In this document: positions 1 to 64,000 of the stretch, piece by piece
How positions within the stretch are numbered: position 1 is the stretch's first letter
How the letters are laid out: each line of letters begins with the position of its first letter
The notes under the pieces: model-generated
Seen by the model: the letters and a program-made list of their open reading frames with translations, nothing else
Database searches by the model: none
What the model was told of the DNA's origin: nothing
Translations under genes and position numbers: made by a program
From: Pseudomonas phage KPP25
Strand: one strand, 5' to 3'
DNA: 64,000 nucleotides
Sequence record: AB910393.1

Positions 1-10683: not shown

Positions 10684-11869
10684 TGTCGATTACCTCAAGC
10701 TGCCAGAAGTCTCCGGCTCCGAGTGAATTGGTGGTCGTTTGGCCTTTCAGGGTAGTGACGACCAACTGGTTACCGTTGTGCTCCAGCACGCCAGCAGCGC
10801 CATCAGTCGCAATGTCGGGAGCATAGTTTACCCGGTTTGGTAGTTCAATGTTCCCACTGGCGTCGCCTATGGCTTGACCGTACCGGGTAAACCAAGCCGC
10901 GCGGCCATCGGGCAGCTTGACAGCGGTCCCGCGCACTGCGCCGAAGTTCGTCTTGCGCACCGAACTCGGCTCGTCCGTTTCGACATCGGTCAGCCAGTAG
11001 GTTTCCTCGTCGGTGGCAACGAACACGCCGGTGTCGACGCTGGCGAGCATGGTGATGTCGCGCGGTAGCTGGATGAATCGAGTGATGGGGTTGGTCAAGT
11101 GCGGCCACATCGGCTCGGTCATCACGATGATATTGTTGTAGGCTCCAACGATGACAGCGTGGTGCGACACAAGGAGCGAGCACGGCGGCATAGGGGTCAT
11201 TTCGTCGGTAGTGAACCGTTGAGTGTTATCCACCGTGGACGTGATGATGAACGTGTTCAGACTGACCAGCCCCTGGGCGTACAACGTCGATCCGTTCACA
11301 GAGCTGCAATACACCGTGCAGGACCGCGGGTCGTTGCACGAAATCTGGATCGCTTTACCACCCGGTACAGACACGACAACGGCGTCAGCACCGGACTCTT
11401 CACCCTGCTCGCCGTAAGCTGTCACAGCCACCTTGTACGTTCCGGTCGGCAAGTGGCCGTCGACGAGACTGATGGTGTATACCGGCGACGGCACTCCCCA
11501 CTTCCGAACCGTGTTGCCGTCGAAACGAAGGCTTTCGGTGGGGGTAGACAGGTACAGCTGATTATTGTGTTCGCAGCCGGCCACTTCACCGTTGGGGTTA
11601 ACCGACCCGACGACATGCCCCTGGTTGGTCCTGGCGTCGAATACTTTGAGGTCGCCGCCATCGACGAACAGAATGGCCGTGCCGAGCGGGAACACGGCCC
11701 GGCCAGCAGCGCAGTCATTCACCTTGACGAAGCCGGTGCGCAGCTCGAATTTCCCGCCGTTGGTGGGGTCCATGTTCACCGCCTTGACGACGGAGTTCTC
11801 CGGCAACCGCTCCGGCTTGGCGATGTTGTTGGACCCGCTGGCCCAGTTGTCGCGCGTCTCGATGCTCAT
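10673..11869 (-). CDS. Virion protein, about 398 aa. It may also start at a TTG at 11899.
   Basis: The ATG at 11869 overlaps the endolysin stop as ATGA. A GAAGGT RBS precedes it. Confidence 0.55.
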   Translation of the reverse strand: MSIETRDNWASGSNNIAKPERLPENSVVKAVNMDPTNGGKFELRTGFVKVNDCAAGRAVFPLGTAILFVDGGDLKVFDARTNQGHVVGSVNPNGEVAGCEHNNQLYLSTPTESLRFDGNTVRKWGVPSPVYTISLVDGHLPTGTYKVAVTAYGEQGEESGADAVVVSVPGGKAIQISCNDPRSCTVYCSSVNGSTLYAQGLVSLNTFIITSTVDNTQRFTTDEMTPMPPCSLLVSHHAVIVGAYNNIIVMTEPMWPHLTNPITRFIQLPRDITMLASVDTGVFVATDEETYWLTDVETDEPSSVRKTNFGAVRGTAVKLPDGRAAWFTRYGQAIGDASGNIELPNRVNYAPDIATDGAAGVLEHNGNQLVVTTLKGQTTTNSLGAGDFWQLEVIDNDQ

Positions 11870-12489
11870 TGCGCCAGTACCTTCTTGGCCTTCTGCCAAC
11901 GGTTTTCCCTGTCCTCAGCTCCATTCATCCCGCCGTTGATCCGGCGGGTGATCTCGCTGAACCGACCCTGGTCCGCCAGGGTGTTGCAGCCCTTGTCTCG
12001 CCACGTAGCGGCTGCGGCTTCAAGGCCGCCGTCGTAGGTGGCCATCATGTCCGGGTCATCTACGAACGGGCGTCCGGTCATGACCTGTGCCCTGCGGTAG
12101 CCATCCTTGCCGGTGACCTGCAACGGGCCGCGGCCGCGATACCGCCATCCATCACCACTGAGCACGTCGCCATTGCCCATGCGGTTGGCGTACGTGTTGT
12201 TGGCGATGGCCTGCGGGTTGCGCGCGATTTGCGTAGCCAGGGCATTGGGACCGCCGCTGTGTGCTTTGTAGCGACTGGGCCACACAGCGGCTAAACGGGC
12301 AGCGCTGTAATTGAGATTTTCTTCGAAGCGGGTGAGGCCGGAGGATTCATGGCCGATTTGAGCAAGGTACGCCGCAGCACGCGCCGTTGACGTGATGTCG
12401 TAGCGGATCATGCTGCGTACCAGGGGTTCGAATACTTCGTCGGGAGCGTCGGGGAACAACGCCTCGAACTGCTGCTTACTGATGACCAT
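11866..12489 (-). CDS. Endolysin, glycoside hydrolase family 19 (chitinase-like). It has no signal peptide.
   Basis: It carries the GH19 signature residues (QIGHESSG ... GDGWRYRGRGPLQVTG). It has a strong GAAGGAGG RBS and sits next to the spanins and holins. Confidence 0.8.
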   Translation of the reverse strand: MVISKQQFEALFPDAPDEVFEPLVRSMIRYDITSTARAAAYLAQIGHESSGLTRFEENLNYSAARLAAVWPSRYKAHSGGPNALATQIARNPQAIANNTYANRMGNGDVLSGDGWRYRGRGPLQVTGKDGYRRAQVMTGRPFVDDPDMMATYDGGLEAAAATWRDKGCNTLADQGRFSEITRRINGGMNGAEDRENRWQKAKKVLAQ

Positions 12490-12751
12490 CTAAGACCTCC
12501 TTCAGCCATTTCTGGAGTTCCACAAGACGGTCGCGGGAATCCTTGGCGATTAGGTTGTTGCTGGTCGCCGTTTGGAGAGCTTCCTTGTCATCTGCCGCCA
12601 CCATCAGCTCGAACTCGGCCGGCACTACCATCAGGCGCTGGTCGGGTTTCGGGAACGGGGCGCACTGCTGCGTCGAATCCAAGGGAGGCGTTGTAGACGC
12701 GCACCCAATCAGGAGGGAGAACGCACTTACCAGCAGCGGGGTTTTGGACAT
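12476..12751 (-). CDS. o-spanin (Rz1-like outer-membrane lipoprotein), overlapped architecture.
   Basis: The ATG at 12751 lies inside the i-spanin gene in another frame. It has a lipobox (LLIGC) followed by a Pro-rich region with a second Cys. It extends past the i-spanin stop. Confidence 0.65.
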   Translation of the reverse strand: MSKTPLLVSAFSLLIGCASTTPPLDSTQQCAPFPKPDQRLMVVPAEFELMVAADDKEALQTATSNNLIAKDSRDRLVELQKWLKEVLDGHQ

Positions 12752-13025
12752 AGCGGACGACCTCTTTAACGACGGTTTGAGTCCGCACCTCGGTGTCTTT
12801 TTGTTGAACATCCACACGGTCGGTGCTGGCCGCCGTGATTTTAGCGTCTTCGCGCACTTTTTGCACAGCTGCTGCCCGCTGCTGGTCAGCAGCTTCGCGG
12901 GCCTGGGCCAGCATGGCGGCCTTCTCGACTTCGCAACGGTCCCCGCGGATCGTCCACCCGGCTGCGCCGCCGAGGCCGGCAGCAACCAGAAGGCTGAGCA
13001 GGATCAGGAATGGGGTTGGTTGCAT
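12588..13025 (-). CDS. i-spanin (Rz-like), about 146 aa.
   Basis: ATG at 13025 after a GGTGAGGG RBS. It has an N-terminal TM helix (FLILLSLLVAAGLGGAAGW) and a coiled-coil periplasmic domain. The o-spanin is embedded within it. Confidence 0.65.
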   Translation of the reverse strand: MQPTPFLILLSLLVAAGLGGAAGWTIRGDRCEVEKAAMLAQAREAADQQRAAAVQKVREDAKITAASTDRVDVQQKDTEVRTQTVVKEVVRYVQNPAAGKCVLPPDWVRVYNASLGFDAAVRPVPETRPAPDGSAGRVRADGGGR

Positions 13026-13315
13026 ACCCTCACCTTGTTGCCGATGAAGGTGTTCACCAGGGACCACATGAACATCGCTACCAGCATGTTGAAGCCGATC
13101 AGGATCGAAAGCCCGTACCCGGACTGCACCAGCCGGGCAGGCTGCTCGGACCAAATCACGACCATGGCCAGGATCGCCAGAAGGCTCATGGCACCGATAC
13201 CGGCCACGAGGGTCTTATCATCTTCTCGGCACTTTTCAGGGAGTCGGAAAAACTCGACTACACGGGCGAACGTGATGGCCCAAATGAGCGACGAAATGAT
13301 GGTGATGGGGAGCAT
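13004..13315 (-). CDS. Holin-like/antiholin membrane protein with three predicted TM helices.
   Basis: Hydrophobic helices, a GGAGG RBS, and a position between the holin and the spanins. Confidence 0.55.
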   Translation of the reverse strand: MLPITIISSLIWAITFARVVEFFRLPEKCREDDKTLVAGIGAMSLLAILAMVVIWSEQPARLVQSGYGLSILIGFNMLVAMFMWSLVNTFIGNKVRVCNQPHS

Positions 13316-13324
13316 CGGAGCCTC

Positions 13325-13624
13325 CTACGGGAAAACCCGTTTGAAGAATGCCAGCACCCGCTCTACGACGGTAGCTTCGAGCGCCGTCAGGATCGGGTAG
13401 GCAAAGAAACCGAGCAGCATCAGCAAGCTGTCTCGGTACTCGCTGGGAGGTACGAATCCGCCGAGCGCCTTCGCGGCGAACATGGCGATGAACACGTTCC
13501 CCAGGAACAAAGAGACAACGAACTTCTTGCCTCGGTTCAGGAACACATGGCTAGCCGCGCCGCCGAACCCACCAAGAGCCATGGCATATAGCCAATCGCT
13601 GATGTCCGACCAGAACCTTTCCAT
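13325..13624 (-). CDS. Putative holin, 99 aa, three TM helices.
   Basis: Small membrane protein with an AGGGGTAGAC RBS. It is the first gene of the lysis cassette. Confidence 0.55.
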   Translation of the reverse strand: MERFWSDISDWLYAMALGGFGGAASHVFLNRGKKFVVSLFLGNVFIAMFAAKALGGFVPPSEYRDSLLMLLGFFAYPILTALEATVVERVLAFFKRVFP

Positions 13625-13632
13625 GTCTACCC

Positions 13633-14292
13633 CTAATACTCGTTGTAGCGAATCGGCTGGAACGAGCGGTGGCTTATGGCCTGCGACTCTTTGATGTCGC
13701 CGAGTTCCATGCCGAACAGCCGAAGTTGCTCATTCGATTCCGACTTGTCGAACACCTCAGCGTCCTGTACGAGCAGGCCGAGGTACTTCATGTAGAACAG
13801 CACGGCGCGGTCGTACCGAGAATTGATCTCCAGCTTGTCGTTGATCGTCAGGCCGCATACCGGGCGACGGTACGCAGCGATAGTGAGCTGGAGCGCGGTG
13901 TTGGGCTTGGGGCGGTAGAGCGCCAGTTCGACATCGCCTTGCTGGTCGAACTGCACCGTCAACGTACGGTTGCTGCCGTGGCAGTTCCAAGCATCTTGCA
14001 CGCCGAATGCCGGGAGCTGGTCTTCGACGCAGTTGATCTCGACCTCACCGCGCTGGGATTCGATCCAGGCGCGGCGAGGGCGGATGATCGCCTCGTCCAT
14101 AATGACGATGCCGGTCCCAGGTTCCACCTCAAGGGTGAACTGGCCGACCAGACAGAGGGTTTTCTCGGCGATCTTCAGCTGAGCTTCCCGGATGTAGCTG
14201 ACCAGCAGATCGTTCGACCAGAAGTAAGGCTGGACCTTATCCCGCATTTCTTCCCGGAACGTCGTGACAAGATCAGCTACACGGGTGCCCAT
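13633..14292 (-). CDS. Virion protein, 219 aa (head-tail connector region).
   Basis: ORF with a GGAGTAAGG RBS. Confidence 0.5.
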   Translation of the reverse strand: MGTRVADLVTTFREEMRDKVQPYFWSNDLLVSYIREAQLKIAEKTLCLVGQFTLEVEPGTGIVIMDEAIIRPRRAWIESQRGEVEINCVEDQLPAFGVQDAWNCHGSNRTLTVQFDQQGDVELALYRPKPNTALQLTIAAYRRPVCGLTINDKLEINSRYDRAVLFYMKYLGLLVQDAEVFDKSESNEQLRLFGMELGDIKESQAISHRSFQPIRYNEY

Positions 14293-14296
14293 GGCC

Positions 14297-14746
14297 TTAC
14301 TCCGGCTTGTCGGTCTGGTACAGCTTCCAGGCGGAGTCGCGTTCAGCGGCTTTCACTTCAAAGCCGGTGATGGAAGCGATTGCTTCGGTCTTCGGCTTAC
14401 CGCCGGAGGCGAAGTCAGCAGAGTCGCCGCGATCCACCAGAGTCTTGATGGCGGCCAGGATCTGATCGACGCGTTCAGCCGCGTTGTTGTCGATCTGCTG
14501 GTCGACGGTGGTAGCGGTGCCCGGCTCGCCGGTGAGCTTCAGGGAAGCGCGCAACTTCTCGTCGGTGATGCTGTTCACATCGACACAACCAGCTTCGCGT
14601 ACAGCCTTCAGCACGAGGTTGTGGTTCGGGATGGAACGCGGTACGCCGGCCTCGAACCGAAACGCGTGCCCAGTGATGGTGGCCACGACCTGATCGGTCA
14701 GGGAGACGTATTGGACGGTGTTCTGGACGGGGGTTTTGCCAGCCAT
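14297..14746 (-). CDS. Virion protein, 149 aa.
   Basis: ORF with a GGAGCAC RBS. Confidence 0.5.
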   Translation of the reverse strand: MAGKTPVQNTVQYVSLTDQVVATITGHAFRFEAGVPRSIPNHNLVLKAVREAGCVDVNSITDEKLRASLKLTGEPGTATTVDQQIDNNAAERVDQILAAIKTLVDRGDSADFASGGKPKTEAIASITGFEVKAAERDSAWKLYQTDKPE

Positions 14747-14777
14747 AGTGATGTGCTCCTACGCTGTTCGTTGGGGG

Positions 14778-14806
14778 ATGAAAACAGGGGAGTCTTTCGA
14801 CTCCCC
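14778..14806 (-). terminator. Intrinsic terminator on the minus strand, downstream of the 143-aa capsid-associated gene.
   Basis: GGGGAGTC-gaaa-GACTCCCC hairpin followed by TGTTTTC on the minus strand. Confidence 0.55.
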
Positions 14807-14823
14807 AAGCCCCGTGAAGTGTA

Positions 14824-15255
14824 TCAGTTGTACGCCGGGGAGCCGTAAGTCTCGTTGCCGCGACCTTCGACGATGTAGGCCAGCAGGAACTTGAACTTAC
14901 CGGCGGTGCCACCAGTGGAAGCGGTAGCAGTGAAGGTGATCACTGCGCCGTTCGGGTAGGTCAGCTTGGCCGGAGCCAGGACTTTCGCGCCGGTGGTTTT
15001 CAGATCCAGATCGGCGGCGATGCCGTCCGGGTCGGCTGCCAGCCCCGGCTCGATGACGCCGATGTCCAGGGTTGCAGCACCGGCAGCGTTCGATGCGGTG
15101 GTGACCAGCAGCTTGCTGATCTCCGGGACGAGGATCGCGCCGTTTTGCAGTTCGAGGGTCAGGGTAGCGGCCTGACCGTCGACCAGATCGCTGAAATCGA
15201 GGGTCTGCTCGATGAACAGCGGGTACTGGCGTGCGGTGTTTTCCAGAGTTGCCAT
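14824..15255 (-). CDS. Abundant small capsid-associated protein (decoration-like), 143 aa.
   Basis: It lies immediately downstream of the MCP with a strong GGAGGATAGG RBS and its own terminator. Confidence 0.5.
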
Positions 15256-15291
15256 TTTCCTATCCTCCAGAGGACTGGGGAACGTGGCCGC

Positions 15292-16422
15292 TTAGGCGGC
15301 CACGTACACGTTGATGACACCGAAGTCCTCGGTGTTACCGTCCTCGTAGATCGACGGGAACTGAGGCTTCAGGAAGCCGAGGATCTTCGCCACGGAGATA
15401 CCGTGCTTGTTGTCGTAGTCGAATTCCTTCTCGACCCAGCGCGGGTTGCCGATATCGGCGAAGCCCAGCGCCTGCGCGCCGCAGAAGAGCATCGAGCAGC
15501 CGTCAACGTTGCCGGAGGCACCCCACTTGGCACCCGGAGCCATGCCGCGGGTGTTATACACGTGGCGGAACTCGTGAATCACCAGACCATCCACGGTCAC
15601 GATGCCGCCCTTGAACAGCGGGTTCACGTTGCCGCGGGTGTAACCGCTACGCAGGTTGGCGATGTAGTCCGGGTCCAGCTTCAGCTTGGCCATGGCCAGC
15701 GGGTCGAGGAACACGTGGTACATTTCCTCGCCGCCGTCGCCGCGCAGACCACGGATGTACTTGGTCTTCGCGTACGCCTTGAGGTTGACCAGCAGAGCGT
15801 AGCTCGGGGTATCGGCGGCGGTAACGTCGGAGGTGGCGGCGTTCGGAACCAGCACCTTGTTGGTGCCATCCCAGCGCAGACGACGGTTGGCCGAAGGCGG
15901 AGTAACGTCGGCGGCGAAGGTGAGGTTCGGGAACGGCGAGCTACCACGCAGCGCACCGTTGGTGCGATAGGCATAGCTCACGCCGGCCAGCGACAGGAAC
16001 GCTAGTTGGTCCATACGGTCGGCCAGCCAGTACGCCAGCATGTCGCGGCTGGTGGTACGGAAGTTGACGATGGAACGCTGGTCGGCCATGCGGCCTTCGT
16101 GGACGTTGGCGGCGCGCATCTGGTCCAGCTGGATGACGGTATCGAAGGCGGTCAGCGCCTCTTCGTTACCTTCCAGTTGGTTGTCGCCGACCACACCGTC
16201 GCCAACCATGTCAGCGATCAGGGTGATTACGGCGCGTGCGCCTTTCTCGTCACGACGCAGTTCGGTGATCTGCTGGATCATCGAGTTGGCATCGGTGCCG
16301 AGGAACATGTTGATGAACGCGGCGTTACGCGCTTGCCGCCAGAACTGAAGGGACCATACGGTCTTCTGTTCGTTGGTCAGGCGCGCAAAGTTGGTGTAGT
16401 TACCTTGGACGGGCAACGGCAT
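15292..16422 (-). CDS. Major capsid protein, 376 aa.
   Basis: By its position between the scaffold and decoration genes, its size, its GAAGAGGA RBS and its long 5' leader. Confidence 0.65.
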   Translation of the reverse strand: MPLPVQGNYTNFARLTNEQKTVWSLQFWRQARNAAFINMFLGTDANSMIQQITELRRDEKGARAVITLIADMVGDGVVGDNQLEGNEEALTAFDTVIQLDQMRAANVHEGRMADQRSIVNFRTTSRDMLAYWLADRMDQLAFLSLAGVSYAYRTNGALRGSSPFPNLTFAADVTPPSANRRLRWDGTNKVLVPNAATSDVTAADTPSYALLVNLKAYAKTKYIRGLRGDGGEEMYHVFLDPLAMAKLKLDPDYIANLRSGYTRGNVNPLFKGGIVTVDGLVIHEFRHVYNTRGMAPGAKWGASGNVDGCSMLFCGAQALGFADIGNPRWVEKEFDYDNKHGISVAKILGFLKPQFPSIYEDGNTEDFGVINVYVAA

Positions 16423-16555
16423 GGCTGCATCCTCTTCTGCGGCATAGTGGAAAGTGGTTCAGTTCTGAGGTGTAAGCTGCGCGCTTACCGGCGGACTTGC
16501 GGGGAGGTGTTGCGTGGTCGCTGCGCGGACCTGGCGAATGCGCAAACTATAGGCA

Positions 16556-16602
16556 CAAAAAAGCCCGGTTGCAACAACCGGGCTTTGTGTTCCACGTGGA
16601 AC
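16556..16602 (-). terminator. Attenuator-type terminator between scaffold and capsid, plus a 14-bp perfect palindrome GTTCCACGTGGAAC.
   Basis: AGCCCGGTTG-caa-CAACCGGGCT hairpin followed by a T-run on the minus strand. The palindrome at 16589-16602 abuts the scaffold stop. Confidence 0.55.
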
Positions 16603-16603
16603 A

Positions 16604-17779
16604 TCACTCCGCGTAATCGAAGTCGCCGCGTGCTTTTGCCTGCTCAGCTTCGGACATCGACTCGATATCTTTCAGCGTTTGCGGAGTACGCACGAGCGCG
16701 GAAGCCGCGGCAGGCGGTGCAACAGCCGGCGACTTCGGCTGGTTCGACACGGCGGCGGTTGCGCGGGATACGGCTTCTTTCCGACGTTCCTGGCGCGCGC
16801 GATCCTGCGGCGTTTGCTGACCCAGCGGTTTCACCGCAGCGGCTTGTTCCACGCCCAGGACGTACTCGACGGCACGGGTCATGGCGATGACCTTGCCGTA
16901 CTTCGGCGACAGGGACTGGAACAGCTCGTTGATCTCGTCGACGGTGCCCTGGTCGAACGCATCAGCGTTGTTGTCGTCCAGCACGGCGTGCGTAGACCGC
17001 AGATTGGTCAGCAGCTCTTCGAACTTCAGGTTCTCCAGCTGTTCGCGGGCGCGCTCGTCAGCGATGCTCTCGGCGCGTTTGGTAGCCATGGCTTCCTGAA
17101 TCGCGCGCATGTCCTTGCGGATCTGCGGCAGCAGATCGAAGTCGTTGGCCTTCATCGCTTCGATCTCGCGCGACTCCAGCTTGTCGTAGCTGGCCTGGAG
17201 ATCGACCAGTTCAGAGGTCAGCGCACGGGAACGGTTCTGCTGCTCCAGCAGGTGCTCGGCAGCCCGGCGGCGCTCAGCCTCCTTCTGCATGCGGGAGCGC
17301 GGAACCATGTTCGGGATCGGTCGGCCCTTGTCGTCGAGCTTCTGTTCCGGCTCCGGCTCCGGTTCCGGTTCCTGCTCCGTCCCGGACTTGTCCTCGGTCT
17401 TGCCCTCGGGCTTGTCTTCGGACTTGTCTTTGCCTTTCGGCTCGTCTTTGGCTTCCGGTTCGTCTTTGGCTTTAGCCTCGGCCGAGTTCGGGTCCGCGGG
17501 ATTGTCGCCGCGATCCTCCGGGAACTCTTCTTCTACGGTCTTCCGTGCGAAGCGCCCTTGCTCGTCGCGCACCGGAGCGTCTGCTTTCGGCGCAGGGCTG
17601 TCGTCGAACAGGGCGGCGTCGCCGCGGTCCCCACCCTCGTTGTGCGCGCCCGGAGTGGCGTCGCCGGCAGGGATGGAATCGATGTCGATGTCAGCCTCGG
17701 CACCGAAGGCGGCGGCGCCCTCGTCGATCGGGGCGGACAGTACGTGTCGAAGGAAATTACGCATCAGTGGATTCTCCAT
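16604..17779 (-). CDS. Scaffolding protein, 391 aa, acidic with coiled coil and (EP)n/EPE low complexity. It may start at the second ATG.
   Basis: By composition and its position between portal and MCP. Confidence 0.6.
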   Translation of the reverse strand: MENPLMRNFLRHVLSAPIDEGAAAFGAEADIDIDSIPAGDATPGAHNEGGDRGDAALFDDSPAPKADAPVRDEQGRFARKTVEEEFPEDRGDNPADPNSAEAKAKDEPEAKDEPKGKDKSEDKPEGKTEDKSGTEQEPEPEPEPEQKLDDKGRPIPNMVPRSRMQKEAERRRAAEHLLEQQNRSRALTSELVDLQASYDKLESREIEAMKANDFDLLPQIRKDMRAIQEAMATKRAESIADERAREQLENLKFEELLTNLRSTHAVLDDNNADAFDQGTVDEINELFQSLSPKYGKVIAMTRAVEYVLGVEQAAAVKPLGQQTPQDRARQERRKEAVSRATAAVSNQPKSPAVAPPAAASALVRTPQTLKDIESMSEAEQAKARGDFDYAE

Positions 17780-19943
17780 TCTTCGCGGGGGTAGGTTTCG
17801 GCTCTTGGGCGGCCTTCTCTGCTTCGATCCTCATTTTAAGCCGTTCCGTAACCGCGTCCAGTCGCAGTTTCTCCCGGTCGAGTGCCAGCTCGGCAGTTTT
17901 GATCTTGAGATCGTTGTCTACCTTGGTCTGTTCGAGCGCCAACCGCGCGGCTTCGATGTCCACACGCTGCTGCTCGATGTTGGCACGCTGCTGCTCGGTA
18001 TCGGTGCCGGCCTTGAGCGCATCCGTCTCGGCCTGGACGTTCTTGACGTTGGCCTGGGCGGACTTGTTCGCGGCGTCGGACTGCGCGCGCTGCGCCTCGG
18101 CGGTGACTTTTGCCAGATTCGCCTGGGCAGTAGCCAGTTGCAGCTGGCGCAGCTGCTGCGCCTCCAGCGAATTCGCCTCGCTCTGCATCTGCTCGATGAT
18201 GTCGGCTTTGTCCAACAGGCGGCTGTTCTGGATAAGCACGGTGTCGGGGATATTGATCCCTTCCTTGCGCATCGCCAGCGCCTGATCGAACTGGCTGTCC
18301 TCCAGGGTTTCCCGCGCAGGCACGGACTGTACGGTGACGAGGTATTCACCCAGGGTCAGGTCGTTGGCGATCTCACCTTCCGGGGTCACCTCGTTGATGG
18401 TGAACGACTCGTCTTTGTTCACGCCGCCGCCGTTGATGTACAGCAGTCGCTCTTCGTAGTAGTAGGTCTGCACGATGCTCAAGATCGCACGGGCCAGGAA
18501 CACGTCACTACGGTCGAGGTTGTCGAGGATACGAGCCATGCCGGCGCGCCCAGCCATGCGGTTGGTTTCCAGGGCGCGGGCCGACACGTCCTCGCGTGCC
18601 TCACCACGCATGTAGTCGGTCACGCCGGAGATCGCCTTGATCCATGCCTGGGCCTTCTGGTTCATGCCTTCCAAGCCAGCCGGGAGCTGGTTCGGCTGGA
18701 TCTTGTCGATGTCGTTCACGTCCTCGACTTCGAGCACCAGACCTGTCTCGGCACCGCGTGCCTGGAGGTCGTCGACGGTCATGTTCTTGAGCGACCCGTG
18801 CTTCACCTTCCAGCCGCTATTGGCCGTGGTGTTGAGGATGTGCAGCTCCTGGCTGGCGGTTTTGTTCAGCAACTCTTGCACGCCGAACAGCTGCTCCACG
18901 ATGCCAGTGGTGTGCCCGAAGCGGAAATGCGGGAAGTACGGAACAACCGTCAGGTACTCGTAGGGACTCCACCCGTCGTGTAGCAAGGTAGAGCCAGCCA
19001 CCACGGTCCAACGGATTCGCTTGGCGATCTGCGAAATCTGCACGATGGACGGGTTCCGCATCAGGTACTCAGCGGTCTTCAACTCGTCCCAGCTGTCCGG
19101 CACAGGGCGCAGCTCCCCGGTGCGCGTATCGACGAACAGCTCCCGGCGGGTCAGTACGCGGTACTGCCGGTCAACCACGCGGATGTAAGCATCCTGGCGC
19201 TGGGTGCCCTCTTCGGTCTTGTTGATGTACTCCGGCAACGCGATCCGGTCCCGGTACTGGTCCGGGATGTCATTGGTCTGCGCAGAACGGTACTGGTTGG
19301 CCAGCGCGCGCAGCTCCTGGGTCTTCTTTTTCCCGTACAGAGCTTCGAGGCTGTTCGGGGACATCCAGCGGGAGACGATCACGTCTTCCCAGGTCGCGGG
19401 GTCGTAGTCAGTCGCGTCGGGGTCAATCAACACCTCTTTCGGGTTCAGGGTCGTGACGGCCACCTCCCCGTAGAGGTTCTCCGTGAAGTCCAGGCGCACG
19501 TCGTAGAACCCGCGTCCGGTGATGTTCCCGTCCTCGAACACGTCCGTACGCTTCCACGTCAGGTGGTTCCCCTGGCTGATGTGCTTGAACGTCTTGTTCA
19601 GGGCGGTGGCGGTTCGGTCGTCGACGTTCCCATACCGCGGGCTGAAGCGGATCTCGTTCCGCCCGCCGATCTGCTCCCCGACCATCACGTCCATGGTCTG
19701 GAGCACCAAGTTGATCGTCAGGGCCGGGCGGCGCTGTGCCCGCAGGCGGGTGATATCGTCCTCTTTCCACTGGTCACCCCACCAGAAGTTTTGGCACTTC
19801 TCGGCGGTGAGAATGAACTTGTCGTGGCCGCTGTCGCGCATGTAGTCGTATCGGCACCACGTCGCGTTGACCAGTAAGGACTCGTCGTTCTTCGACAACG
19901 TGCCCGGTAGCGGCAGGTCAAAGGTGTATGCGGAGTTGATCAT
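17757..19943 (-). CDS. Portal protein, 728 aa.
   Basis: By size and its position directly after the large terminase. Confidence 0.65.
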   Translation of the reverse strand: MINSAYTFDLPLPGTLSKNDESLLVNATWCRYDYMRDSGHDKFILTAEKCQNFWWGDQWKEDDITRLRAQRRPALTINLVLQTMDVMVGEQIGGRNEIRFSPRYGNVDDRTATALNKTFKHISQGNHLTWKRTDVFEDGNITGRGFYDVRLDFTENLYGEVAVTTLNPKEVLIDPDATDYDPATWEDVIVSRWMSPNSLEALYGKKKTQELRALANQYRSAQTNDIPDQYRDRIALPEYINKTEEGTQRQDAYIRVVDRQYRVLTRRELFVDTRTGELRPVPDSWDELKTAEYLMRNPSIVQISQIAKRIRWTVVAGSTLLHDGWSPYEYLTVVPYFPHFRFGHTTGIVEQLFGVQELLNKTASQELHILNTTANSGWKVKHGSLKNMTVDDLQARGAETGLVLEVEDVNDIDKIQPNQLPAGLEGMNQKAQAWIKAISGVTDYMRGEAREDVSARALETNRMAGRAGMARILDNLDRSDVFLARAILSIVQTYYYEERLLYINGGGVNKDESFTINEVTPEGEIANDLTLGEYLVTVQSVPARETLEDSQFDQALAMRKEGINIPDTVLIQNSRLLDKADIIEQMQSEANSLEAQQLRQLQLATAQANLAKVTAEAQRAQSDAANKSAQANVKNVQAETDALKAGTDTEQQRANIEQQRVDIEAARLALEQTKVDNDLKIKTAELALDREKLRLDAVTERLKMRIEAEKAAQEPKPTPAKNGESTDA

Positions 19944-19956
19944 CGGGCGTTCCCCA

Positions 19957-21828
19957 TCATGCGCTCATGTGACTGCCGTTCCCGACGCCGCGCAGGATGT
20001 CGGACAACTGCTGCGCAACGGTGCGATCCCCGCGACGCGGCCGGCGCGCGGAAAGAGGGAGCGGTGGGTTCTTAGTAAGGATCAGCTGTGCCATCCATGC
20101 AAGCGCGTCGACTATATCATCGTGCCGGCCTACCGGGAATCGAAGGAACTCAGCCTTCATCGTCTCGATCCAGCGAGCGCCGCGGCGCAGCGTGACCATG
20201 TGGTTCGCCATACGGCCCTGGAGCGGCCGGGCACGTGCCGATTTATCGGTCAGCGGCTTCAGCAGTTCGACCTTGACGTAGATTTTCCGCCGCTTGGCCT
20301 CGGCTTCGAAATACGGCCTGATCGACTTCCAAATCTGCCCATCTTCCACGCCCAGGACGGGGTTGTGCGACTTGTACCGCTGCACGGTGTCGAGTATGGC
20401 CGTGACCACCTTCGAGCTGTCCCCTGTGCGCATACGGATGATGTCGTCGACGTGGATCGTGTCGTTCGGCATGTGCAACCCGGCGGCGATGACGGTGTAG
20501 TCACTGGTCTGCTTCTCGGTGATCGCGAAGTCCACGGCGATGTACGCCGTGCCGTCGTAGCGCTCGTCCCCAGGGTCGTGCTCGATGAAGTAGTCCGACT
20601 TGAAGTATTCCCCGTCGTCCGGCACCGGGTTCTGCTGGTACAGGCTGTTCCAGTCCCGTGCGTGCAAAATCCGTTTCAGATTGAGCAGGTACTTCCGGCT
20701 GTACCGGGCTTCGTGCAGAGCTTCCCCGGCCTTCCTGAACGGTACGGCGCCGGGCAGCGGTGAGTCGACGATCGTATCGTCCTGGGTCAGCCACTCGTCG
20801 TTCTCGGCCAAGGCAGCGAAGTTGACGATCTTCCATTTCTCGTACTCAGGATCTTCCTGCATCGCGGCGCAGAGCCGGCCGGACAGGTCATCATCGTGCC
20901 AGCGGGTGTTGATCAGCAGCACGCCGCCGCCGGGGGTCAAACGAGTCAGCGCCGTCGAGGTGTACCAGTCCCAAGTCTTCTCCCGGATCGTCTCCGAATC
21001 CGCCGATTCCCGGTCCTTGAACGGGTCGTCGATGATCAGCATGTGGCAGCCCATACCAGTCACGCCGACGCCGACGCCCGCGGCACGTACACCGCCGCCT
21101 TTCGATGTGGCCCAGTCATCGATACGCTCGTTGACCAGTTCCAAGTCCGGGAAGATCGCCCTGTATTCCTGGCTCTTCACCGTGCTGAGGATGTCGCGGG
21201 ACATCTTCTCGGCCAAGTCCATGCCGTAGCTGGCCAGGATGATCCCTGCCTCCGGGTATTTCCCCAGCGCCCAGGCTGGGAACTTCCGGCTGGTCTGCTC
21301 GGATTTCCCGTGCCGCGGCGGGAACGTGACCATGACGCGGGGCGACCGCCCATTCATGGAGTCGTCGAGAAATTGCTCCAGTACGCGCGCCAGGATCTCG
21401 TGGGCGACGGCTACCTCGTACTTCGAGTTCATCTTCTGCACGAACGGGAGGAACCGCCGGCGCATGAGCGTGCGCTCGGCCATGATCTTCTGCGCGGCGG
21501 CCAGCTGGTACTCGTGGCTATCCCGGCTGACGACCCCGATACTGCCGTCCTCGTAGATCACGTGGGCCGAATTCGACCGCGTGTTCTCACGCATGATCTT
21601 CGGGTTGGCGCGGGGCTTCTTCTTGTCGATCCGGTCTTTCTTCAGCTTGGCCGTTTTCGGGATCGGCACGGTATCGACAGGATCGTTCGCTACATCGACG
21701 ATCTTGTTCCCTCGGCCGGCGACGCGGCAGGACAGACAGATCCCGGTGCTGTGCCTGGGGGTATAGATCGGCGATTCGCACTTCGAGCAGTGCCAGCGCG
21801 GCTTACGCTCACTCGACGTATTCGGCAT
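19957..21828 (-). CDS. terL: Terminase large subunit, 623 aa.
   Basis: Walker A (PRHGKSE), Walker B (MLIIDDP), a C-terminal nuclease region and a GAAGGAG RBS. Confidence 0.85.
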   Translation of the reverse strand: MPNTSSERKPRWHCSKCESPIYTPRHSTGICLSCRVAGRGNKIVDVANDPVDTVPIPKTAKLKKDRIDKKKPRANPKIMRENTRSNSAHVIYEDGSIGVVSRDSHEYQLAAAQKIMAERTLMRRRFLPFVQKMNSKYEVAVAHEILARVLEQFLDDSMNGRSPRVMVTFPPRHGKSEQTSRKFPAWALGKYPEAGIILASYGMDLAEKMSRDILSTVKSQEYRAIFPDLELVNERIDDWATSKGGGVRAAGVGVGVTGMGCHMLIIDDPFKDRESADSETIREKTWDWYTSTALTRLTPGGGVLLINTRWHDDDLSGRLCAAMQEDPEYEKWKIVNFAALAENDEWLTQDDTIVDSPLPGAVPFRKAGEALHEARYSRKYLLNLKRILHARDWNSLYQQNPVPDDGEYFKSDYFIEHDPGDERYDGTAYIAVDFAITEKQTSDYTVIAAGLHMPNDTIHVDDIIRMRTGDSSKVVTAILDTVQRYKSHNPVLGVEDGQIWKSIRPYFEAEAKRRKIYVKVELLKPLTDKSARARPLQGRMANHMVTLRRGARWIETMKAEFLRFPVGRHDDIVDALAWMAQLILTKNPPLPLSARRPRRGDRTVAQQLSDILRGVGNGSHMSA

Positions 21829-22507
21829 CTTCGGCTCCTTCGATTTCCTCGGCCGACAAGATCCGGCTGTTCTCTTGGATCACCTTCAACAACTCGGCGT
21901 CGGTCTTGGTCTGCATCTGCGCTGCGATCTGCGCCGCGCCGCCGGTGATCTCGATCTTGACCTTGGCCTCATACATCCCGTGCATCAGGCCCAGTTCCCG
22001 GTAGCCGGCGATCATCGTGCGGGGGTCAGCCATCTGCCGGGCGATGGCAATGGCATCCCGGAACCCATGGATGATCTCTTCGCGCGTGACCTCGCTGATT
22101 TCCATGTTCTTTTCGAAGAGCGTACGCAGCGCGCGCTGTACGCCGACACGGTTCATCAGCTTCTTGGCATCCGCCGCGGGGGAGGGGAAGTTCGCGCCGG
22201 CGGCGGCATCGACAGGACTCTGCCCCTGGGCCACACGGATGCAGAACTCCCTTTCCATCGGGTCAAGGTCCATCAGGGACTTCGCGCGGGTGCGCTGGAG
22301 CTTGTAGTGACGCTGCTCGTCAGGGTCGACGAACGAATGCTCCGACTTGACCTCAGCCACTGCGGTCGATGCGCGTGACATGGCGGTGGCCGCCTTGGTT
22401 TTCGAGGGCGGCCGCCGGGAAGTGGCCTTGGTAGCGGTTGTCTTGGTAGCGGTTGTCTTGGTAGCGGTCTTGGTGACCTTGGTAGCGGTCTTGGTGGTGC
22501 GTGCCAT
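21809..22507 (-). CDS. terS: Terminase small subunit, with N-terminal (T-K-T-A)n repeats.
   Basis: It lies upstream of and overlaps terL. It has a helix-turn-helix-like core (FCIRVAQGQSPVDAA). The second ATG has a GGAG RBS. Confidence 0.6.
   Translation of the reverse strand: MARTTKTATKVTKTATKTTATKTTATKATSRRPPSKTKAATAMSRASTAVAEVKSEHSFVDPDEQRHYKLQRTRAKSLMDLDPMEREFCIRVAQGQSPVDAAAGANFPSPAADAKKLMNRVGVQRALRTLFEKNMEISEVTREEIIHGFRDAIAIARQMADPRTMIAGYRELGLMHGMYEAKVKIEITGGAAQIAAQMQTKTDAELLKVIQENSRILSAEEIEGAEDAEYVE
22424..22497. repeat. Imperfect 12-15-bp tandem repeats (CTTGGTAGCGGT...) encoding the TKTATKTTATK tract of terS.
   Basis: Direct inspection. Confidence 0.7.
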
Positions 22508-22654
22508 GTCGTACTCCACGGGGATGGGACGGCTGTTTCATGGCACAAAGTGTAGCGGGGCGGGGAGTAGGTGGTCCATCCGTGGACCGGTCGGCATGGC
22601 TCGCGGGTTCAGTCTACGCAGCTGCCGAGGGGCGCGTAAAGAGGTCGGCGCAGG

Positions 22655-22954
22655 TCAGATTTCGAGCGATTCGTTGATTTTGATAAGCGCCAGCTCTACA
22701 TAGCGCAGGCGGTCGTTCAGGGAGTCGAGTGCATTGAACAAAGGACTATGTACGGCAGGAGACACCGGCACGTCGTTATTTGCCTTGACGGTGGTCAGCA
22801 TGACCGGTGCGAGCCGGGCGGCCAGTTCGTCCACTGCACGATCGAGGCGGTTGACGGTACGCTCGATTTCGACGATGGCATCGGCCACGGGCGAAGAGGC
22901 CGTAGATTGCGCAGCCTGCGCGGTGTTGAGGTCGGCGTGAGTAGGTGCAAACAT
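22655..22954 (-). CDS. Hypothetical protein, about 99 aa.
   Basis: The ATG at 22954 has an AGGAGTGAC RBS. Confidence 0.5.
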   Translation of the reverse strand: MFAPTHADLNTAQAAQSTASSPVADAIVEIERTVNRLDRAVDELAARLAPVMLTTVKANNDVPVSPAVHSPLFNALDSLNDRLRYVELALIKINESLEI

Positions 22955-22959
22955 GGTAG

Positions 22960-23319
22960 TCACTCCTGTACGGGGCTGGTGAGGCCGTTGGGTTCCAGGC
23001 GCACATCCATCCAGGCGCGGAAGCCGGCCAGTTCCCACAGCTTGTCGCGGGCCTGATCCAGGGCTTTGCCGGTGGCGATGCGCTCGCCGATCTCACGATT
23101 GAAGTTGTTCGGGTCCACGCAGGCGCTGATGGCAGTAGCCAGGGTGAACTCACCGTCGAGCAGCGCGACGGCAACTGTCGTGGTGGTGCCTTCTACGACG
23201 TGGCAGCGGACGACCACACGGTTGAACAGGCTCTGGATATACGACGAGGGGATGCGCGGGGCGGTCAAACCCTTGGCTTTCATTTCCTGCTCGGTCTTGC
23301 TCTCGGATTCGATGGACAT
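22960..23319 (-). CDS. Hypothetical protein, about 119 aa. It may be a Gp49/Sf6-gp66-like small conserved phage protein.
   Basis: ATG at 23319 with an AGGAGTGATCGA RBS. The family assignment is tentative. Confidence 0.45.
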   Translation of the reverse strand: MSIESESKTEQEMKAKGLTAPRIPSSYIQSLFNRVVVRCHVVEGTTTTVAVALLDGEFTLATAISACVDPNNFNREIGERIATGKALDQARDKLWELAGFRAWMDVRLEPNGLTSPVQE

Positions 23320-23323
23320 TCGA

Positions 23324-23755
23324 TCACTCCTGGGGCTTGTTGAGTTCGTGGTCGTCGGTGATGACGAGATCGGCGTTCGCACCGGTGATCGCTCCCGACA
23401 GTGCAGACGGTTCAGCGTGCATCAGCTCGTGTTCAGCACGTTCGATCTCGGCGCGCTTGGACTCGATCACGTCCTTGTTGCTGTAGGAACCGTGCTTGCC
23501 TTCTTCCACTTCACGAGCCAGCTCTTCGATGGAGGGCAGGCCGAAGGCTTCACGAGCGCGTTGGATGATGCCGCCGTACGAGTTGACCAGATCCATGTGC
23601 AGGGTGGCCAGTTCGCGCATGGCGTCGTCGGCCTGGAACTGATCTTCGGAGTCGATGCACTGCTGGAGGTATTCGATACGGGACTTGAGGTAGTCGAGGT
23701 CGTTGAGGTGGGTAACGCAGGCTGCGATGGTGACTTGCTTCAGGGAAGGGTTCAT
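23324..23755 (-). CDS. Hypothetical protein, about 143 aa. It is the first gene of the minus arm.
   Basis: Internal ATG with an AAAGGA RBS. The upstream part of the ORF lacks an RBS. Confidence 0.45.
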   Translation of the reverse strand: MNPSLKQVTIAACVTHLNDLDYLKSRIEYLQQCIDSEDQFQADDAMRELATLHMDLVNSYGGIIQRAREAFGLPSIEELAREVEEGKHGSYSNKDVIESKRAEIERAEHELMHAEPSALSGAITGANADLVITDDHELNKPQE

Positions 23756-24082
23756 GCCGTGATCCTTTGCGGTTGGGTTGAACGCGGTGAATGTAGCACT
23801 GAAACGTTCAACGTGACAACCTTGTGGGTTGGTGGTTTTATTTTGAAACTGCTCCGATGGCCTTGCGGTTTTGTTTTTGACGACCTCGCGACTTTGTTTT
23901 AGATGGCCATGGGAGCGTGGGGGCAGGTCCACCCCTCCCCTTCAAAACACCCACTCCCCGCTTCGGATTCGTTTTCGTCTCCGACCAAAAGAATTCTTAC
24001 CCCCTCCCCCTATGCCTCTCGTGATTCGCGGAGCGAATCACCCTTACTCCTTGTGTCTTTCATCCACACTGGAGTTCGCATC
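23756..24082. promoter_or_regulatory. Divergent intergenic control region between the two arms. It has sigma70-like elements facing right (for example TTGACG-17-TAGATG) and an 8-bp inverted repeat.
   Basis: 327 bp with no ORF. It contains TGACAA-17-TTTATT and TTGACG-17-TAGATG candidate promoters, and the inverted repeat TGATTCGC-gga-GCGAATCA at 24022-24040. Confidence 0.5.
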
Positions 24083-24313
24083 ATGACCTTGCTCGCTCGC
24101 TACAAGACCTTCGTTTCGGTTCTCAACCGTGTGCTTGCTCTCAAGTTCAGCCTCGGCTTGATCATCTTCTGCATCACCTACGTCGGCATCAGTGCCTTTG
24201 GCTTCTATGCCTTGTGGTTCACCTACGGCTGGTGGTGCGTACCCATCCTCGCTGGCGCTACCGTGGTCATCTACTACACGCAGCGCTTCTTCATCGACGC
24301 CATCTTCATCTGA
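24083..24313 (+). CDS. Small membrane protein, 76 aa, two TM helices.
   Basis: GGAG RBS and a hydrophobic sequence. Confidence 0.55.
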   Translation: MTLLARYKTFVSVLNRVLALKFSLGLIIFCITYVGISAFGFYALWFTYGWWCVPILAGATVVIYYTQRFFIDAIFI

Positions 24314-24381
24314 CCTACCGTGCGCGCTGCGGAGCAGCGCGCTCTCTGTCTCTACGCATTCATTCACTTCGAGGATCTACC

Positions 24382-24663
24382 ATGTCCACTTTCGCTGCTC
24401 TGAAGAACCTGGGTTCGGCCATCGTCTCCGACATCGCTGCTGGCGCACGCGCGACCGCATCTGCAACCAGCTCGGCCTACGAGTCGGTCAGCGCCAAGGT
24501 CGCGCACAAGCGTGGCGAGCGCCAGATCATCAACGAGTTCCGCAACATGCTGAACGAACATCCTGGCGAGCTGCTGGCTGCGATGCGCAGCATTCAGGAT
24601 CAGCTCGCACAGCCGGCCAAGCCTGCACGCAAGCCTCGCGCTCGCAAGGCGGCTGCACAATGA
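24382..24663 (+). CDS. Hypothetical protein, 93 aa.
   Basis: GAGG RBS. Confidence 0.5.
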   Translation: MSTFAALKNLGSAIVSDIAAGARATASATSSAYESVSAKVAHKRGERQIINEFRNMLNEHPGELLAAMRSIQDQLAQPAKPARKPRARKAAAQ

Positions 24664-24857
24664 GCCAGTCGCAGGTCAACGAGTTCCTGGCTCTGCTCCA
24701 GGCCAACCGCCAGCTGATGGCGCAGCTGTCCGAAGCATTCGGCACTGCGCTTGAAATGGCCGACCACCACATGGCGAGCGCATCGCGGCACATGGCTCGC
24801 ATCAACGACGAGCTGCTGGCCGCGGTGCATCGCATCGAGAATCCATCGCAGGTCTGA
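24660..24857 (+). CDS. Hypothetical protein, 65 aa.
   Basis: ATGA overlap with the upstream stop. Confidence 0.45.
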   Translation: MSQSQVNEFLALLQANRQLMAQLSEAFGTALEMADHHMASASRHMARINDELLAAVHRIENPSQV

Positions 24858-24933
24858 CGACGAGGGCGCACCGGGAGGTGCGCCCCTTTTTGTCGTTGTG
24901 GCAATTCCGCCACTTTATATAGGACTCCGTACC

Positions 24934-25725
24934 ATGACCTACATCACCGATCTGCTCGATTCCAAGTCCCCGGCTGCTCTGGCTGCTCTGCGCACCACTG
25001 CGAACAGCTGCCTGATGCGTGCCGTCAACCAGTCACTGCGGCTGGCGCGCATCGAGCTGCGCAACGTCGGCGCTGGCATCGACGGCGCGAACAACCTGCG
25101 TGCCAACGCCGACGCCGCTAAGGCTCGCGCGAAGCAGCTCGAAGGCGCTGGCAAGCAGGGGATCACCGCTGAAGAGATCATCCAGCGCAACTTCCGCATG
25201 TACTACGCGATCGCTGTACGCCTGGAAGACCGCGACAACGAGTACGAGCGCGCCATGACCGTCGATCAGGCGTTCGAGCTGGTAACCACGCCGCGCGACA
25301 GCAGCAAGTTGTCGCAGTCCGTGGAGCTGGCTGCACTGTCGAAAATCTCCGGCATGTCGCCTGAAGACATCCTGAAGATGCGCGACCTCGACGCCCGCCG
25401 GTTCGCCGACTCGGCCAAGGATGCGGTGCCGCTGGCTCGCACGCTGCTCGACGACGTTTCCCACAACGGCGTCGGTGAGGACGAGCTGTTCCTCGAACTT
25501 CCGGTCCAGCAGCAGTTCCAGACCTTCGCCAAGGCAACCGAGGCTGCGGTCATCCAGCTGCAACGCGACACGCAGCGTGCTGCTCGCTTCCTCGAAAGCC
25601 CGGTGCGTGCTCTGCGTGACCTCGCGTTCAGCGACGTGACCGTGAGCAAGGCCGATGCGGACTCCCTGGAGAAACAGCTGGAGCACTTCATCGTCACCCA
25701 CAAGTCCGAACTGGAATTCATGTAA
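24934..25725 (+). CDS. Hypothetical protein, 263 aa.
   Basis: AGGACTCC RBS. Confidence 0.55.
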   Translation: MTYITDLLDSKSPAALAALRTTANSCLMRAVNQSLRLARIELRNVGAGIDGANNLRANADAAKARAKQLEGAGKQGITAEEIIQRNFRMYYAIAVRLEDRDNEYERAMTVDQAFELVTTPRDSSKLSQSVELAALSKISGMSPEDILKMRDLDARRFADSAKDAVPLARTLLDDVSHNGVGEDELFLELPVQQQFQTFAKATEAAVIQLQRDTQRAARFLESPVRALRDLAFSDVTVSKADADSLEKQLEHFIVTHKSELEFM

Positions 25726-25801
25726 ACCCTGGCGCTCGGCTCTTCGGAGTCGAGCGCCTTTTCCGCGTTCTACCCTCAACCACCAACCGCGCCTGGGCGC
25801 T

Positions 25802-26218
25802 ATGGACATCACTATGGACATCATCAAAAGCAACACCAACGAAGTCGACACCGACGCTGTAATGGAAGAACTCCACAACATCATGGCCAGCTACGCCGAG
25901 CGCGGCATATTCCTGTCGCTCTACTTCACCACCAACATCGAAATCGTCAACAAGGACGGCAACGATTACGGCTTCCGTGCTGCACGCGGCATGGTCAGCG
26001 TACCGGGCTGGGTGCATGGCGGTGGTATCGGCGCTGTCCTGAGCGCTATGGGTGAAGGCGTCGAGTTCACCGACAACCCGATCACCCTGGTGATGCGCGC
26101 TGCTCAACATGCCGCGGCGCACCAACAACTGATCACCGAGCACATGAATCAGGTGGGCGAAATCGGCCTGATCCAGCTTGTGGATAACTCCAAGTTGGAC
26201 GTGGTGAAAGCCGACTGA
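25802..26218 (+). CDS. Hypothetical protein, 138 aa.
   Basis: ORF with an in-frame ATG. Confidence 0.5.
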   Translation: MDITMDIIKSNTNEVDTDAVMEELHNIMASYAERGIFLSLYFTTNIEIVNKDGNDYGFRAARGMVSVPGWVHGGGIGAVLSAMGEGVEFTDNPITLVMRAAQHAAAHQQLITEHMNQVGEIGLIQLVDNSKLDVVKAD

Positions 26219-26242
26219 TTTCCGCACGTGTGTGAGGGGATC

Positions 26243-26275
26243 GGAGGGGGCCGACCCGCCCCCTTCTCCCCTCCG
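26243..26275 (+). terminator. Candidate terminator hairpin (AGGGGG-ccgacccg-CCCCCT) with a weak T/C tract.
   Basis: Direct inspection. Confidence 0.35.
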
Positions 26276-26339
26276 CCCTTTCTGTATCGATCGCTAACCT
26301 AAGTGGTTGTTTCTTGAAACCAATTAGCTTTTTCTATCG

Positions 26340-26880
26340 CTGTAACGCTTTCGTTCCAAACAGGATGAGACTGACTCTCAACAACCGTCACGATGTTACG
26401 AAATTCCGTCCACCGACGAAAATTTCGTAACACGCTCCAGCCCAGGCAGCACTAGGGGCACAGAGCTTTCTGTTACGATGTTACGATCTTTTCTTCTTTA
26501 TTCCACTACAGAAAATAAAAAAATAATAATAGATATAGTTAATAAGTATATAGGGCCACATATACACTGTATCTGTAGCGGAATAGCGCAGAACTTCGTA
26601 ACATTCGTGACAAAAGTGGCTCAAACCCGCGTGGCACTAAGGCTCCAGCGTGTTACGAAATTTTTTGAGATCGTGACAATCGTGACAAAATTTCCCGGCC
26701 AAAACCCCGCAAACCCGCGTGGCACTAAGGCTCCAGCCTGTTACGAAATTTTTTGAAGATCGTGACAAAACCTCGGTGTCACCCGGCACAAACCCGCGTG
26801 GCACTAAGGCTCCAGCGTGTTACGAAATTTTTTATGCACTTTCCGTCACTCCGTGACCAGATCCTTCATTTCAGTCATCC
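26340..26880. promoter_or_regulatory. AT-rich composite repeat cluster A, a candidate early promoter array and/or replication origin.
   Basis: It contains GTTACGAAATT paired with AAATTTCGTAAC as a palindrome, a GTTACGATGTTACGAT direct repeat, CTTTATTCCACTACAGAAAATAAAA with an A/T tract, and CGTGACA repeats. It also has three tandem 79-87-bp units each carrying the CGCGTGGCACTAAGGCTCCAGCGTG motif. A homologous cluster lies at 58230-58560. Confidence 0.6.
26624..26870 (+). repeat. Three tandem units (starts 26624, 26711 and 26790) of AAACCCGCGTGGCACTAAGGCTCCAGCGTGTTACGAAATTTTTT.
   Basis: Direct inspection. The three cores are identical except for a single g/c difference. Confidence 0.8.
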
Positions 26881-26894
26881 ACAGGAGCCTGGAA

Positions 26895-27098
26895 ATGCGC
26901 GTCCGCGACGTTCTGTTCTTCGCCATTTTTGCTTTCTTCGTCTTCATCGCCATGGCCATCTTCGTTTATGCCCCGGCAAAGGCCAGGAAAGCGCATTTCG
27001 AGGCGTGTTCAGCGCAAGGTGGGGTGTTGGTATACACCCGGTACGAAACCCCTCTATGCGTGAAATCTGACGCCTTCCTGTCCATCCCTAACTATTAG
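26895..27098 (+). CDS. Small membrane protein, 67 aa.
   Basis: AGGAG RBS and a hydrophobic helix. Confidence 0.5.
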   Translation: MRVRDVLFFAIFAFFVFIAMAIFVYAPAKARKAHFEACSAQGGVLVYTRYETPLCVKSDAFLSIPNY

Positions 27099-27109
27099 GA
27101 GATCACCCC

Positions 27110-27436
27110 ATGTTCGTCGACGCTCTGGCCTTCGGTTTCATGGCTGCCATCGGCATCTTCATCCTGCTATGGCGTCTGCCTCGCATCCTCGTCCTGCATC
27201 TGCTGGGTATGGGTTTCCTGCTCGACACGGCGTTCACCACCCTGGTGTTCTGGATGCACTGGGGCACAGCCATCGGCATGTTCGTCGCCACGATCGGCGG
27301 TCTGTTCGGGTCCGCCGGCATCAGTCTGGCCAAAGGCGTGCTCGGCTCGATCGACTTCAAGACCAAGCAGTACAAAGCTGGTTGGTTCGGTGACCGTCGC
27401 CCGCCCGAGTACAAGACCACTCCGCCGGCCAACTGA
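27110..27436 (+). CDS. Membrane protein, 108 aa, three TM helices.
   Basis: AGGAG RBS. Confidence 0.55.
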   Translation: MFVDALAFGFMAAIGIFILLWRLPRILVLHLLGMGFLLDTAFTTLVFWMHWGTAIGMFVATIGGLFGSAGISLAKGVLGSIDFKTKQYKAGWFGDRRPPEYKTTPPAN

Positions 27437-27510
27437 GCACCCACTCACCCACTCACCCGCTCACCCGCTCACCCTTCCCACGACCAAACTCTCATTGCCA
27501 GGAGCACGCC

Positions 27511-28587
27511 ATGCCGAGCTACGCCGATTACCCCATGCCTACTAAACACAAACGCTTGATCACCAAAGTCGAGGTATCGAAAGCGTTCGAGGCTGATCTG
27601 GACAACCACCTCCCGGTAGTGAGTGAATTGGCCAAGGTCAGAACCTACGCAGACTATGGACTGCGTGGCACGTCCAGCTACGACTCGTATGTGAATGGTT
27701 TCGACTTCGACAAGTCCAACGCTCCCGACGCTATTCCGTATATCGGCTCGAAGGCCCAACTCGCCAAAGCCAGGACACAACACCATGGCTTGTTCGACAA
27801 GCACGTGTTCAACCTGGCTTTGGCTCGTCACAACCCCAACCCCGGCACCCTCATGAAACCTTCTAGAAGCCGACTCGACCGGTCCATGTGCTACAGCCAG
27901 TTCACCGACTGCTTCTTCGACGACTGCCTTTTTCAAAACATCGATATAGTCGACGCAACATTTACGAACTGCGTTTTCTTCGGTTGCACGTTCAACAACT
28001 GCGCTAGCTACCGCACCAAGTTCGTCAACTGCATTTTCCTCAGTACGTTTTTTCAAGAAGGCAAGTGGGCGAACGCCAAATTCACCGGCTGCAAAATGTA
28101 CAGGGTACGCTTCTGCCTATCGACACATTCCGTCTCTACGTCGATGCCACAACTCGAATACGTTCAGTTCTACATGTCGAAACTCGTAGACGTAACCTTC
28201 GAAGGCGATATCTTCTATGACACTATCTTTCCGATGTCCCACTTGATCGGCGTGGCCCTGATAGATGTCGACCTAGCGAACGTGGATATGCGCACAGCAC
28301 TCCACGTCGACATCGAAAGCATGCGCGGATGCAGGCTCAGCCGACCGAATCCGACGCAGTTCATGTCGATGAACATCCACGACTACCCGATCGTGTACAC
28401 CTCGAACGTCATACAGATCGGTTGTCAGGCGTTCAGCATGGACCAGCTACGCCACTGCATCAGCATGGAAACGCAGGAGCTGTACCAGCTGGCTTCCGAT
28501 GCGCCGAGATTGGTGAAAGCCCACCTGAAGTGGCTGCTCAAGACCATCGAGCGCTTCAAACCCAAGCCGCTCCCGTACGAGTGCTGA
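27511..28587 (+). CDS. Pentapeptide-repeat protein, 358 aa.
   Basis: About 20 consecutive A(D/N)(L/F)xx-type repeats (TDCFF DDCLF ... VNCIF). It has an AGGAG RBS. Its GC content is markedly lower than its neighbours. Confidence 0.7.
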   Translation: MPSYADYPMPTKHKRLITKVEVSKAFEADLDNHLPVVSELAKVRTYADYGLRGTSSYDSYVNGFDFDKSNAPDAIPYIGSKAQLAKARTQHHGLFDKHVFNLALARHNPNPGTLMKPSRSRLDRSMCYSQFTDCFFDDCLFQNIDIVDATFTNCVFFGCTFNNCASYRTKFVNCIFLSTFFQEGKWANAKFTGCKMYRVRFCLSTHSVSTSMPQLEYVQFYMSKLVDVTFEGDIFYDTIFPMSHLIGVALIDVDLANVDMRTALHVDIESMRGCRLSRPNPTQFMSMNIHDYPIVYTSNVIQIGCQAFSMDQLRHCISMETQELYQLASDAPRLVKAHLKWLLKTIERFKPKPLPYEC

Positions 28588-28590
28588 ACA

Positions 28591-28812
28591 ATGAACCCTC
28601 CCAAGCGTTACCGCCCCGACACGGGGTTCGAGCGTCATGCATGGCGTCCCCACAATTACCTGCTGGACCACCCGCGGTTGGAATGGAACCCGTACACCAA
28701 TCATCGCCCGTGCAGGGACTTCGATTCGTCCCAGCTGGTACAGATCCAGCTGTTCGTCGTGGAGCACTCGCGCGAAATCATCAACCGCATCATGTGCGCT
28801 GCACAGGAGTAA
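28591..28812 (+). CDS. Hypothetical protein, 73 aa.
   Basis: ORF. Confidence 0.4.
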   Translation: MNPPKRYRPDTGFERHAWRPHNYLLDHPRLEWNPYTNHRPCRDFDSSQLVQIQLFVVEHSREIINRIMCAAQE

Positions 28813-28816
28813 CACC

Positions 28817-29350
28817 GTGCTGATCGTCCACACTCACCCCGATCCTCGGCACATGAACCCTGAATCCATCACGCCGCCGGCACCGTTGCCCTACGTCAGC
28901 CGGCGCGCACTGGCACGTGTCCGTGAATGGACCCCGCCACCGGAGCGCTGCCCGAACTGCGACGACAGGGTGAAGCTCGTCAACAACATCGAAATCTACC
29001 GTACCCGCTCGTACGGGGAATGGCCCTACGCCTACCGCTGCGTGAACCCGCGTTGCGATAGCTTCGTCGGGCTGCACAAGCACACCGACCTGCCGCTGGG
29101 CACGTTGGCCACCAAAGCCATGCGTGACGCGCGGAAGGATGCGAAAGCAGTCTTCCACGACCTGATGGATCAATGGTCCGGCGTCTTCAACCGCTCGGAA
29201 ATGTACACCTGGCTGGCCAAACAGCTGGGTATCCCGAAAGCGCACTGCCACTTCGGAATGTTCGATGTCCCGACGTGTCGTCGCGCGCTGCAAATCTGCC
29301 TCGCAGAACTGAAGGAACGGAACAAATTTGGAAAACACACAACCTTTTGA
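28817..29350 (+). CDS. Zn-ribbon protein, about 177 aa (CPNC...C...C).
   Basis: GTG start after an AGGAG RBS. Confidence 0.45.
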   Translation: MLIVHTHPDPRHMNPESITPPAPLPYVSRRALARVREWTPPPERCPNCDDRVKLVNNIEIYRTRSYGEWPYAYRCVNPRCDSFVGLHKHTDLPLGTLATKAMRDARKDAKAVFHDLMDQWSGVFNRSEMYTWLAKQLGIPKAHCHFGMFDVPTCRRALQICLAELKERNKFGKHTTF

Positions 29351-29361
29351 GATCACCACCC

Positions 29362-29667
29362 ATGAGCAATTCCAACGACACCACCACCACCAGCACCATC
29401 ACCACCATCCTCCCCGATGATGTCGCCGCCGTAACCCCCGGCTCCATCCCGATGTCCTACTACCGCCTGCTGGCCCTGCGCGCACAGCTGCGCATCCAGG
29501 CCGCTGGCATGAAGACCCGTAGTGGCTCGATCCGCAAGAAGATCGCTGCCGAACTCGGACTCAAGCCCAGGGACAGCTACGAAGTCTTCATTGCTCGCAT
29601 CAATGAACTGATCGAAGAAGCCAAGCTGCGCGCCGGACAACGCGCTGGTGTGCTGCCCAAGGATTGA
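29362..29667 (+). CDS. Hypothetical protein, 101 aa.
   Basis: ORF. Confidence 0.45.
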   Translation: MSNSNDTTTTSTITTILPDDVAAVTPGSIPMSYYRLLALRAQLRIQAAGMKTRSGSIRKKIAAELGLKPRDSYEVFIARINELIEEAKLRAGQRAGVLPKD

Positions 29668-29679
29668 CTGGAGAACGTA

Positions 29680-30336
29680 ATGCTCGACAAGAAACGCGAC
29701 CGAATCCTCGCCAACCAGACCCCGCATGCGCGGAAGGTCTACGAATGCGTACCGATAGCTGAACCCTGGCCGGCGCACCAGATCATGGCGCAGTTGAAAG
29801 TCGATCGTGGTTCTGCCTTGAGCGTCGCGGTGGTTCGTGGCTGCTTGAAGGCTCTGCACGAAGCTGGGCTGATCCGCCGGCCGACCAGCGATCTGTACAT
29901 CCGCGAGAAGGTGACTGAATCGGCGGCCGCCACGATCGCCGAGCAGATGGACGAAACCGTCGCCGACTACAAACGCACAAAGCCAGCCCAGCCAGCCCAG
30001 CCAGCCCAGCCAGCCCAGCCAGCCCAGCCAGCCCAGCCAGCCCAGCCAGCCCAGCCAGCCCAGCCAGCCCAGCCAGCCCAGCCAGCCCAGCCAGCCCAGC
30101 CAGCCCAGCCAGCCCAGCCAGCCCAGCCGAAGGAACCCAGCATGTCCACCTCGATCGACACCCTGCTGAAAATCGCACAGCAGCTTTCTGTCCTGGCCGC
30201 CGAAGTCGAAGAGAAGCTGTCGGAGATCGCATCCGAGATCGAGACGGCGGCCAAGCAGGTCGAGTCCACCACCGCGGCCGATCGTGAGCAGCTGGCCAAG
30301 CTCAAGCAGCTCCAGTCTCTACTGAAGGATCTGTGA
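29680..30336 (+). CDS. Winged-helix DNA-binding protein with a (PAQ)n linker and a C-terminal coiled coil.
   Basis: GGAGAACGTA RBS. It has an N-terminal wHTH-like segment. The 9-bp repeat is translated as PAQ. Confidence 0.55.
29982..30128 (+). repeat. Perfect 9-bp microsatellite (CCAGCCCAG), about 16 copies in 147 bp.
   Basis: Direct inspection. Confidence 0.9.
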
Positions 30337-30590
30337 CCATGATCAAGACCAGAAAAGAGCCGCGCAGGGATCTCGAAGAGATCCGCCGCAAGCACGAAGA
30401 GTACATCGCCGCGCACAAGGCCAGCGGCGGTGTAACCCAGGTCTACCAATGCCCGTTCTGCGCCCAGCAGATCGAGACTGCATCACCGTCTACCAAGCAC
30501 AACATGTGGGACACCATGACGAGTTGCCCCTGGTGCGATGGGCTGCATTTCAAGCGCGTGTATTTCACGCACGTCGAGGTAAGAGTATGA
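30333..30590 (+). CDS. Small Zn-finger protein (CPFC...CPWC).
   Basis: ORF. Confidence 0.45.
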
Positions 30591-30913
30591 GCACGAACGA
30601 ACCACGTAATTGGCTGAACCACTACAGCTGCTCGTGCGGCTGCGAATGGTCGGATGAATGGTCCTGCCAGTGCGATGACAAGTGCCCGGAATGTGGAACC
30701 GCGTGCAGCCCGACCAAATCCGAATGGATCGGTACTGAACTTCCCAACCCTTCCATCGGCGAGAAGATGCGCTTGCGGCATTACTACGGCTACATGCGTC
30801 TGCGCTTCAACGCTGACGGCACCGTCGATGCGCAGAAGGGATCGAGCTGGGGGCCGCTGCTCACCAACCGGGAGTGGATGAAGACGCTTACCTTGTGGCG
30901 TCAAGGGAGGTAA
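30587..30913 (+). CDS. Cys-rich small protein, 108 aa.
   Basis: ATG overlapping the upstream stop. Confidence 0.45.
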   Translation: MSTNEPRNWLNHYSCSCGCEWSDEWSCQCDDKCPECGTACSPTKSEWIGTELPNPSIGEKMRLRHYYGYMRLRFNADGTVDAQKGSSWGPLLTNREWMKTLTLWRQGR

Positions 30914-30915
30914 GC

Positions 30916-31197
30916 ATGATCACCACGATTTACCACGTGACCGTCGATGTACCCACTCTGGTCTGGAATCATTTCCGCGACGACCGGATTTATTTCTGTG
31001 AGATATGCGAGGCGTTCAAAGGAAACGTAGGGTCTGGCACCAACCACTACGATGTGGTTGAAGAATGGGCCGACTTCCACGATTCCTCCACCGCCGTTGC
31101 TGCTGAGGCAAAAGCCAAGGCATTGATGGTGAAGTACGAACACCTCGCCAAGGTACTTGAGGAACAAGCTGAAGAGGGATACGAGGGTGACCACTAA
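30916..31197 (+). CDS. Hypothetical protein, 93 aa.
   Basis: GGGAGG RBS. Confidence 0.5.
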   Translation: MITTIYHVTVDVPTLVWNHFRDDRIYFCEICEAFKGNVGSGTNHYDVVEEWADFHDSSTAVAAEAKAKALMVKYEHLAKVLEEQAEEGYEGDH

Positions 31198-31489
31198 ACC
31201 TGTCCCTCAGAAGATCACCATCGAAGGTGATATCGCCACGAACGTACGCAAGCGCGGGTATCGGTTCGTACGCCGCTTCGGTTCCATACCGACTCCCGGC
31301 GACGAAGGCTCGTCATCCACCACCACGTGGCCGGTGCTGCTCTGGCAACACGCTGTCTACCCGGATCGGTTCGCTGTGTCGTACGGTGCCGATCTTACCT
31401 ATTGCCTGGACTGGGTACAGGCGGCCGAACGACTCGGCGCTGCTCTGCTCCATGCCACAACTGTCGACGGGAAAATCAACGATGACTAG
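31187..31489 (+). CDS. Hypothetical protein, about 100 aa. The start is uncertain.
   Basis: ORF. Confidence 0.3.
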   Translation: MTTKPVPQKITIEGDIATNVRKRGYRFVRRFGSIPTPGDEGSSSTTTWPVLLWQHAVYPDRFAVSYGADLTYCLDWVQAAERLGAALLHATTVDGKINDD

Positions 31490-32048
31490 CAGCAGACAAC
31501 TCAAGTTCGGTTCGTACATTTCCGGCACCATGCGCACGCAGGATCTGGTGCCGAAGTTCTTCGAGATCCTGATGTCGGTATCGACGAACGCTGTGTACCA
31601 GATCGTGCTGACCAGGGCATTCGAGGACGACATTTCGCTGCCTGATCATTGGCTCTTCGAAGCTATTACGGACGAAGAATGGCCGCACGACGACCACGGT
31701 TGGTGGTCCTCTGTCGAAGCTGCGGAAATGGTCGATGCGCTGATCAACGCGCTTCAGGACTTCGTGCCGGTGGGTCACTACTTCGGCGCGCATCCTGGCG
31801 ATGGTTCGGACTTCGGTTGCTGGCGCTTCGAGGACTCGCATCTGTTCACCGTGTTCGTACGCCAGAGTAACAACGAAGGCACCACGTACGTCGAGTCGGT
31901 GTGGACGAGTAACGCCACCGAAGCCGCCGAGATAATCCTCGCCAACTGCGCCAATGCGTGGGAGCGCCCCGCATCGGAACTGCGCGTACTGGGCATCATC
32001 GCCAGCGAGGCAGAAATCGAAGTCGTTGAATGGAACGACGAGGAATAG
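31482..32048 (+). CDS. Hypothetical protein, 188 aa.
   Basis: ORF. Confidence 0.5.
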   Translation: MTSSRQLKFGSYISGTMRTQDLVPKFFEILMSVSTNAVYQIVLTRAFEDDISLPDHWLFEAITDEEWPHDDHGWWSSVEAAEMVDALINALQDFVPVGHYFGAHPGDGSDFGCWRFEDSHLFTVFVRQSNNEGTTYVESVWTSNATEAAEIILANCANAWERPASELRVLGIIASEAEIEVVEWNDEE

Positions 32049-32051
32049 ACC

Positions 32052-32717
32052 GTGGACGACATCCAAGTTCGGCTAGCCAAGTACAAAGACCGTAAAGAAG
32101 AATCTCGATACTTCAAAACCCTCTTTTACAACTACGGCCTCAGCTTTGGACACCCGAATGGCGGACGTACTCCCGACCGCGGTGAGTTCACGACCTGGGT
32201 CGAACCCTCGCTTCGATTCGTAGGTAACGCGGATTGCTTGGCGCGCATCGGGCGCCGAGGCTGGTACATCGATCTGTTCCAGCACGATGTTGCATATGGG
32301 GAGGTCTATCAGCTCTCGGCCAGGAATGGCGAAGAGCGCTATCTGGCTGCCTACGTCTACAGCTACGACACCGACTGCGTGACGTTCGACATCACTGAGG
32401 TGTTCGACGACAAACGAGAAGCAGCCCTGGCCGCCGACGAAATGGCCAGGATCGCCGCCGAGCATAGCCGCGAAGCTGATCAGGAAGACGAAATCAACCA
32501 ACAGAAAGAAGAGGCGCGTGGACTACGCGCTGAGGTACGCACGCGCATGCGTGCGGTGATCGCCGGACTGCGCTGGAAGCGCCACGCAGCCAGGATGATG
32601 TCGCCGGTCTACATCCCGGACATCTTCAACGTGCTGGCCATGGAAGAATTGAGCCGCGGGTTCGAAGCACGCGCTGAGCTGTACAAGCTTTGGAAGAACG
32701 GACCCGACAATCTATAG
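32052..32717 (+). CDS. Hypothetical protein, 221 aa.
   Basis: GTG start with a GAGGAA RBS. Confidence 0.5.
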   Translation: MDDIQVRLAKYKDRKEESRYFKTLFYNYGLSFGHPNGGRTPDRGEFTTWVEPSLRFVGNADCLARIGRRGWYIDLFQHDVAYGEVYQLSARNGEERYLAAYVYSYDTDCVTFDITEVFDDKREAALAADEMARIAAEHSREADQEDEINQQKEEARGLRAEVRTRMRAVIAGLRWKRHAARMMSPVYIPDIFNVLAMEELSRGFEARAELYKLWKNGPDNL

Positions 32718-32732
32718 CTGGAGGGTTAGGCC

Positions 32733-33086
32733 GTGAGTGATTGCTTCGATCACATGGTAGATGCGTTCGAGGACTACGAAGCCCGCGGGTGTGACGATGA
32801 TGCTGGTGACGGAAGTTGGTTCCTGTCTCGTCGCGACCGTCGCGGCCGTCGCGGTCGTAGCAGCCGTCGTAGCAGCACTTTTGTACGTGACCCTCTCTAC
32901 TACCACACCAAGCTCGAATTCAAGCGAATCGTCCACCGCACCGACAAAGCCATCCTGTTCGAATTCAAGCATTTCGGCGAGCAATGGGTTCCTGAAAAGC
33001 TCTGCCGAAAACTAAACGAAGAGGAATGCTCAGTCTTCGTTTACACCCCATTCATCCGCAGCATCACACTACGAGGAACACCGTAA
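32733..33086 (+). CDS. Hypothetical protein, 117 aa, with an Arg-rich segment.
   Basis: GTG start with a GGAGGG RBS. Confidence 0.45.
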   Translation: MSDCFDHMVDAFEDYEARGCDDDAGDGSWFLSRRDRRGRRGRSSRRSSTFVRDPLYYHTKLEFKRIVHRTDKAILFEFKHFGEQWVPEKLCRKLNEEECSVFVYTPFIRSITLRGTP

Positions 33087-33694
33087 TGCACGACTTCATC
33101 ATCACCCTGAACCTGGCTTACCTCGGCCGCCAACTCTCGTCGACCCATGGTACGCAGAAAGGCTACGCGAACCAGCTCATGGTTCTTCTTCGCATCGCGG
33201 ACCTCAACGAGGTGAAGGCTACTGAGCATGCGAACATCCGCATGACCGCCGAGCAATTCGCTGAGTTCATCTACCTCCGCGCAGCCGCCGGTGCCACGAA
33301 CGGCATCAAGGAACTGCAAGCTCGGCGTGTGCCGTCCAACCAGCCGACTGATGTCTACCTGACGCGAGACTTGACCGGTACCGATCTGGATAGCCAAGGC
33401 TACCCGAAACAAGGCCGGCGAAGCCCTGCCCTCGACGACGCTATATCCGTAGTTGCAGACATCAACATGTCCGCCACCGGGAGCGCATCGGCGTCTACCG
33501 GCGGTATGAGCCACTACGCAGCGGAGATCGATACGCTGCGTGCCATGGCTTCGAAAGTCGAAGACGCACAGATCGTATCGATCTGCGGCGGCATCGAAGT
33601 GGATCGCATCAGCGCACTGGATCTGGTGTACGACGAAATCCACAAGCGTGAACAGGCTATCGCCAGCATGTTCACTTCCAACCGTCAACAGTAA
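33086..33694 (+). CDS. Hypothetical protein, 202 aa.
   Basis: GAGGAAC RBS. Confidence 0.5.
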   Translation: MHDFIITLNLAYLGRQLSSTHGTQKGYANQLMVLLRIADLNEVKATEHANIRMTAEQFAEFIYLRAAAGATNGIKELQARRVPSNQPTDVYLTRDLTGTDLDSQGYPKQGRRSPALDDAISVVADINMSATGSASASTGGMSHYAAEIDTLRAMASKVEDAQIVSICGGIEVDRISALDLVYDEIHKREQAIASMFTSNRQQ

Positions 33695-33705
33695 GGATCA
33701 TCACC

Positions 33706-34104
33706 ATGGGTAGTCACGTTGCAATAGCGCATTACCTCGACCCCATTACGGGCGAAAAACACAACGAGCACATTCTGCTCGATACGCAACTGAAAGACAG
33801 GCTGCCGGACCATCCGGTAGCTATCGGCTTCGAACTGAACGACGAGCACAAGAAGCTGCATGCCGATGGTTACATCGCCCTGGTCGCTATCGACCGTGCG
33901 AAATCCCGCGGCACCAGACCGCAGGATGTATATCGCCTGGGTACTCACATGCACGTTCGCCGTGAAGCACTCAAGCACATCCTGAACATCAACGACGCGG
34001 ATCTGGCACTGCCGCTGATTTGGGTCGATGTGGAAGTCATCGACACCATCAAGGCAATGGCTGGTATCGAAGAGGAAAATGCCAGTGCAGAAGAAGCCGA
34101 GTAA
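33706..34104 (+). CDS. Hypothetical protein, 132 aa.
   Basis: AAGGA RBS. Confidence 0.5.
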   Translation: MGSHVAIAHYLDPITGEKHNEHILLDTQLKDRLPDHPVAIGFELNDEHKKLHADGYIALVAIDRAKSRGTRPQDVYRLGTHMHVRREALKHILNINDADLALPLIWVDVEVIDTIKAMAGIEEENASAEEAE

Positions 34105-34495
34105 GGACGCAGCACTGAATGTGCTGGAGTTCATCGCCAACGAAGCCCTCGAAGCGATCGCCAAGTTCGAAGCAGTGCAGAGCGACGACAACATGTCGGA
34201 ACTCTTCGCTACCCGGATGCGCCTGAAGGTGCAGCTCGACGAACTAAAAGCAGCGCGTGGCGAATCGCTCACCAACGATCTGTACCTCAACGGCTCGTTG
34301 CGTGATGTGAAGTCGCCGGAGCTGCTGATGCTCAAGCGCGGCGAAATCGAGTCCATCGAGTACATCAAGCGCCGGGCGACGATCCTGCGCAAGAAGCTCG
34401 GTATCTCCCACTACAACGCACTGGAGTTCCTGGCGCGCGAAGCTGGTTTCGATTCGTACCGCCACGCGCTCCGAGAGCTGGAGTACGGCAAGTGA
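34079..34495 (+). CDS. Hypothetical protein, 138 aa.
   Basis: GAAGAGGAAA RBS. Confidence 0.45.
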   Translation: MPVQKKPSKDAALNVLEFIANEALEAIAKFEAVQSDDNMSELFATRMRLKVQLDELKAARGESLTNDLYLNGSLRDVKSPELLMLKRGEIESIEYIKRRATILRKKLGISHYNALEFLAREAGFDSYRHALRELEYGK

Positions 34496-34758
34496 CCATC
34501 CCGTTCAACGACGATTTTATCGTCATCGAATACGAACCCGACGAGACGAAAGGCGAACTTGCGGAGTACCTGTATGGTTCCGCGACGTACGACTTCGCTC
34601 TGCCCGTAGAGTGGGTCAAACGTGCCGAAGCTATCACCGGCCAGCAGGTAGTACCGCACTTCGTGTGGTTGTACCCGTCGGGCGATATAGCTGGCATGCC
34701 TGCGCCACTCACCCTCACCGGCGTGCATATCCTGATGCAGTTAGCGCGCTACCCGTAA
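34492..34758 (+). CDS. Hypothetical protein, 88 aa.
   Basis: ORF. Confidence 0.4.
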   Translation: MTIPFNDDFIVIEYEPDETKGELAEYLYGSATYDFALPVEWVKRAEAITGQQVVPHFVWLYPSGDIAGMPAPLTLTGVHILMQLARYP

Positions 34759-34815
34759 ACCGTCCACCCACTCAACCACTCAACCATTCATTTCTCTACG
34801 CAAGGAACATCGGAT

Positions 34816-36288
34816 ATGTCGAACAACGCCACCGTCAAGAAAGCCGTCAAGTCGCTCAGCGAAATCCCCGAACAGCACCACGTCGCCGAGATCGTCCACC
34901 ACGGCGACAAGCTGACCCTGCCCGAAGGCATGGGCGTCAGCGATGCCATCGAGCTGCTGGAGCGCCGCCGCAGCTACCTCGAAGAAGCTGTCGGCCTGAC
35001 GCGCACTTTCAACGTCTTCCCTTGGGACGGCGCGAACGCCATCAACATCGCCCTGGCACGTCGTTTCGGCTGGGCTGCCGCCGAGGCTACCCCTGGCTTC
35101 TTCGGCAGCACTCCGCCGAAGATGATCACCATCGAAGTCGGCCCTGGCCAGACCCGTCGTGTACCGTGGGGCCGCTTCAGCATGCCGGGTATCGATGGTT
35201 ACGTGGGAACCAGCGCCAGCATGAAAGACGGCCGTCTGTGCTTCCAGCTGGTCGCGGAGGTCCGGCGTAAGGACGAGCAGACCATCGAGAAGCTGTTCGA
35301 TGAAGTCGAAGACGTGCTGAAGCACGAATCGATCTACGCCGGCAAGGCGATCAAGATCCGCTTCCGTGACGACGACGGCAACACCCTGGAAATGCCCGAG
35401 CCGAAGTTCCTCGACGTGAGCGGCGTGTCGCGCGACATGCTGGTGTACTCGAAAGAAGTCACCGACTCCATCGAAACCAACCTGTTCACGCCCATCGAGC
35501 GCGTCCACGACTGCATCAAGAACGGTATCCCGGTCAAGCGCGGTGTCCTATTGGGCGGCCCGTACGGTACCGGTAAGACCCTGGCCGCCACCGTTGCCTC
35601 GCGTCTCGCTGTCGACGCCGGCGTAACCTACCTGTACGTGCCGCGTGCGGACGAGCTGGCCGACGCCATCGAGTTCGCCAAGCAGTACCAAGACGTGGCC
35701 TGCGTGATCTTCTGCGAGGACATCGATCGCTGCATGAGCGGCGAGCGTTCGGTGGCAATGGACGACATCCTGAACATCCTCGACGGCATCGACACCAAGT
35801 CGTCGCGGATCATCACCGTTCTCACCACCAACCACCTGACCGACATCAACCCGGCCATGCTGCGCCCCGGCCGCCTGGACGCGATCATCGACGTGGTTCC
35901 GCCGGACGCCGAAGCCGTCGTTCGCCTGATCAAGCTCTACGGCGCTGGCGACATCGACGAGCAAGCTGACCTGACCCCGGCGGCCGAGCTGCTGGCCGGT
36001 GCGATTCCGGCGGTCATCGCCGAGGTAGTCAAGCGTTCGAAGCTGGCCCAGCTCCAGCTGCAAGCGCCGGGCACCGCGATCGAGAAGATCACCGGCGACG
36101 CGATTCTGCTGGCGGCGCAGGCCATCCAGAGCCAAGTCAAGCTGCTAGCCGAGCAGTCCATGCCGCGTGTGGCTCCGCTCACCATGGACAGCCTGCTGCG
36201 CAACATCGTCAAGGACGAGTTCGAAGCGCTTGCAACCGAACTGGACAGCATCCGCCAGTTGTCCGAAAGCATCCGCGAACGCGTATAA
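34816..36288 (+). CDS. AAA+ ATPase (classical AAA clade), 490 aa, with an N-terminal domain of about 240 aa of unknown function.
   Basis: Walker A (GGPYGTGKT), Walker B (VIFCEDID), sensor-1 (TTN) and an Arg finger (RPGRLD). Confidence 0.75.
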   Translation: MSNNATVKKAVKSLSEIPEQHHVAEIVHHGDKLTLPEGMGVSDAIELLERRRSYLEEAVGLTRTFNVFPWDGANAINIALARRFGWAAAEATPGFFGSTPPKMITIEVGPGQTRRVPWGRFSMPGIDGYVGTSASMKDGRLCFQLVAEVRRKDEQTIEKLFDEVEDVLKHESIYAGKAIKIRFRDDDGNTLEMPEPKFLDVSGVSRDMLVYSKEVTDSIETNLFTPIERVHDCIKNGIPVKRGVLLGGPYGTGKTLAATVASRLAVDAGVTYLYVPRADELADAIEFAKQYQDVACVIFCEDIDRCMSGERSVAMDDILNILDGIDTKSSRIITVLTTNHLTDINPAMLRPGRLDAIIDVVPPDAEAVVRLIKLYGAGDIDEQADLTPAAELLAGAIPAVIAEVVKRSKLAQLQLQAPGTAIEKITGDAILLAAQAIQSQVKLLAEQSMPRVAPLTMDSLLRNIVKDEFEALATELDSIRQLSESIRERV

Positions 36289-36304
36289 CCGTTCGCATCA
36301 CCAA

Positions 36305-36335
36305 AAGCGGCTCCTTCGGGGGCCGCTTTTTTATC
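36305..36335 (+). terminator. Intrinsic terminator after the AAA+ gene.
   Basis: GCGGCTCC-ttcg-GGGGCCGC hairpin followed by TTTTTT. Confidence 0.6.
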
Positions 36336-36344
36336 GAGGTTCCC

Positions 36345-36677
36345 ATGACCCTATCGTTCGATTATTCCGGTTTGCTGTACTTCGCCGCCGGTGTGCTGTT
36401 CGGTATCCTGATCGGCCCGGCAGCTCTGTCGCTGCTTAAACCCCGCAACAGATTCATGGAAGGCTTCAAGCACGCGGCCGTGATCATCGTGGGTGCTGAC
36501 GATCCGGCGGATGCAATCCTGTACCTGCTGAACAAGGTCGAAGAATCGAAGAGCTTCGATATGTACGACCAGTACGACGGCGGTGTAGAAGCAGCCGTGG
36601 AAATGTTCATCGACGGTATGAAGAACAGCGCACACATCGTGAATTCGTACGAGGTACACCGAAGTGACACCTATTAA
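36345..36677 (+). CDS. Hypothetical protein with an N-terminal TM helix, 110 aa.
   Basis: ORF. Confidence 0.45.
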   Translation: MTLSFDYSGLLYFAAGVLFGILIGPAALSLLKPRNRFMEGFKHAAVIIVGADDPADAILYLLNKVEESKSFDMYDQYDGGVEAAVEMFIDGMKNSAHIVNSYEVHRSDTY

Positions 36678-37041
36678 TCTCTACCACCGCCACACGCACT
36701 CGTATGTGTCTGGCTGGAAGTACCTCGACAACTACACCTACATCGGCAACGCACTCGTCAAGTCGCCTATGCACAAGTTGTTCGAAGACGACGAAAGCGT
36801 GAAGTACCACGGTGTGGTTGAGCTGCCGGCTGTGCAGCGTAAGCATATGCGTCGGGTATGGAAACGAATCGGTAAACCGGTGAGCTTCGGCCGTTTCGTA
36901 CTCAACGCGCTCGAAGATTACTGGACCGGCAGCTGCCAGTGCGAACACGACTGCTGTGGGTGTTTCTCCTACGCGGCCATAGCAAACCGCGTGAACCACA
37001 AGAAGTACACCGTGATCGTTCAAGGCCGGCGCAACATATGA
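36664..37041 (+). CDS. Cys-rich protein, 125 aa (CQCEHDCCGC).
   Basis: ORF. Confidence 0.4.
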   Translation: MTPINLYHRHTHSYVSGWKYLDNYTYIGNALVKSPMHKLFEDDESVKYHGVVELPAVQRKHMRRVWKRIGKPVSFGRFVLNALEDYWTGSCQCEHDCCGCFSYAAIANRVNHKKYTVIVQGRRNI

Positions 37042-37139
37042 CTATCGAGATCATCTACCACTTCTTCGACTACCTGCCCTGGTACACAGCGCCGGTGTGG
37101 CTGCTTCCGCTCCTAGCCTTGGCACGATAAGGAATCGAC

Positions 37140-37352
37140 ATGCCTGAATTCATCATCACCATGCTGATCTGCACCTCGCCTGATATCTGCATTCCGTTCA
37201 AAGACGACAGCATGCGCTTTACCCAGGAACGGTGCGAAGAAGTACGACAAGAGATCACTCGTCGTTACCCGCCCGACAAGTTCGCATTGCGCGTGAAGTG
37301 CGAAGTTGTGGAGCCGGTGACCAAGCCGGTACAAACCAGTCTTGTCTTTTGA
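37140..37352 (+). CDS. Small Cys-containing protein, 70 aa.
   Basis: AAGGAA RBS. Confidence 0.45.
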   Translation: MPEFIITMLICTSPDICIPFKDDSMRFTQERCEEVRQEITRRYPPDKFALRVKCEVVEPVTKPVQTSLVF

Positions 37353-37359
37353 GGTCACC

Positions 37360-37716
37360 ATGGAAGAGAACGAAAAACCCGCCGCCAAAATTGCGCACGC
37401 CAAGCGTGCCGTCCACTTCACGCTCAACGATCACACCATCACCAAGGGCATCGAGATCGCAAAAGATGCCCTGGCCATGCGCACCGGTTTGGCATCCGGC
37501 CAGAACGAAAAGTACAAGTTCGACGTGGACACCACGATGAACGGATGGGTGCTCGTAACCGTCACCAAAACTGAACCCGACGAAACCTGGGGTAAGTGGC
37601 GAACGCTGGCGCTTTCGCCGACAGCTCTGGTCGAGTTGGCTATCGCCACCGGCTTGATCAACGCCGACCTCAACGTCGAAGACCCGCTGCATATCGTTGC
37701 AGTCGCGGGCGATTAA
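37360..37716 (+). CDS. Hypothetical protein, 118 aa.
   Basis: GAGG RBS. Confidence 0.5.
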   Translation: MEENEKPAAKIAHAKRAVHFTLNDHTITKGIEIAKDALAMRTGLASGQNEKYKFDVDTTMNGWVLVTVTKTEPDETWGKWRTLALSPTALVELAIATGLINADLNVEDPLHIVAVAGD

Positions 37717-37737
37717 CCAACTACATCGGAGGCCGGC

Positions 37738-37959
37738 ATGATCATCGCGTCTTTCATGGACTTAACGCTGGACGTTCACATCCGCGTGGAATGCCGGCGT
37801 GTAACTGTGACCCTGGTCGAGTACAAGCTCGTGTACGTGAAGATCACGACCGGAGAACTCGTACTCTGCCAACCTTTCTTCGAACGCCCCGCGGTCGAGA
37901 ACCACTTCCGTGAGATCGTAGAAGACCTGATCCTTAAACAACGAGGCACTGTGCAATGA
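37738..37959 (+). CDS. Hypothetical protein, 73 aa.
   Basis: GGAGG RBS. Confidence 0.45.
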   Translation: MIIASFMDLTLDVHIRVECRRVTVTLVEYKLVYVKITTGELVLCQPFFERPAVENHFREIVEDLILKQRGTVQ

Positions 37960-38168
37960 AAAAGAACTGGAGTTCGATGGGGCTGAATTTCATGCGATCG
38001 CTGGCTGCTGGTGTGTTCTCTGGCAGCATCGGGAGAACTGCCCACCGCACGAATTACACCCCCGCGGCAGTCGATAAGCAGACACCCGAGCAAATCCAAG
38101 CTGCCAAGCAGCGCGCGCAAGAGCGTCGTGAACGACGGATGAAACGTCCGCAAGGGTTCGGAGGCTGA
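37956..38168 (+). CDS. Hypothetical protein, 70 aa, basic C-terminus.
   Basis: ORF. Confidence 0.4.
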   Translation: MKKNWSSMGLNFMRSLAAGVFSGSIGRTAHRTNYTPAAVDKQTPEQIQAAKQRAQERRERRMKRPQGFGG

Positions 38169-38170
38169 CC

Positions 38171-38632
38171 ATGAACATCAAGCATCTGGCGAGCATCGCC
38201 CGTACCAACTACACGACCATTTCGGTCGAGTTCTCCGAGACGCGCGGCAAGTTCTACACCTACAAGGCCGAACTGCCGTTCCCGCCGACCATCAGTATGG
38301 TCGTGGTTTCGTCGCCCTCGAAAGGCTACTGCTTGGCGCGGGTCGTGGAAGTCCACGACGTGCCGCAGATCGACGTGAACGCAGCGTACGACTACAAGTG
38401 GATCGTGGCCAAGGTAGACGATTCGCGCTACATGACCCTGGTCGAAGAAGACAAGGAATTCACCAAGCGCATGCGGGCGCACGAACAGACCAAGATTTAC
38501 AACGAACTGCGGGCGCAGTTCCCGCAGGCCATGGAGATCATGGGCAGCATCACCGGTCGCGTGTGCTTAGACAGGCAGCAATCGGAAGCTGCCTCGAAAG
38601 ACCCGTACGAGGATTTGAACAGCGAAGGGTGA
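38171..38632 (+). CDS. Hypothetical protein, 153 aa.
   Basis: GGAGG RBS. Confidence 0.5.
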   Translation: MNIKHLASIARTNYTTISVEFSETRGKFYTYKAELPFPPTISMVVVSSPSKGYCLARVVEVHDVPQIDVNAAYDYKWIVAKVDDSRYMTLVEEDKEFTKRMRAHEQTKIYNELRAQFPQAMEIMGSITGRVCLDRQQSEAASKDPYEDLNSEG

Positions 38633-38773
38633 TCTATCGCTGCGCCATACTCCGATAGCGCAAGGCTATCGGGGTACACCAGATATTGTGTCAAGTTCAT
38701 TGCATTTGACCGATGGGTAGGGGCAAGCCCATCCTTCACTTCCCCCTACCCATTTTCTCGCCTGGATTAGCCT

Positions 38774-41179
38774 ATGGACATCGCTTTCCTGTCCGCACCC
38801 GTGCCTCTGACGAAAACGTACAAGCAGCTTCGCGGACGCATCGAAAAATCGAACTACCCGAACACCTCGTCCTTCACCTCCCACACCGAAACACCGAAAC
38901 GCCTCGAAGATTTCTACGCCGCCATCGTCGAGCACGCCAAGCAAGGCCACTGCTTGCTCAAGGGGCAGCTCAATCGAAACCTCGTCGAGGAATCCCGCGC
39001 TGGCTCGACCGAGAGCAACCAAGCCACCGAGTGGGTCTGTCTGGATATCGACGGCCTGGAAGTCGAATCCCCACAAGCGTTCATGGACGCCATCGGTCTT
39101 GGCAGTGTCAGTTACATCGTCCAGTACAGCTCAAGCTATGGGGTACTTGATGACCTGCTGCGCTGCCACATCTTCTGCCTGCTGGACAAGCCGGTCGCTG
39201 CACCGCTGCTCAAGCAGTGGCTGATCGACGTGAACTTCAACACCGAGCTGCTGTGCAGCCAGATGTCCCTCACGCCGAGCGGCAACGGCCTGCACTGGCC
39301 CCTGGATATTACCACCTGCCAGAACGACAAGCTGCTGTACATCGCGCCGCCGAACCTGATCGGCGTGCCTGATCCCTTGCAGCCCGACGAGCGCTACCAG
39401 CTCGTCAAGAACAAGGGTACGCACTTCAAGCTGCCGAAGCAGATCGGCACCGTCAGTGCGAACCGGTCGCGGATTGACGACAAGGTAAACGAGCTGCGCC
39501 TGGAAGCTGGTATGCCCAAGCGCAAGGCGTCGAAGTACAACAGCATCGGCCCCGTCGAGTTCGTAGCGAACCCGGATCAATGCACCGTCACCGGGATTAA
39601 GGAAGACCGTGGTTTCGTCTACCTGAACCTGAACGGCGGCGACAGCTGGGGTTATTACCACCCGGTCGACAAGCCGGACTTCATCTACAACTTCAAGGGT
39701 GAGCCGACCTACAAGACCAAGGATCTGGTCCCGGACTATTGGCACGACCAGCAGCGCAAGGTCGAAGAGGCCGAAGAGTCCGGCGAGGTTGTCACGCATC
39801 TGGCATTCCGCGACTTCAACTCGGCGAAGTATTACAACGGCTGGTATGACCCGGACACACGGGAGCTGGTACTCAAGCAAGCAGCCAGCGAGAAGCAATT
39901 GGCTGACTACATGGCCAGTCAAGGCCGCGCGCTGAGTGATCGAATCCCTATCTGGTCCATGGAGTTCCTGCCGTCCGAGGATTGGACGCTGAACCGTGAC
40001 TATGATCCGCCGGTGATCAACACGTTCGTGCAGAGTCCTTACCTCCAGGCCAAGCGCCCAGCTAAAGCACCGAGTGTGCCGACGCTTATCGCGCGTATCA
40101 TCCACCACGCATTGGGCGGTGACGAAGAAGTAACGGACCGGTTCTACAACTGGCTCGCCGCAGTGATGCAGAAGCGTGTAGCTATCGGCACCAGCTGGGT
40201 GCTCAGCGGCACGCAAGGCACTGGCAAGGGGCTGATCTGCAACAAGATCCTCCGCCCGATCCTGGGCGATACCTATGTCCAGCAGAAGCGCATGGACGAG
40301 TTGGACGAGAAGTTCAACGACTTCATGGAACAGTGCATCTTCCTCTTCGTCGATGAAGTGCAGCTGTCCGAAATGCGTAACGGCCGGGCACTGATGCAGC
40401 GAATCAAGAACCAGATCACCGAAGAACGGATCAGCATCCGCGGCATGCACCGCGCTGGGCAGATGATGGTGAACCACGTCAACTGGGTCTTCTGCACGAA
40501 CATGCCTGACCCGATCTACCTGACCAGTGACGACCGTCGCTTCAACATCGCACCGTTCCAGCCCAACAAGCTGCTGATCACCTCCGAAGAGATCGAAGCG
40601 ATCGAAGACGAGCTGCAACAGTTCTGCGACTACCTGATGATGCGTGAAGTCGATTTCGACCTAGCGCGCGCGGTCATCATGACCGAGCAGCGTGAGCGCC
40701 TGATCAACACCAGCAGCACCAGCATCGAACTGGCTTGCGACGCTGTACGCCGCGGTGACCTCCAGTTCTTCCTCGACGAACTGCCGAGCGATAGCCAGTC
40801 CTTCGTGCTGCCTGACACCATGCTCAAGTTGTCCCAGTACAAGCGTGCGCTTCGTGAAGTCATCGAGCACGCTTCTACGGGCGGCAAAGGCGTAGGGCGG
40901 GATGTGCTCCACACGCTGCTGCGCTACGTGCTACCGGACTGCCCCACGTCCAGCCACAAGTTCACTTCGCTGATCAAGCACCACGGCCTGTACGTGCAGT
41001 CCATGCGTATCGGTACGCGCACCACGCGCGGCATCGAAGTGGACTGGGTGGTCCCGGAAGGTGCCCTCGACCAGATCGATGGCGTCGCCGATAAACCGGT
41101 CAACGACGAGATTTCTCCGAAGACCAAAGCCGAACTGAAAAAGCACCTGAAAGGTGTAGCCGGAGGCAAATCGAAATGA
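38774..41179 (+). CDS. Bifunctional primase-polymerase (AEP-type) fused to a D5-like SF3 helicase, 801 aa.
   Basis: AEP motifs are present: a DxD motif (CLDIDG) and RCHIFCLL. The helicase shows Walker A (GTQGTGKG) and Walker B (FLFVDEV). Confidence 0.7.
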   Translation: MDIAFLSAPVPLTKTYKQLRGRIEKSNYPNTSSFTSHTETPKRLEDFYAAIVEHAKQGHCLLKGQLNRNLVEESRAGSTESNQATEWVCLDIDGLEVESPQAFMDAIGLGSVSYIVQYSSSYGVLDDLLRCHIFCLLDKPVAAPLLKQWLIDVNFNTELLCSQMSLTPSGNGLHWPLDITTCQNDKLLYIAPPNLIGVPDPLQPDERYQLVKNKGTHFKLPKQIGTVSANRSRIDDKVNELRLEAGMPKRKASKYNSIGPVEFVANPDQCTVTGIKEDRGFVYLNLNGGDSWGYYHPVDKPDFIYNFKGEPTYKTKDLVPDYWHDQQRKVEEAEESGEVVTHLAFRDFNSAKYYNGWYDPDTRELVLKQAASEKQLADYMASQGRALSDRIPIWSMEFLPSEDWTLNRDYDPPVINTFVQSPYLQAKRPAKAPSVPTLIARIIHHALGGDEEVTDRFYNWLAAVMQKRVAIGTSWVLSGTQGTGKGLICNKILRPILGDTYVQQKRMDELDEKFNDFMEQCIFLFVDEVQLSEMRNGRALMQRIKNQITEERISIRGMHRAGQMMVNHVNWVFCTNMPDPIYLTSDDRRFNIAPFQPNKLLITSEEIEAIEDELQQFCDYLMMREVDFDLARAVIMTEQRERLINTSSTSIELACDAVRRGDLQFFLDELPSDSQSFVLPDTMLKLSQYKRALREVIEHASTGGKGVGRDVLHTLLRYVLPDCPTSSHKFTSLIKHHGLYVQSMRIGTRTTRGIEVDWVVPEGALDQIDGVADKPVNDEISPKTKAELKKHLKGVAGGKSK

Positions 41180-41403
41180 GCAACACCTATACCACGTACG
41201 TCATGCAGATGCCGACCGATCCGAAAATGCGCAGCAAATTCGTCGGTAAGCTGAACGACCTCGCCGACAAGTTCGGTGTTGAGTTCGTAGCCATGTCCTT
41301 GCACGACGAAATTTCCTGGGAAGAGTACCTGCGCAACGCAGTCGCGGAGGAATCGTCCATGGATCTCGAAACCCTCCGTACCAAATGGGAGAAAAATCAA
41401 TGA
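41176..41403 (+). CDS. Hypothetical protein, 75 aa.
   Basis: GGAGG RBS. Confidence 0.45.
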   Translation: MSNTYTTYVMQMPTDPKMRSKFVGKLNDLADKFGVEFVAMSLHDEISWEEYLRNAVAEESSMDLETLRTKWEKNQ

Positions 41404-41738
41404 CCCGTCGCACCGCCGCGAAACCCGCCGTCCCGACTTTCGACGTACCCGGCTACGACAAGCTGCGGGACGTACTGCACGCAGCCTATCAACAGGCTTC
41501 GGTCGGTAAAGGTCACGAACGCCACGGCAGCGAAGCAGCGTTCGAAGAACAATCCACGCAGATCATCAGCGGCCTGATGGGCACCTCTGACGGGATGTAC
41601 TTCCAGGCCATGAAGAAGCTCAACGAGAGCCGTGGCATGGAACACGAAGCGCGCAAGCGTGAACTGCTCGGCGCGATCGTGTACATCGCCGGGATCTACA
41701 TCTTCGAGGAAGCGCACAATGCCGCGGAACGTTCGTAA
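41400..41738 (+). CDS. Hypothetical protein, 112 aa.
   Basis: ATG overlapping the upstream stop. Confidence 0.45.
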   Translation: MTRRTAAKPAVPTFDVPGYDKLRDVLHAAYQQASVGKGHERHGSEAAFEEQSTQIISGLMGTSDGMYFQAMKKLNESRGMEHEARKRELLGAIVYIAGIYIFEEAHNAAERS

Positions 41739-41991
41739 TTTCTGGATCGAGCTGTCCGTAGACGGCAAGGCGACTAAAGTCGCTACTGGCCCTCAAGGCA
41801 AAGACGGCGGATTCGATCTGCTGGTCAAGCAACGTGACCAGGGCGGCATCATTGTCGCCCTGGCGGTGATAGGCCGCGCGAAGTACGTCGGTGACGAGAT
41901 CCACCTCACTCTGACTGCGGACGGTGAAGGTGTCAGTACCGCAGTCGAGGAAGGCAGTGTCGTCGTCCTCAAGTGCAAGACCATTCGATAG
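41719..41991 (+). CDS. Hypothetical protein, 90 aa.
   Basis: ORF. Confidence 0.4.
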   Translation: MPRNVRNFWIELSVDGKATKVATGPQGKDGGFDLLVKQRDQGGIIVALAVIGRAKYVGDEIHLTLTADGEGVSTAVEEGSVVVLKCKTIR

Positions 41992-42000
41992 GAGGCTGGC

Positions 42001-42762
42001 ATGGCCAAGCATATTCAACTCACCAACACCATGCGTGAGCACATCGCTTCGATGCTCATGTGCGAGGCAGCGAAACCGAAAGCGGCGGACCTGATCGCTC
42101 GCGTAACGGATCTCAACGACAAGTTCTGGCATACGCACGCGAAACGTTTAGCCGCGATGGGTATCACTTCCAGTACCTGGCCCGACCTGATCGTGAACGG
42201 CGTATGCACTTCTGTGTTAACCGCCATTCCGTGCTACTACGAAACGAAGTTAGGTCAGTACAGTAGTAGCCGCTCGGAAGATACTTCCCTCAAGACGTAC
42301 GGAGTGTATCCACATATCGCCTTGCGGACTTTCCAAGAACATGGCGTACTCATTCGTAGCCTGCTGAGTTCTGATGCTTTCGCACCGCTTAACAAGTTCA
42401 TCACTACGGAATACAAGTTGAACTACGACTTCAAGTTGAAGTTCGTAGCGTCTGCTACGGTGCCCCGCATCGTCAACATGTCCGTTAAAACCGTGGAGGT
42501 TGCGGGTATTCACCAATCCATGGGTGAGCTGTGCGCTGACATCAACGAAGTGATCCGTGCAGCACTCGACTTCCACAAACAAGCACTCGAACTTCTGCGT
42601 GCGTGCCGCACTTCCAAGCAGCTGGAAGAGCTATTCCCCGAAGCGATGCGGTTCTTGCCGGCCAAAACCCAGGAGAAGAGGCAGGATATCGCGCCTGTCG
42701 AGCTGGCGGCCAATGTCCGCAGCATGCTGAACAAAGGCGTCCCGCCGGTCATCACCAAGTAA
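42001..42762 (+). CDS. Hypothetical protein, 253 aa.
   Basis: GGAGG RBS. Confidence 0.55.
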   Translation: MAKHIQLTNTMREHIASMLMCEAAKPKAADLIARVTDLNDKFWHTHAKRLAAMGITSSTWPDLIVNGVCTSVLTAIPCYYETKLGQYSSSRSEDTSLKTYGVYPHIALRTFQEHGVLIRSLLSSDAFAPLNKFITTEYKLNYDFKLKFVASATVPRIVNMSVKTVEVAGIHQSMGELCADINEVIRAALDFHKQALELLRACRTSKQLEELFPEAMRFLPAKTQEKRQDIAPVELAANVRSMLNKGVPPVITK

Positions 42763-42770
42763 TCCCCCCG

Positions 42771-42798
42771 CCTTGCCACCGGGAAACCGGTGGCTTTT
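42771..42798 (+). terminator. Strong intrinsic terminator, followed by a GTTACG-containing promoter-like element.
   Basis: GCCACCGG-gaaa-CCGGTGGC followed by TTTTTT. Then TTGTTACGCTGTAATGTACAAT. Confidence 0.65.
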
Positions 42799-42849
42799 TT
42801 GTTACGCTGTAATGTACAATGCAGCAGACTAATCCCTGGAGCTACCCTC

Positions 42850-43578
42850 ATGCGCTGGTCGATCAGTAAGCTGCACGTCCGCGAAGGCTGTGCATACCGC
42901 TACAAACTGAAGTACATCGACAAAGTTCCCGAACCTGAACGCCCCCTCCCCCCTGGTAAGTCTGAGCACGCGAATGACCGCGGCTCTCGTGTCCACGAGC
43001 AGAACGAACTATTCGTTCGCGGTGAAGTGGACAAGCTGCCGGCAGAATCTGCTGACTTCCAAGCCTTGATCGAAGACCTGCAAGAACGTTTCCGCGCCGG
43101 CTTGGTCATGCTGGAGCATGACTGGTGCTTCGACGAAGATTGGGAACCCTGCTCGCCCGAAGAGCGGGCCGCCATCGCCATCGTCGACGTGGCTGTCTGG
43201 ATCGTCAAAGATCGTTGGCTCCTGATCATCGATTACAAGACCGGGCGCAAGTACGAAACCAAGCACATGGATCAGATGCAGCTCTATGCCCTGGCCGCCT
43301 TCAAGAAATGGCCGTTCCTCGAACGAGTCACTACCGAACTCTGGTATCTCGACATCGACGAGATATCGACCAGCCATTTCACCCGAAACCATATCCCGGC
43401 TATCCAACGTGCGTTCCACAACCGCGTCGGGAAGATGGAACGGGACACCGAATTCAAACCGGCCGCGAATATCTACAGCTGCCGGTACTGCCCGTATAAG
43501 GACGGGATTTGTCCGCACGCGGTAGACGAAAAAACGCCCGTGAAGGGCAACGAATGGGCCTCTGAGTGGAAGATATGA
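42850..43578 (+). CDS. Cas4/RecB-like PD-(D/E)xK exonuclease with a C-terminal Cys cluster.
   Basis: IIDYKTGRK...QMQLYALA nuclease motifs. A C-terminal CRYCPYKDGIC-PH motif suggests an Fe-S/zinc-binding cluster. Confidence 0.65.
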   Translation: MRWSISKLHVREGCAYRYKLKYIDKVPEPERPLPPGKSEHANDRGSRVHEQNELFVRGEVDKLPAESADFQALIEDLQERFRAGLVMLEHDWCFDEDWEPCSPEERAAIAIVDVAVWIVKDRWLLIIDYKTGRKYETKHMDQMQLYALAAFKKWPFLERVTTELWYLDIDEISTSHFTRNHIPAIQRAFHNRVGKMERDTEFKPAANIYSCRYCPYKDGICPHAVDEKTPVKGNEWASEWKI

Positions 43579-43877
43579 AGAACCTGTACGCTGAACTGAA
43601 GAAGCGTTTCGATATCGACGTAGCCCTGTCCGACACAGGGTTTCGTTTTGTCTACGGAGCCATCGACCAGTCGGACGGTGATTACCGCGTAGGCATGGCC
43701 TCTTTCAAGATGGGTCTGCGTCCGGACCCGGTGATGTACAACCGCTACCAGTACGACATGCTGAACCGCCTCAAAGGCTACCTCGGCGACCATCTACGCG
43801 CGGACCGTGCCCTGGCCGAGCTGTTCCATGCTACCCGCATGCGCGCGAAGCTGCGGTCCCAGCCCGCAGTTGCGTGA
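43575..43877 (+). CDS. Hypothetical protein, about 100 aa.
   Basis: ORF. Confidence 0.45.
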   Translation: MKNLYAELKKRFDIDVALSDTGFRFVYGAIDQSDGDYRVGMASFKMGLRPDPVMYNRYQYDMLNRLKGYLGDHLRADRALAELFHATRMRAKLRSQPAVA

Positions 43878-43887
43878 AGGAGGACTC

Positions 43888-45249
43888 ATGGCAAAGTTCA
43901 AACCGATCAAACTGATGCCGCACCAGAAGAAGACGCTGAAGAAGCGCGGCGAAACTTCGATCTTGCTGGATCTGTCTGAACCGGGCACCGGGAAGTCCGT
44001 GGCGCATGCAACGCATTTCGTCGAGCATCGGAAGGCTGGAGGTGGAGCTGGACTGATCGTAGCGCCGCTGTCGTTGATCGATACGGTATGGCCGCATGAA
44101 GTCGGTCTGGTCGATCCTGATGTCGATATCAGCGTGGCATTCGCCAGCAATCGCGCCAAGGCATTCCAACCGGGCCACGATCTGTACGTCACCAACTACA
44201 ACGGCCTGGAGTACCTGTCCGAAAACCCCAGCCTCATGCGGAAGTTGGGAATCGATTGGTTCCTCGGCGACGAGGCCACCGCCTTCAAGAACCCGCAGGC
44301 CAAGCGCACGAAGCGCTGCCATAAACTGGTTCGGAACGTCGAGTTCAAAGCGCTGCTGTCCGGTTCGCTCGGCGCGAAGATGATCACCGATTACTTCGCA
44401 CCGACGCTGATACTCGACGACGGTAAACGCCTGGGATGGCAGTTCAGCCGGTTCCGCGAAGCAACCTGCTACCCGGTGCAAGTTGGCCGGCAAGCGCACA
44501 TGATCCAATGGGAGCCGCGCGAAGGCGCAGACTTGGCCGTGGCTCAGCTCTTGCAGGACATCAGCATCCGTCACCTCTTCGCCACCACGGTGAAGCAGAG
44601 CATCCGCACGATCGAATTCAAGCTGCCGCCGAAGCTGCGCAAGTTGTACGAGCAGATGGCGCGGGAGCAAGCCATGTTCCTCAAGGACAAGGTGATCACC
44701 GCGGCGAACGGTGGGGCAGCCGCGCAGAAGTTGCTCCAGATCGCCAGCGGCTCGACCTACGACAACCAGAAGGCCAACACCCTGCTCGACATGCAGCGGT
44801 ACGAACTTGTCGCTGATCTGGCCGAGGAACGCGAAAAGACCCTGATCGCGTTCCAGTGGCACCACCAGCGTGAAGCGCTTGAGCTGCTGCTGAAAAAGCG
44901 AGGGCGGACCACCGCGTATATCGACGGCACCGTACCGGGCGAGAAGCGTAAAGCTATCGTCGAAGCGCACAAGCGCGGTGAGATCGATGACCTGCTTCTT
45001 CAACCGCAAGCGGCTGCACACGGCCTGACCCTGGTGAATGCCAGGACTACGATTTGGGCCACGCCGACCTACGACTATGAGCTGTTTGACCAGCTCAACC
45101 GGCGGACCTATCGGACTGGCCAGAGCCAGGATTGCGAAGTCATCGTGATATGCGCCGAGAACACACTCGACGCCAAAGCCTTCGAGGTCTGCACGACCAA
45201 AGGCAAGCGCATGATGACGATGTTCGAGTACATCCGCGACTTCACGTAA
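43888..45249 (+). CDS. SNF2/DEAD-like superfamily-2 helicase, 453 aa.
   Basis: Motif I (EPGTGKS), motif II (GDEATA), motif III (LSGS) and motif VI (QLNRRTYRTGQ). GAAGGAGG RBS. Confidence 0.65.
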   Translation: MAKFKPIKLMPHQKKTLKKRGETSILLDLSEPGTGKSVAHATHFVEHRKAGGGAGLIVAPLSLIDTVWPHEVGLVDPDVDISVAFASNRAKAFQPGHDLYVTNYNGLEYLSENPSLMRKLGIDWFLGDEATAFKNPQAKRTKRCHKLVRNVEFKALLSGSLGAKMITDYFAPTLILDDGKRLGWQFSRFREATCYPVQVGRQAHMIQWEPREGADLAVAQLLQDISIRHLFATTVKQSIRTIEFKLPPKLRKLYEQMAREQAMFLKDKVITAANGGAAAQKLLQIASGSTYDNQKANTLLDMQRYELVADLAEEREKTLIAFQWHHQREALELLLKKRGRTTAYIDGTVPGEKRKAIVEAHKRGEIDDLLLQPQAAAHGLTLVNARTTIWATPTYDYELFDQLNRRTYRTGQSQDCEVIVICAENTLDAKAFEVCTTKGKRMMTMFEYIRDFT

Positions 45250-45260
45250 GGATCGTTGCG

Positions 45261-47225
45261 ATGACGATTATGGTTCCGCGCATCCACGACGGGATGAAAC
45301 CCGTTACGCTGCGCCCGTTGAAGAAATTCAAACCGCTGGTGGTCGACTTCGAAACCTACTGGGGTCCGAAGTATTCCCTGCGCATGATGTCTACCAGCGA
45401 TTACGTTCGCGGTGACCAGTTCAAGATCCACTGCGTAGGTGCCAAGCTGGGCAACGCCAAGACGCGTATCTTCACCGACATGAAGAAGTTCGCTGCATGG
45501 CTGGCGAAGATCCAGGCTGAGTATGAGATCGAACTGATCGGCCACAACCTGTACTTCGACGGCTTGATCCTCAGCGAGTATTTCGGATTCGTGCCGGCGG
45601 CTTACCGCTGCACGATGTCGATGTCGAAAGGGCTGTTCCGCAACACCATCGCGCACGGCCTTGACACCGTAGCGAAGCTGTTCGGCCTGGCCGGTAAAGT
45701 AAAGGCCCAGGCCAACGTGAACACGTTCGGCAAACGGGATCTCACGCGGCACGAGTTGAGTGACCTCGGCGAATACTGCATCGACGACTGCGAAGACACC
45801 TACAGAATCTACCAGGCCATGCGTCCGTACATGCCGGACGATGAAATGGACATCATCCACGACACCGTACGGTGCTTCTGTGATCCGATCCTTCGCGTGA
45901 ACGGGCCGATGTTGGAAGAGGCCATCGCCGAAGTAGAAGCCAAGCGCGCGATCTTGTACGAACAAGCCATCGCGCTGGTCAATACCTTGGCCCCCGGCAT
46001 GGTCAACGCGAAGCGCCCGTTCGAGACGGTGCTGCGATCTGCTGTCGATTTCCCGCTGCTGCTTGAAGCACTCGGCGTCGAAGTGCCGATGAAGCAGAAC
46101 GACAAAGGCTTGTGGATACCAGCACTGGCCAAGAAAGACACAGGGTTCGTCGAGCTGTGCGAAGACCCTGATCCTCTGGTCCGTCTTCTGTGTGAAGCGC
46201 GACTTCAGTTCACGTCGAACCAGACCGTCACGCGTGCGCAGCGCCTGCTGGACGCTACCCAGGACGGAGCACTGCTGCCGGTGATGTACGGCTACTGCGG
46301 CGCATTGTCGATGCGCTGGACAGCCGGCAACAAGATGAATCTCCAAAACCTTCAGCGGGGGTCGGCGCTTCGCCGAGCCATCGAAGCGCCGAAGGGCTGG
46401 CACATCATGACCGGGGACTCGGCACAGATCGAAGCACGAATTCTGGCGTACATAGCTGGGCAGTGGGATCTGGTCGAAGCGTTCCGCGTCGGCGCGGACG
46501 TGTACTCCGAATTCGCCATGGAGATTTACCCGGATGTCGAGGTAAGCAAGGAAAACCCGGATACGGAAACCGAGCGTCACGTAGGTAAGACTTCCATCCT
46601 CGGCCTGGGTTACGGCATGGGGTTCAGGAAGTTCATCACCACGATGGCGACCAGCTTCATCCCCGTGCTGATGGAAGTCGAAGACGCCAAGCACGTCGTG
46701 AACACGTACCGCACGAAGTACCCGATGATCCCGGCGTTGTGGAAGTACCTCGACAGCATCCTGGCCGATATGGCTGCTGGTAACAGCGGGTTCATCGAGT
46801 TCCAGTGCGGGCTTCGCCTGGAATACGAACCTGACCGGATCTGGATGCCGAATGGCCTGTGCCTGCATTACCCCGAACTCCGTGAAGAGTACGACGAGGA
46901 CACTGGGCGGAAGAACGGCTACACCTACTCGATCGTCCGCGGGAAGAACGTCAGCCGGAAGAAAATCTACGGCGGGCTGCTGACTGAAAACATCGTCCAG
47001 TGCTTGGCGCGGATCGTAGTGGGTGACCAGATGCGGCTCATGGCGAAAGCCTACCGTGTGGTCATGACCACACACGACGAAGTGTCGATGCTGGTCCGGG
47101 CTACGAAGACAGCGCTGGCCAAGGCCACGAAGTTCATGGTGAAAACGATGTCCACTGCACCCTGGTGGGCACCTGACCTGCCGGTGGCGACTGAAGTGAA
47201 GGACGCCCCGTACTACTGCAAGTAG
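45261..47225 (+). CDS. DNA polymerase, family A, 654 aa, with an N-terminal exonuclease-like region.
   Basis: Motif A (DSAQIEAR), motif B (RHVGKTSILGLGYGMG), motif C (VMTTHDEV) and DFET in an exo-I-like position. Confidence 0.85.
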   Translation: MTIMVPRIHDGMKPVTLRPLKKFKPLVVDFETYWGPKYSLRMMSTSDYVRGDQFKIHCVGAKLGNAKTRIFTDMKKFAAWLAKIQAEYEIELIGHNLYFDGLILSEYFGFVPAAYRCTMSMSKGLFRNTIAHGLDTVAKLFGLAGKVKAQANVNTFGKRDLTRHELSDLGEYCIDDCEDTYRIYQAMRPYMPDDEMDIIHDTVRCFCDPILRVNGPMLEEAIAEVEAKRAILYEQAIALVNTLAPGMVNAKRPFETVLRSAVDFPLLLEALGVEVPMKQNDKGLWIPALAKKDTGFVELCEDPDPLVRLLCEARLQFTSNQTVTRAQRLLDATQDGALLPVMYGYCGALSMRWTAGNKMNLQNLQRGSALRRAIEAPKGWHIMTGDSAQIEARILAYIAGQWDLVEAFRVGADVYSEFAMEIYPDVEVSKENPDTETERHVGKTSILGLGYGMGFRKFITTMATSFIPVLMEVEDAKHVVNTYRTKYPMIPALWKYLDSILADMAAGNSGFIEFQCGLRLEYEPDRIWMPNGLCLHYPELREEYDEDTGRKNGYTYSIVRGKNVSRKKIYGGLLTENIVQCLARIVVGDQMRLMAKAYRVVMTTHDEVSMLVRATKTALAKATKFMVKTMSTAPWWAPDLPVATEVKDAPYYCK

Positions 47226-47234
47226 GAGATCGAA

Positions 47235-47456
47235 ATGAGCGTGACGTTGTACCAGAGCGAACTGATGCGGTGTGAGAATTTGCAGACGGGCAACGTCACG
47301 TACTACATGCAGGTGTGCAACGCGATGCGGAGGATTTCCAAAGCCGAGTACGACGAGCGCTACACCAAGGCTGACGGTCTGACCTGTCTGTACACCAAGA
47401 GAAGTAAACGTTACTGCCGGCATTACCTTACCCTGCTCTACGAGGTGGCGAAATGA
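47235..47456 (+). CDS. Hypothetical protein, 73 aa.
   Basis: AGGAG RBS. Confidence 0.5.
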   Translation: MSVTLYQSELMRCENLQTGNVTYYMQVCNAMRRISKAEYDERYTKADGLTCLYTKRSKRYCRHYLTLLYEVAK

Positions 47457-47818
47457 AGCTCGACAAGATTGCGGCATTGCCTTTCCCTACTTTACAAGGT
47501 GGCGAAATGAAGTTCGACAAGATTGAGTACAGCGTATGCAACGATTGCTTGCTCTTCGTGGCGGACGGTGAACCGCCGGAGAACGGTGCCGACATAGAAG
47601 CCGCGATGCGACGAGAGATCGGCGAAGCGAAGAATGCGTACTTCGTGTGCGGCGTCGAGCCAACCGAAGATGACCCCGATGGGATCGGTGAAAACGAATT
47701 CAGCTGGCAATGGTGCGAACTTTGCCTGAGCACGCTCGGTGGTAGTCGCTACGGCGTGACGTTGATGATACCCCTGGAAGAAGGAACCGAGGATGGCAGC
47801 GCCGAAGAGCCGGACTAA
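47453..47818 (+). CDS. Cys-rich hypothetical protein, 121 aa. It has an alternative in-frame start at 47507.
   Basis: A duplicated block AGGTGGCGAAATGAAG(C/T)TCGACAAGATTG occurs at 47443 and again at 47497. Confidence 0.45.
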   Translation: MKLDKIAALPFPTLQGGEMKFDKIEYSVCNDCLLFVADGEPPENGADIEAAMRREIGEAKNAYFVCGVEPTEDDPDGIGENEFSWQWCELCLSTLGGSRYGVTLMIPLEEGTEDGSAEEPD

Positions 47819-48185
47819 CCCCAACTGGCTAGCACTGCAAGATCCGAACGACCCTTCCCTCAACAAGAATTACCGGAGATCGGTACGCTACTACAGGCAG
47901 CTGTTCCTGGCATGGCCGAAGTGGTGTGCCGATCATCCGGGGTTCAAGAAAATCTACGACGAAGCCGCGCGCCGTCGTAGTGCTGGCGAGGACGTGCATG
48001 TGGATCACATCGTGCCGATCTGTTCCAAGCTGGTTTGTGGTCTGCATGTTCCGTGGAACCTACAGATCATAGGCGCAGGCCCGAACCTCAAGAAGTCCAA
48101 CTTGTGGTGGCCGGACCATCCGTTCGAGAACCAGTGTCTCTTCGGCGGGTCCGATGAACCTGAGCAGTACGAACTTCGTCTGTAA
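47793..48185 (+). CDS. HNH endonuclease, 130 aa.
   Basis: HVDHIVP ... LHVPWN ... N motif pattern. GAGG RBS. Confidence 0.55.
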   Translation: MAAPKSRTNPNWLALQDPNDPSLNKNYRRSVRYYRQLFLAWPKWCADHPGFKKIYDEAARRRSAGEDVHVDHIVPICSKLVCGLHVPWNLQIIGAGPNLKKSNLWWPDHPFENQCLFGGSDEPEQYELRL

Positions 48186-48207
48186 TTGTTACTTTGGGAG
48201 TTGCAAC

Positions 48208-48612
48208 ATGGCAACGAAAAAACCTACAATCTCTTTCGACCGCGATGCCGCGATCAAGGAGTTCCACAAGCTCTCCAAGCAGATCACTGACCTGAACGCG
48301 AAAGTCAAGGAACTGACCTCGCTCAAGGCCAGCTTGGAAGAAGAGCTGATCGAACACCTGAACATGGAACAACTCGGCACCGTGACGTTGAAGAACGGAA
48401 TGGGAGTCAAGCTGCAAGACTCCGTGGTGCCGCAAGCCGAGGACTGGGACGTGTTCTACAAATGGATGTCCCGGACCAAGAACTTCCAGATGCTCGAACG
48501 CCGCTTGACGGTGACGGCATACCGGGAGTTCCGGGAGAAGGGCAAAGAAGTCCCTGGCCTGCGCGATTTCACCAAGACCAAGGTCGGTCTGATCAACCCG
48601 CCGAAGAAGTAA
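48208..48612 (+). CDS. Hypothetical coiled-coil protein, 134 aa.
   Basis: GGGAG RBS. Confidence 0.5.
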   Translation: MATKKPTISFDRDAAIKEFHKLSKQITDLNAKVKELTSLKASLEEELIEHLNMEQLGTVTLKNGMGVKLQDSVVPQAEDWDVFYKWMSRTKNFQMLERRLTVTAYREFREKGKEVPGLRDFTKTKVGLINPPKK

Positions 48613-48680
48613 TTCGGCGGGGCTTTTCGAAGCTCACAACGTAAGCAAAGCCCACAACGTAACCGAGAGGAAACAGCCTG

Positions 48681-49559
48681 ATGGCTACCAAAAAAACCAC
48701 CGACGCCCCGGCTAAGCCGGCCACCAAGAAGCCTGCTGCCGGCAAAGCTGTAGCCACCATCGGCAAAGGCAGCAAGGTGCCGGTCGATGCCAAGGCGCTC
48801 CAGGCACAGCTGCTGGCTCGTAAGCAGCAGGTGCTCGATAAGCTGGGCCGTCCCAGCACCCCCACCATCGCCGTGCGCAACGACAAGTCCTTCGAACTGC
48901 CGGATGGAAGTATCGTCCAGGCACCGGAGTTCATCCGTGCCGTGGTGATCGACTTCGCTTCCGTCAACTCGCTGTACGAAGGCCCGTACGATCCGAAGAA
49001 CCCGGAACCGCCGATCTGCTTCGCCGCTGGACTCGGCAGCCCGGATTCCCTGATCGCCTCGGACAAGTCCCCGCAGAAACAAGCGGACGACTGCGCCACC
49101 TGCCCGCTGAACCAGTGGGGCAGCGGCAGCGGCGATGGCAAGGCTTGCAAGAACACCCGCAAGCTGGCCGTCGTACTCATGGACGAGCTGGACGACGAAA
49201 ACCGCGAAGGGGATCTTCAGTTCTACCCGCTGAACGTGTCGCCGACCGGTATCAAGCACTGGGATGGATACGTGCGCAATCTGGCAACCCGCAACGATCT
49301 GCTGCCTGTCCAAGTCGTCACCAAGATCGGCTTCGACGCGCAATCGACCTGGGCCAGCCTGCGGTTCGCGCCGGATGAAGTCCTCGGCGATGACCAACTG
49401 GCGCAAGTTCTCGGTCTGCAAGAAGCCGTTGAAGACATGCTGACGGCCGAGCCTGATTGGGCTGGGTTCGAAGCGCAGCGTGCTGAGCGTCAAGCCAATC
49501 GCAAGCCTGCCGGCGGCCGTCGCCCGGCTGCGAAACCGGCTGGTCGCGCCCGGCGCTAA
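48681..49559 (+). CDS. Hypothetical protein with a Cys4 cluster and basic termini, 292 aa. It may bind DNA.
   Basis: GAGAGGAAA RBS. It contains CFAAG...CATCP...C. Confidence 0.5.
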   Translation: MATKKTTDAPAKPATKKPAAGKAVATIGKGSKVPVDAKALQAQLLARKQQVLDKLGRPSTPTIAVRNDKSFELPDGSIVQAPEFIRAVVIDFASVNSLYEGPYDPKNPEPPICFAAGLGSPDSLIASDKSPQKQADDCATCPLNQWGSGSGDGKACKNTRKLAVVLMDELDDENREGDLQFYPLNVSPTGIKHWDGYVRNLATRNDLLPVQVVTKIGFDAQSTWASLRFAPDEVLGDDQLAQVLGLQEAVEDMLTAEPDWAGFEAQRAERQANRKPAGGRRPAAKPAGRARR

Positions 49560-49575
49560 ACCAAGGAGGTAACGA

Positions 49576-49917
49576 ATGAGCACCACGCTGGCGAGTGCCC
49601 TGCGAACGATCCGACAGCTGTACCGTGAACTGCCGACGTTTAACGCCGAGCAGATAGAGCGACTTGTCGATCTGGAGTTAAAGGGCGCGAATCGGCGCTC
49701 GGTGCTCAATCGTCTCGTCTCCCGCGCAGCACAGCTCGCTGCGGACAACAAACTGATCCAACTCCAATCGAAAATCGAAAGCAAAAGGAACCACGAGCAT
49801 GGCACGTCAACCCGCCAACAAAACCCCGAAAGTATCGACCCTGAGCAGCAACCCGATTCCCGCCGACGCCAAGCCGGTAAAAGGAACCGTGGTAGCGCGC
49901 GAAAAGCCCAGCGTTAA
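49576..49917 (+). CDS. Hypothetical protein, 113 aa. Its 3' end overlaps the next gene in another frame.
   Basis: ORF. The overlap leaves it uncertain. Confidence 0.35.
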   Translation: MSTTLASALRTIRQLYRELPTFNAEQIERLVDLELKGANRRSVLNRLVSRAAQLAADNKLIQLQSKIESKRNHEHGTSTRQQNPESIDPEQQPDSRRRQAGKRNRGSARKAQR

Positions 49918-50329
49918 GCCGGCTGCCGCGGCGGCCAAGGCTGCTCCCAGCAAGGCCGAAATCAAGGCCAAGGAAAAGCGCGTAGCCGAGCTGCGTAAAC
50001 TGGCCATCCAGACGCAGAAGGATTACGACGCCGAGGTCAAGCGCATCCGCGCCGAACGCGACAAGAAGCAGGATGACGCCGCCAAGCCTGTCGCGCTGCT
50101 GGACAAGGAAATGGAAAAGCTCAGCGCTGAGTTCAACAAGGCGAAGGACAAGCTGACCAAGCAGCGCACCAAGGCGCTCGCAGCTTCCGAGAAGGTCAAG
50201 GCCAAGGCGCGCAAGGAAGGTGATTCGGCGCTGGCCAAGCTGACCAAGGCCAAGGAAGCCGACGACAAGAAGCTGGCTTCCGACCTGTCCAAGGCCGAGA
50301 AGGAACTCGCCGCCCTGGCTACTAGCTAA
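49799..50329 (+). CDS. Lys/Ala-rich coiled-coil (histone H1-like) DNA-binding protein, 176 aa.
   Basis: AAGGAA RBS. Extreme K/A/E composition. A terminator follows. Confidence 0.55.
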   Translation: MARQPANKTPKVSTLSSNPIPADAKPVKGTVVAREKPSVKPAAAAAKAAPSKAEIKAKEKRVAELRKLAIQTQKDYDAEVKRIRAERDKKQDDAAKPVALLDKEMEKLSAEFNKAKDKLTKQRTKALAASEKVKAKARKEGDSALAKLTKAKEADDKKLASDLSKAEKELAALATS

Positions 50330-50345
50330 GCCAGCACGCACCATC

Positions 50346-50372
50346 AGGCCGCCTCCGGGCGGCCTTTTTTAC
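50346..50372 (+). terminator. Intrinsic terminator.
   Basis: GGCCGCC-tccg-GGCGGCC followed by TTTTTT. Confidence 0.65.
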
Positions 50373-50386
50373 CTCTGGAGAAAAGC

Positions 50387-50893
50387 ATGGCGAACCCTGA
50401 GAACCAAGCAATCCAGAACCTGCACACGAAGCTGCCAAGCTTCGTCCACCGCGAAAAAATGAGCAACCCGTACAGCAACGGCACAGCTGATGTGTGGTAT
50501 GCCGCGTGGCCGTGCGATTTGTGGGTCGAGTACAAATTCCTGGCAAAGCCCCCGCAACGGGCGGTGACACTCGACCTGACGGATAACCAACGTATCTGGC
50601 TTGCGGACAAGTACCGCAAGGGGCGCGCGGTCGCCGTGGTGTTGCTGTTCCCTGCAAAATTCGGCGGGGTGATCTACACGCACTTGTCGTGGGGCGAACG
50701 GAAAATCCAACTACCTGCACCGGATGCCGACCACATCATCAAGCGTGAACTGATCGCCGAGTTCATCGTTCGGAGCTGTACCTGTGCCGCCTTTAATTCC
50801 TCTCTTGTATACCGGGGCGAAGATCGCTCGGTCGCTGTACCTGATCGCCGCATTTTCCGCGGCGACATACCTCACTATTCGGAGCCTACGTGA
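50387..50893 (+). CDS. VRR-NUC-like PD-(D/E)xK nuclease, 168 aa.
   Basis: CDLWVEYK ... LTDNQRIWL matches the VRR-NUC pattern (D...ExK...Q..W). Confidence 0.5.
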   Translation: MANPENQAIQNLHTKLPSFVHREKMSNPYSNGTADVWYAAWPCDLWVEYKFLAKPPQRAVTLDLTDNQRIWLADKYRKGRAVAVVLLFPAKFGGVIYTHLSWGERKIQLPAPDADHIIKRELIAEFIVRSCTCAAFNSSLVYRGEDRSVAVPDRRIFRGDIPHYSEPT

Positions 50894-51432
50894 TGGCAAA
50901 GCAAATACCTACGGAACTGTCTATCGACCTGGAAACCCTCGGAACCTCCGTGGAATCGGTGATCCTTTCGGTGGCGATGGTGACGAGCACCGGCGAAAAG
51001 TTCCACATAGCAATCGATCCGTCCGAGCAAATCGCCGCCGGCCGTAAAGTCGATGCGAGTACGATCATGTGGTGGCTCGGCCCCGGCGCTGGTGAACCGG
51101 CGCGCGGGGCAATGACCGAACTCATGGCCAAGCGGAAGTACGGCATGGAAGACGCCAAGCTCGAAATCATGTCGTTCCTCGACGACGTGCTGAGGAAAAA
51201 CCCGCGCGTGCGCGTGTGGGGTAACTCCCCGTCGTTCGACTGCGAAATGCTGGCGAATTTCCTCGGCTGTAAACCGTGGCTCTTCTTCAACGAGCGTGAT
51301 GTTCGTACGGCGCGCATGGTGGTTGGGCGTACCCAGGCCAGTACCGGACACGACGCGCTGGCCGACGCAGAAGCGCAGCTCGTCGACGCCATGCGTTTCA
51401 TCGAAGTGGCCGACAAGGAGGCGCGCAAATGA
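50890..51432 (+). CDS. DEDDh 3'-5' exonuclease (DnaQ-like), 180 aa.
   Basis: IDLETLG (Exo I), SFDCEML (Exo II) and HDALADAEA (Exo III). Confidence 0.7.
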   Translation: MMAKQIPTELSIDLETLGTSVESVILSVAMVTSTGEKFHIAIDPSEQIAAGRKVDASTIMWWLGPGAGEPARGAMTELMAKRKYGMEDAKLEIMSFLDDVLRKNPRVRVWGNSPSFDCEMLANFLGCKPWLFFNERDVRTARMVVGRTQASTGHDALADAEAQLVDAMRFIEVADKEARK

Positions 51433-51671
51433 ACATCGTGGAACTCATTGAAGCGATCGGCATGGACAACATCGAAGCGCAGTCCCTCAACAAGTCCACG
51501 ATCAAAGCCAATACCGTCAAAGACGAAACCGTGGTCAAGTTCGTCACGAAGTCCATGACGCCGACCGACTTCGTGCTCGGCACCAAGATCGGGCTGATCT
51601 TGTGGTTCGATGCGGACAAGTTCAACGCGGCCGTCGACAAGGTAGAAAGTGAAAAGGCCGCGGAAGGCTAA
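51429..51671 (+). CDS. Hypothetical protein, 80 aa.
   Basis: ORF. Confidence 0.45.
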   Translation: MNIVELIEAIGMDNIEAQSLNKSTIKANTVKDETVVKFVTKSMTPTDFVLGTKIGLILWFDADKFNAAVDKVESEKAAEG

Positions 51672-52008
51672 GGTCCGCTGCCGGTGCCGTGAATGCGGCG
51701 CTCGGAACACCAAGCGCGGCGATCTGAAGTTCGGACTCGCACGCGCTCGGTGCCGGGCGTGCGGAAAGATCGGCACGCTGCGCATCGACAAATGGGCCGA
51801 CAGAAGAGGATGGCTGGTCGGTAGGTTATGCCGCTGCGACGGTGTGCCATTCCCGCATCGCCCAGGGATGGTCGGGTACATCACGTACTGCGGCGCTGAG
51901 ATTTTCGTGGAGTGCTTACATGGCCAGGGGCATCGGATCGACGAAGCGCCGGCAGGAACTGTCGAAGCGTGCGGCCCGGTTGAAGAACCAGGGCTTTACC
52001 CTTTCTGA
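51649..52008 (+). CDS. Zn-ribbon protein (CRCRECG...CRACG). Its extent is uncertain.
   Basis: GTG start after an AAGG RBS. It overlaps an alternative-frame HTH ORF. Confidence 0.35.
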   Translation: MKRPRKAKVRCRCRECGARNTKRGDLKFGLARARCRACGKIGTLRIDKWADRRGWLVGRLCRCDGVPFPHRPGMVGYITYCGAEIFVECLHGQGHRIDEAPAGTVEACGPVEEPGLYPF

Positions 52009-52090
52009 AATCTCGACCCTCACCGGTATACCGCGCGACAAGGTGCATATGCGCGTGAAGCTCGGCGAGCGTCTACTGAGCCTGGAGTAA
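51920..52090 (+). CDS. Small HTH protein (sigma-70 region-4/LuxR-like helix-turn-helix), 56 aa. This is an alternative to the 3' part of the previous ORF.
   Basis: GGAG RBS. It carries the TLSEISTLTGIPRDKVHMRV motif. Confidence 0.35.
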   Translation: MARGIGSTKRRQELSKRAARLKNQGFTLSEISTLTGIPRDKVHMRVKLGERLLSLE

Positions 52091-52093
52091 AGC

Positions 52094-52636
52094 ATGTGGA
52101 ACTATTGCCCTGAGTGTGGGTGCAGAACGTTCGAGAAGCACGACAGCTACAACGTCTGTGTGAACTGCGGACAGGATTGGTATCCCGGAACGGACTACAC
52201 GAACGTCGTGCGAGCGCACCTCAGTAAGACGTACCAAGACAAGGACGCGGAGATCGCGCGCTACAAGCAGCTGTACCACAAAGCGATCGGTGCGATGGAG
52301 CGGTTGAAGACCCCGACCAAACGGGACGTTGACGCCATGATGTGCGTGCTGTCGTCGCTCGTGGCGGCCATATCCCTGCTGGAGCGCGGCGGGAAGAAAG
52401 CAGCGGCATCGGACACCATGTTCAACCAGATGCTGCTCGACTACAAAGCTGCTGTGACCGTAGGACGGAAAGCGCTACGGCGTATGCGCGGCGATAATGA
52501 CCAAGCATACGACAGCAACGCGGAACGCTTGACTAGGGAAGCGCTCGGCCCTGGTGCAGAAATAAATCCCGACGCAACGTCCGTAGACGATCTGTTCCTC
52601 GACGGTACGCCGCCGAACAAGAAAGGTGACCTATGA
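52094..52636 (+). CDS. Protein with an N-terminal Zn ribbon, 180 aa.
   Basis: CPECGC...CVNCG. Confidence 0.5.
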   Translation: MWNYCPECGCRTFEKHDSYNVCVNCGQDWYPGTDYTNVVRAHLSKTYQDKDAEIARYKQLYHKAIGAMERLKTPTKRDVDAMMCVLSSLVAAISLLERGGKKAAASDTMFNQMLLDYKAAVTVGRKALRRMRGDNDQAYDSNAERLTREALGPGAEINPDATSVDDLFLDGTPPNKKGDL

Positions 52637-53211
52637 TCGAAAGCATAATCAAGCAAATCGACTTGACCGCCAAGCTCGGCCAGGACGGCAGCTCGCTCCA
52701 AGCCATGAACGCGCTGCGCGTCATTCGGGAGACTATCGCTAAGCACATCGCGGAGCTGGAGAAGCAGACCTACAAACAGCACCCGCAAATCGTAGGGTAT
52801 GCCCGCAAAAAAGACTTGGAGCCGCTGCTGGACCCGTGCATGCCCGACGGTGGTTATATCTATATAGGTTTGGACCATCCGTCTCTCTGGTCAGAAGAAC
52901 CGCCGTACGAATTTCTTACTCCGCTCTACACCGCCCCTGTAGCCCAGGCTCAGCACAGCGTGCCGGATGGCTACCGCCTGATCCGCCTCGAACACTTCGC
53001 CGCTATCAAAGCGCAGCTCAATCCTGAGCAGGTCGATGCGTACCGGGGACGGAACATCTACGACGAAGACAAGGTGTACGCGAACTGGAACGCGTGCCGC
53101 TCAGCGCTCGACGAAATAAAGGATGTGTTTCAGCAGATCGATTGGGATGCCGAAAACGAGCTGGCTGAGCTACTCGCCGCTGCGCCCGGTAAGGAGGTAG
53201 GTCATGAGTGA
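52633..53211 (+). CDS. Hypothetical protein, 192 aa.
   Basis: AAGGTG RBS. Confidence 0.5.
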   Translation: MIESIIKQIDLTAKLGQDGSSLQAMNALRVIRETIAKHIAELEKQTYKQHPQIVGYARKKDLEPLLDPCMPDGGYIYIGLDHPSLWSEEPPYEFLTPLYTAPVAQAQHSVPDGYRLIRLEHFAAIKAQLNPEQVDAYRGRNIYDEDKVYANWNACRSALDEIKDVFQQIDWDAENELAELLAAAPGKEVGHE

Positions 53212-53908
53212 GGTCCAACGGTTCTGGTGCGATGAGGCGCGGAACATCCGGTGCGTCCGTGAGGATGACTTCGACGCACTCGAAGCCGAGGCCAAGGCGC
53301 TAAGGGAGGAAGTCGCGAAACTGCGCACCAAACTAGCCATGGCCGAGGACGCCGCGTCCAAGGGTGACGCTGCCCGCCAGAAGTGCGGTGGCATGGAAAT
53401 GCAGATACAGGAGCTGCGCGAGAAGTTCACGAAGTGCATGGAACTGGTGTTCTCCGAGATCGCCTACTACGTCAGCCCGGAGAAAGCTCGTGACCCTAAT
53501 TCGCGCGCACGCAAGGCGTCGGTGTTGGCTACCGAACTACGCGATATGCTCGCCGCCGCGCCCGGCACGGAAGTGCCGCAAGCATGGCTCGATGTCCAAG
53601 CCGAGCGCCGCCGGCAGGTCACTGCCGAAGGATGGACGCCGGAGCATGACGATGCGCACGCCTGCGACGAGATTGCGGCCTTCGCGTGCTTCTACGCGAT
53701 GCCGCCGGCAGCGCGCGATTGGGACGCCAGCAGCACCGGCTACGGCGACACCCTGGGCGAGGCCATTGTGCCTGAAGGCTGGGAACCGAAGACCGGTGAT
53801 CGACGCCGCGAGCTGGTCAAGGCCGGCGGACTGATCCTGGCCGAGATCGAGCGCCTGGATCGAGCAGCCATGCGCAGGGAAGACAGTTATGGAGGTGCAG
53901 AGCAATGA
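53204..53908 (+). CDS. Protein with an N-terminal coiled coil and a C-terminal MazG/DUF550-like all-alpha NTP pyrophosphohydrolase region.
   Basis: AAGGAGG RBS. The EGWTPEHDDAH...E..A motif resembles the dATP/dGTP pyrophosphohydrolase family. The assignment is tentative. Confidence 0.45.
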   Translation: MSEVQRFWCDEARNIRCVREDDFDALEAEAKALREEVAKLRTKLAMAEDAASKGDAARQKCGGMEMQIQELREKFTKCMELVFSEIAYYVSPEKARDPNSRARKASVLATELRDMLAAAPGTEVPQAWLDVQAERRRQVTAEGWTPEHDDAHACDEIAAFACFYAMPPAARDWDASSTGYGDTLGEAIVPEGWEPKTGDRRRELVKAGGLILAEIERLDRAAMRREDSYGGAEQ

Positions 53909-54297
53909 ACCTGTCCTGGGACTTCATGAAGTCCATCGCTGAGCGGGAAAGCGTGAAAGAGGTACTGTCGGAATTCCTCAAGGAATCGACACTCAAAGTG
54001 AACGGCGCTGACGCACTGCTGGTTCTGCACATCGTATCGGCGTACACCACCTGCGACGGCAGCCACGGCGGGCCAGCATGTGGTGACCCTGATTGCTTCG
54101 CCAATCAGAAACCCGACGACGCGAAAGTTCACATGCAGCTGAAACGCGCCGTGAATGCATTGCGAACGTTGTGCAACGTCGACACGAAGGAAGATATCGA
54201 CGCAATGCTGCTCGCTATGCGTGCCATGCCCGGTGACTTGAACGACCGCATCGCGGTCATAGCAACCTTGGAACTACTGAAGGAGCTGATGGGATGA
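53905..54297 (+). CDS. Hypothetical protein, 130 aa.
   Basis: GGAGG RBS. Confidence 0.5.
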   Translation: MNLSWDFMKSIAERESVKEVLSEFLKESTLKVNGADALLVLHIVSAYTTCDGSHGGPACGDPDCFANQKPDDAKVHMQLKRAVNALRTLCNVDTKEDIDAMLLAMRAMPGDLNDRIAVIATLELLKELMG

Positions 54298-54434
54298 CGA
54301 AAGACGAACTGATGGAAGCGGTGCGTGGCTTCTATGGCGACACGTCGCGGTCGCGTGAAGAAACGCGTGAACTGCTCGAAGAAGTGCGTGACGAGATCGA
54401 TATCCTGATCGAGTCGTTGTACGAGGACGAATAA
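54294..54434 (+). CDS. Small acidic protein, 46 aa.
   Basis: GGAG RBS. Confidence 0.4.
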   Translation: MTKDELMEAVRGFYGDTSRSREETRELLEEVRDEIDILIESLYEDE

Positions 54435-54448
54435 CCGCCCTCCAGAAA

Positions 54449-54478
54449 CAAGAAACCCGGCCAGTGGCCGGGTTTTTT
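54449..54478. terminator. Bidirectional intrinsic terminator at the point where the two arms converge.
   Basis: AAACCCGGCC-agt-GGCCGGGTTT hairpin. It has an A-run upstream and a T-run downstream on both strands. Confidence 0.7.
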
Positions 54479-54534
54479 CTTGCATCGCAAGGAAGCGCGA
54501 CAGCAAGGCTCCATACGCAGTGCTCATTTTACCA

Positions 54535-54572
54535 GAAACCCGGCCATGTGTCGGGTTTCTTTTTGCTCTGTA
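54535..54572 (+). terminator. Second plus-strand terminator.
   Basis: GAAACCCG-gccatgtgt-CGGGTTTC followed by TTTTTG. Confidence 0.5.
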
Positions 54573-54594
54573 CAGAGCTATGGGGTGCGGGGTT

Positions 54595-54822
54595 TCACTC
54601 CGGTAGCGGATACCTCGCCTTGATTTCCTCGACCTTGGCGATCCAGGCACTGTAGTCCGGTTCGGTGCCGGCCTTGATCGCGTCGAACTCGGCCTCGGTC
54701 TTGAGCGGGTCACTTTCCAAGCGGTAGGCATTTGCCCGTGCTGTGACCGCGGCATCGTACTCAACCTGCCTGCGCTCTTGCGCCTGCTGTTCAGCGGTCT
54801 TTACCTTGCTCCAATCGATCAT
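54595..54822 (-). CDS. Hypothetical protein, 75 aa.
   Basis: ORF. Confidence 0.45.
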   Translation of the reverse strand: MIDWSKVKTAEQQAQERRQVEYDAAVTARANAYRLESDPLKTEAEFDAIKAGTEPDYSAWIAKVEEIKARYPLPE

Positions 54823-55130
54823 CGCGGTAACTCCACCGGGCCATCGGCCTCGACCAACAACGGCTCAGGGAATCGAGCGGCTTCGCTAGCATCCACATCA
54901 AGCGGGTAGCGCAGGGTCAACTCCAGCCGGCCGTTTCTTCGTACTACAGAACCGACGAACCATTCCGACTCAATAGCCTCGGACGGCAATTCACCACCCT
55001 CCGGGAGCGGCGTAAAATCGAACTCCTGATCGTTCACAGTGAGTACATCACCAGTCCTGCTCAACGACAGGTGCTCGTTGCTATCGGGGAGCGGTGCGTA
55101 CGGTGACAACTTGATGATCATCAGAACCAC
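54819..55130 (-). CDS. Hypothetical protein, 103 aa.
   Basis: ORF. Confidence 0.45.
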   Translation of the reverse strand: MVLMIIKLSPYAPLPDSNEHLSLSRTGDVLTVNDQEFDFTPLPEGGELPSEAIESEWFVGSVVRRNGRLELTLRYPLDVDASEAARFPEPLLVEADGPVELPR

Positions 55131-56077
55131 CTCCCGTTGGCTATCGCGGAGATTGCTGTCGCGGTTCCGGTCGCCCTCGAAGCGATGTCGAATATCCGCA
55201 ACGTCACGCTAGTCGTACTAGCAACCCCGCCGACAGTTCCCCAGCCTGCGCCAGTCCCCCAGCGAAATAGACCGACGCTCACCGTCGGGCTACCGACAAA
55301 CGTCGCAGGGAAAGACCATCCACGAGTGCCGGTAAACAAGCTGCCGTAAGCGGTATCGACCGCCTGATCGGTAACGCTGGCGTTGAACCAGCAGAGCTGC
55401 GTACCGTCTGCGAGTCGGATGTATTCCCCGTTCGCGTTGCTGCCTCGCTCAAGAATAGAGCCGATCGGCGAGCCTCCAGACTGAGCTACCGTACCAAGAA
55501 GCTGCGCGTCGGACAGCACGCGAATCCACGGCTGCCAAGTACCAGATCCCTTGCGTCGGAAGTAGAAGATATTCGAAGTCCGCGGTACGAACAGCTGCAC
55601 CGCAGTTGCTGCGTCGTAGGGGTGGTGGTAGAGCATCGAACCGATAGGGTTCAGCGAATCGATACCCGGCGGCAGATTCGACCAGGGCGATGTACCGATA
55701 CCGTAGAACCCACATTCGTCAGGGACCGTATTCGGGTCGGAGAAGGCCCGGTTGAACGACATACTTTTAGGTACGCCGCCGATATAGTTCAAGGCGTTTG
55801 CCTGCGTACTGGCGTTGATAATCGCACGGCCTACGGCGGTGAACGGCGTTTGCGCCCAGGTATTCGCGCCGTTCTGGTACGGCAGCACATCCGTGCCGCC
55901 GGCCAGACCCGCGAAGTTGTTCACCCGTGCCGTGGCCAGGGCCGCGAACGCATCGGTTGCAGTGGAAGCGCCGGTCCCACCGTTGGTGATAGGTACGGTG
56001 TCGCTGGTGGCGAACTGGGACAGGTTCCCGTTGCCGCCACCGTTGTCGATTACCTTGAGGGGGATTGCGTCAGCCAT
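55121..56077 (-). CDS. Tail fibre protein, 318 aa.
   Basis: N-terminal ...PITNGGTGASTATDAFAALA... motif typical of phage tail-fibre N-termini. Gly/Ser/Thr-rich. Confidence 0.6.
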   Translation of the reverse strand: MADAIPLKVIDNGGGNGNLSQFATSDTVPITNGGTGASTATDAFAALATARVNNFAGLAGGTDVLPYQNGANTWAQTPFTAVGRAIINASTQANALNYIGGVPKSMSFNRAFSDPNTVPDECGFYGIGTSPWSNLPPGIDSLNPIGSMLYHHPYDAATAVQLFVPRTSNIFYFRRKGSGTWQPWIRVLSDAQLLGTVAQSGGSPIGSILERGSNANGEYIRLADGTQLCWFNASVTDQAVDTAYGSLFTGTRGWSFPATFVGSPTVSVGLFRWGTGAGWGTVGGVASTTSVTLRIFDIASRATGTATAISAIANGRWF

Positions 56078-56276
56078 TGGTCACCACCGGTACGCTGAGC
56101 GAGCCGCCGGCGGCGAGCGCCACCGGGAGCATCTGGTTGTTGTTCAACGACACGCGAAGGGTGCCGCCGGCGCGCATGTACACCAGCACGCCGAGAGGTA
56201 CGCCGAGAAGCGTATCGCCGGCCGGCAGCTCACGAGGAAAGCCGCTGCCGTGGACGAGAGGTCTGCGGGCAGCCAT
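56070..56276 (-). CDS. Small protein, 68 aa, possibly a tail-fibre assembly or adaptor protein.
   Basis: By position only. Confidence 0.3.
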   Translation of the reverse strand: MAARRPLVHGSGFPRELPAGDTLLGVPLGVLVYMRAGGTLRVSLNNNQMLPVALAAGGSLSVPVVTNG

Positions 56277-56284
56277 GCGTCACC

Positions 56285-56800
56285 TCACGCCAGGACGATC
56301 GGCTGGCGGCCGATCTCTACGTTGACCACGGTAGCGCTCACCGCGGTGCCCAGCGGCTGAACGATCTGGCCGGAACCGGTAGGCGGAGTCGCCACGCCCA
56401 GGCCGGGAGTGGTCGCGCTGAGCCACACGTTACCGGGGGTCATGCCAGTGACCTGGGTGTTCGAGCCTTCGAAGTACACGGTGGCGTTCGCCGCGCTGGA
56501 TACAGCGGCGAGGACGAAACCGTGTGCCATCTTCGAGGTGCCGCCGGCGGCGTCGGCTTTGCGCACTTTGAACGCGCCGGCATCGGCCCACACGTTCACA
56601 TAGTCGCCGGCAGCCAGCGCCTCGGACGCTTCGATGATCGCGGTGTCGGCACCGATACCGGTCGGCAGCACGGAGCTGTCGAGGCGGCCGGTAGAGTCGA
56701 GCGCCGGGATATCGCCGGCGTTACCCGCGCCGGCCGAGACGACAGTCGCCTCGACCTCGGTGGGGAAGCCGTTCTGGTTGGAAAGGTACTTGTCTGCCAT
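56285..56800 (-). CDS. Tail fibre/receptor-binding protein, about 172 aa.
   Basis: ATG at 56800 with a GGAGGTG RBS. Confidence 0.5.
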   Translation of the reverse strand: MADKYLSNQNGFPTEVEATVVSAGAGNAGDIPALDSTGRLDSSVLPTGIGADTAIIEASEALAAGDYVNVWADAGAFKVRKADAAGGTSKMAHGFVLAAVSSAANATVYFEGSNTQVTGMTPGNVWLSATTPGLGVATPPTGSGQIVQPLGTAVSATVVNVEIGRQPIVLA

Positions 56801-56801
56801 G

Positions 56802-57479
56802 TCACACCTCCAGCGTGATCGCCACGCCAATGTCGATAAATAGAGTAGTAGGGTCGAGCGCGAAGCCTACGATCAGCGAGAACAGCGCGCCAGAGGGAAC
56901 GGTCTGCGTGAGATTGCCATCCTGGCCGAGAAACACGGCACCGGGTGTCCACGCCCACCCGGAGTGCTGCACTTCACCGAGGCGCTGCACATCCACTGTG
57001 CCGCCAGGGGACGCCGCATTCAGCGACAGCCCCAGGGTGTTTATGCGATTGATCAGCGTCGCGCAATCAGCGTACACCACTTGGTTGGCGTCGATCGGTG
57101 CAACCATGCGATGCCCGGACATCGGCACCGACGCCACCTTCTGGATGATCGCGCCGCCGGCCGGGCCGGGTTCACCTTTGTCGCCCTTGCGCCCAGGCTG
57201 CCCGGCCAGGACGACGAACGCCGCCGAGCGCAAGTCCTGCACCTGCTGCGCCCCCGGCTGGATCAGCACCTCGGTAACGGCCTGCGCAGGCGGCAGGACC
57301 ATGGCGGTGTACTCCAGCTGCGACGCTGGCCGCGCCAGGGGCAGGACGATCTCCATGTCAGGGTCACGCACGAGCAACGCCTGCGAGCGCTCCCTAGTGA
57401 CAAGCGCCTGCGGTGTCGATACCGCCACGGACAGGCACTGGCCGACCCGGCGGACGACTAGAGCCTGACCTGCGTTCAT
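56802..57479 (-). CDS. Tail-fibre-like protein with a collagen-like G-X-Y run.
   Basis: AGQPGRKGDKGEPGPAGG (five consecutive G-X-Y triplets). Confidence 0.55.
   Translation of the reverse strand: MNAGQALVVRRVGQCLSVAVSTPQALVTRERSQALLVRDPDMEIVLPLARPASQLEYTAMVLPPAQAVTEVLIQPGAQQVQDLRSAAFVVLAGQPGRKGDKGEPGPAGGAIIQKVASVPMSGHRMVAPIDANQVVYADCATLINRINTLGLSLNAASPGGTVDVQRLGEVQHSGWAWTPGAVFLGQDGNLTQTVPSGALFSLIVGFALDPTTLFIDIGVAITLEV

Positions 57480-64000: not shown

Follow-up and report, generated by a model that had tools for sequence, protein, structure and literature searches.

Two AT-rich islands of a KPP25-like Pseudomonas phage as putative twin iteron-type replication origins with a shared origin module of probably host-linked ligand

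Phage P4 has two separate loci, ori and crr, on a small genome, both with the same short iteron, the octamer TGTTCACC, and its initiator, the P4 alpha protein, is a primase fused to an SF3-type helicase. In the origin of the staphylococcal pathogenicity islands (SaPIs), an AT-rich stretch lies between two sets of 6-8 bp iterons, on which a Pri-Rep module (primase and SF3 helicase) acts. The oriV of iteron plasmids (RK2 and pPS10 type) and the lambda and P22 origins combine iterons with an AT-rich unwinding element and an extra module for a host factor. A DnaA box is common yet not obligatory in phage origins. To our knowledge, the majority of lytic Pseudomonas phages, among them therapy candidates from the groups of phiKMV, PB1 and KPP25, have no mapped origin. 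Two AT-rich islands in a phage of the last group resemble these systems: as in P4, two separate loci carry the same short iteron and the candidate initiator is a primase-SF3 helicase fusion; as in the SaPIs, two short-iteron sets flank an AT-rich stretch; and, as in oriV and lambda, an extra module that might serve a host factor is present. On balance, the sequence favors twin iteron-type replication origins with a shared origin module, the ligand of which is probably linked to the host.

The window, that is, the whole stretch of 64,000 nucleotides (AB910393.1) analyzed here, holds one full circular map of a KPP25/phiR18-like Pseudomonas aeruginosa podophage (Kochitakasuvirus). Positions 1-300 are identical to 63688-63987; this means that the 64-kb window wraps round and that the genome is 63,687 bp. 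This overlap, the sole terminal redundancy in the window, falls inside the gene of a giant virion protein. The GC content of the genome is 60.2%. The gene arms diverge at approximately 23.8-24.1 kb, and the islands (copy A and copy B) are 2.2 kb and approximately 29 kb downstream of the divergent point. Papers on the phage and its relatives describe it as strictly lytic and describe no plasmid stage.

The first-pass annotation had described two AT-rich islands with an ordered set of sub-elements, and all of these were found in place: the islands are real. Their A/T tracts are the two lowest-GC 50-bp windows in the genome (16% each; the next lowest is 34%). When motif counts were compared with shuffled controls, GTTACGAAATTT gave 8 matches against 0.14 expected, GTTACGATGTTACGA 5 against 0.12, and TCGTGACA 9 against 3.2. 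The palindrome, the direct repeat and the iterons, which had been listed as separate motifs, turned out to be built from a single heptamer, GTYACGA, arranged either in inverted order or in direct order with 8-bp or 9-bp phasing. The window contains 34 copies of this heptamer, where about 20 would be expected over the whole 64 kb; 22 of the 34 are within the two loci, which are stretches of 300-450 bp amounting to about 750 bp in all. At each locus, oppositely oriented heptamer arrays stand on both sides of a nearly pure A/T tract of approximately 55 bp: forward pairs with 8-bp phasing on the left and reverse arrays with 9-bp phasing on the right, in addition to inverted pairs (Table 1).

Alignment of the two islands gave a 139-nt module (26390-26528 and 58253-58391), which is a direct repeat with 77% identity. 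A 20-mer within the element formed by CTTTATTCCACTACAGAAAA and the A/T tract showed no differences between the copies. The shared module (139-180 bp) has the same orientation at both loci, while the flanking genes run in opposite ways, and its orientation with respect to the genes on either side is reversed in the relative L106. This is as expected if the module is independent of the direction of transcription. On the 63,687-bp circle the loci are 31,863 and 31,824 bp apart, in other words near-antipodal. GC skew gave no clear origin signature at either copy.

Table 1. Positions of the features of the two islands and of the candidate initiator gene in the window
Feature	Position	Strand	Remarks
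GC-rich hairpin GGAGGGGGC-loop-GCCCCCTTC	26243..26266	+	Directly follows the stop codon of a small gene (25814-26218); resembles a terminator and bounds copy A on its upstream side; read from the sequence
Weaker second terminator-like site	26288-26309		Terminator scan
Copy A, left iteron block: GTCACGAT-GTTACGA (8-bp direct pair), then palindrome GTTACGAAATT-N14-AAATTTCGTAAC	26387..26431	.	
Copy A, degenerate reverse core (CGCTCCAGCCCAGGCAGCACTAGGGGC)	26432..26458 (approximate)	-	Aligned with the full reverse core in copy B; inverted-repeat pairs
Copy A, direct iteron pair GTTACGATGTTACGAT adjoining the A/T tract	26472..26487	+	
Copy A, CTTTATTCCACTACAGAAAA, then nearly pure A/T tract	26496..26556	.	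Candidate DNA-unwinding element; GC 16% in 50 bp
Copy A, reverse iteron pair TTCGTAACATTCGTGACA, right of the A/T tract	26596..26612	-	9-bp phasing
Copy A, three tandem units of the form AAACCCGCG-TGGCACTAAGGCTCCAGC(G/C)-TGTTACGAAATTTTTT	26621..26833	+	Start-to-start 88 and 79 bp
Copy A, forward cores	26630-26652, 26718-26740, 26797-26819	+	1 mismatch in the core at 26718
Copy B, left iteron block and palindrome GTTACGAAATTTT-N12-AAAATTTCGTAAC	58250..58294	.	
Copy B, full core	58294..58316	-	Points to the leftward gene starting at 58168
Copy B, direct iteron pair GTTACGATGTTACGAT adjoining the A/T tract	58335..58350	+	
Copy B, CTTTATTCCACTACAGAAAA and A/T tract	58359..58415	.	Candidate unwinding element; GC 16% in 50 bp
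Copy B, three reverse iterons (TTCGTGACA x3), then truncated reverse core (CTTAGTGCCACGCGG)	58466..58509	-	9-bp phasing; truncated core (about 58495-58509) corresponds to approximately the first half of a full one
Copy B, direct iteron pair GTCACGATGTTACGAT at the end	58528..58543	+	
Candidate trans-acting initiator (putative): AEP-primase/SF3-helicase fusion	38774..41179	+	801 aa

The 23-bp core CGTGGCACTAAGGCTCCAGCGTG has four matches in the genome against 0 expected. Three forward cores in copy A and two reverse cores in copy B had been claimed; the three forward cores stood, and copy B proved to have one full and one truncated core. Copy A has an additional, degenerate reverse core, which had not been listed. 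The consensus is CTGAAA-S-CC-N-CG-Y-GGCACTAAGGCT, in which CG-Y-GGCACTAAGGCT is the invariant block. In copy A, each core is followed by an inverted heptamer pair, and one or two reverse iterons (ATCGTGACA) come after each of tandem units 1 and 2. The full core of copy B is within an imperfect hairpin, CGCTG..AGCC-loop-GGCT.CAGCG (DNA fold of -7.1 kcal/mol; shuffle mean, -4.7). A known structured RNA family was rejected: at copy A, Rfam covariance models gave only chance-level matches, to microRNA models, and at three other loci they did not match the core.

Relatives of the phage were searched for the motifs, and the same element map was found in phiR18, YMC17/07/R4900a (YMC) and the IMG/VR fragment L074. 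A distant relative, IMGVR_UViG_3300009026_000010, with 28-72% protein identity in BLAST matches to this phage, retains GTTACGA clusters, the palindrome, direct pairs and the ACAGAAAA/T-run tract at both syntenic intergenic sites. L106 keeps the ATTACGAAATT/ATCGTAACA sites as well as ACTACAGAAAA and the A/T tract, and L009 and L034 keep ACAGAAAA and the T-run. A second core variant, taken from L106, gave only chance-level matches in phages. In relatives still further removed, whose giant protein is 44-46% identical, the genes are ordered differently and the copy B gap is missing.

The core is not private to KPP25-type phages. It was found in phiKMV-likes, PB1-likes, the phages Persinger and KP1, P4-like satellites, plasmids and a lambdoid prophage, where the invariant block recurs beside differing, replicon-specific iterons and A/T tracts. 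Judged from these sequences, a core motif of 15-26 bp marks origin-like regions in ten or more replicon lineages that are unrelated and have iterons of their own. In a P. mendocina plasmid the order is AT-rich repeats, the core, four copies of GGCTACAGATTCAATG and a perfect DnaA box, TTATCCACA. The core of the Pantoea prophage is among TTACCAACAGA repeats, adjoins an A/T tract, and lies inside a 300-aa, initiator-like ORF immediately 5' of a DnaB-like helicase gene. In pPSEST02 and pHS87b it is at most a few hundred bp downstream of VapE or toprim+DUF927 primase-helicase genes; pPSEST02 has two cores, both flanked by GTGGTGGGAT iterons around an A/T tract. In L004, L005 and L078 it is found beside a DUF5906 primase-helicase gene, at the 3' end, and AACTGGGACAA is present there in 10-11 copies. 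The core of the PB1-likes is in a gap of approximately 960 bp adjoining a gene annotated as DNA primase in PA5, and the same layout is seen in Persinger and KP1. In a T7-like metagenomic contig, the core comes right after the RNA polymerase gene, which is the position of the primary origin in T7.

The core-like motif is absent from 5,426 E. coli genomes, P4-like elements included. When 185,579 bacterial species genomes were searched for the core 20-mer, there were 0 matches; a CRISPR repeat or attachment site is thereby made less likely. A full-text literature search with motif strings and described origins gave nothing relevant and no description of the core. When the proteomes of phiKMV, 14-1, L078 and others were compared with the window by BLAST, no shared DNA-binding candidate was found. 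It should be mentioned that a 221-aa protein (32052-32717) is common only to the window phage and the L004/L005 group. AAA_14/DUF4143 ATPases adjoin the core in two plasmids, which was judged to be coincidental. Low-GC phages of the L037 type, which have ATCGTAAC pairs beside a D5-like primase-helicase, were rejected as kin: protein similarity is confined to the Walker region (E = 0.004), so that the identical iteron is probably a convergence.

A replication origin was among the options raised by the first-pass annotation, and it is supported by the layout, by the conservation of both sites in the distant relative and by the origin-like settings of the core elsewhere. Both loci have a cluster of repeated short sites, which are predicted initiator sites, and an adjacent AT-rich candidate unwinding element: the lowest-GC tracts sit between the arrays. 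Two loci with the same iterons, together with an encoded primase-helicase, correspond to a bipartite arrangement of the P4 type. No DnaA box of the TTATCCACA type or other recognizable host-factor site was found at copy A or copy B; CTTTATTCCAC at the loci departs from a DnaA box by one inserted base. We consider it somewhat more probable than otherwise that the islands are two origins, or one origin and a second cis-acting iteron locus as in P4, and replication would then start at the islands.

In this mechanism, a phage-encoded initiator would bind the GTYACGA arrays that face each other across the A/T tract. The loaded arrays would melt the tract, where the replicative helicase would assemble. 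Binding and unwinding might both be done by the phage's own AEP-primase/SF3-helicase fusion, which is the best candidate because of the analogy with P4 alpha, SaPI Rep and viral SF3 initiators. The protein has an N-terminal archaeo-eukaryotic primase (AEP/PrimPol) fold, a beta-rich middle region, a D5/DUF5906-type SF3 helicase and a C-terminal domain. A point against the origin reading is that its gene lies 12-17 kb from either locus, whereas several comparators have the element right beside their primase-helicase gene. Family and homologue searches of the phage proteins gave nothing usable as another heptamer-binding protein and no further DNA-binding candidate. The core would be a separate module. 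Since unrelated replicons with their own iterons share the invariant block, its reader is most likely not encoded by the individual phage, and the docked factor is probably a host factor. A replicon-specific primase is unlikely to read the core, because the replicons sharing it have quite different primases (toprim/DnaG-like, VapE). The fixed polarity of the core may set the place or direction of a start: priming, loading or transcription into the origin.

The main rival reading, which we regard as rather unlikely, is that the islands are regulated promoter/operator regions. The core, or the core together with GTTACGAAATTTTTT, would drive the middle genes at copy A and the tail-fibre operon at copy B; host RNA polymerase modified by a phage factor would read the core, and GTYACGA would be the operator or activator sites of an early phage transcription factor. 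The setting speaks for this and must be counted against an origin: both loci come right after hairpins that end the upstream gene and right before a co-directional gene block, and the gene-proximal cores aim at those genes in the window, YMC and L106. This setting fits promoters equally well. The reverse core of copy A is decayed, and no gene would lie in front of it; the three tandem units resemble tandem early promoters, and the inverted heptamer pair after each core of copy A is operator-like. That the core follows the downstream genes, as had been noted before, is true of this genome but does not hold generally: in phiKMV and the PB1-likes it runs antisense to its neighboring genes, in the Pantoea prophage it is inside an ORF, and the plasmid core is inside an origin-like region. 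In phiKMV, the core is immediately upstream of, and abuts, a published 20-bp promoter motif for the phage RNA polymerase but is not the motif itself; this motif matches that of P001, an antisense promoter reported for LUZ19 in PMC10914365. The text of the transcriptome paper on 14-1 reports no antisense RNA for 14-1. Within this genome, the core is not a general middle or late promoter, because it is confined to the two loci. The absence of a phage RNA polymerase, claimed earlier, agrees with the proteins tested: no RNA polymerase family was found among the large proteins by Pfam, PHROGs and PDB sequence searches, and for the 2,111-aa virion protein a PDB search returned no relative and a motif check none of the catalytic motifs looked for. 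A promoter for a T7/phiKMV-type or an N4-type virion RNA polymerase was judged unsupported, as no matching gene was found. Early promoters of the host RNA polymerase, another earlier proposal, were not supported either: the forward units have no acceptable sigma-70 site, the only one being a 9/12 site on the opposite strand of copy A (TTGTCA-17-AAAAAT), the copy B repeats have none, the counts are at shuffle level, and the loci are distant from the divergent point. The sigma-54 consensus (TGGCAC-N5-TTGC; -24 GG and -12 GC, 10 nt apart) was tested as well. The -24 half, TGGCAC, is perfect, and phiKMV, the Pantoea prophage and L095 read TGGCAC-TAAGG-CTGC. However, the window has CC at -13/-12, and more than 30 core instances have CC, GC, CG, AG, TC, AC, CA or GT there, with an invariant "spacer" TAAGG, which is the opposite of the sigma-54 pattern. 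In addition, the motif is absent from the genomes of E. coli, which has RpoN; sigma-54 was rejected as a general explanation. Promoter and origin could coexist, as in a transcription-activated origin like the T7 primary origin.

Two further readings concern the handling of the genome. Pac sites such as those of P1 and SPP1 have short-repeat arrays flanking the cleavage region, and the islands resemble them; they could be sites of the small terminase subunit round a cut, or the inner boundary of collapsed terminal repeats. The core of phiKMV is approximately 320 bp inside the left terminal repeat, and papers on relatives report no physical ends for this phage group. We nevertheless regard a packaging signal or physical end as highly improbable: two equivalent loci half a genome apart are ill-suited to a single pac site or end, neither adjoins the terminase genes (19957-22507), and the overlap inside the giant virion-protein gene is the wrap of a circular map. 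Elsewhere the core belongs to replication modules, being in an origin-like region of a plasmid, in a lambdoid initiator-like gene and beside primase-helicase genes. Alternatively, one protein might bridge the arrays or form a centromere-like complex, and its role would be to fold or segregate the genome during replication and not to initiate it. Ribbon-helix-helix centromere or operator arrays are short direct and inverted repeats, like the 7-9-bp arrays here, and the same array type occurs near-antipodally not only in this phage but also in YMC (118 bp off) and the distant relative (approximately 230 bp off, if the contig is complete). This pairing role seems very unlikely. The proteins tested included none resembling ParA, ParB or ParR, a strictly lytic phage is an awkward host for it, and the A/T tract and the shared core, both pointing to unwinding and replication, would be left unexplained.

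Several other identities of the core were rejected. The CbrB/NtrC-type enhancer is TGTTAC..GTAACA; the spacing is wrong, and other phages pair unrelated iterons with the same core. By eye, against the consensus sequences, there was no fit to a tRNA-like element, CRISPR repeat, attP/attB, dif, parS, Chi, CIRCE, LexA, IHF, Fis, a MOBQ nick site or a phage-nick consensus. The resemblance to a G4-type primase origin is only loose (CTGCAAAGCC...GGACTAA).

Returning to the replication origins, a wider view may be offered tentatively: the core might be a portable origin adaptor for one cellular replication factor of Pseudomonas and some other bacteria, combined in KPP25-likes with two opposite origins. 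The core would have been combined with replicon-specific iterons in unrelated lytic phages (podo-, sipho- and myoviruses), in P4-like satellites, in a lambdoid prophage and in iteron plasmids. The site of the cellular factor would be absent from E. coli, and two opposite origins would halve the replication time. A link of the core to the loading of the replicative helicase in bacteria without DnaC is speculative. The islands supply testable origin coordinates for one phage family. If a host factor reads the core, it would be a shared dependency of many P. aeruginosa phages, satellites and plasmids and possibly a determinant of host range; the core would then be a handle for computational origin prediction and a simple bait to pull the factor from cell extracts. 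Given the near-antipodal placement of the two equivalent loci, one may ask whether selection can act on a phage genome to give it two symmetric origins.

Among the known systems, the core regions of the P. mendocina plasmid and the Pantoea prophage have exactly the oriV/lambda-type build. Plasmid iterons are 17-22 bp, whereas those of the window are 7 bp at 8-9-bp phasing; there are two loci here, without the DnaA box, and no description of the core as an oriV component was found in the searched literature. The core origins of SV40 and papillomavirus, with SF3 helicase initiators, belong to eukaryotic viruses; the structural match is too weak to count, and many more sites are present here, over 300-450 bp. 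At the T7 primary origin, as here, tandem oriented units adjoin an AT-rich region. Unlike T7 and the phiKMV-LUZ19 P001 case, no phage RNA polymerase was found in this phage, and the core lies upstream of the phiKMV promoter motif. The single-strand initiation signals ssiA and ssiB of RSF1010 are read by an AEP primase, RepB', but the hairpin is absent from the three forward cores of copy A, phiKMV and the PB1-likes. The SaPI layout also matches L005 and L037, in which element and primase-helicase gene are immediate neighbors; the SaPIs differ in having a single origin directly 3' of rep, an unrelated host and sequences, and no shared GC-rich core. P4 has an octamer instead of a heptamer, its loci are approximately 4.5 kb apart and not antipodal, and the protein here has the AEP primase fold, unlike the P4 alpha type. 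The P4-like Pseudomonas elements pPSEST02 and pHS87b carry the same core as the islands, downstream of their primase-helicase genes.

Copies A and B, the two AT-rich intergenic islands, contain all the sub-elements that the first-pass annotation had described there, and each of them occurs far above shuffled expectation: the core gave 4 matches (0 expected), GTTACGAAATTT 8 (0.14), GTTACGATGTTACGA 5 (0.12), and TCGTGACA 9 (3.2). When the islands were aligned, a 139-nt direct repeat with 77% identity was found (26390-26528 and 58253-58391). The unusual AT-richness was also confirmed: among all 50-bp windows of the genome, the two with the lowest GC content (16% each) fall in the A/T tracts, against 34% for the third-lowest and a genome mean of 60.2%. 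However, the palindrome, direct repeat, and "iterons" are not distinct sub-elements but different arrangements of one heptamer, GTYACGA. Copy A holds 13 of the 34 GTYACGA sites of the window, and copy B holds 9. Forward pairs are phased by 8 bp and reverse arrays by 9 bp, and the arrays closest to the A/T tract are opposed across 116-124 bp. The core, which had been said to occur twice reversed in copy B, is present there as one full reverse core, the second being truncated. Copy A has an additional decayed reverse core, which aligns with the intact reverse core of copy B.

Alignment of more than 30 instances of the core gave an invariant block, CC-N-CG-Y-GGCACTA(A/G)GGCT, followed by two freely variable bases 3' of GGCT. 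The left flank, often CTG(A/G)AA(G/C)CC, forms an imperfect inverted repeat with GGCT(C/T)CAG on the right side. A hairpin from these flanks is predicted for the contigs L004, L077, and L079, for phage Persinger, where one compensatory change (G:C to A:T) is observed, and for copy B of the window. The three copy A cores, phiKMV, and the PB1-like phages lack it, and the fold energies showed no significance against shuffles. Therefore, the structure is optional, and sequence recognition primary.

Positions 1-300 of the window are identical to 63688-63987. This means that the window covers the 63,687-bp circular map once, with 313 further bases. The wrap junction is within the giant virion-protein gene, so the identity comes from the way the map was assembled or recorded and is not a biological repeat. 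According to the annotation of the related phage YMC17/07/R4900a (YMC), which is collinear with the window, and the concordant ORF listing of the window, two gene arms diverge from about 23.8-24.1 kb. As a result, copies A and B are each located between two co-directional genes, yet on opposite arms. In the 2,111-aa virion protein, no Pfam domain, PDB relative, or searched RNA-polymerase motif was found; its best conservation is in the last 320 residues (64% identity with a distant relative). The pentapeptide-repeat protein encoded downstream of copy A is unusual for the early region of a lytic phage; elsewhere, this fold is known as a DNA mimic acting on gyrase. The Nmad5 domain in the replication module hints at modified DNA bases in the KPP25 phage group.

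Features of the window and of the comparison loci (i, iteron; arrows, orientation)
Feature	Position	Strand or direction	Description
Copy A	~26.3-26.9 kb		i> i> <i i> i> (A/T) <i <i CORE> i> <i <i CORE> i> <i CORE> i>
Copy B	~58.2-58.6 kb		i> <i <CORE i> i> (A/T) <i <i <i <CORE(half) i> i>
Minus arm, first part		leftward	terminase, major structural protein gene, tail genes
Minus arm, wrap part	58634 to about 1282	minus	2,111-aa virion protein; arm then crosses copy B
Minus arm, end	58168 down to about 54129		six tail-fibre and structural genes
Plus arm, start	24083-26218		five small genes; copy A next
Plus arm, after copy A	26895-54297		early and replication genes
Convergent terminators	54.45-54.56 kb
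Same terminators, as back-to-back pair	54444-54567		two inverted-repeat hairpins (AAACCCGGCC...GGCCGGGTTT) where the arms meet
Gene 3 downstream of copy A	27511-28587		pentapeptide-repeat protein, 358 aa (Pfam Pentapeptide_4/_3)
Tandem repeat in early ORF 29680-30336	29981-30133		perfect 9-bp AGCCAGCCC, about 17 copies, coding a three-residue repeat; ORF length varies among relatives
Nmad5 gene, replication module	42001-42762		253-aa protein with Nmad5 (nucleotide modification associated) domain
54-nt direct tandem duplication	47418-47525		89% identity; includes ribosome-binding site and start codon (GGTGGCGAAATGAAG); small ORF thus has two alternative or duplicated starts, 47453/47507
Copy B equivalent, L009			between homologues of the giant virion protein and 57479-58237
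Copy A equivalent, L034			between homologues of 24718-25722 and 27092-27433
L106 core region	2120-2330		flanks retained, centre replaced: CTGAAACCCGCG-TCCTAGAGCGGT-TCCAGCC-TGTTACGAAATTT
phiKMV core	nt 733-754	minus	between 414-bp terminal repeat and early promoters
14-1 (L084) core	nt 59210-59232	antisense	in ~960-bp non-coding gap (58934-59896) after ORF74
L004/L005/L078			AACTGGGACAA, 10-11 copies, including a 9-bp-phased triple; AT-rich spacer; end of DUF5906 primase-helicase gene adjoins element
L080			TTTGTCTC repeats beside core
L079			17-mer, two copies, beside core
L077			36%-GC contig; core 3' of stop codon of upstream ORF
pPSEST02			two cores, each with flanking GTGGTGGGAT iterons around A/T tract
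pHS87b			P4-like element with toprim, DUF927, and P2-type capsid genes; core amid GGGAAC repeats
P. mendocina plasmid			order: AT-rich repeats, core, four 16-bp iterons, perfect DnaA box

Four phage records matched copy A in BLAST at 97-98% identity: CRPAP1904, two records of phiR18, and YMC. All are KPP25-like podophages infecting Pseudomonas aeruginosa (genus Kochitakasuvirus). The element maps are unchanged in phiR18, YMC, and the fragment L074. When IMG/VR was scanned with GTTACGATGTTACGA, mainly single matches at chance level were obtained. The 62,440-bp contig IMGVR_UViG_3300009026_000010, whose proteins show 28-72% identity to those of the window, has six matches at two places, both syntenic with the window copies. 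Each place (L009 and L034) contains 7-13 GTTACGA sites, a palindrome, direct pairs, and a ACAGAAAA/T-run tract. L106, a further KPP25-like relative whose giant protein is 65% identical in its C-terminal part, retains ATTACGAAATT/ATCGTAACA sites and ACTACAGAAAA with an A/T tract, and its module is flipped relative to the flanking genes. The replaced centre of its core is similar to that of L034 (CTAGAGCGG), so the core may exist in more than one version. In more distant relatives, at 44-46% identity, the copy B gap is absent and the gene order is different. The two-locus design is therefore old in the KPP25-like lineage, though not universal in the wider family.

The two loci (26496 and 58359) are separated by 31,863 and 31,824 bp, 19.5 bp off the exact antipodal position. 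The deviation is 117.5 bp in YMC and, by coordinates on the 62,440-bp contig, about 230 bp in IMGVR_UViG_3300009026_000010 if this contig is complete and non-redundant. Since the placement was noticed post hoc and the related genomes are non-independent, it should be regarded as a lead, not a result. Two origins that fire together would account for it, and so, equally well, would one origin with a pairing partner.

The core was also sought in other phages. BLAST of a 32-mer against 50,697 phage records matched 174, all of them Pseudomonas phages, including all four Kochitakasuvirus records, about 78 phiKMV-likes (22/22 identity), about 75 PB1-likes, Persinger, and KP1. In phiKMV (nt 700-760; L081/L083), the core, directly followed by GGTTATGTCACACACAATGG, stands immediately 5' of a match to the 20-bp promoter motif published for the phage RNA polymerase (LUZ19 P001; PMC10914365). 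The core of the phiKMV-likes is directed to the left genome end amid repeated CTCCCTGGGTG-like motifs, and this region could be their origin. The gap of the PB1-like myoviruses (in PA5: L082, locus positions 1300-1560) is AT-rich, with a 10%-GC tract and AATTACC/TACCAAA repeats; in 14-1 a weaker core-like copy (GGCACTAAGCCT) lies about 190 bp off on the opposite strand. The PA5 homologue of 14-1 ORF74 is annotated as DNA primase. In Persinger, the core is accompanied by GTGACCA/TGGTCAT iterons and an A/T tract.

Exact scans of metagenomes and IMG/VR located the core in unrelated contigs, generally beside a repeat that is different each time, except in the low-GC contigs L006 and L095, where iterons are not evident. 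The end of the upstream ORF of L077 resembles, by eye, the C-terminus of a T7-type RNA polymerase. Among plasmids and satellites, the core region of pPSEST02 begins about 110 bp 3' of a VapE primase-helicase gene. A 20-mer of the core had no match in 185,579 bacterial species genomes, and a 19-mer matched five contigs. One of these belongs to a Pantoea prophage; its core has TTACCAACAGA repeats on both sides and adjoins an A/T tract, and this region is wholly within a 300-aa ORF just 5' of a DnaB-like helicase gene, the layout of the lambda/P22 ori. No match was found in 5,426 complete E. coli genomes. It should be mentioned that a heptamer identical to that of the window was found in unrelated 30%-GC phage contigs (L037, 4220-4470; also L030 and L041), as ATCGTAACATCGTAACA pairs 77 bp apart beside an A/T tract. 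They are directly 3' of a 655-aa ORF, which has the Walker-A region in common with the SF3 primase-helicase of the window (domains by eye); the proteins are alike in the Walker region only.

Among the functions that had been proposed, copies A and B most likely represent a replication origin, as three converging lines of sequence evidence suggest. One short site occurs in many copies, as opposed arrays around an easily melted tract, which is the build of an iteron origin. The same build is conserved at both positions in the distant relative, where protein identity has fallen to 30-60%. In addition, the core reappears in places that are origin-like on independent grounds: with iterons and a DnaA box, inside a lambdoid initiator-like gene by a helicase gene, and beside primase-helicase genes of satellites and phages.

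The alternative that the copies are promoters has real support. At both loci hairpins precede and gene blocks follow; the gene-proximal cores of the window, YMC, and L106 are directed at the downstream genes, the copy A core facing no gene is the decayed one, and the phiKMV core adjoins the sequence that matches a mapped promoter motif. The earlier statement that the core follows the direction of the downstream genes holds for these gene-proximal cores, but in phiKMV and the PB1-likes the core is antisense to all flanking genes. Host-RNAP early promoters are disfavoured, as no acceptable sigma-70 promoter is found in the repeat units. For sigma-54, the -12 element is unconserved, whereas the supposed spacer is conserved. 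As had been noted, no phage RNA polymerase was found among the proteins tested. Furthermore, the core is restricted to copies A and B within the genome, lies inside an ORF in the Pantoea prophage, and is placed between iterons and an A/T tract in the P. mendocina plasmid. Both roles may be combined, as at the T7 primary origin, with the core launching transcription or priming that runs into the origin.

Iteron origins as such are well known. The 7-bp unit, its duplicated near-antipodal arrangement, and, above all, the shared core appear to be new, or at least undescribed in the searchable literature. The core connects lytic phages of three morphotypes, satellites, a lambdoid prophage, and plasmids.

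For the putative origin, the iterons differ in each replicon and the core is common; thus, the iteron reader should be replicon-specific and the core reader shared. The core-bearing phages have no detectable common protein, the annotated phage matches are confined to Pseudomonas, and E. coli is without the motif. This makes a host factor confined to certain taxa a likelier core reader than a universal factor like sigma-54 or DnaA. For the iteron reader, the best candidate is the 801-aa protein encoded at 38774-41179. Its residues 413-669 match a solved phage primase-helicase, and it has a DUF5906 D5-type helicase signature; its middle domain is beta-rich, and there is a further domain at the C-terminus. 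As a candidate iteron binder, this protein may be likened to P4 alpha, SaPI Rep, and the viral SF3 initiators.

What the first reader, a model, noticed from the sequence alone, without database searches (positions are those of the whole stretch)
26624..26870. Three tandem 79-87-bp promoter-like units in front of the early operon
Each unit starts with AAACCCGCGTGGCACTAAGGCTCCAGC(G/C)TGTTACGAAATTTTTT and then has (A)TCGTGACA repeats. The third unit ends about 25 bp before the RBS of the first early membrane-protein gene. The arrangement resembles the triple strong early promoters of T7 (A1-A3) and N4 (P1-P3). It could also be a set of repeated protein-binding sites. It is not CRISPR-like: the units are long and AT-rich and there is no spacer architecture.
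Basis: seen in the sequence. Interest (0 to 1): 0.6.

Follow-up and report, generated by a model that had tools for sequence, protein, structure and literature searches.

The report
Replication-origin-like repeats, not sigma-70 promoters
The three tandem repeats are real, but they look like part of a phage replication origin rather than three strong host-type promoters: clustered 8-bp binding sites plus a 26-bp "core" that also sits in the origins of unrelated phages and plasmids.

Summary
The window is a complete 63,687-bp Kochitakasuvirus genome (a KPP25/phiR18-like Pseudomonas podophage). The three units exist as described: 44-nt cores with 0-1 mismatch, spaced 88 and 79 bp, against 0 expected by chance.

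None of the promoter tests I could run was met. The units share no sigma-70 -35/-10 pair. They have no N4-type hairpin. I found no phage RNA polymerase gene.

The units extend a roughly 270-bp module (region A) that has a homologue 31.9 kb away (region B). The octamer TGTYACGA occurs 22 times in the genome, and 21 of those lie in A or B, arranged in inverted sets around a 60-80-bp AT-rich stretch.

The invariant part of each unit, GCTGAAACCCGCGTGGCACTAAGGCT, recurs in unrelated replicons. There it sits between element-specific iterons and an AT-rich run:
- in two plasmid oriV-like regions, one with DnaA boxes;
- inside a lambda-O-like initiator gene of a Pantoea prophage;
- beside VapE/P4-alpha-type primase-helicase genes in three phages and one plasmid;
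- directly upstream of the mapped LUZ19 phage-polymerase promoter P001.

The window itself encodes an 801-aa P4-alpha/NrS-1-like primase-helicase.

Best reading: origin-type core-plus-iteron modules (confidence about 0.55). An unconventional promoter role cannot be excluded, because the downstream operon still needs a promoter. I did not find the core described in the literature available to me.

The parts
26618..26705 (+). Unit 1. Core 26623-26649 (AAACCCGCGTGGCACTAAGGCTCCAGC), octamer TGTTACGA 26651-26658, A2T6 run 26659-26666, and two inverted octamers TCGTGACA at 26671-26678 and 26680-26687.
26706..26784 (+). Unit 2. Core 26711-26737, octamer 26739-26746, A2T6 run, and one inverted octamer at 26760-26767.
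26785..26870 (+). Unit 3. Core 26790-26816, octamer 26818-26825, A2T6 run, then only degenerate GTCAC/GTGAC. In two related genomes the octamer reads TGTCACGA instead of TGTTACGA.
26385..26617 (.). Region A base module. It holds an inverted octamer pair (26394, 26425), a degenerate core (about 26433-26466), tandem octamers (26471, 26479), an AT-rich stretch of about 65 bp (about 26488-26553, up to 93% A+T in 40 nt) and inverted octamers (26596, 26605).
26232..26275 (+). GC-rich hairpin after the upstream gene (25814-26218), followed by a T-rich tract and a second terminator-like site at 26288-26309. The operon starting at 26896 is therefore likely to need its own promoter.
58248..58546 (.). 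Region B, the homologue of region A. Octamers at 58257, 58288, 58334 and 58342; full core on the minus strand at 58323-58297; AT-rich stretch about 58355-58415; three tandem TCGTGACA at 58467-58492; truncated core on the minus strand at 58512-58486; octamers at 58527 and 58535.
38774..41179 (+). 801-aa P4-alpha/NrS-1-like primase-helicase (DUF5906). It is the candidate initiator that binds the TGTYACGA octamers. That assignment is inferred, not shown.
26896..27098 (+). First gene downstream of unit 3: a 67-aa protein that looks membrane-spanning, with its RBS AGGAG at 26883-26887.

Best explanation
The three units are reiterated 'core + iteron' modules of a phage replication origin. They are not sigma-70 promoters.

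Regions A (about 26385-26870) and B (about 58248-58546) are two homologous cis-acting replicator regions. In each, inverted sets of the octamer TGTYACGA flank an AT-rich stretch. I infer that this stretch is the unwinding element. I also infer that the octamers are bound by the phage's 801-aa P4-alpha-like primase-helicase, as in P4 ori/crr or SaPI origins.

Next to the octamers sits a 26-30-bp core, GCTGRAAsCCsCGTGGCACTAAGGCT. The same core occupies the same place, between iterons and the AT-rich run, in unrelated phage and plasmid origins. Region A carries three intact tandem copies facing the rightward operon. Region B carries one intact copy facing leftward.

Shown here: the anatomy, the clustering, the conservation, and the recurrence of the core in origin contexts.
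Inferred: which protein binds the octamers, what recognises the core, and that initiation actually happens here.
For: 1. Octamer clustering. TGTYACGA occurs 22 times in the genome and 21 of those are in A (12) or B (9). Shuffles gave a mean of 2.5 and a maximum of 9. The sites form inverted sets around a 60-80-bp stretch that reaches 90-93% A+T.

2. A and B are homologous: 139 nt at 77% identity, 31,863 bp apart.

3. Region A is 98% identical across four Kochitakasuvirus genomes. The surrounding 3 kb is 88.7-92.3% identical.

4. The core recurs in origin-type contexts elsewhere:
- P. mendocina plasmid: two sites, each with an A/T run, the core, 4-5 iterons and a DnaA box (TTATCCACA).
- S. stutzeri plasmid pPSEST02: two cores embedded in GTGGTGGGAT iterons, 110 nt after a VapE/CHC2 primase-helicase gene.
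- Pantoea prophage: the core lies between ATTACCAAC iterons inside an ORF that matches 'replication initiation O-like' (phrog_345, E = 2e-51), followed by an AT-rich stretch. This is the lambda ori-in-gene-O layout.
- 57-kb phage L003/L006: the core lies between inverted CTGGGACA iterons at the 3' end of a DUF5906 primase-helicase gene.
- Pbunavirus T34: two cores diverge from a 150-bp AT-rich region beside a VapE-like gene.
- Phage Persinger: the same layout with GTGACCA iterons, and the phage has a VapE/PriCT/Toprim primase.
- L008: the core and iterons lie beside a gene with a RepL match below Pfam's stretch threshold.

5. The core is usually present once or twice per replicon, and it is absent upstream of the window's other operons.

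6. The window encodes a P4-alpha/NrS-1-type primase-helicase (PDB 6K9C E = 3e-25; TIGR01613; DUF5906).
Against: - There is no experimental origin mapping for any Kochitakasuvirus.
- The primase-helicase gene lies 12-17 kb from both regions, whereas in several relatives it is adjacent.
- Two origin-like regions per genome is unusual. P4 ori plus crr is a precedent, but I cite that from memory.
- The operon starting at 26896 needs a promoter, and I found no conventional one anywhere in 26290-26895. Something in region A must therefore also promote transcription.
- All intact cores in A and B point the same way as the local genes, which a pure origin element would not require.
- In LUZ19 the core abuts a mapped transcription start region (PMC10914365).
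- What recognises the core is unknown. No protein family detectable by BLAST is shared by all carriers. Carriers span Pseudomonas and Pantoea, plus a MAG contig attributed to Sediminibacterium, so a single host factor is not an obvious answer.
Confidence: 0.55

Rival explanations
1. The units are unconventional promoters or transcription-activating units, either alone or coupled to origin firing as in T7 phi1.1A/B and phiOL. Host RNA polymerase, helped by a phage factor bound to TGTYACGA or to the core, would start transcription in or just after each unit and drive the operon from 26896 to 54297. The region B copy would drive the minus-strand genes from 58069 downward.
For: - A terminator-like hairpin at 26232-26275 precedes region A, and no sigma-70 promoter is found anywhere between it and the ATG. 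A non-canonical promoter must therefore exist here.
- All four intact cores point toward co-oriented downstream genes.
- In LUZ19 the core lies immediately upstream of, and in the same orientation as, the phage-polymerase promoter P001 mapped by ONT-cappable-seq.
- In L005 the core directly follows a T7-like RNA polymerase gene.
- CACTAAGG resembles the -7 to +2 region of T3 and gh-1 promoters. I recall those promoter sequences from memory.
Against: - There is no shared -35/-10 pair, and sigma-54 spacing with GC at -12 is not met in the window (TGGCAC-N5-CTCCA).
- The genome has no polymerase of its own.
- In at least four other contexts the core faces the 3' end of an oncoming gene or only iterons: L003/L006, L008, the right-hand copy in T34, and the P. 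mendocina plasmid.
- The core sits inside a coding region in the Pantoea prophage.
- The core occurs once or twice per genome, rather than before each operon.
Confidence: 0.25
2. The units are operator arrays for a phage transcription regulator. TGTYACGA sites in A and B would be operators for one phage DNA-binding protein that switches two transcription units on or off, in the way lambda OL and OR do. The real promoters would lie in the AT-rich stretches.
For: - There are two homologous control regions, each at the head of a transcription unit, with multiple inverted and tandem 8-bp sites.
- Weak sigma-70-like matches lie inside the AT-rich stretch.
Against: - This model does not explain why the core is shared with plasmid oriV-like regions, an O-like initiator gene and the flanks of primase-helicase genes.
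- No repressor-like gene was recognised next to either region.
- The promoter matches in the AT-rich stretch are no better than chance.
Confidence: 0.1
3. The units are classical tandem sigma-70 early promoters (T7 A1-A3 type) or hairpin promoters for an injected virion polymerase (N4 P1-P3 type).
For: - The position is right: upstream of a long operon that begins with small genes.
- There are three tandem copies.
- The phage has a virion protein of roughly 2,100-2,250 aa of unknown function.
Against: - The best sigma-70-like match in any unit is 9 of 12 with a 15-nt spacer, and the other units do not share it.
- Folding energies are indistinguishable from shuffles.
- The giant protein has no Pfam or PDB match over the residues tested, and no DxDGD motif occurs in any plausible ORF of the genome.
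- The genome does have a good extended -10 sigma-70 promoter elsewhere (23819-23790, minus strand), so canonical promoters are recognisable in this phage.
Confidence: 0.05

Closest known systems
Satellite phage P4 ori and crr, bound by the alpha primase-helicase (from my own knowledge; not retrieved in the paper searches)
   Same: - Octamer iterons (P4: TGTTCACC; here TGTYACGA) occur in both orientations.
- There are two separate cis regions in one genome.
- One of them is built of long direct repeats that each carry several octamers (P4 crr: 2 x 120 bp; here 3 x 79-88 bp).
- The initiator is a P4-family primase plus SF3 helicase (TIGR01613/DUF5906).
   Different: - The two regions here are 32 kb apart rather than 4.5 kb.
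- The initiator gene is not adjacent to either region.
- An extra invariant 26-bp core is present, which I do not know from P4.
- Binding has not been tested.
Iteron-type origins: lambda ori inside gene O, SaPI origins, and iteron plasmids such as pSC101 or RK2
   Same: - Element-specific short repeats flank an AT-rich unwinding region.
- The core-bearing relatives found here include a lambda-O-like gene with internal iterons and plasmid regions with iterons plus DnaA boxes.
   Different: - The window has no DnaA box.
- The shared core between the iterons and the AT-rich run has no named counterpart. In position it resembles the IHF site of pSC101, but it does not match the IHF consensus.
LUZ19/phiKMV promoter P001 region (Putzeys et al. 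2024, PMC10914365)
   Same: The identical core (CTGRAACCCGCGTGGCACTAAGGCT) occurs as a single copy in about 90-120 phiKMV-like genome records. It sits between the terminal repeat and the early promoters. In LUZ19 it lies directly upstream of the mapped phage-polymerase promoter motif GgtTATGTCACacACAnnGG.
   Different: - In LUZ19 the core is followed by a T7-type polymerase promoter rather than by octamer iterons.
- The window has no phage polymerase.
- The paper does not mention the core.
T7 A1-A3 and N4 P1-P3 early promoter triplets
   Same: Three tandem conserved elements lie upstream of an operon of small genes.
   Different: There are no sigma-70 hexamers, no hairpin and no virion polymerase. 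The element also occurs in a late-gene context and in plasmid origins.

Membership tests
Sigma-70 tandem early promoters (T7 A1-A3 type) | -35 and -10 hexamers with 16-18 bp spacing, shared by the repeats | tested here: not met
   The consensus scan found none on the plus strand in the units. A relaxed scan gave one 9-of-12 match with a 15-nt spacer in unit 1 only.
Sigma-70 tandem early promoters (T7 A1-A3 type) | Transcription starts inside each unit with host RNA polymerase | not testable with these tools
   This needs 5' end mapping or in vitro transcription. The available papers hold no transcriptome for any Kochitakasuvirus.
N4-type early promoters | Conserved 5-7 bp stem with a 3-nt loop in the single strand | tested here: not met
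   DNA folds of all three units on both strands gave z-scores from -0.44 to +0.63, with no shared hairpin.
N4-type early promoters | A virion-packaged RNA polymerase encoded by the phage | tested here: inconclusive
   The giant virion protein has no Pfam or PDB match over the 1764 residues tested, and no DxDGD motif occurs in any plausible ORF of the genome. Its fold was not predicted, so a very divergent polymerase is not excluded.
T7-like single-subunit polymerase promoters | A cognate polymerase gene, and a 20-23-bp motif upstream of many genes | tested here: not met
   tblastn with a T7-like polymerase catalytic half gave a best E-value of 0.31. The core occurs only in regions A and B.
Sigma-54 promoters | GG at -24 and GC at -12, spaced as in TGGCAC-N5-TTGC | tested here: not met
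   The window reads TGGCAC-TAAGG-CTCCA, with CC where GC is required. Only the phiKMV variant (CTGCG) has GC at that place (read).
Iteron-type replication origin (P4, SaPI, lambda, plasmid oriV) | Short repeats clustered at the locus and essentially absent elsewhere | tested here: met
   21 of 22 TGTYACGA sites lie in A or B, against a shuffle mean of 2.5.
Iteron-type replication origin (P4, SaPI, lambda, plasmid oriV) | AT-rich unwinding region flanked by the repeats | tested here: met
   A 40-nt window reaches 93% A+T in A and 90% in B, against a genome average of 40%, and lies between inverted octamer sets.
Iteron-type replication origin (P4, SaPI, lambda, plasmid oriV) | A cognate initiator encoded by the replicon | tested here: met
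   The 801-aa P4-alpha/NrS-1-like primase-helicase is present. Its binding to the octamers was not tested.
Iteron-type replication origin (P4, SaPI, lambda, plasmid oriV) | Initiation of DNA synthesis at the locus, or autonomous replication of a cloned fragment | not testable with these tools
   This needs marker-frequency analysis, 2D gels or plasmid replication assays.
CRISPR array | Repeats of 23-50 nt separated by unique spacers of similar length, with cas genes or a leader | tested here: not met
   The inter-core segments contain the same octamers and A2T6 runs, so they are not unique spacers. There were no Rfam hits.

The most novel reading that the evidence does not exclude
The 26-bp core GCTGAAACCCGCGTGGCACTAAGGCT is a previously undescribed cis-element of replication origins that is exchanged horizontally. 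It works alongside at least four unrelated initiator types: VapE/P4-alpha primase-helicases, lambda-O-like proteins, iteron/DnaA plasmids, and a phiKMV phage-polymerase promoter. It is recognised by an as yet unidentified factor, or acts as a specific priming or loading site. Kochitakasuvirus has amplified it to three tandem copies.
Probability: 0.4. Interest if true: 0.75.

Novelty: new variant of a known kind. Interest (0 to 1): 0.55.

Why it matters
- Origins of virulent Pseudomonas phages used in therapy (Kochitakasuvirus, Phikmvvirus, Pbunavirus) are essentially unmapped. A shared sequence tag that marks them would make them directly testable.
- An invariant core next to element-specific iterons implies a common step in initiation, such as priming, helicase loading or an architectural factor, that has not been named.
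- The result also offers a different interpretation of the LUZ19 antisense promoter P001. It may be an origin-associated promoter like T7 phiOL, rather than only a transcriptional barrier.
- For annotation, it warns against calling long tandem intergenic repeats 'strong early promoters' on looks alone.

Tried and rejected
- Sigma-70 promoter scans, strict and relaxed, found nothing shared by the units.
- Single-strand hairpins were not significant. An arm-loop-arm hairpin (GCTGGAGCC...GGCTCCAGC) exists in some relatives but is degenerate in the window.
- No Rfam family matched.
- No T7-like polymerase or two-barrel polymerase motif was found in the window.
- Sigma-54 was rejected because the -12 GC is not conserved across core variants.
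- A tRNA 3'-end, primer-binding-site or attP-core reading was rejected. The 20-mers are almost absent from 185,579 bacterial and archaeal genomes (0 and 2 hits), and the sequence does not fit tRNA T-arm rules.
- A ToxI-like or CRISPR-repeat decoy was rejected for the same reason.
- A relaxase nic site (MobC-like ORF near L007) and Tus/Ter, parS half-site, IHF and DnaA-box resemblances were compared by eye only. They are too weak to count.
- No protein is shared by all core carriers in BLAST all-versus-all comparisons. The only hint is a weak match (E = 0.02-0.05) between the C-terminus of the 801-aa protein and the N-terminus of the L004 441-aa protein.
- 'The core always points away from the AT-rich side' holds for most intact copies. 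The second P. mendocina plasmid site breaks it.
- Relatives of the L005 polymerase in IMG/VR lacked the core.
- A literature search for the sequence itself returned only chance matches in unrelated papers.

Full report
**What the window is.** The 3 kb around the finding matches four Pseudomonas phages of the genus Kochitakasuvirus (phiR18, CRPAP1904, YMC17/07/R4900a) at 88.7-92.3% identity. Bases 1-313 repeat at 63688-64000, so the window is a complete 63,687-bp genome that wraps around.

Gene layout:
- Structural genes run on the minus strand from about 23.7 kb through the record junction to 58.6 kb.
- A short plus-strand operon runs from about 24.08 to 26.2 kb.
- A long plus-strand operon runs from 26.9 to 54.3 kb. 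It carries small membrane proteins, then the replication genes.
- Tail-fibre-like genes run on the minus strand from 58.07 down to 54.1 kb.

The 44-nt string is present three times (26623, 26711, 26790) with 0, 1 and 0 mismatches, against none in 100 shuffles. The spacing is 88 and 79 bp. TCGTGACA follows the core in units 1 and 2, while unit 3 has only degenerate copies. An RBS and an ATG (26896) follow unit 3.

The units are the right-hand extension of a roughly 270-bp module that occurs twice. Region A starts at about 26385 and region B at about 58248, 31,863 bp apart (139 nt at 77% identity). Region B carries a full core on the minus strand (58323-58297) and a truncated one (58512-58486). 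Region A also holds a degenerate copy at about 26433-26466.

The short motifs TGTTACGA and TCGTGACA are one octamer, TGTYACGA, read on either strand. It occurs 22 times in the genome, and 21 of these are in A (12) or B (9). Shuffles gave a mean of 2.5. In both regions the octamers form inverted sets around an AT-rich stretch that reaches 90-93% A+T, in a genome that averages 40%.

Region A is 98% identical among four genomes whose flanking genes differ by 8-11%. One of the few substitutions swaps one octamer form for the other.

**Promoter tests.**
- No sigma-70 -35/-10 pair is shared by the units. The best match is 9 of 12 with a 15-nt spacer, in unit 1 only.
- The genome does have a recognisable extended -10 promoter elsewhere (23819-23790, minus strand).
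- Neither strand of any unit folds better than shuffled sequence, so an N4-type hairpin promoter is not supported.
- TGGCAC looks like a sigma-54 -24 box, but the -12 position reads CC here and varies among relatives.
- No T7-like polymerase is present (tblastn best E = 0.31).
- The giant virion protein (a 2,111-codon open frame here, matching a 2,249-position PHROG profile) has no Pfam or PDB match over the residues tested, and no DxDGD motif occurs in any plausible ORF of the genome.
- No Rfam family matches.

A GC-rich hairpin at 26232-26275 ends the upstream operon. A promoter for the 26896 operon must therefore exist somewhere in region A, but it is not a canonical one.

**The core is shared with unrelated replicons.** Exact-pattern scans and BLAST found the invariant part, GCTGRAAsCCsCGTGGCACTAAGGCT, in many places. 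It is almost always intergenic, usually present once or twice, and set between element-specific short repeats and an A/T-rich run.

| Replicon | Context of the core |
|---|---|
| P. mendocina plasmid | Two sites, each with an A/T run, the core, 4-5 iterons and a DnaA box (TTATCCACA) |
| S. stutzeri plasmid pPSEST02 | Two cores inside GTGGTGGGAT iterons, 110 nt after a VapE/CHC2 primase-helicase gene |
| Pantoea prophage | Core between ATTACCAAC iterons inside an O-like initiator ORF (phrog_345, E = 2e-51), then an AT-rich stretch |
| 57-kb phage (three contigs) | Core between inverted CTGGGACA iterons at the 3' end of a DUF5906 primase-helicase gene |
| Pbunavirus T34 | Two cores diverging from a 150-bp AT-rich region, beside a VapE-like gene |
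| Phage Persinger | Same layout with GTGACCA iterons; the phage has a VapE/PriCT/Toprim primase |
| Contig L008 | Core and iterons next to a gene with a RepL match below Pfam's stretch threshold |
| Low-GC contigs L004, L013, L029, L005 | L004/L029 beside a 441-aa gene of unknown family; L005 directly after a T7-like polymerase gene |
| About 90-120 phiKMV-like genome records | One copy between the terminal repeat and the early promoters |

The Pantoea arrangement is the classic lambda layout, with the origin inside gene O (established knowledge). In LUZ19 the core (778-754, minus strand) lies directly upstream of the motif GgtTATGTCACacACAnnGG (751-732). Putzeys et al. mapped that motif as the phage-polymerase promoter P001 on the Crick strand (PMC10914365). 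The paper does not mention the core.

The two 20-mers scanned gave 0 and 2 hits in 185,579 bacterial and archaeal genomes. A full-text search for the sequence returned only chance matches in unrelated papers.

**Interpretation.** The anatomy is that of an iteron-type origin: inverted short repeats around an AT-rich stretch, a replicon-encoded initiator, and high conservation. The window encodes an 801-aa P4-alpha/NrS-1-like primase-helicase (PDB 6K9C E = 3e-25; TIGR01613; DUF5906).

The closest precedent I know is P4 (from memory). Its alpha protein binds octamers in ori and in crr, and crr is built of long direct repeats that each carry several octamers. The three units here are the same kind of object. 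Each has a core, an octamer, an A2T6 run and one or two inverted octamers.

I therefore read the units as reiterated origin modules, with a confidence of about 0.55. I infer that the octamers bind the 801-aa protein. What recognises the core remains unknown:
- No protein detectable by BLAST is shared by all carriers.
- LUZ19 uses a DnaB-like helicase rather than a VapE type.
- Carriers span Pseudomonas and Pantoea, plus a MAG contig attributed to Sediminibacterium.
- The orientation of the core relative to the iterons and the AT-rich run is not fixed.

**Why the promoter idea is not dead.** Several points keep an unconventional, possibly origin-coupled, promoter role alive at about 0.25:
- A non-canonical promoter is needed in region A.
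- All intact cores in A and B point with the local genes.
- In LUZ19 the core abuts a mapped start region.

Against this, the core faces oncoming genes or only iterons in at least four other replicons. It also lies inside a coding region in the Pantoea prophage.

**Verdict.** The sigma-70/T7/N4 promoter reading is not supported. The shared core appears to be undescribed, and it is the interesting part.

Noticed in passing
window 1-313 and 63688-64000: The first 313 bases are identical to the last 313. The window is a whole circular-record genome of 63,687 bp with wrap-around. The giant virion gene (a 2,111-codon open frame, matching a 2,249-position PHROG profile) runs across the junction, from about 1282 to 58637 on the minus strand.
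   Followed up: yes
window 29981-30128: A perfect 9-bp tandem repeat AGCCAGCCC x 16.4 lies inside the plus-strand ORF 29680-30336. It would encode a repetitive three-residue tract and is likely to vary in length between isolates.
   Followed up: no
window 47418-47525: A 54-bp tandem duplication (88% identity) includes an RBS-like GGTGGCGAA and an ATG, so the start of a small gene is duplicated head to tail.
   Followed up: no
window 27511-28587 (+): The third gene of the operon encodes a 358-aa pentapeptide-repeat protein (Pfam Pentapeptide_4 and Pentapeptide_3). This family includes DNA mimics such as Qnr and MfpA, so it may be a gyrase- or nuclease-directed early protein.
   Followed up: partly
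window 54448-54483 and 54531-54566: Two related hairpin-plus-T-run terminators (AAACCCGGCC...GGCCGGGTTTTTT) lie at the point where plus-strand and minus-strand transcription converge.
   Followed up: no
window 23790-23819 (-): A good extended -10 sigma-70 promoter (TTGTCA, 18 nt, TG, TACATT) lies just upstream of the first gene of the minus-strand array that leads into the packaging and structural genes. Canonical host promoters are therefore present and recognisable in this phage.
   Followed up: partly
L004 8873-10198 (+) and L029 (homologue, 68% identity): A 441-aa protein (phrog_4756, unknown function) lies next to the core. It carries strings that resemble family-A polymerase or T7 polymerase motifs (DFSNLHFRIAA ... 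PVHDSFVV). Its N-terminus weakly resembles the C-terminus of the window's 801-aa primase-helicase (E = 0.02-0.05).
   Followed up: partly
L021 (LUZ19) 732-778, minus strand: The published antisense phage-polymerase promoter P001 of LUZ19 is immediately preceded by the same 25-bp core found in plasmid origin-like regions. P001 may therefore be origin-associated, like T7 phiOL. The paper proposes only a transcriptional-barrier role.
   Followed up: partly
L022 (P. mendocina plasmid) about 2000-2260 and 3940-4130: One 35-kb plasmid carries two oriV-like regions with the same iteron family, DnaA boxes and A/T runs. The core is inverted in one region relative to the other.
   Followed up: partly
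L003 about 1300-1460 (minus-strand view) and L006 about 7640-7820: In the 57-kb phage, four copies of a second repeat family (GAAATCGGAAAAATCGGGATTCG) lie between the core/iteron cluster and the end of the primase-helicase gene.
   Followed up: no

Follow-up and report, generated by a model that had tools for sequence, protein, structure and literature searches.

Wootton and Drummond are said to have described the Q-linkers of bacterial regulators in 1989, and other variable Pro/Gln-rich spacers include the (Glu-Pro)n(Lys-Pro)n stretch of TonB and the Ala/Pro-rich linkers of 2-oxoacid dehydrogenase E2. These resemble the locus described here in being low-complexity Pro/Gln tethers between folded domains, poorly conserved in length and sequence and largely replaceable. 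They differ in that they are usually not perfect DNA repeats, and we know of no case among them of 5-fold length variation between near-identical genomes. The Ser-Asp repeats of the staphylococcal Sdr/Clf surface proteins are reportedly coding VNTRs. Like the present array, they are in-frame minisatellites of strain-variable copy number that alter the length of a stalk or spacer, whereas they form surface stalks exposed to host immunity and the protein considered here is an intracellular phage protein. Borg extrachromosomal elements carry perfect in-frame tandem repeats (aaTRs) that create disordered regions (PMC9879509). Borg aaTRs share with our locus the features of recent, fast-evolving perfect repeats with a unit divisible by three, encoding disordered low-complexity segments in a mobile genome; unlike it, they occur genome-wide, are A-enriched and reside mostly in extracellular or membrane proteins (PMC9879509). 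In the phage, by contrast, a single C-rich array dominates, and the protein that carries it is cytoplasmic and a predicted DNA binder.

The window, meaning the whole 64,000-nucleotide stretch analysed, represents a complete, wrapped 63,687-bp Kochitakasuvirus genome, phiR18-like and infecting P. aeruginosa. The array lies in an ORF at 29680..30336 (plus strand, stop codon included) encoding a 218-aa protein of the PHROG 4405/D3 Orf76 family. Residues 1-218 matched profile positions 1-167 of the 168 in PHROG 4405 (E=6.2e-59), and orthologues are annotated in 3/3 sequenced relatives (phiR18, YMC17/07/R4900a and CRPAP1904). Because of this full-length match and of the annotation in all three relatives, the ORF is, as judged by comparison, a real gene. 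Its annotated start is preceded by a Shine-Dalgarno (SD) sequence, GGAG, located 6 nt upstream of the ATG.

The family is an uncharacterised phage family of ∼1,566 clusters at 50% identity, from which D3-like, CP2-like and Arace01-like proteins were recovered by reciprocal profile searches. Residues of both end domains that are invariant or at least 90% conserved in an 87-sequence alignment are present in the window's protein (for example A17, K19, V20, P25, E28, W30, G63, L64, Q210, L211, L214 and L215). All members share the same plan, in which a ∼75-aa N-domain is followed by a variable linker rich in Pro and charged residues and then by a C-terminal helix that ends in KLxQLQxLLKxL; the Kochitakasuvirus members differ from the others in encoding the linker by a 9-bp DNA repeat. 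In five phage lineages the family gene has replication or recombination genes as neighbours. In the window the gene is located on the plus-strand arm, upstream of replication genes, a position that fits an early or middle gene and agrees with its earlier description, from the letters alone, as an early gene.

No Pfam or NCBIfam family reached its cut-off (HTH_12, 13.1 versus 21.4; RepL, 12.4 versus 20.3; HTH_24 and HTH_IclR at E ∼0.03), and no PDB sequence matched at the curated threshold. The full protein also matched glutenin, amelogenin, SSB linkers, TraD, DNA polymerase III tau and the like, and these matches were disregarded as artefacts due to the low complexity of the PAQ tract. When IMG/VR and JGI metagenome contigs were scanned with the protein, all hits were low-complexity AQP look-alikes and none was an orthologue; the window's own protein was absent from a 15-billion-protein collection, and exact-protein look-ups of both flanking gene products found nothing. 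Neither Rfam families nor tRNAs were detected in the window, scanning 26-31 kb for promoter and terminator consensus sequences gave nothing informative, and papers about Kochitakasuvirus phages make no mention of the repeat.

Tandem Repeats Finder (TRF) identified the array, (CCAGCCCAG)x16.4, at 29981..30128 on the plus strand (148 bp, period 9, 100% matches, 0% indels, score 296), by a wide margin the strongest repeat of the whole window; other repeats of the phage genome lie at 26.6-26.85 kb. The 18-mer CCAGCCCAGCCAGCCCAG occurred 15 times, every time within the array, against 0.01 occurrences expected from shuffles. The array is in frame with the ORF, and the protein reads K-(PAQ)16-PKEPS. 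The sequence-only reading had announced a perfect intragenic repeat of about 16 copies of 9 bp encoding a (Pro-Ala-Gln)n linker, as found here; its perfection stood while its length of 147 bp became 148 bp by TRF, and the 9-bp unit stood while the term microsatellite did not, such a unit being strictly a short minisatellite or VNTR. Since identical units follow each other head to tail and the unit length is a multiple of three, we refer to the array as a VNTR. CCA accounts for 16/16 Pro codons in the array; its share in 12 neighbouring genes is only 3%. Use of a rare codon for every Pro suggests that a single DNA unit was amplified, rather than that selection acted on codons.

Comparison with related phages revealed extensive variation in copy number. 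The phiR18 orthologue contains ∼3 units, P0001/P0063 4, YMC17/07/R4900a 6 and CRPAP1904 7, in genomes whose proteins are 93-99% identical outside the linker. Truncated contigs added alleles of at least 7 and at least 10 units, the latter mixing PTQ and PAQ. Length polymorphism across related genomes, which had been put forward as a check on the idea of a variable linker, was thus observed, with alleles of ∼3, 4, 6, 7, at least 10 and 16 units. At the equivalent site, a KPP25-like sister clade carries a decayed 9-bp array (8.3 copies, 77% matches) using different codons, indicating that the repeat locus is old and turns over. Linkers of 87 family members ranged from 14 to 79 aa (median 29), the 79 aa of the window's protein being the maximum. 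Among 249 family proteins, no other has a peptide repeat exceeding 3 units, and no linker DNA repeat was found in family members outside the genus Kochitakasuvirus. At least 8 independent public contigs start inside the array, presumably owing to the presence of a long perfect repeat, where short-read assemblers fail; runs SRR12301228, SRR22387883, ERR3281038 and ERR13656236 are among those whose contigs break at the array. These breaks are compatible with heterogeneity inside a population, yet are accounted for by repeat length alone.

To describe the regions joined by the repeat, we used an AlphaFold2 model run with the 87-sequence alignment; a single-sequence AlphaFold run, which gave a pLDDT of ∼40 for the N-domain, was set aside. 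In this model residues 1-78 (29680..29913, plus strand) form an N-terminal domain with pLDDT 81-91 and the order H15-23, E30-31, H32-43, H49-62, E65-66, E72-75, that is, a leading helix and a winged helix with a beta wing at 64-75. The best Foldseek matches in the PDB were Fur/Nur/PerR, MecI/BlaI, Rok, HrcA, ORC1 and ASFV I73R (probability ∼1.0, E 4e-3 to 3e-2), and those in BFVD were viral MarR/ArsR/HTH proteins. The family profile gave a weak PDB match to MarR-type ZitR/AdcR (E ∼0.01) and to SlyA. The predicted domain therefore displays the helix and strand order, the beta-hairpin wing and the structural neighbours of a winged helix, in keeping with the winged-helix-like N-terminus proposed from the letters. 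With a net charge of +5 and a basic wing it is probably a DNA-binding head, although winged helices can mediate protein contacts as well. Specific membership of the MarR, Fur or BlaI families was rejected, scores being under Pfam/NCBIfam cut-offs and the C-terminal half being a single helix with no Fur or MarR dimerisation domain. A similar plan is found in KfrA of IncP plasmids, which combines a winged-helix DNA-binding N-terminus with a long coiled-coil tail. We regard KfrA as a functional analogue only, since Pfam KfrA_N matched the phiR18 orthologue alone and below its cut-off (E=0.009, 17.1 bits versus a curated cut-off of 26.1 bits).

Downstream of the N-domain, a helix was predicted with low confidence at residues 81-97 (29920..29970, plus strand; pLDDT ∼53). 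In the protein alignment this segment varies among alleles, and its distal part is missing in YMC17/07/R4900a and CRPAP1904. The repeat linker itself, residues 100-154, has a pLDDT below 50, predicting disorder between the two predicted domains. Residues 155-218 (30142..30336, plus strand) constitute the C-terminal module, of net charge -4, modelled as one 63-residue amphipathic helix (155-217, pLDDT ∼90). Hydrophobic periodicity peaked at 3.5 residues (power 2.2, versus 0.2-0.9 at other periods), and the heptad a/d register MILALAVLIIAVTDQLLLL is almost entirely hydrophobic. Profile searches of the PDB gave weak matches to designed coiled coils and to the syntaxin SNARE helix. The helix is thus a probable coiled-coil oligomerisation module, as had been suspected. 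Taken together, alignment and modelling supported the three-part anatomy given by the sequence-only reading, together with its variation between isolates.

The explanation we favour, with considerable confidence, is that of a hypervariable in-frame coding VNTR in the disordered interdomain linker of an early or replication-region phage protein, undergoing slippage-driven, near-neutral changes in length and recently subject to a large expansion. Array size would most likely change by replication slippage or unequal recombination among identical 9-bp units. As one unit corresponds to three codons, each change keeps the frame and alters spacer length alone. Spacers across the family differ greatly in length as well as in sequence, so that gains and losses of units would be nearly neutral and quick to accumulate; this near-neutrality is deduced from the tolerance seen across the family. 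The present phage, with 16 perfect units in the assembled record, would represent an unusually recent and large expansion. Placing Pro at every third residue would make the linker an extended, flexible tether, and extra units would lengthen the reach of the DNA-binding heads from the oligomer core. The repeat is real, and is an ordinary kind of hypervariable coding repeat.

Linker length could instead be tuned adaptively, which is the strong form of the tunable tether proposed in the sequence-only reading, with diversifying or directional selection acting, for instance, on the spacing of DNA sites bridged by the oligomer or on contacts with a host factor or with a defence system, and the VNTR serving as a device for evolvability. 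Many distinct alleles exist among very similar genomes, the repeat locus has been kept in two clades of the genus, and the Borg in-frame perfect repeats that create disordered regions have been argued to be under strong selection (PMC9879509). The 14-79 aa of unrelated sequence accepted across the family, however, fit relaxed constraint at least equally well, and the rare Pro codon found throughout the array is what a purely mutational expansion predicts. Complete alleles are few, and we consider adaptive tuning unlikely.

The region immediately downstream of the array raised the question of a second product. An SD-like site, AAGGAA (30130..30135, plus strand), lies 6 nt upstream of an in-frame ATG, that of Met155, at 30142 and 13 nt past the array end, defining a putative internal start. 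Its calculated anti-SD duplex energy was -5.7 kcal/mol, compared with -6.4 for the annotated start, within the top 7% of in-frame positions. An equivalent SD and ATG arrangement exists in D3, Rb1, CP2, 8P and the KPP25-like clade. On at least 8 contigs beginning inside the repeat, a 64-aa gene is called at Met155. The presence of an SD and ATG right after the array suggests that the locus may be more than a passive spacer.

This segment also appears to move between phages. Comparison by blastn and tblastx with contig L004 delimited a 233-bp cassette at 30107..30339 (plus strand), comprising the last ∼2.4 repeat units, the SD, the ATG, the coiled-coil module and the stop. The cassette is 98.3% identical in L004, an otherwise unrelated O4/PA11-like (Paundecimvirus) contig, and is the sole match between L004 and the window; elsewhere, L004 shares 91-93% identity with phages O4, HHBS10_2 and PA11. 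The protein P0008 is a chimera with the N-terminus of O4_51 and the C-terminus encoded by the cassette. These identities argue for horizontal exchange of the C-terminal cassette between phages. Neither this exchange nor the internal SD and ATG figured in the sequence-only reading. A split copy in PACT201 was considered as a natural two-gene version and rejected, its scattered frameshifts being best explained by sequencing error.

One gene might yield two products, with translation from the SD-like site and the Met155 ATG giving a 64-aa, coiled-coil-only protein of ∼7 kDa that would co-assemble with the full-length protein or antagonise it, and with the C-rich, weakly structured repeat RNA acting as leader. 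A precedent is SinI, which according to PMC3163267 is a short protein consisting of the oligomerisation helices of SinR alone and antagonises SinR. SinI would parallel the hypothetical 64-aa product, the two systems differing in that neither SinR nor SinI showed homology to the phage protein. Although family linkers are otherwise unalignable, Met is present in 76/87 of them and E-x(1-3)-M in 72/87. In six lineages a purine tract resembling an SD precedes the ATG by 5-7 nt and ranks within the top 3-21% of in-frame positions, and Fisher combination of the six lineage values gave p ∼0.003. Gene callers chose the Met155 start on the truncated contigs, the exchanged cassette begins just upstream of the SD, and RNA internal to the array had no significant structure (z = -0.8, centroid unpaired). 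Against this, K/Q-E-P-x-M may be conserved as a peptide motif, in which case its codons would look SD-like automatically. Moreover, SD strength is moderate, the Met is missing from ∼13% of the family and stands ∼20 residues ahead of the helix in D3-like proteins, and the cassette in the foreign phage is still fused in frame to the upstream ORF. A second product appears doubtful, on a par with adaptive tuning.

An extended version would make the locus a two-output regulatory module, in which the short form from Met155 heteromerises with the full-length protein and modulates it, in the anti-repressor-like manner of SinI. The repeat would then be both tether of the long form and leader of the short one, its copy number altering reach and perhaps the ratio of products, and the SD-ATG-coiled-coil cassette would be portable by recombination in the repeat. 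We hold this scheme to be improbable.

Equally improbable, in our estimation, is that the 16-unit copy number is an assembly artefact, the array existing and its length having been mis-estimated by the assembler. A perfect 148-bp array is at or beyond the common short-read span, the contigs that break (at least 8 public assemblies) do so at exactly the array, and no other fully assembled allele exceeds 7 units. Yet the flanks are unique and the wrapped genome is closed, and assemblers err more often by collapsing repeats than by expanding them. Furthermore, long alleles do exist, as the truncated contigs with minima of 7 and 10 units show.

A very improbable proposal is that the array acts in cis as DNA, either as iterons or an origin lying in the linker code of an initiator's own gene, or as a structure-forming recombination hotspot. 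Lambda ori sits inside gene O, whose architecture (DNA-binding N-domain, repeat-encoded linker, C-domain) is analogous. Family genes are located in replication modules, a recombination junction falls within the array, and slipped hairpins are possible in the complementary, G-rich strand (MFE -35 kcal/mol, z = -6.9), although the hairpin centroid is unpaired. However, the unit is just 9 bp, the copies vary from ∼3 to 16, the sister-clade array is degenerate in DNA, and the linker repeat is missing from family members outside the genus. The flanks are GC-rich with no adjacent AT-rich unwinding region, and cumulative GC skew reaches its extremes at ∼24 kb and 44-46 kb rather than at 30 kb. Skew, flank composition and the unconserved copy number and sequence led us to discard an origin of the lambda O/ori type.

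Finally, although perfect tandem repeats in coding regions are a classic substrate of bacterial contingency loci, an on/off phase-variation switch through repeat-number change is extremely improbable here, because slippage by a 3-codon unit leaves the reading frame intact, every complete allele is in frame, and the sole broken copy found, that of PACT201, shows the scattered frameshifts typical of sequencing error.

The hypervariable linker VNTR is a clean and verifiable coding VNTR in a lytic, therapeutic-type Pseudomonas phage. Its single array is the site at which short-read assemblies of Kochitakasuvirus genomes break, and it could mark strain type or passage stability in phage-therapy stocks, for example of phiR18 and relatives. 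The analysis also draws attention to a large uncharacterised family, of predicted winged helix plus coiled coil, in phage replication modules. The natural allelic series, from ∼9 to 48 repeat-encoded residues, provides a ready-made experiment on tether length in what is predicted to be an oligomeric DNA-binding protein, and the conserved putative internal start and the swapped cassette offer testable hints of a modular, possibly dual-product gene.

Analysis of the 64-kb window with Tandem Repeats Finder identified one outstanding array, located at 29981-30128, with a period of 9 bp, 16.4 copies, 100% matches and no indels (score 296; the runner-up scored 174). The two-unit 18-mer occurred 15 times, always inside the array, against 0.01 occurrences expected from dinucleotide-preserving shuffles. 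The array is in frame with the 218-aa ORF 29680-30336(+), translated as ...YKRTK-(PAQ)16-PKEPSMSTS.... These results confirmed the coordinates, unit and copy number proposed by a sequence-only reading, the array measuring 148 rather than 147 bp. All 16 Pro codons of the array are CCA, which is the least used Pro codon in 12 neighbouring genes, at 3% of 143. This exclusive usage marks the array as the amplification product of a single DNA unit. The complementary G-rich strand is predicted to fold into slipped hairpins in many different ways (MFE -35 kcal/mol, z = -6.9, centroid unpaired), compatible with slippage-prone DNA. Folding of the repeat transcript gave no significant structure, and neither Rfam features nor tRNAs were found in the window.

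The ORF matched PHROG 4405, of unknown function, over its whole length (E=6e-59). Relatives recovered by tblastn and profile searches included phage D3 Orf76, CP2 ORF31, Arace01 gp44 (automatically annotated 'HrcA'), proteins of Xanthomonas phage Rb1, P. stutzeri phage 8P and a Burkholderia phage, and many Pseudomonas prophages. An exhaustive profile search recovered 1,566 clusters at 50% identity with E<=1e-3, 808 of them with E<=1e-30. All members share a common plan: an N-domain of ~75 residues, a linker that cannot be aligned and is rich in Pro, Lys, Glu, Gln and Ala, and a C-terminal helix of ~60 residues ending in KLxQLQxLLKxL.

AlphaFold2 modeling with an 87-sequence alignment predicted a leading helix and winged helix in residues 1-78 (H15-23, H32-43, H49-62, beta wing 64-75; pLDDT 81-91), disorder across the repeat (residues 100-154, pLDDT <50) and a single continuous helix in residues 155-217 (pLDDT ~90). 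Foldseek placed the N-domain beside winged-helix DNA-binding domains in the PDB, namely Nur/Fur/PerR, MecI/BlaI, Rok, HrcA, ORC1 and ASFV I73R (probability ~1.0, E from 4e-3 to 3e-2), and beside MarR-, ArsR- and HTH-type phage proteins among viral models. The family profile matched MarR-type ZitR/AdcR (E ~0.01) and, more weakly, SlyA and ribosomal protein eS25. No Pfam or NCBIfam family reached its curated threshold for the repeat protein, so the models support a winged-helix fold but not membership of a named regulator family. In the C-terminal 64 residues, hydrophobic periodicity peaked at exactly 3.5 residues and one heptad register gave MILALAVLIIAVTDQLLLL at the a/d positions, indicating a predicted canonical coiled coil. 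Both the winged-helix-like N-terminus and the C-terminal coiled coil anticipated from sequence thus stand as predicted folds. The N-domain carries a net charge of +5 and the C-helix of -4.

Gene neighbours point to a family role in replication, recombination or their regulation, since the gene lies directly 3′ of the DnaB helicase gene in D3 and D14O, 3′ of exonuclease and SSB genes in Usme and CP2, and 5′ of a VirE-type primase gene in Burkholderia phage vB_HM795. In D3 and D14O it is also followed by a small DksA/TraR-type zinc-finger gene, and one lies nearby in Rb1. Here the next gene 3′ (30339-30590) encodes an 83-aa protein with CxxC...CxxC (PHROG 3786; Phage_Mu_gp6 of Pfam in contig tables), and the two genes may form a conserved pair.

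Window bases 63688-64000 are identical to bases 1-313, showing that the window is a single complete genome, written circularly, of 63,687 bp plus the wrap. It is collinear from position 1 with YMC17/07/R4900a, and its start base is that of GenBank OK094707.1. The repeat-gene region shares 92-95% DNA identity with Pseudomonas phages phiR18, YMC17/07/R4900a and CRPAP1904 (genus Kochitakasuvirus). Structural genes occupy the minus strand, and a long plus-strand arm (~24 kb to 54.6 kb) carries small genes, then an AAA ATPase, a D5-type primase, helicase, DNA polymerase, exonucleases and lysis genes. The repeat gene lies ~3 kb into this arm, a position from which it can reasonably be inferred to be an early or middle gene.

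Upstream of it, at the head of the arm, is a low-GC, repeat-rich intergenic region (26200-26850) with an AT-rich patch at ~26510-26560. It holds three direct copies, 97-100% identical, of a 45-59-bp element (26622-26679, 26710-26768 and 26789-26833), of which an inverted 35-bp copy occurs at 58282-58316; a further 49-bp element is shared between 26467-26515 and 58330-58378. These elements probably serve as repeated promoters, operators or an origin region, and the predicted winged-helix protein is a candidate to bind them. Among the first plus-strand genes, 27511-28587 encodes a 358-aa pentapeptide-repeat protein (Pfam Pentapeptide_4, Pentapeptide_3), a candidate for host takeover or anti-defence because such proteins can be DNA mimics. 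The phiR18 and CRPAP1904 orthologues of 31482-32048 bear the annotation 'cysteine desulfurase, SufS subfamily'. This looks unfounded: the 188-aa protein had no Pfam match at E<=0.01 and matched solely a PHROG of unknown function.

An in-frame ATG (Met155, 30142) lies 13 nt 3′ of the array, preceded at 6 nt by AAGGAA (30130-30135), with a predicted anti-SD pairing of -5.7 kcal/mol, compared with -6.4 at the gene's own start. A Met with Glu 2-4 residues upstream was present in 72 of 87 otherwise unalignable linkers. Purine-rich SD-like tracts precede the linker ATG by 5-7 nt in six lineages (window/phiR18, the KPP25-like clade, D3, Rb1, CP2/Usme and 8P), each in the top 3-21% of in-frame positions (Fisher combination, p ~0.003); Arace01 has a weaker tract. 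This suggests a putative internal start, whose product would be the coiled coil alone; alternatively, it is a peptide motif that is conserved, and its codons resemble an SD by chance. With a rare codon at every third position, 16 in all, the array could slow translation immediately upstream of this putative start. In Pseudomonas phage PACT201 (PP931175.1, 780-1420), one annotated fragment of a D3-type family gene begins at the linker Met (MAEPAK...). Several frameshifts break this gene across three frames, which looks more like uncorrected sequencing error than like two natural genes.

Comparison of relatives confirmed the length polymorphism foreseen in the sequence-only reading. Orthologous proteins are 93-99% identical outside the linker, within which phiR18 and three metagenomic copies have ~3 units (QVQ-PAQ-PAQ), the orthologues P0001 and P0063 have 4 (one PAQ more than phiR18), YMC17/07/R4900a has 6 (two PTQ, four PAQ), CRPAP1904 has 7 (two PTQ, five PAQ) and the window has 16 perfect PAQ. 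A truncated contig (L008) carries at least 10 mixed CCAACCCAG / CCAGCCCAG units, and orthologue P0062 has the variant PAQPAQPDQ. At the same site, a KPP25-like sister clade has a decayed 9-bp array (8.3 copies, 77% matches, different Pro/Ala/Gln codons), showing that the repeat locus is old in the genus; the 16 perfect units of the window are best read as a recent expansion. No peptide repeat of more than 3 units was found outside this genus among 249 family sequences.

As the best-supported mechanism, the array would grow and shrink by slippage or unequal recombination, the VNTR unit being three codons. Each in-frame change would merely lengthen or shorten a disordered tether, in which every third residue is Pro, between a probable DNA-binding head and a coiled-coil hub. 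A polyproline-II-like extended conformation spans ~3.1 Å per residue; so extended, the 48 repeat residues would add up to ~150 Å of contour, and the two to three units of phiR18 ~20-30 Å. Strong 'tuning' of linker length, as the earlier idea of a tunable tether implied, is improbable, since the family tolerates any linker between 14 and 79 aa (median 29 in 87 members, the window being the maximum), which argues for relaxed constraint on the linker.

Independent runs yielded at least 8 contigs that begin inside the array, one of them 63,021 bp and nearly a whole genome, and 64-aa family 'proteins' are the C-terminal module called on such contigs. The locus is thus a breakpoint of short-read assemblies for these phages, and long alleles are under-represented among complete sequences. 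That the exact number 16 is itself an assembly error is quite unlikely, as L008 independently supports long arrays. Phase variation is incompatible with a unit of 9 bp, and an origin or iteron role is unsupported: neither the sequence nor the number of the units is conserved, the array lacks an AT-rich flank, and skew extremes lie at ~24 and 44-46 kb.

The array also marks an exchange. A metagenomic phage of O4/PA11 type (Paundecimvirus; contig L004) is otherwise 91-93% identical to O4 and matches the window solely over 233 bp (30107-30339, 98.3% identical DNA), from the last ~2.4 repeat units to 3 nt beyond the stop codon. There the cassette takes the place of the C-terminus in the O4_51 homologue, and the resulting chimeric gene, joining an O4_51 N-terminus to the Kochitakasuvirus coiled-coil module, was found in three sequencing runs (L004 1495-1977, and contigs L005 and L006). 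Sequence comparison thus indicates that unrelated P. aeruginosa phages have recombined recently; the coiled-coil module is an exchangeable unit, and the junction of this recombination lay in the repeat/linker.

The genome holds other short repeats. At 47418-47525, a 54-bp unit is tandemly duplicated (copies 88% identical), each copy bearing a GGTGG SD-like site and ATGAAG(C/T)TCGACAAGATTG; YMC17/07/R4900a is apparently one unit (54 bp) shorter, and this appears to be a second tandem-repeat length polymorphism. Just upstream of the repeat gene, gene 29362-29667 contains a (CAC)n-like triplet run (29379-29407, 9.7 copies) encoding the Thr-rich tract NDTTTTSTITTI. This gene measures 306 nt in the window and phiR18 and 300 nt in YMC17/07/R4900a and CRPAP1904, so that the genes as a whole differ by two codons.

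Functionally, the PAQ tract can be likened to Q-linkers, the TonB spacer and E2 Ala/Pro linkers; genetically, the array is akin to the coding VNTRs found in surface proteins of bacteria. Another parallel comes from Borg elements, where perfect in-frame repeats give rise to disordered regions (PMC9879509). Published papers on Kochitakasuvirus phages make no mention of the repeat. We conclude that this is a real coding VNTR, strongly polymorphic, within the linker of a phage protein family that is very widespread but uncharacterised. It has practical value for assembly, typing and stock stability of therapeutic phages, and experiments could usefully draw on the series of tether lengths that its natural alleles provide; the putative internal start and the exchanged cassette would add value, if confirmed.
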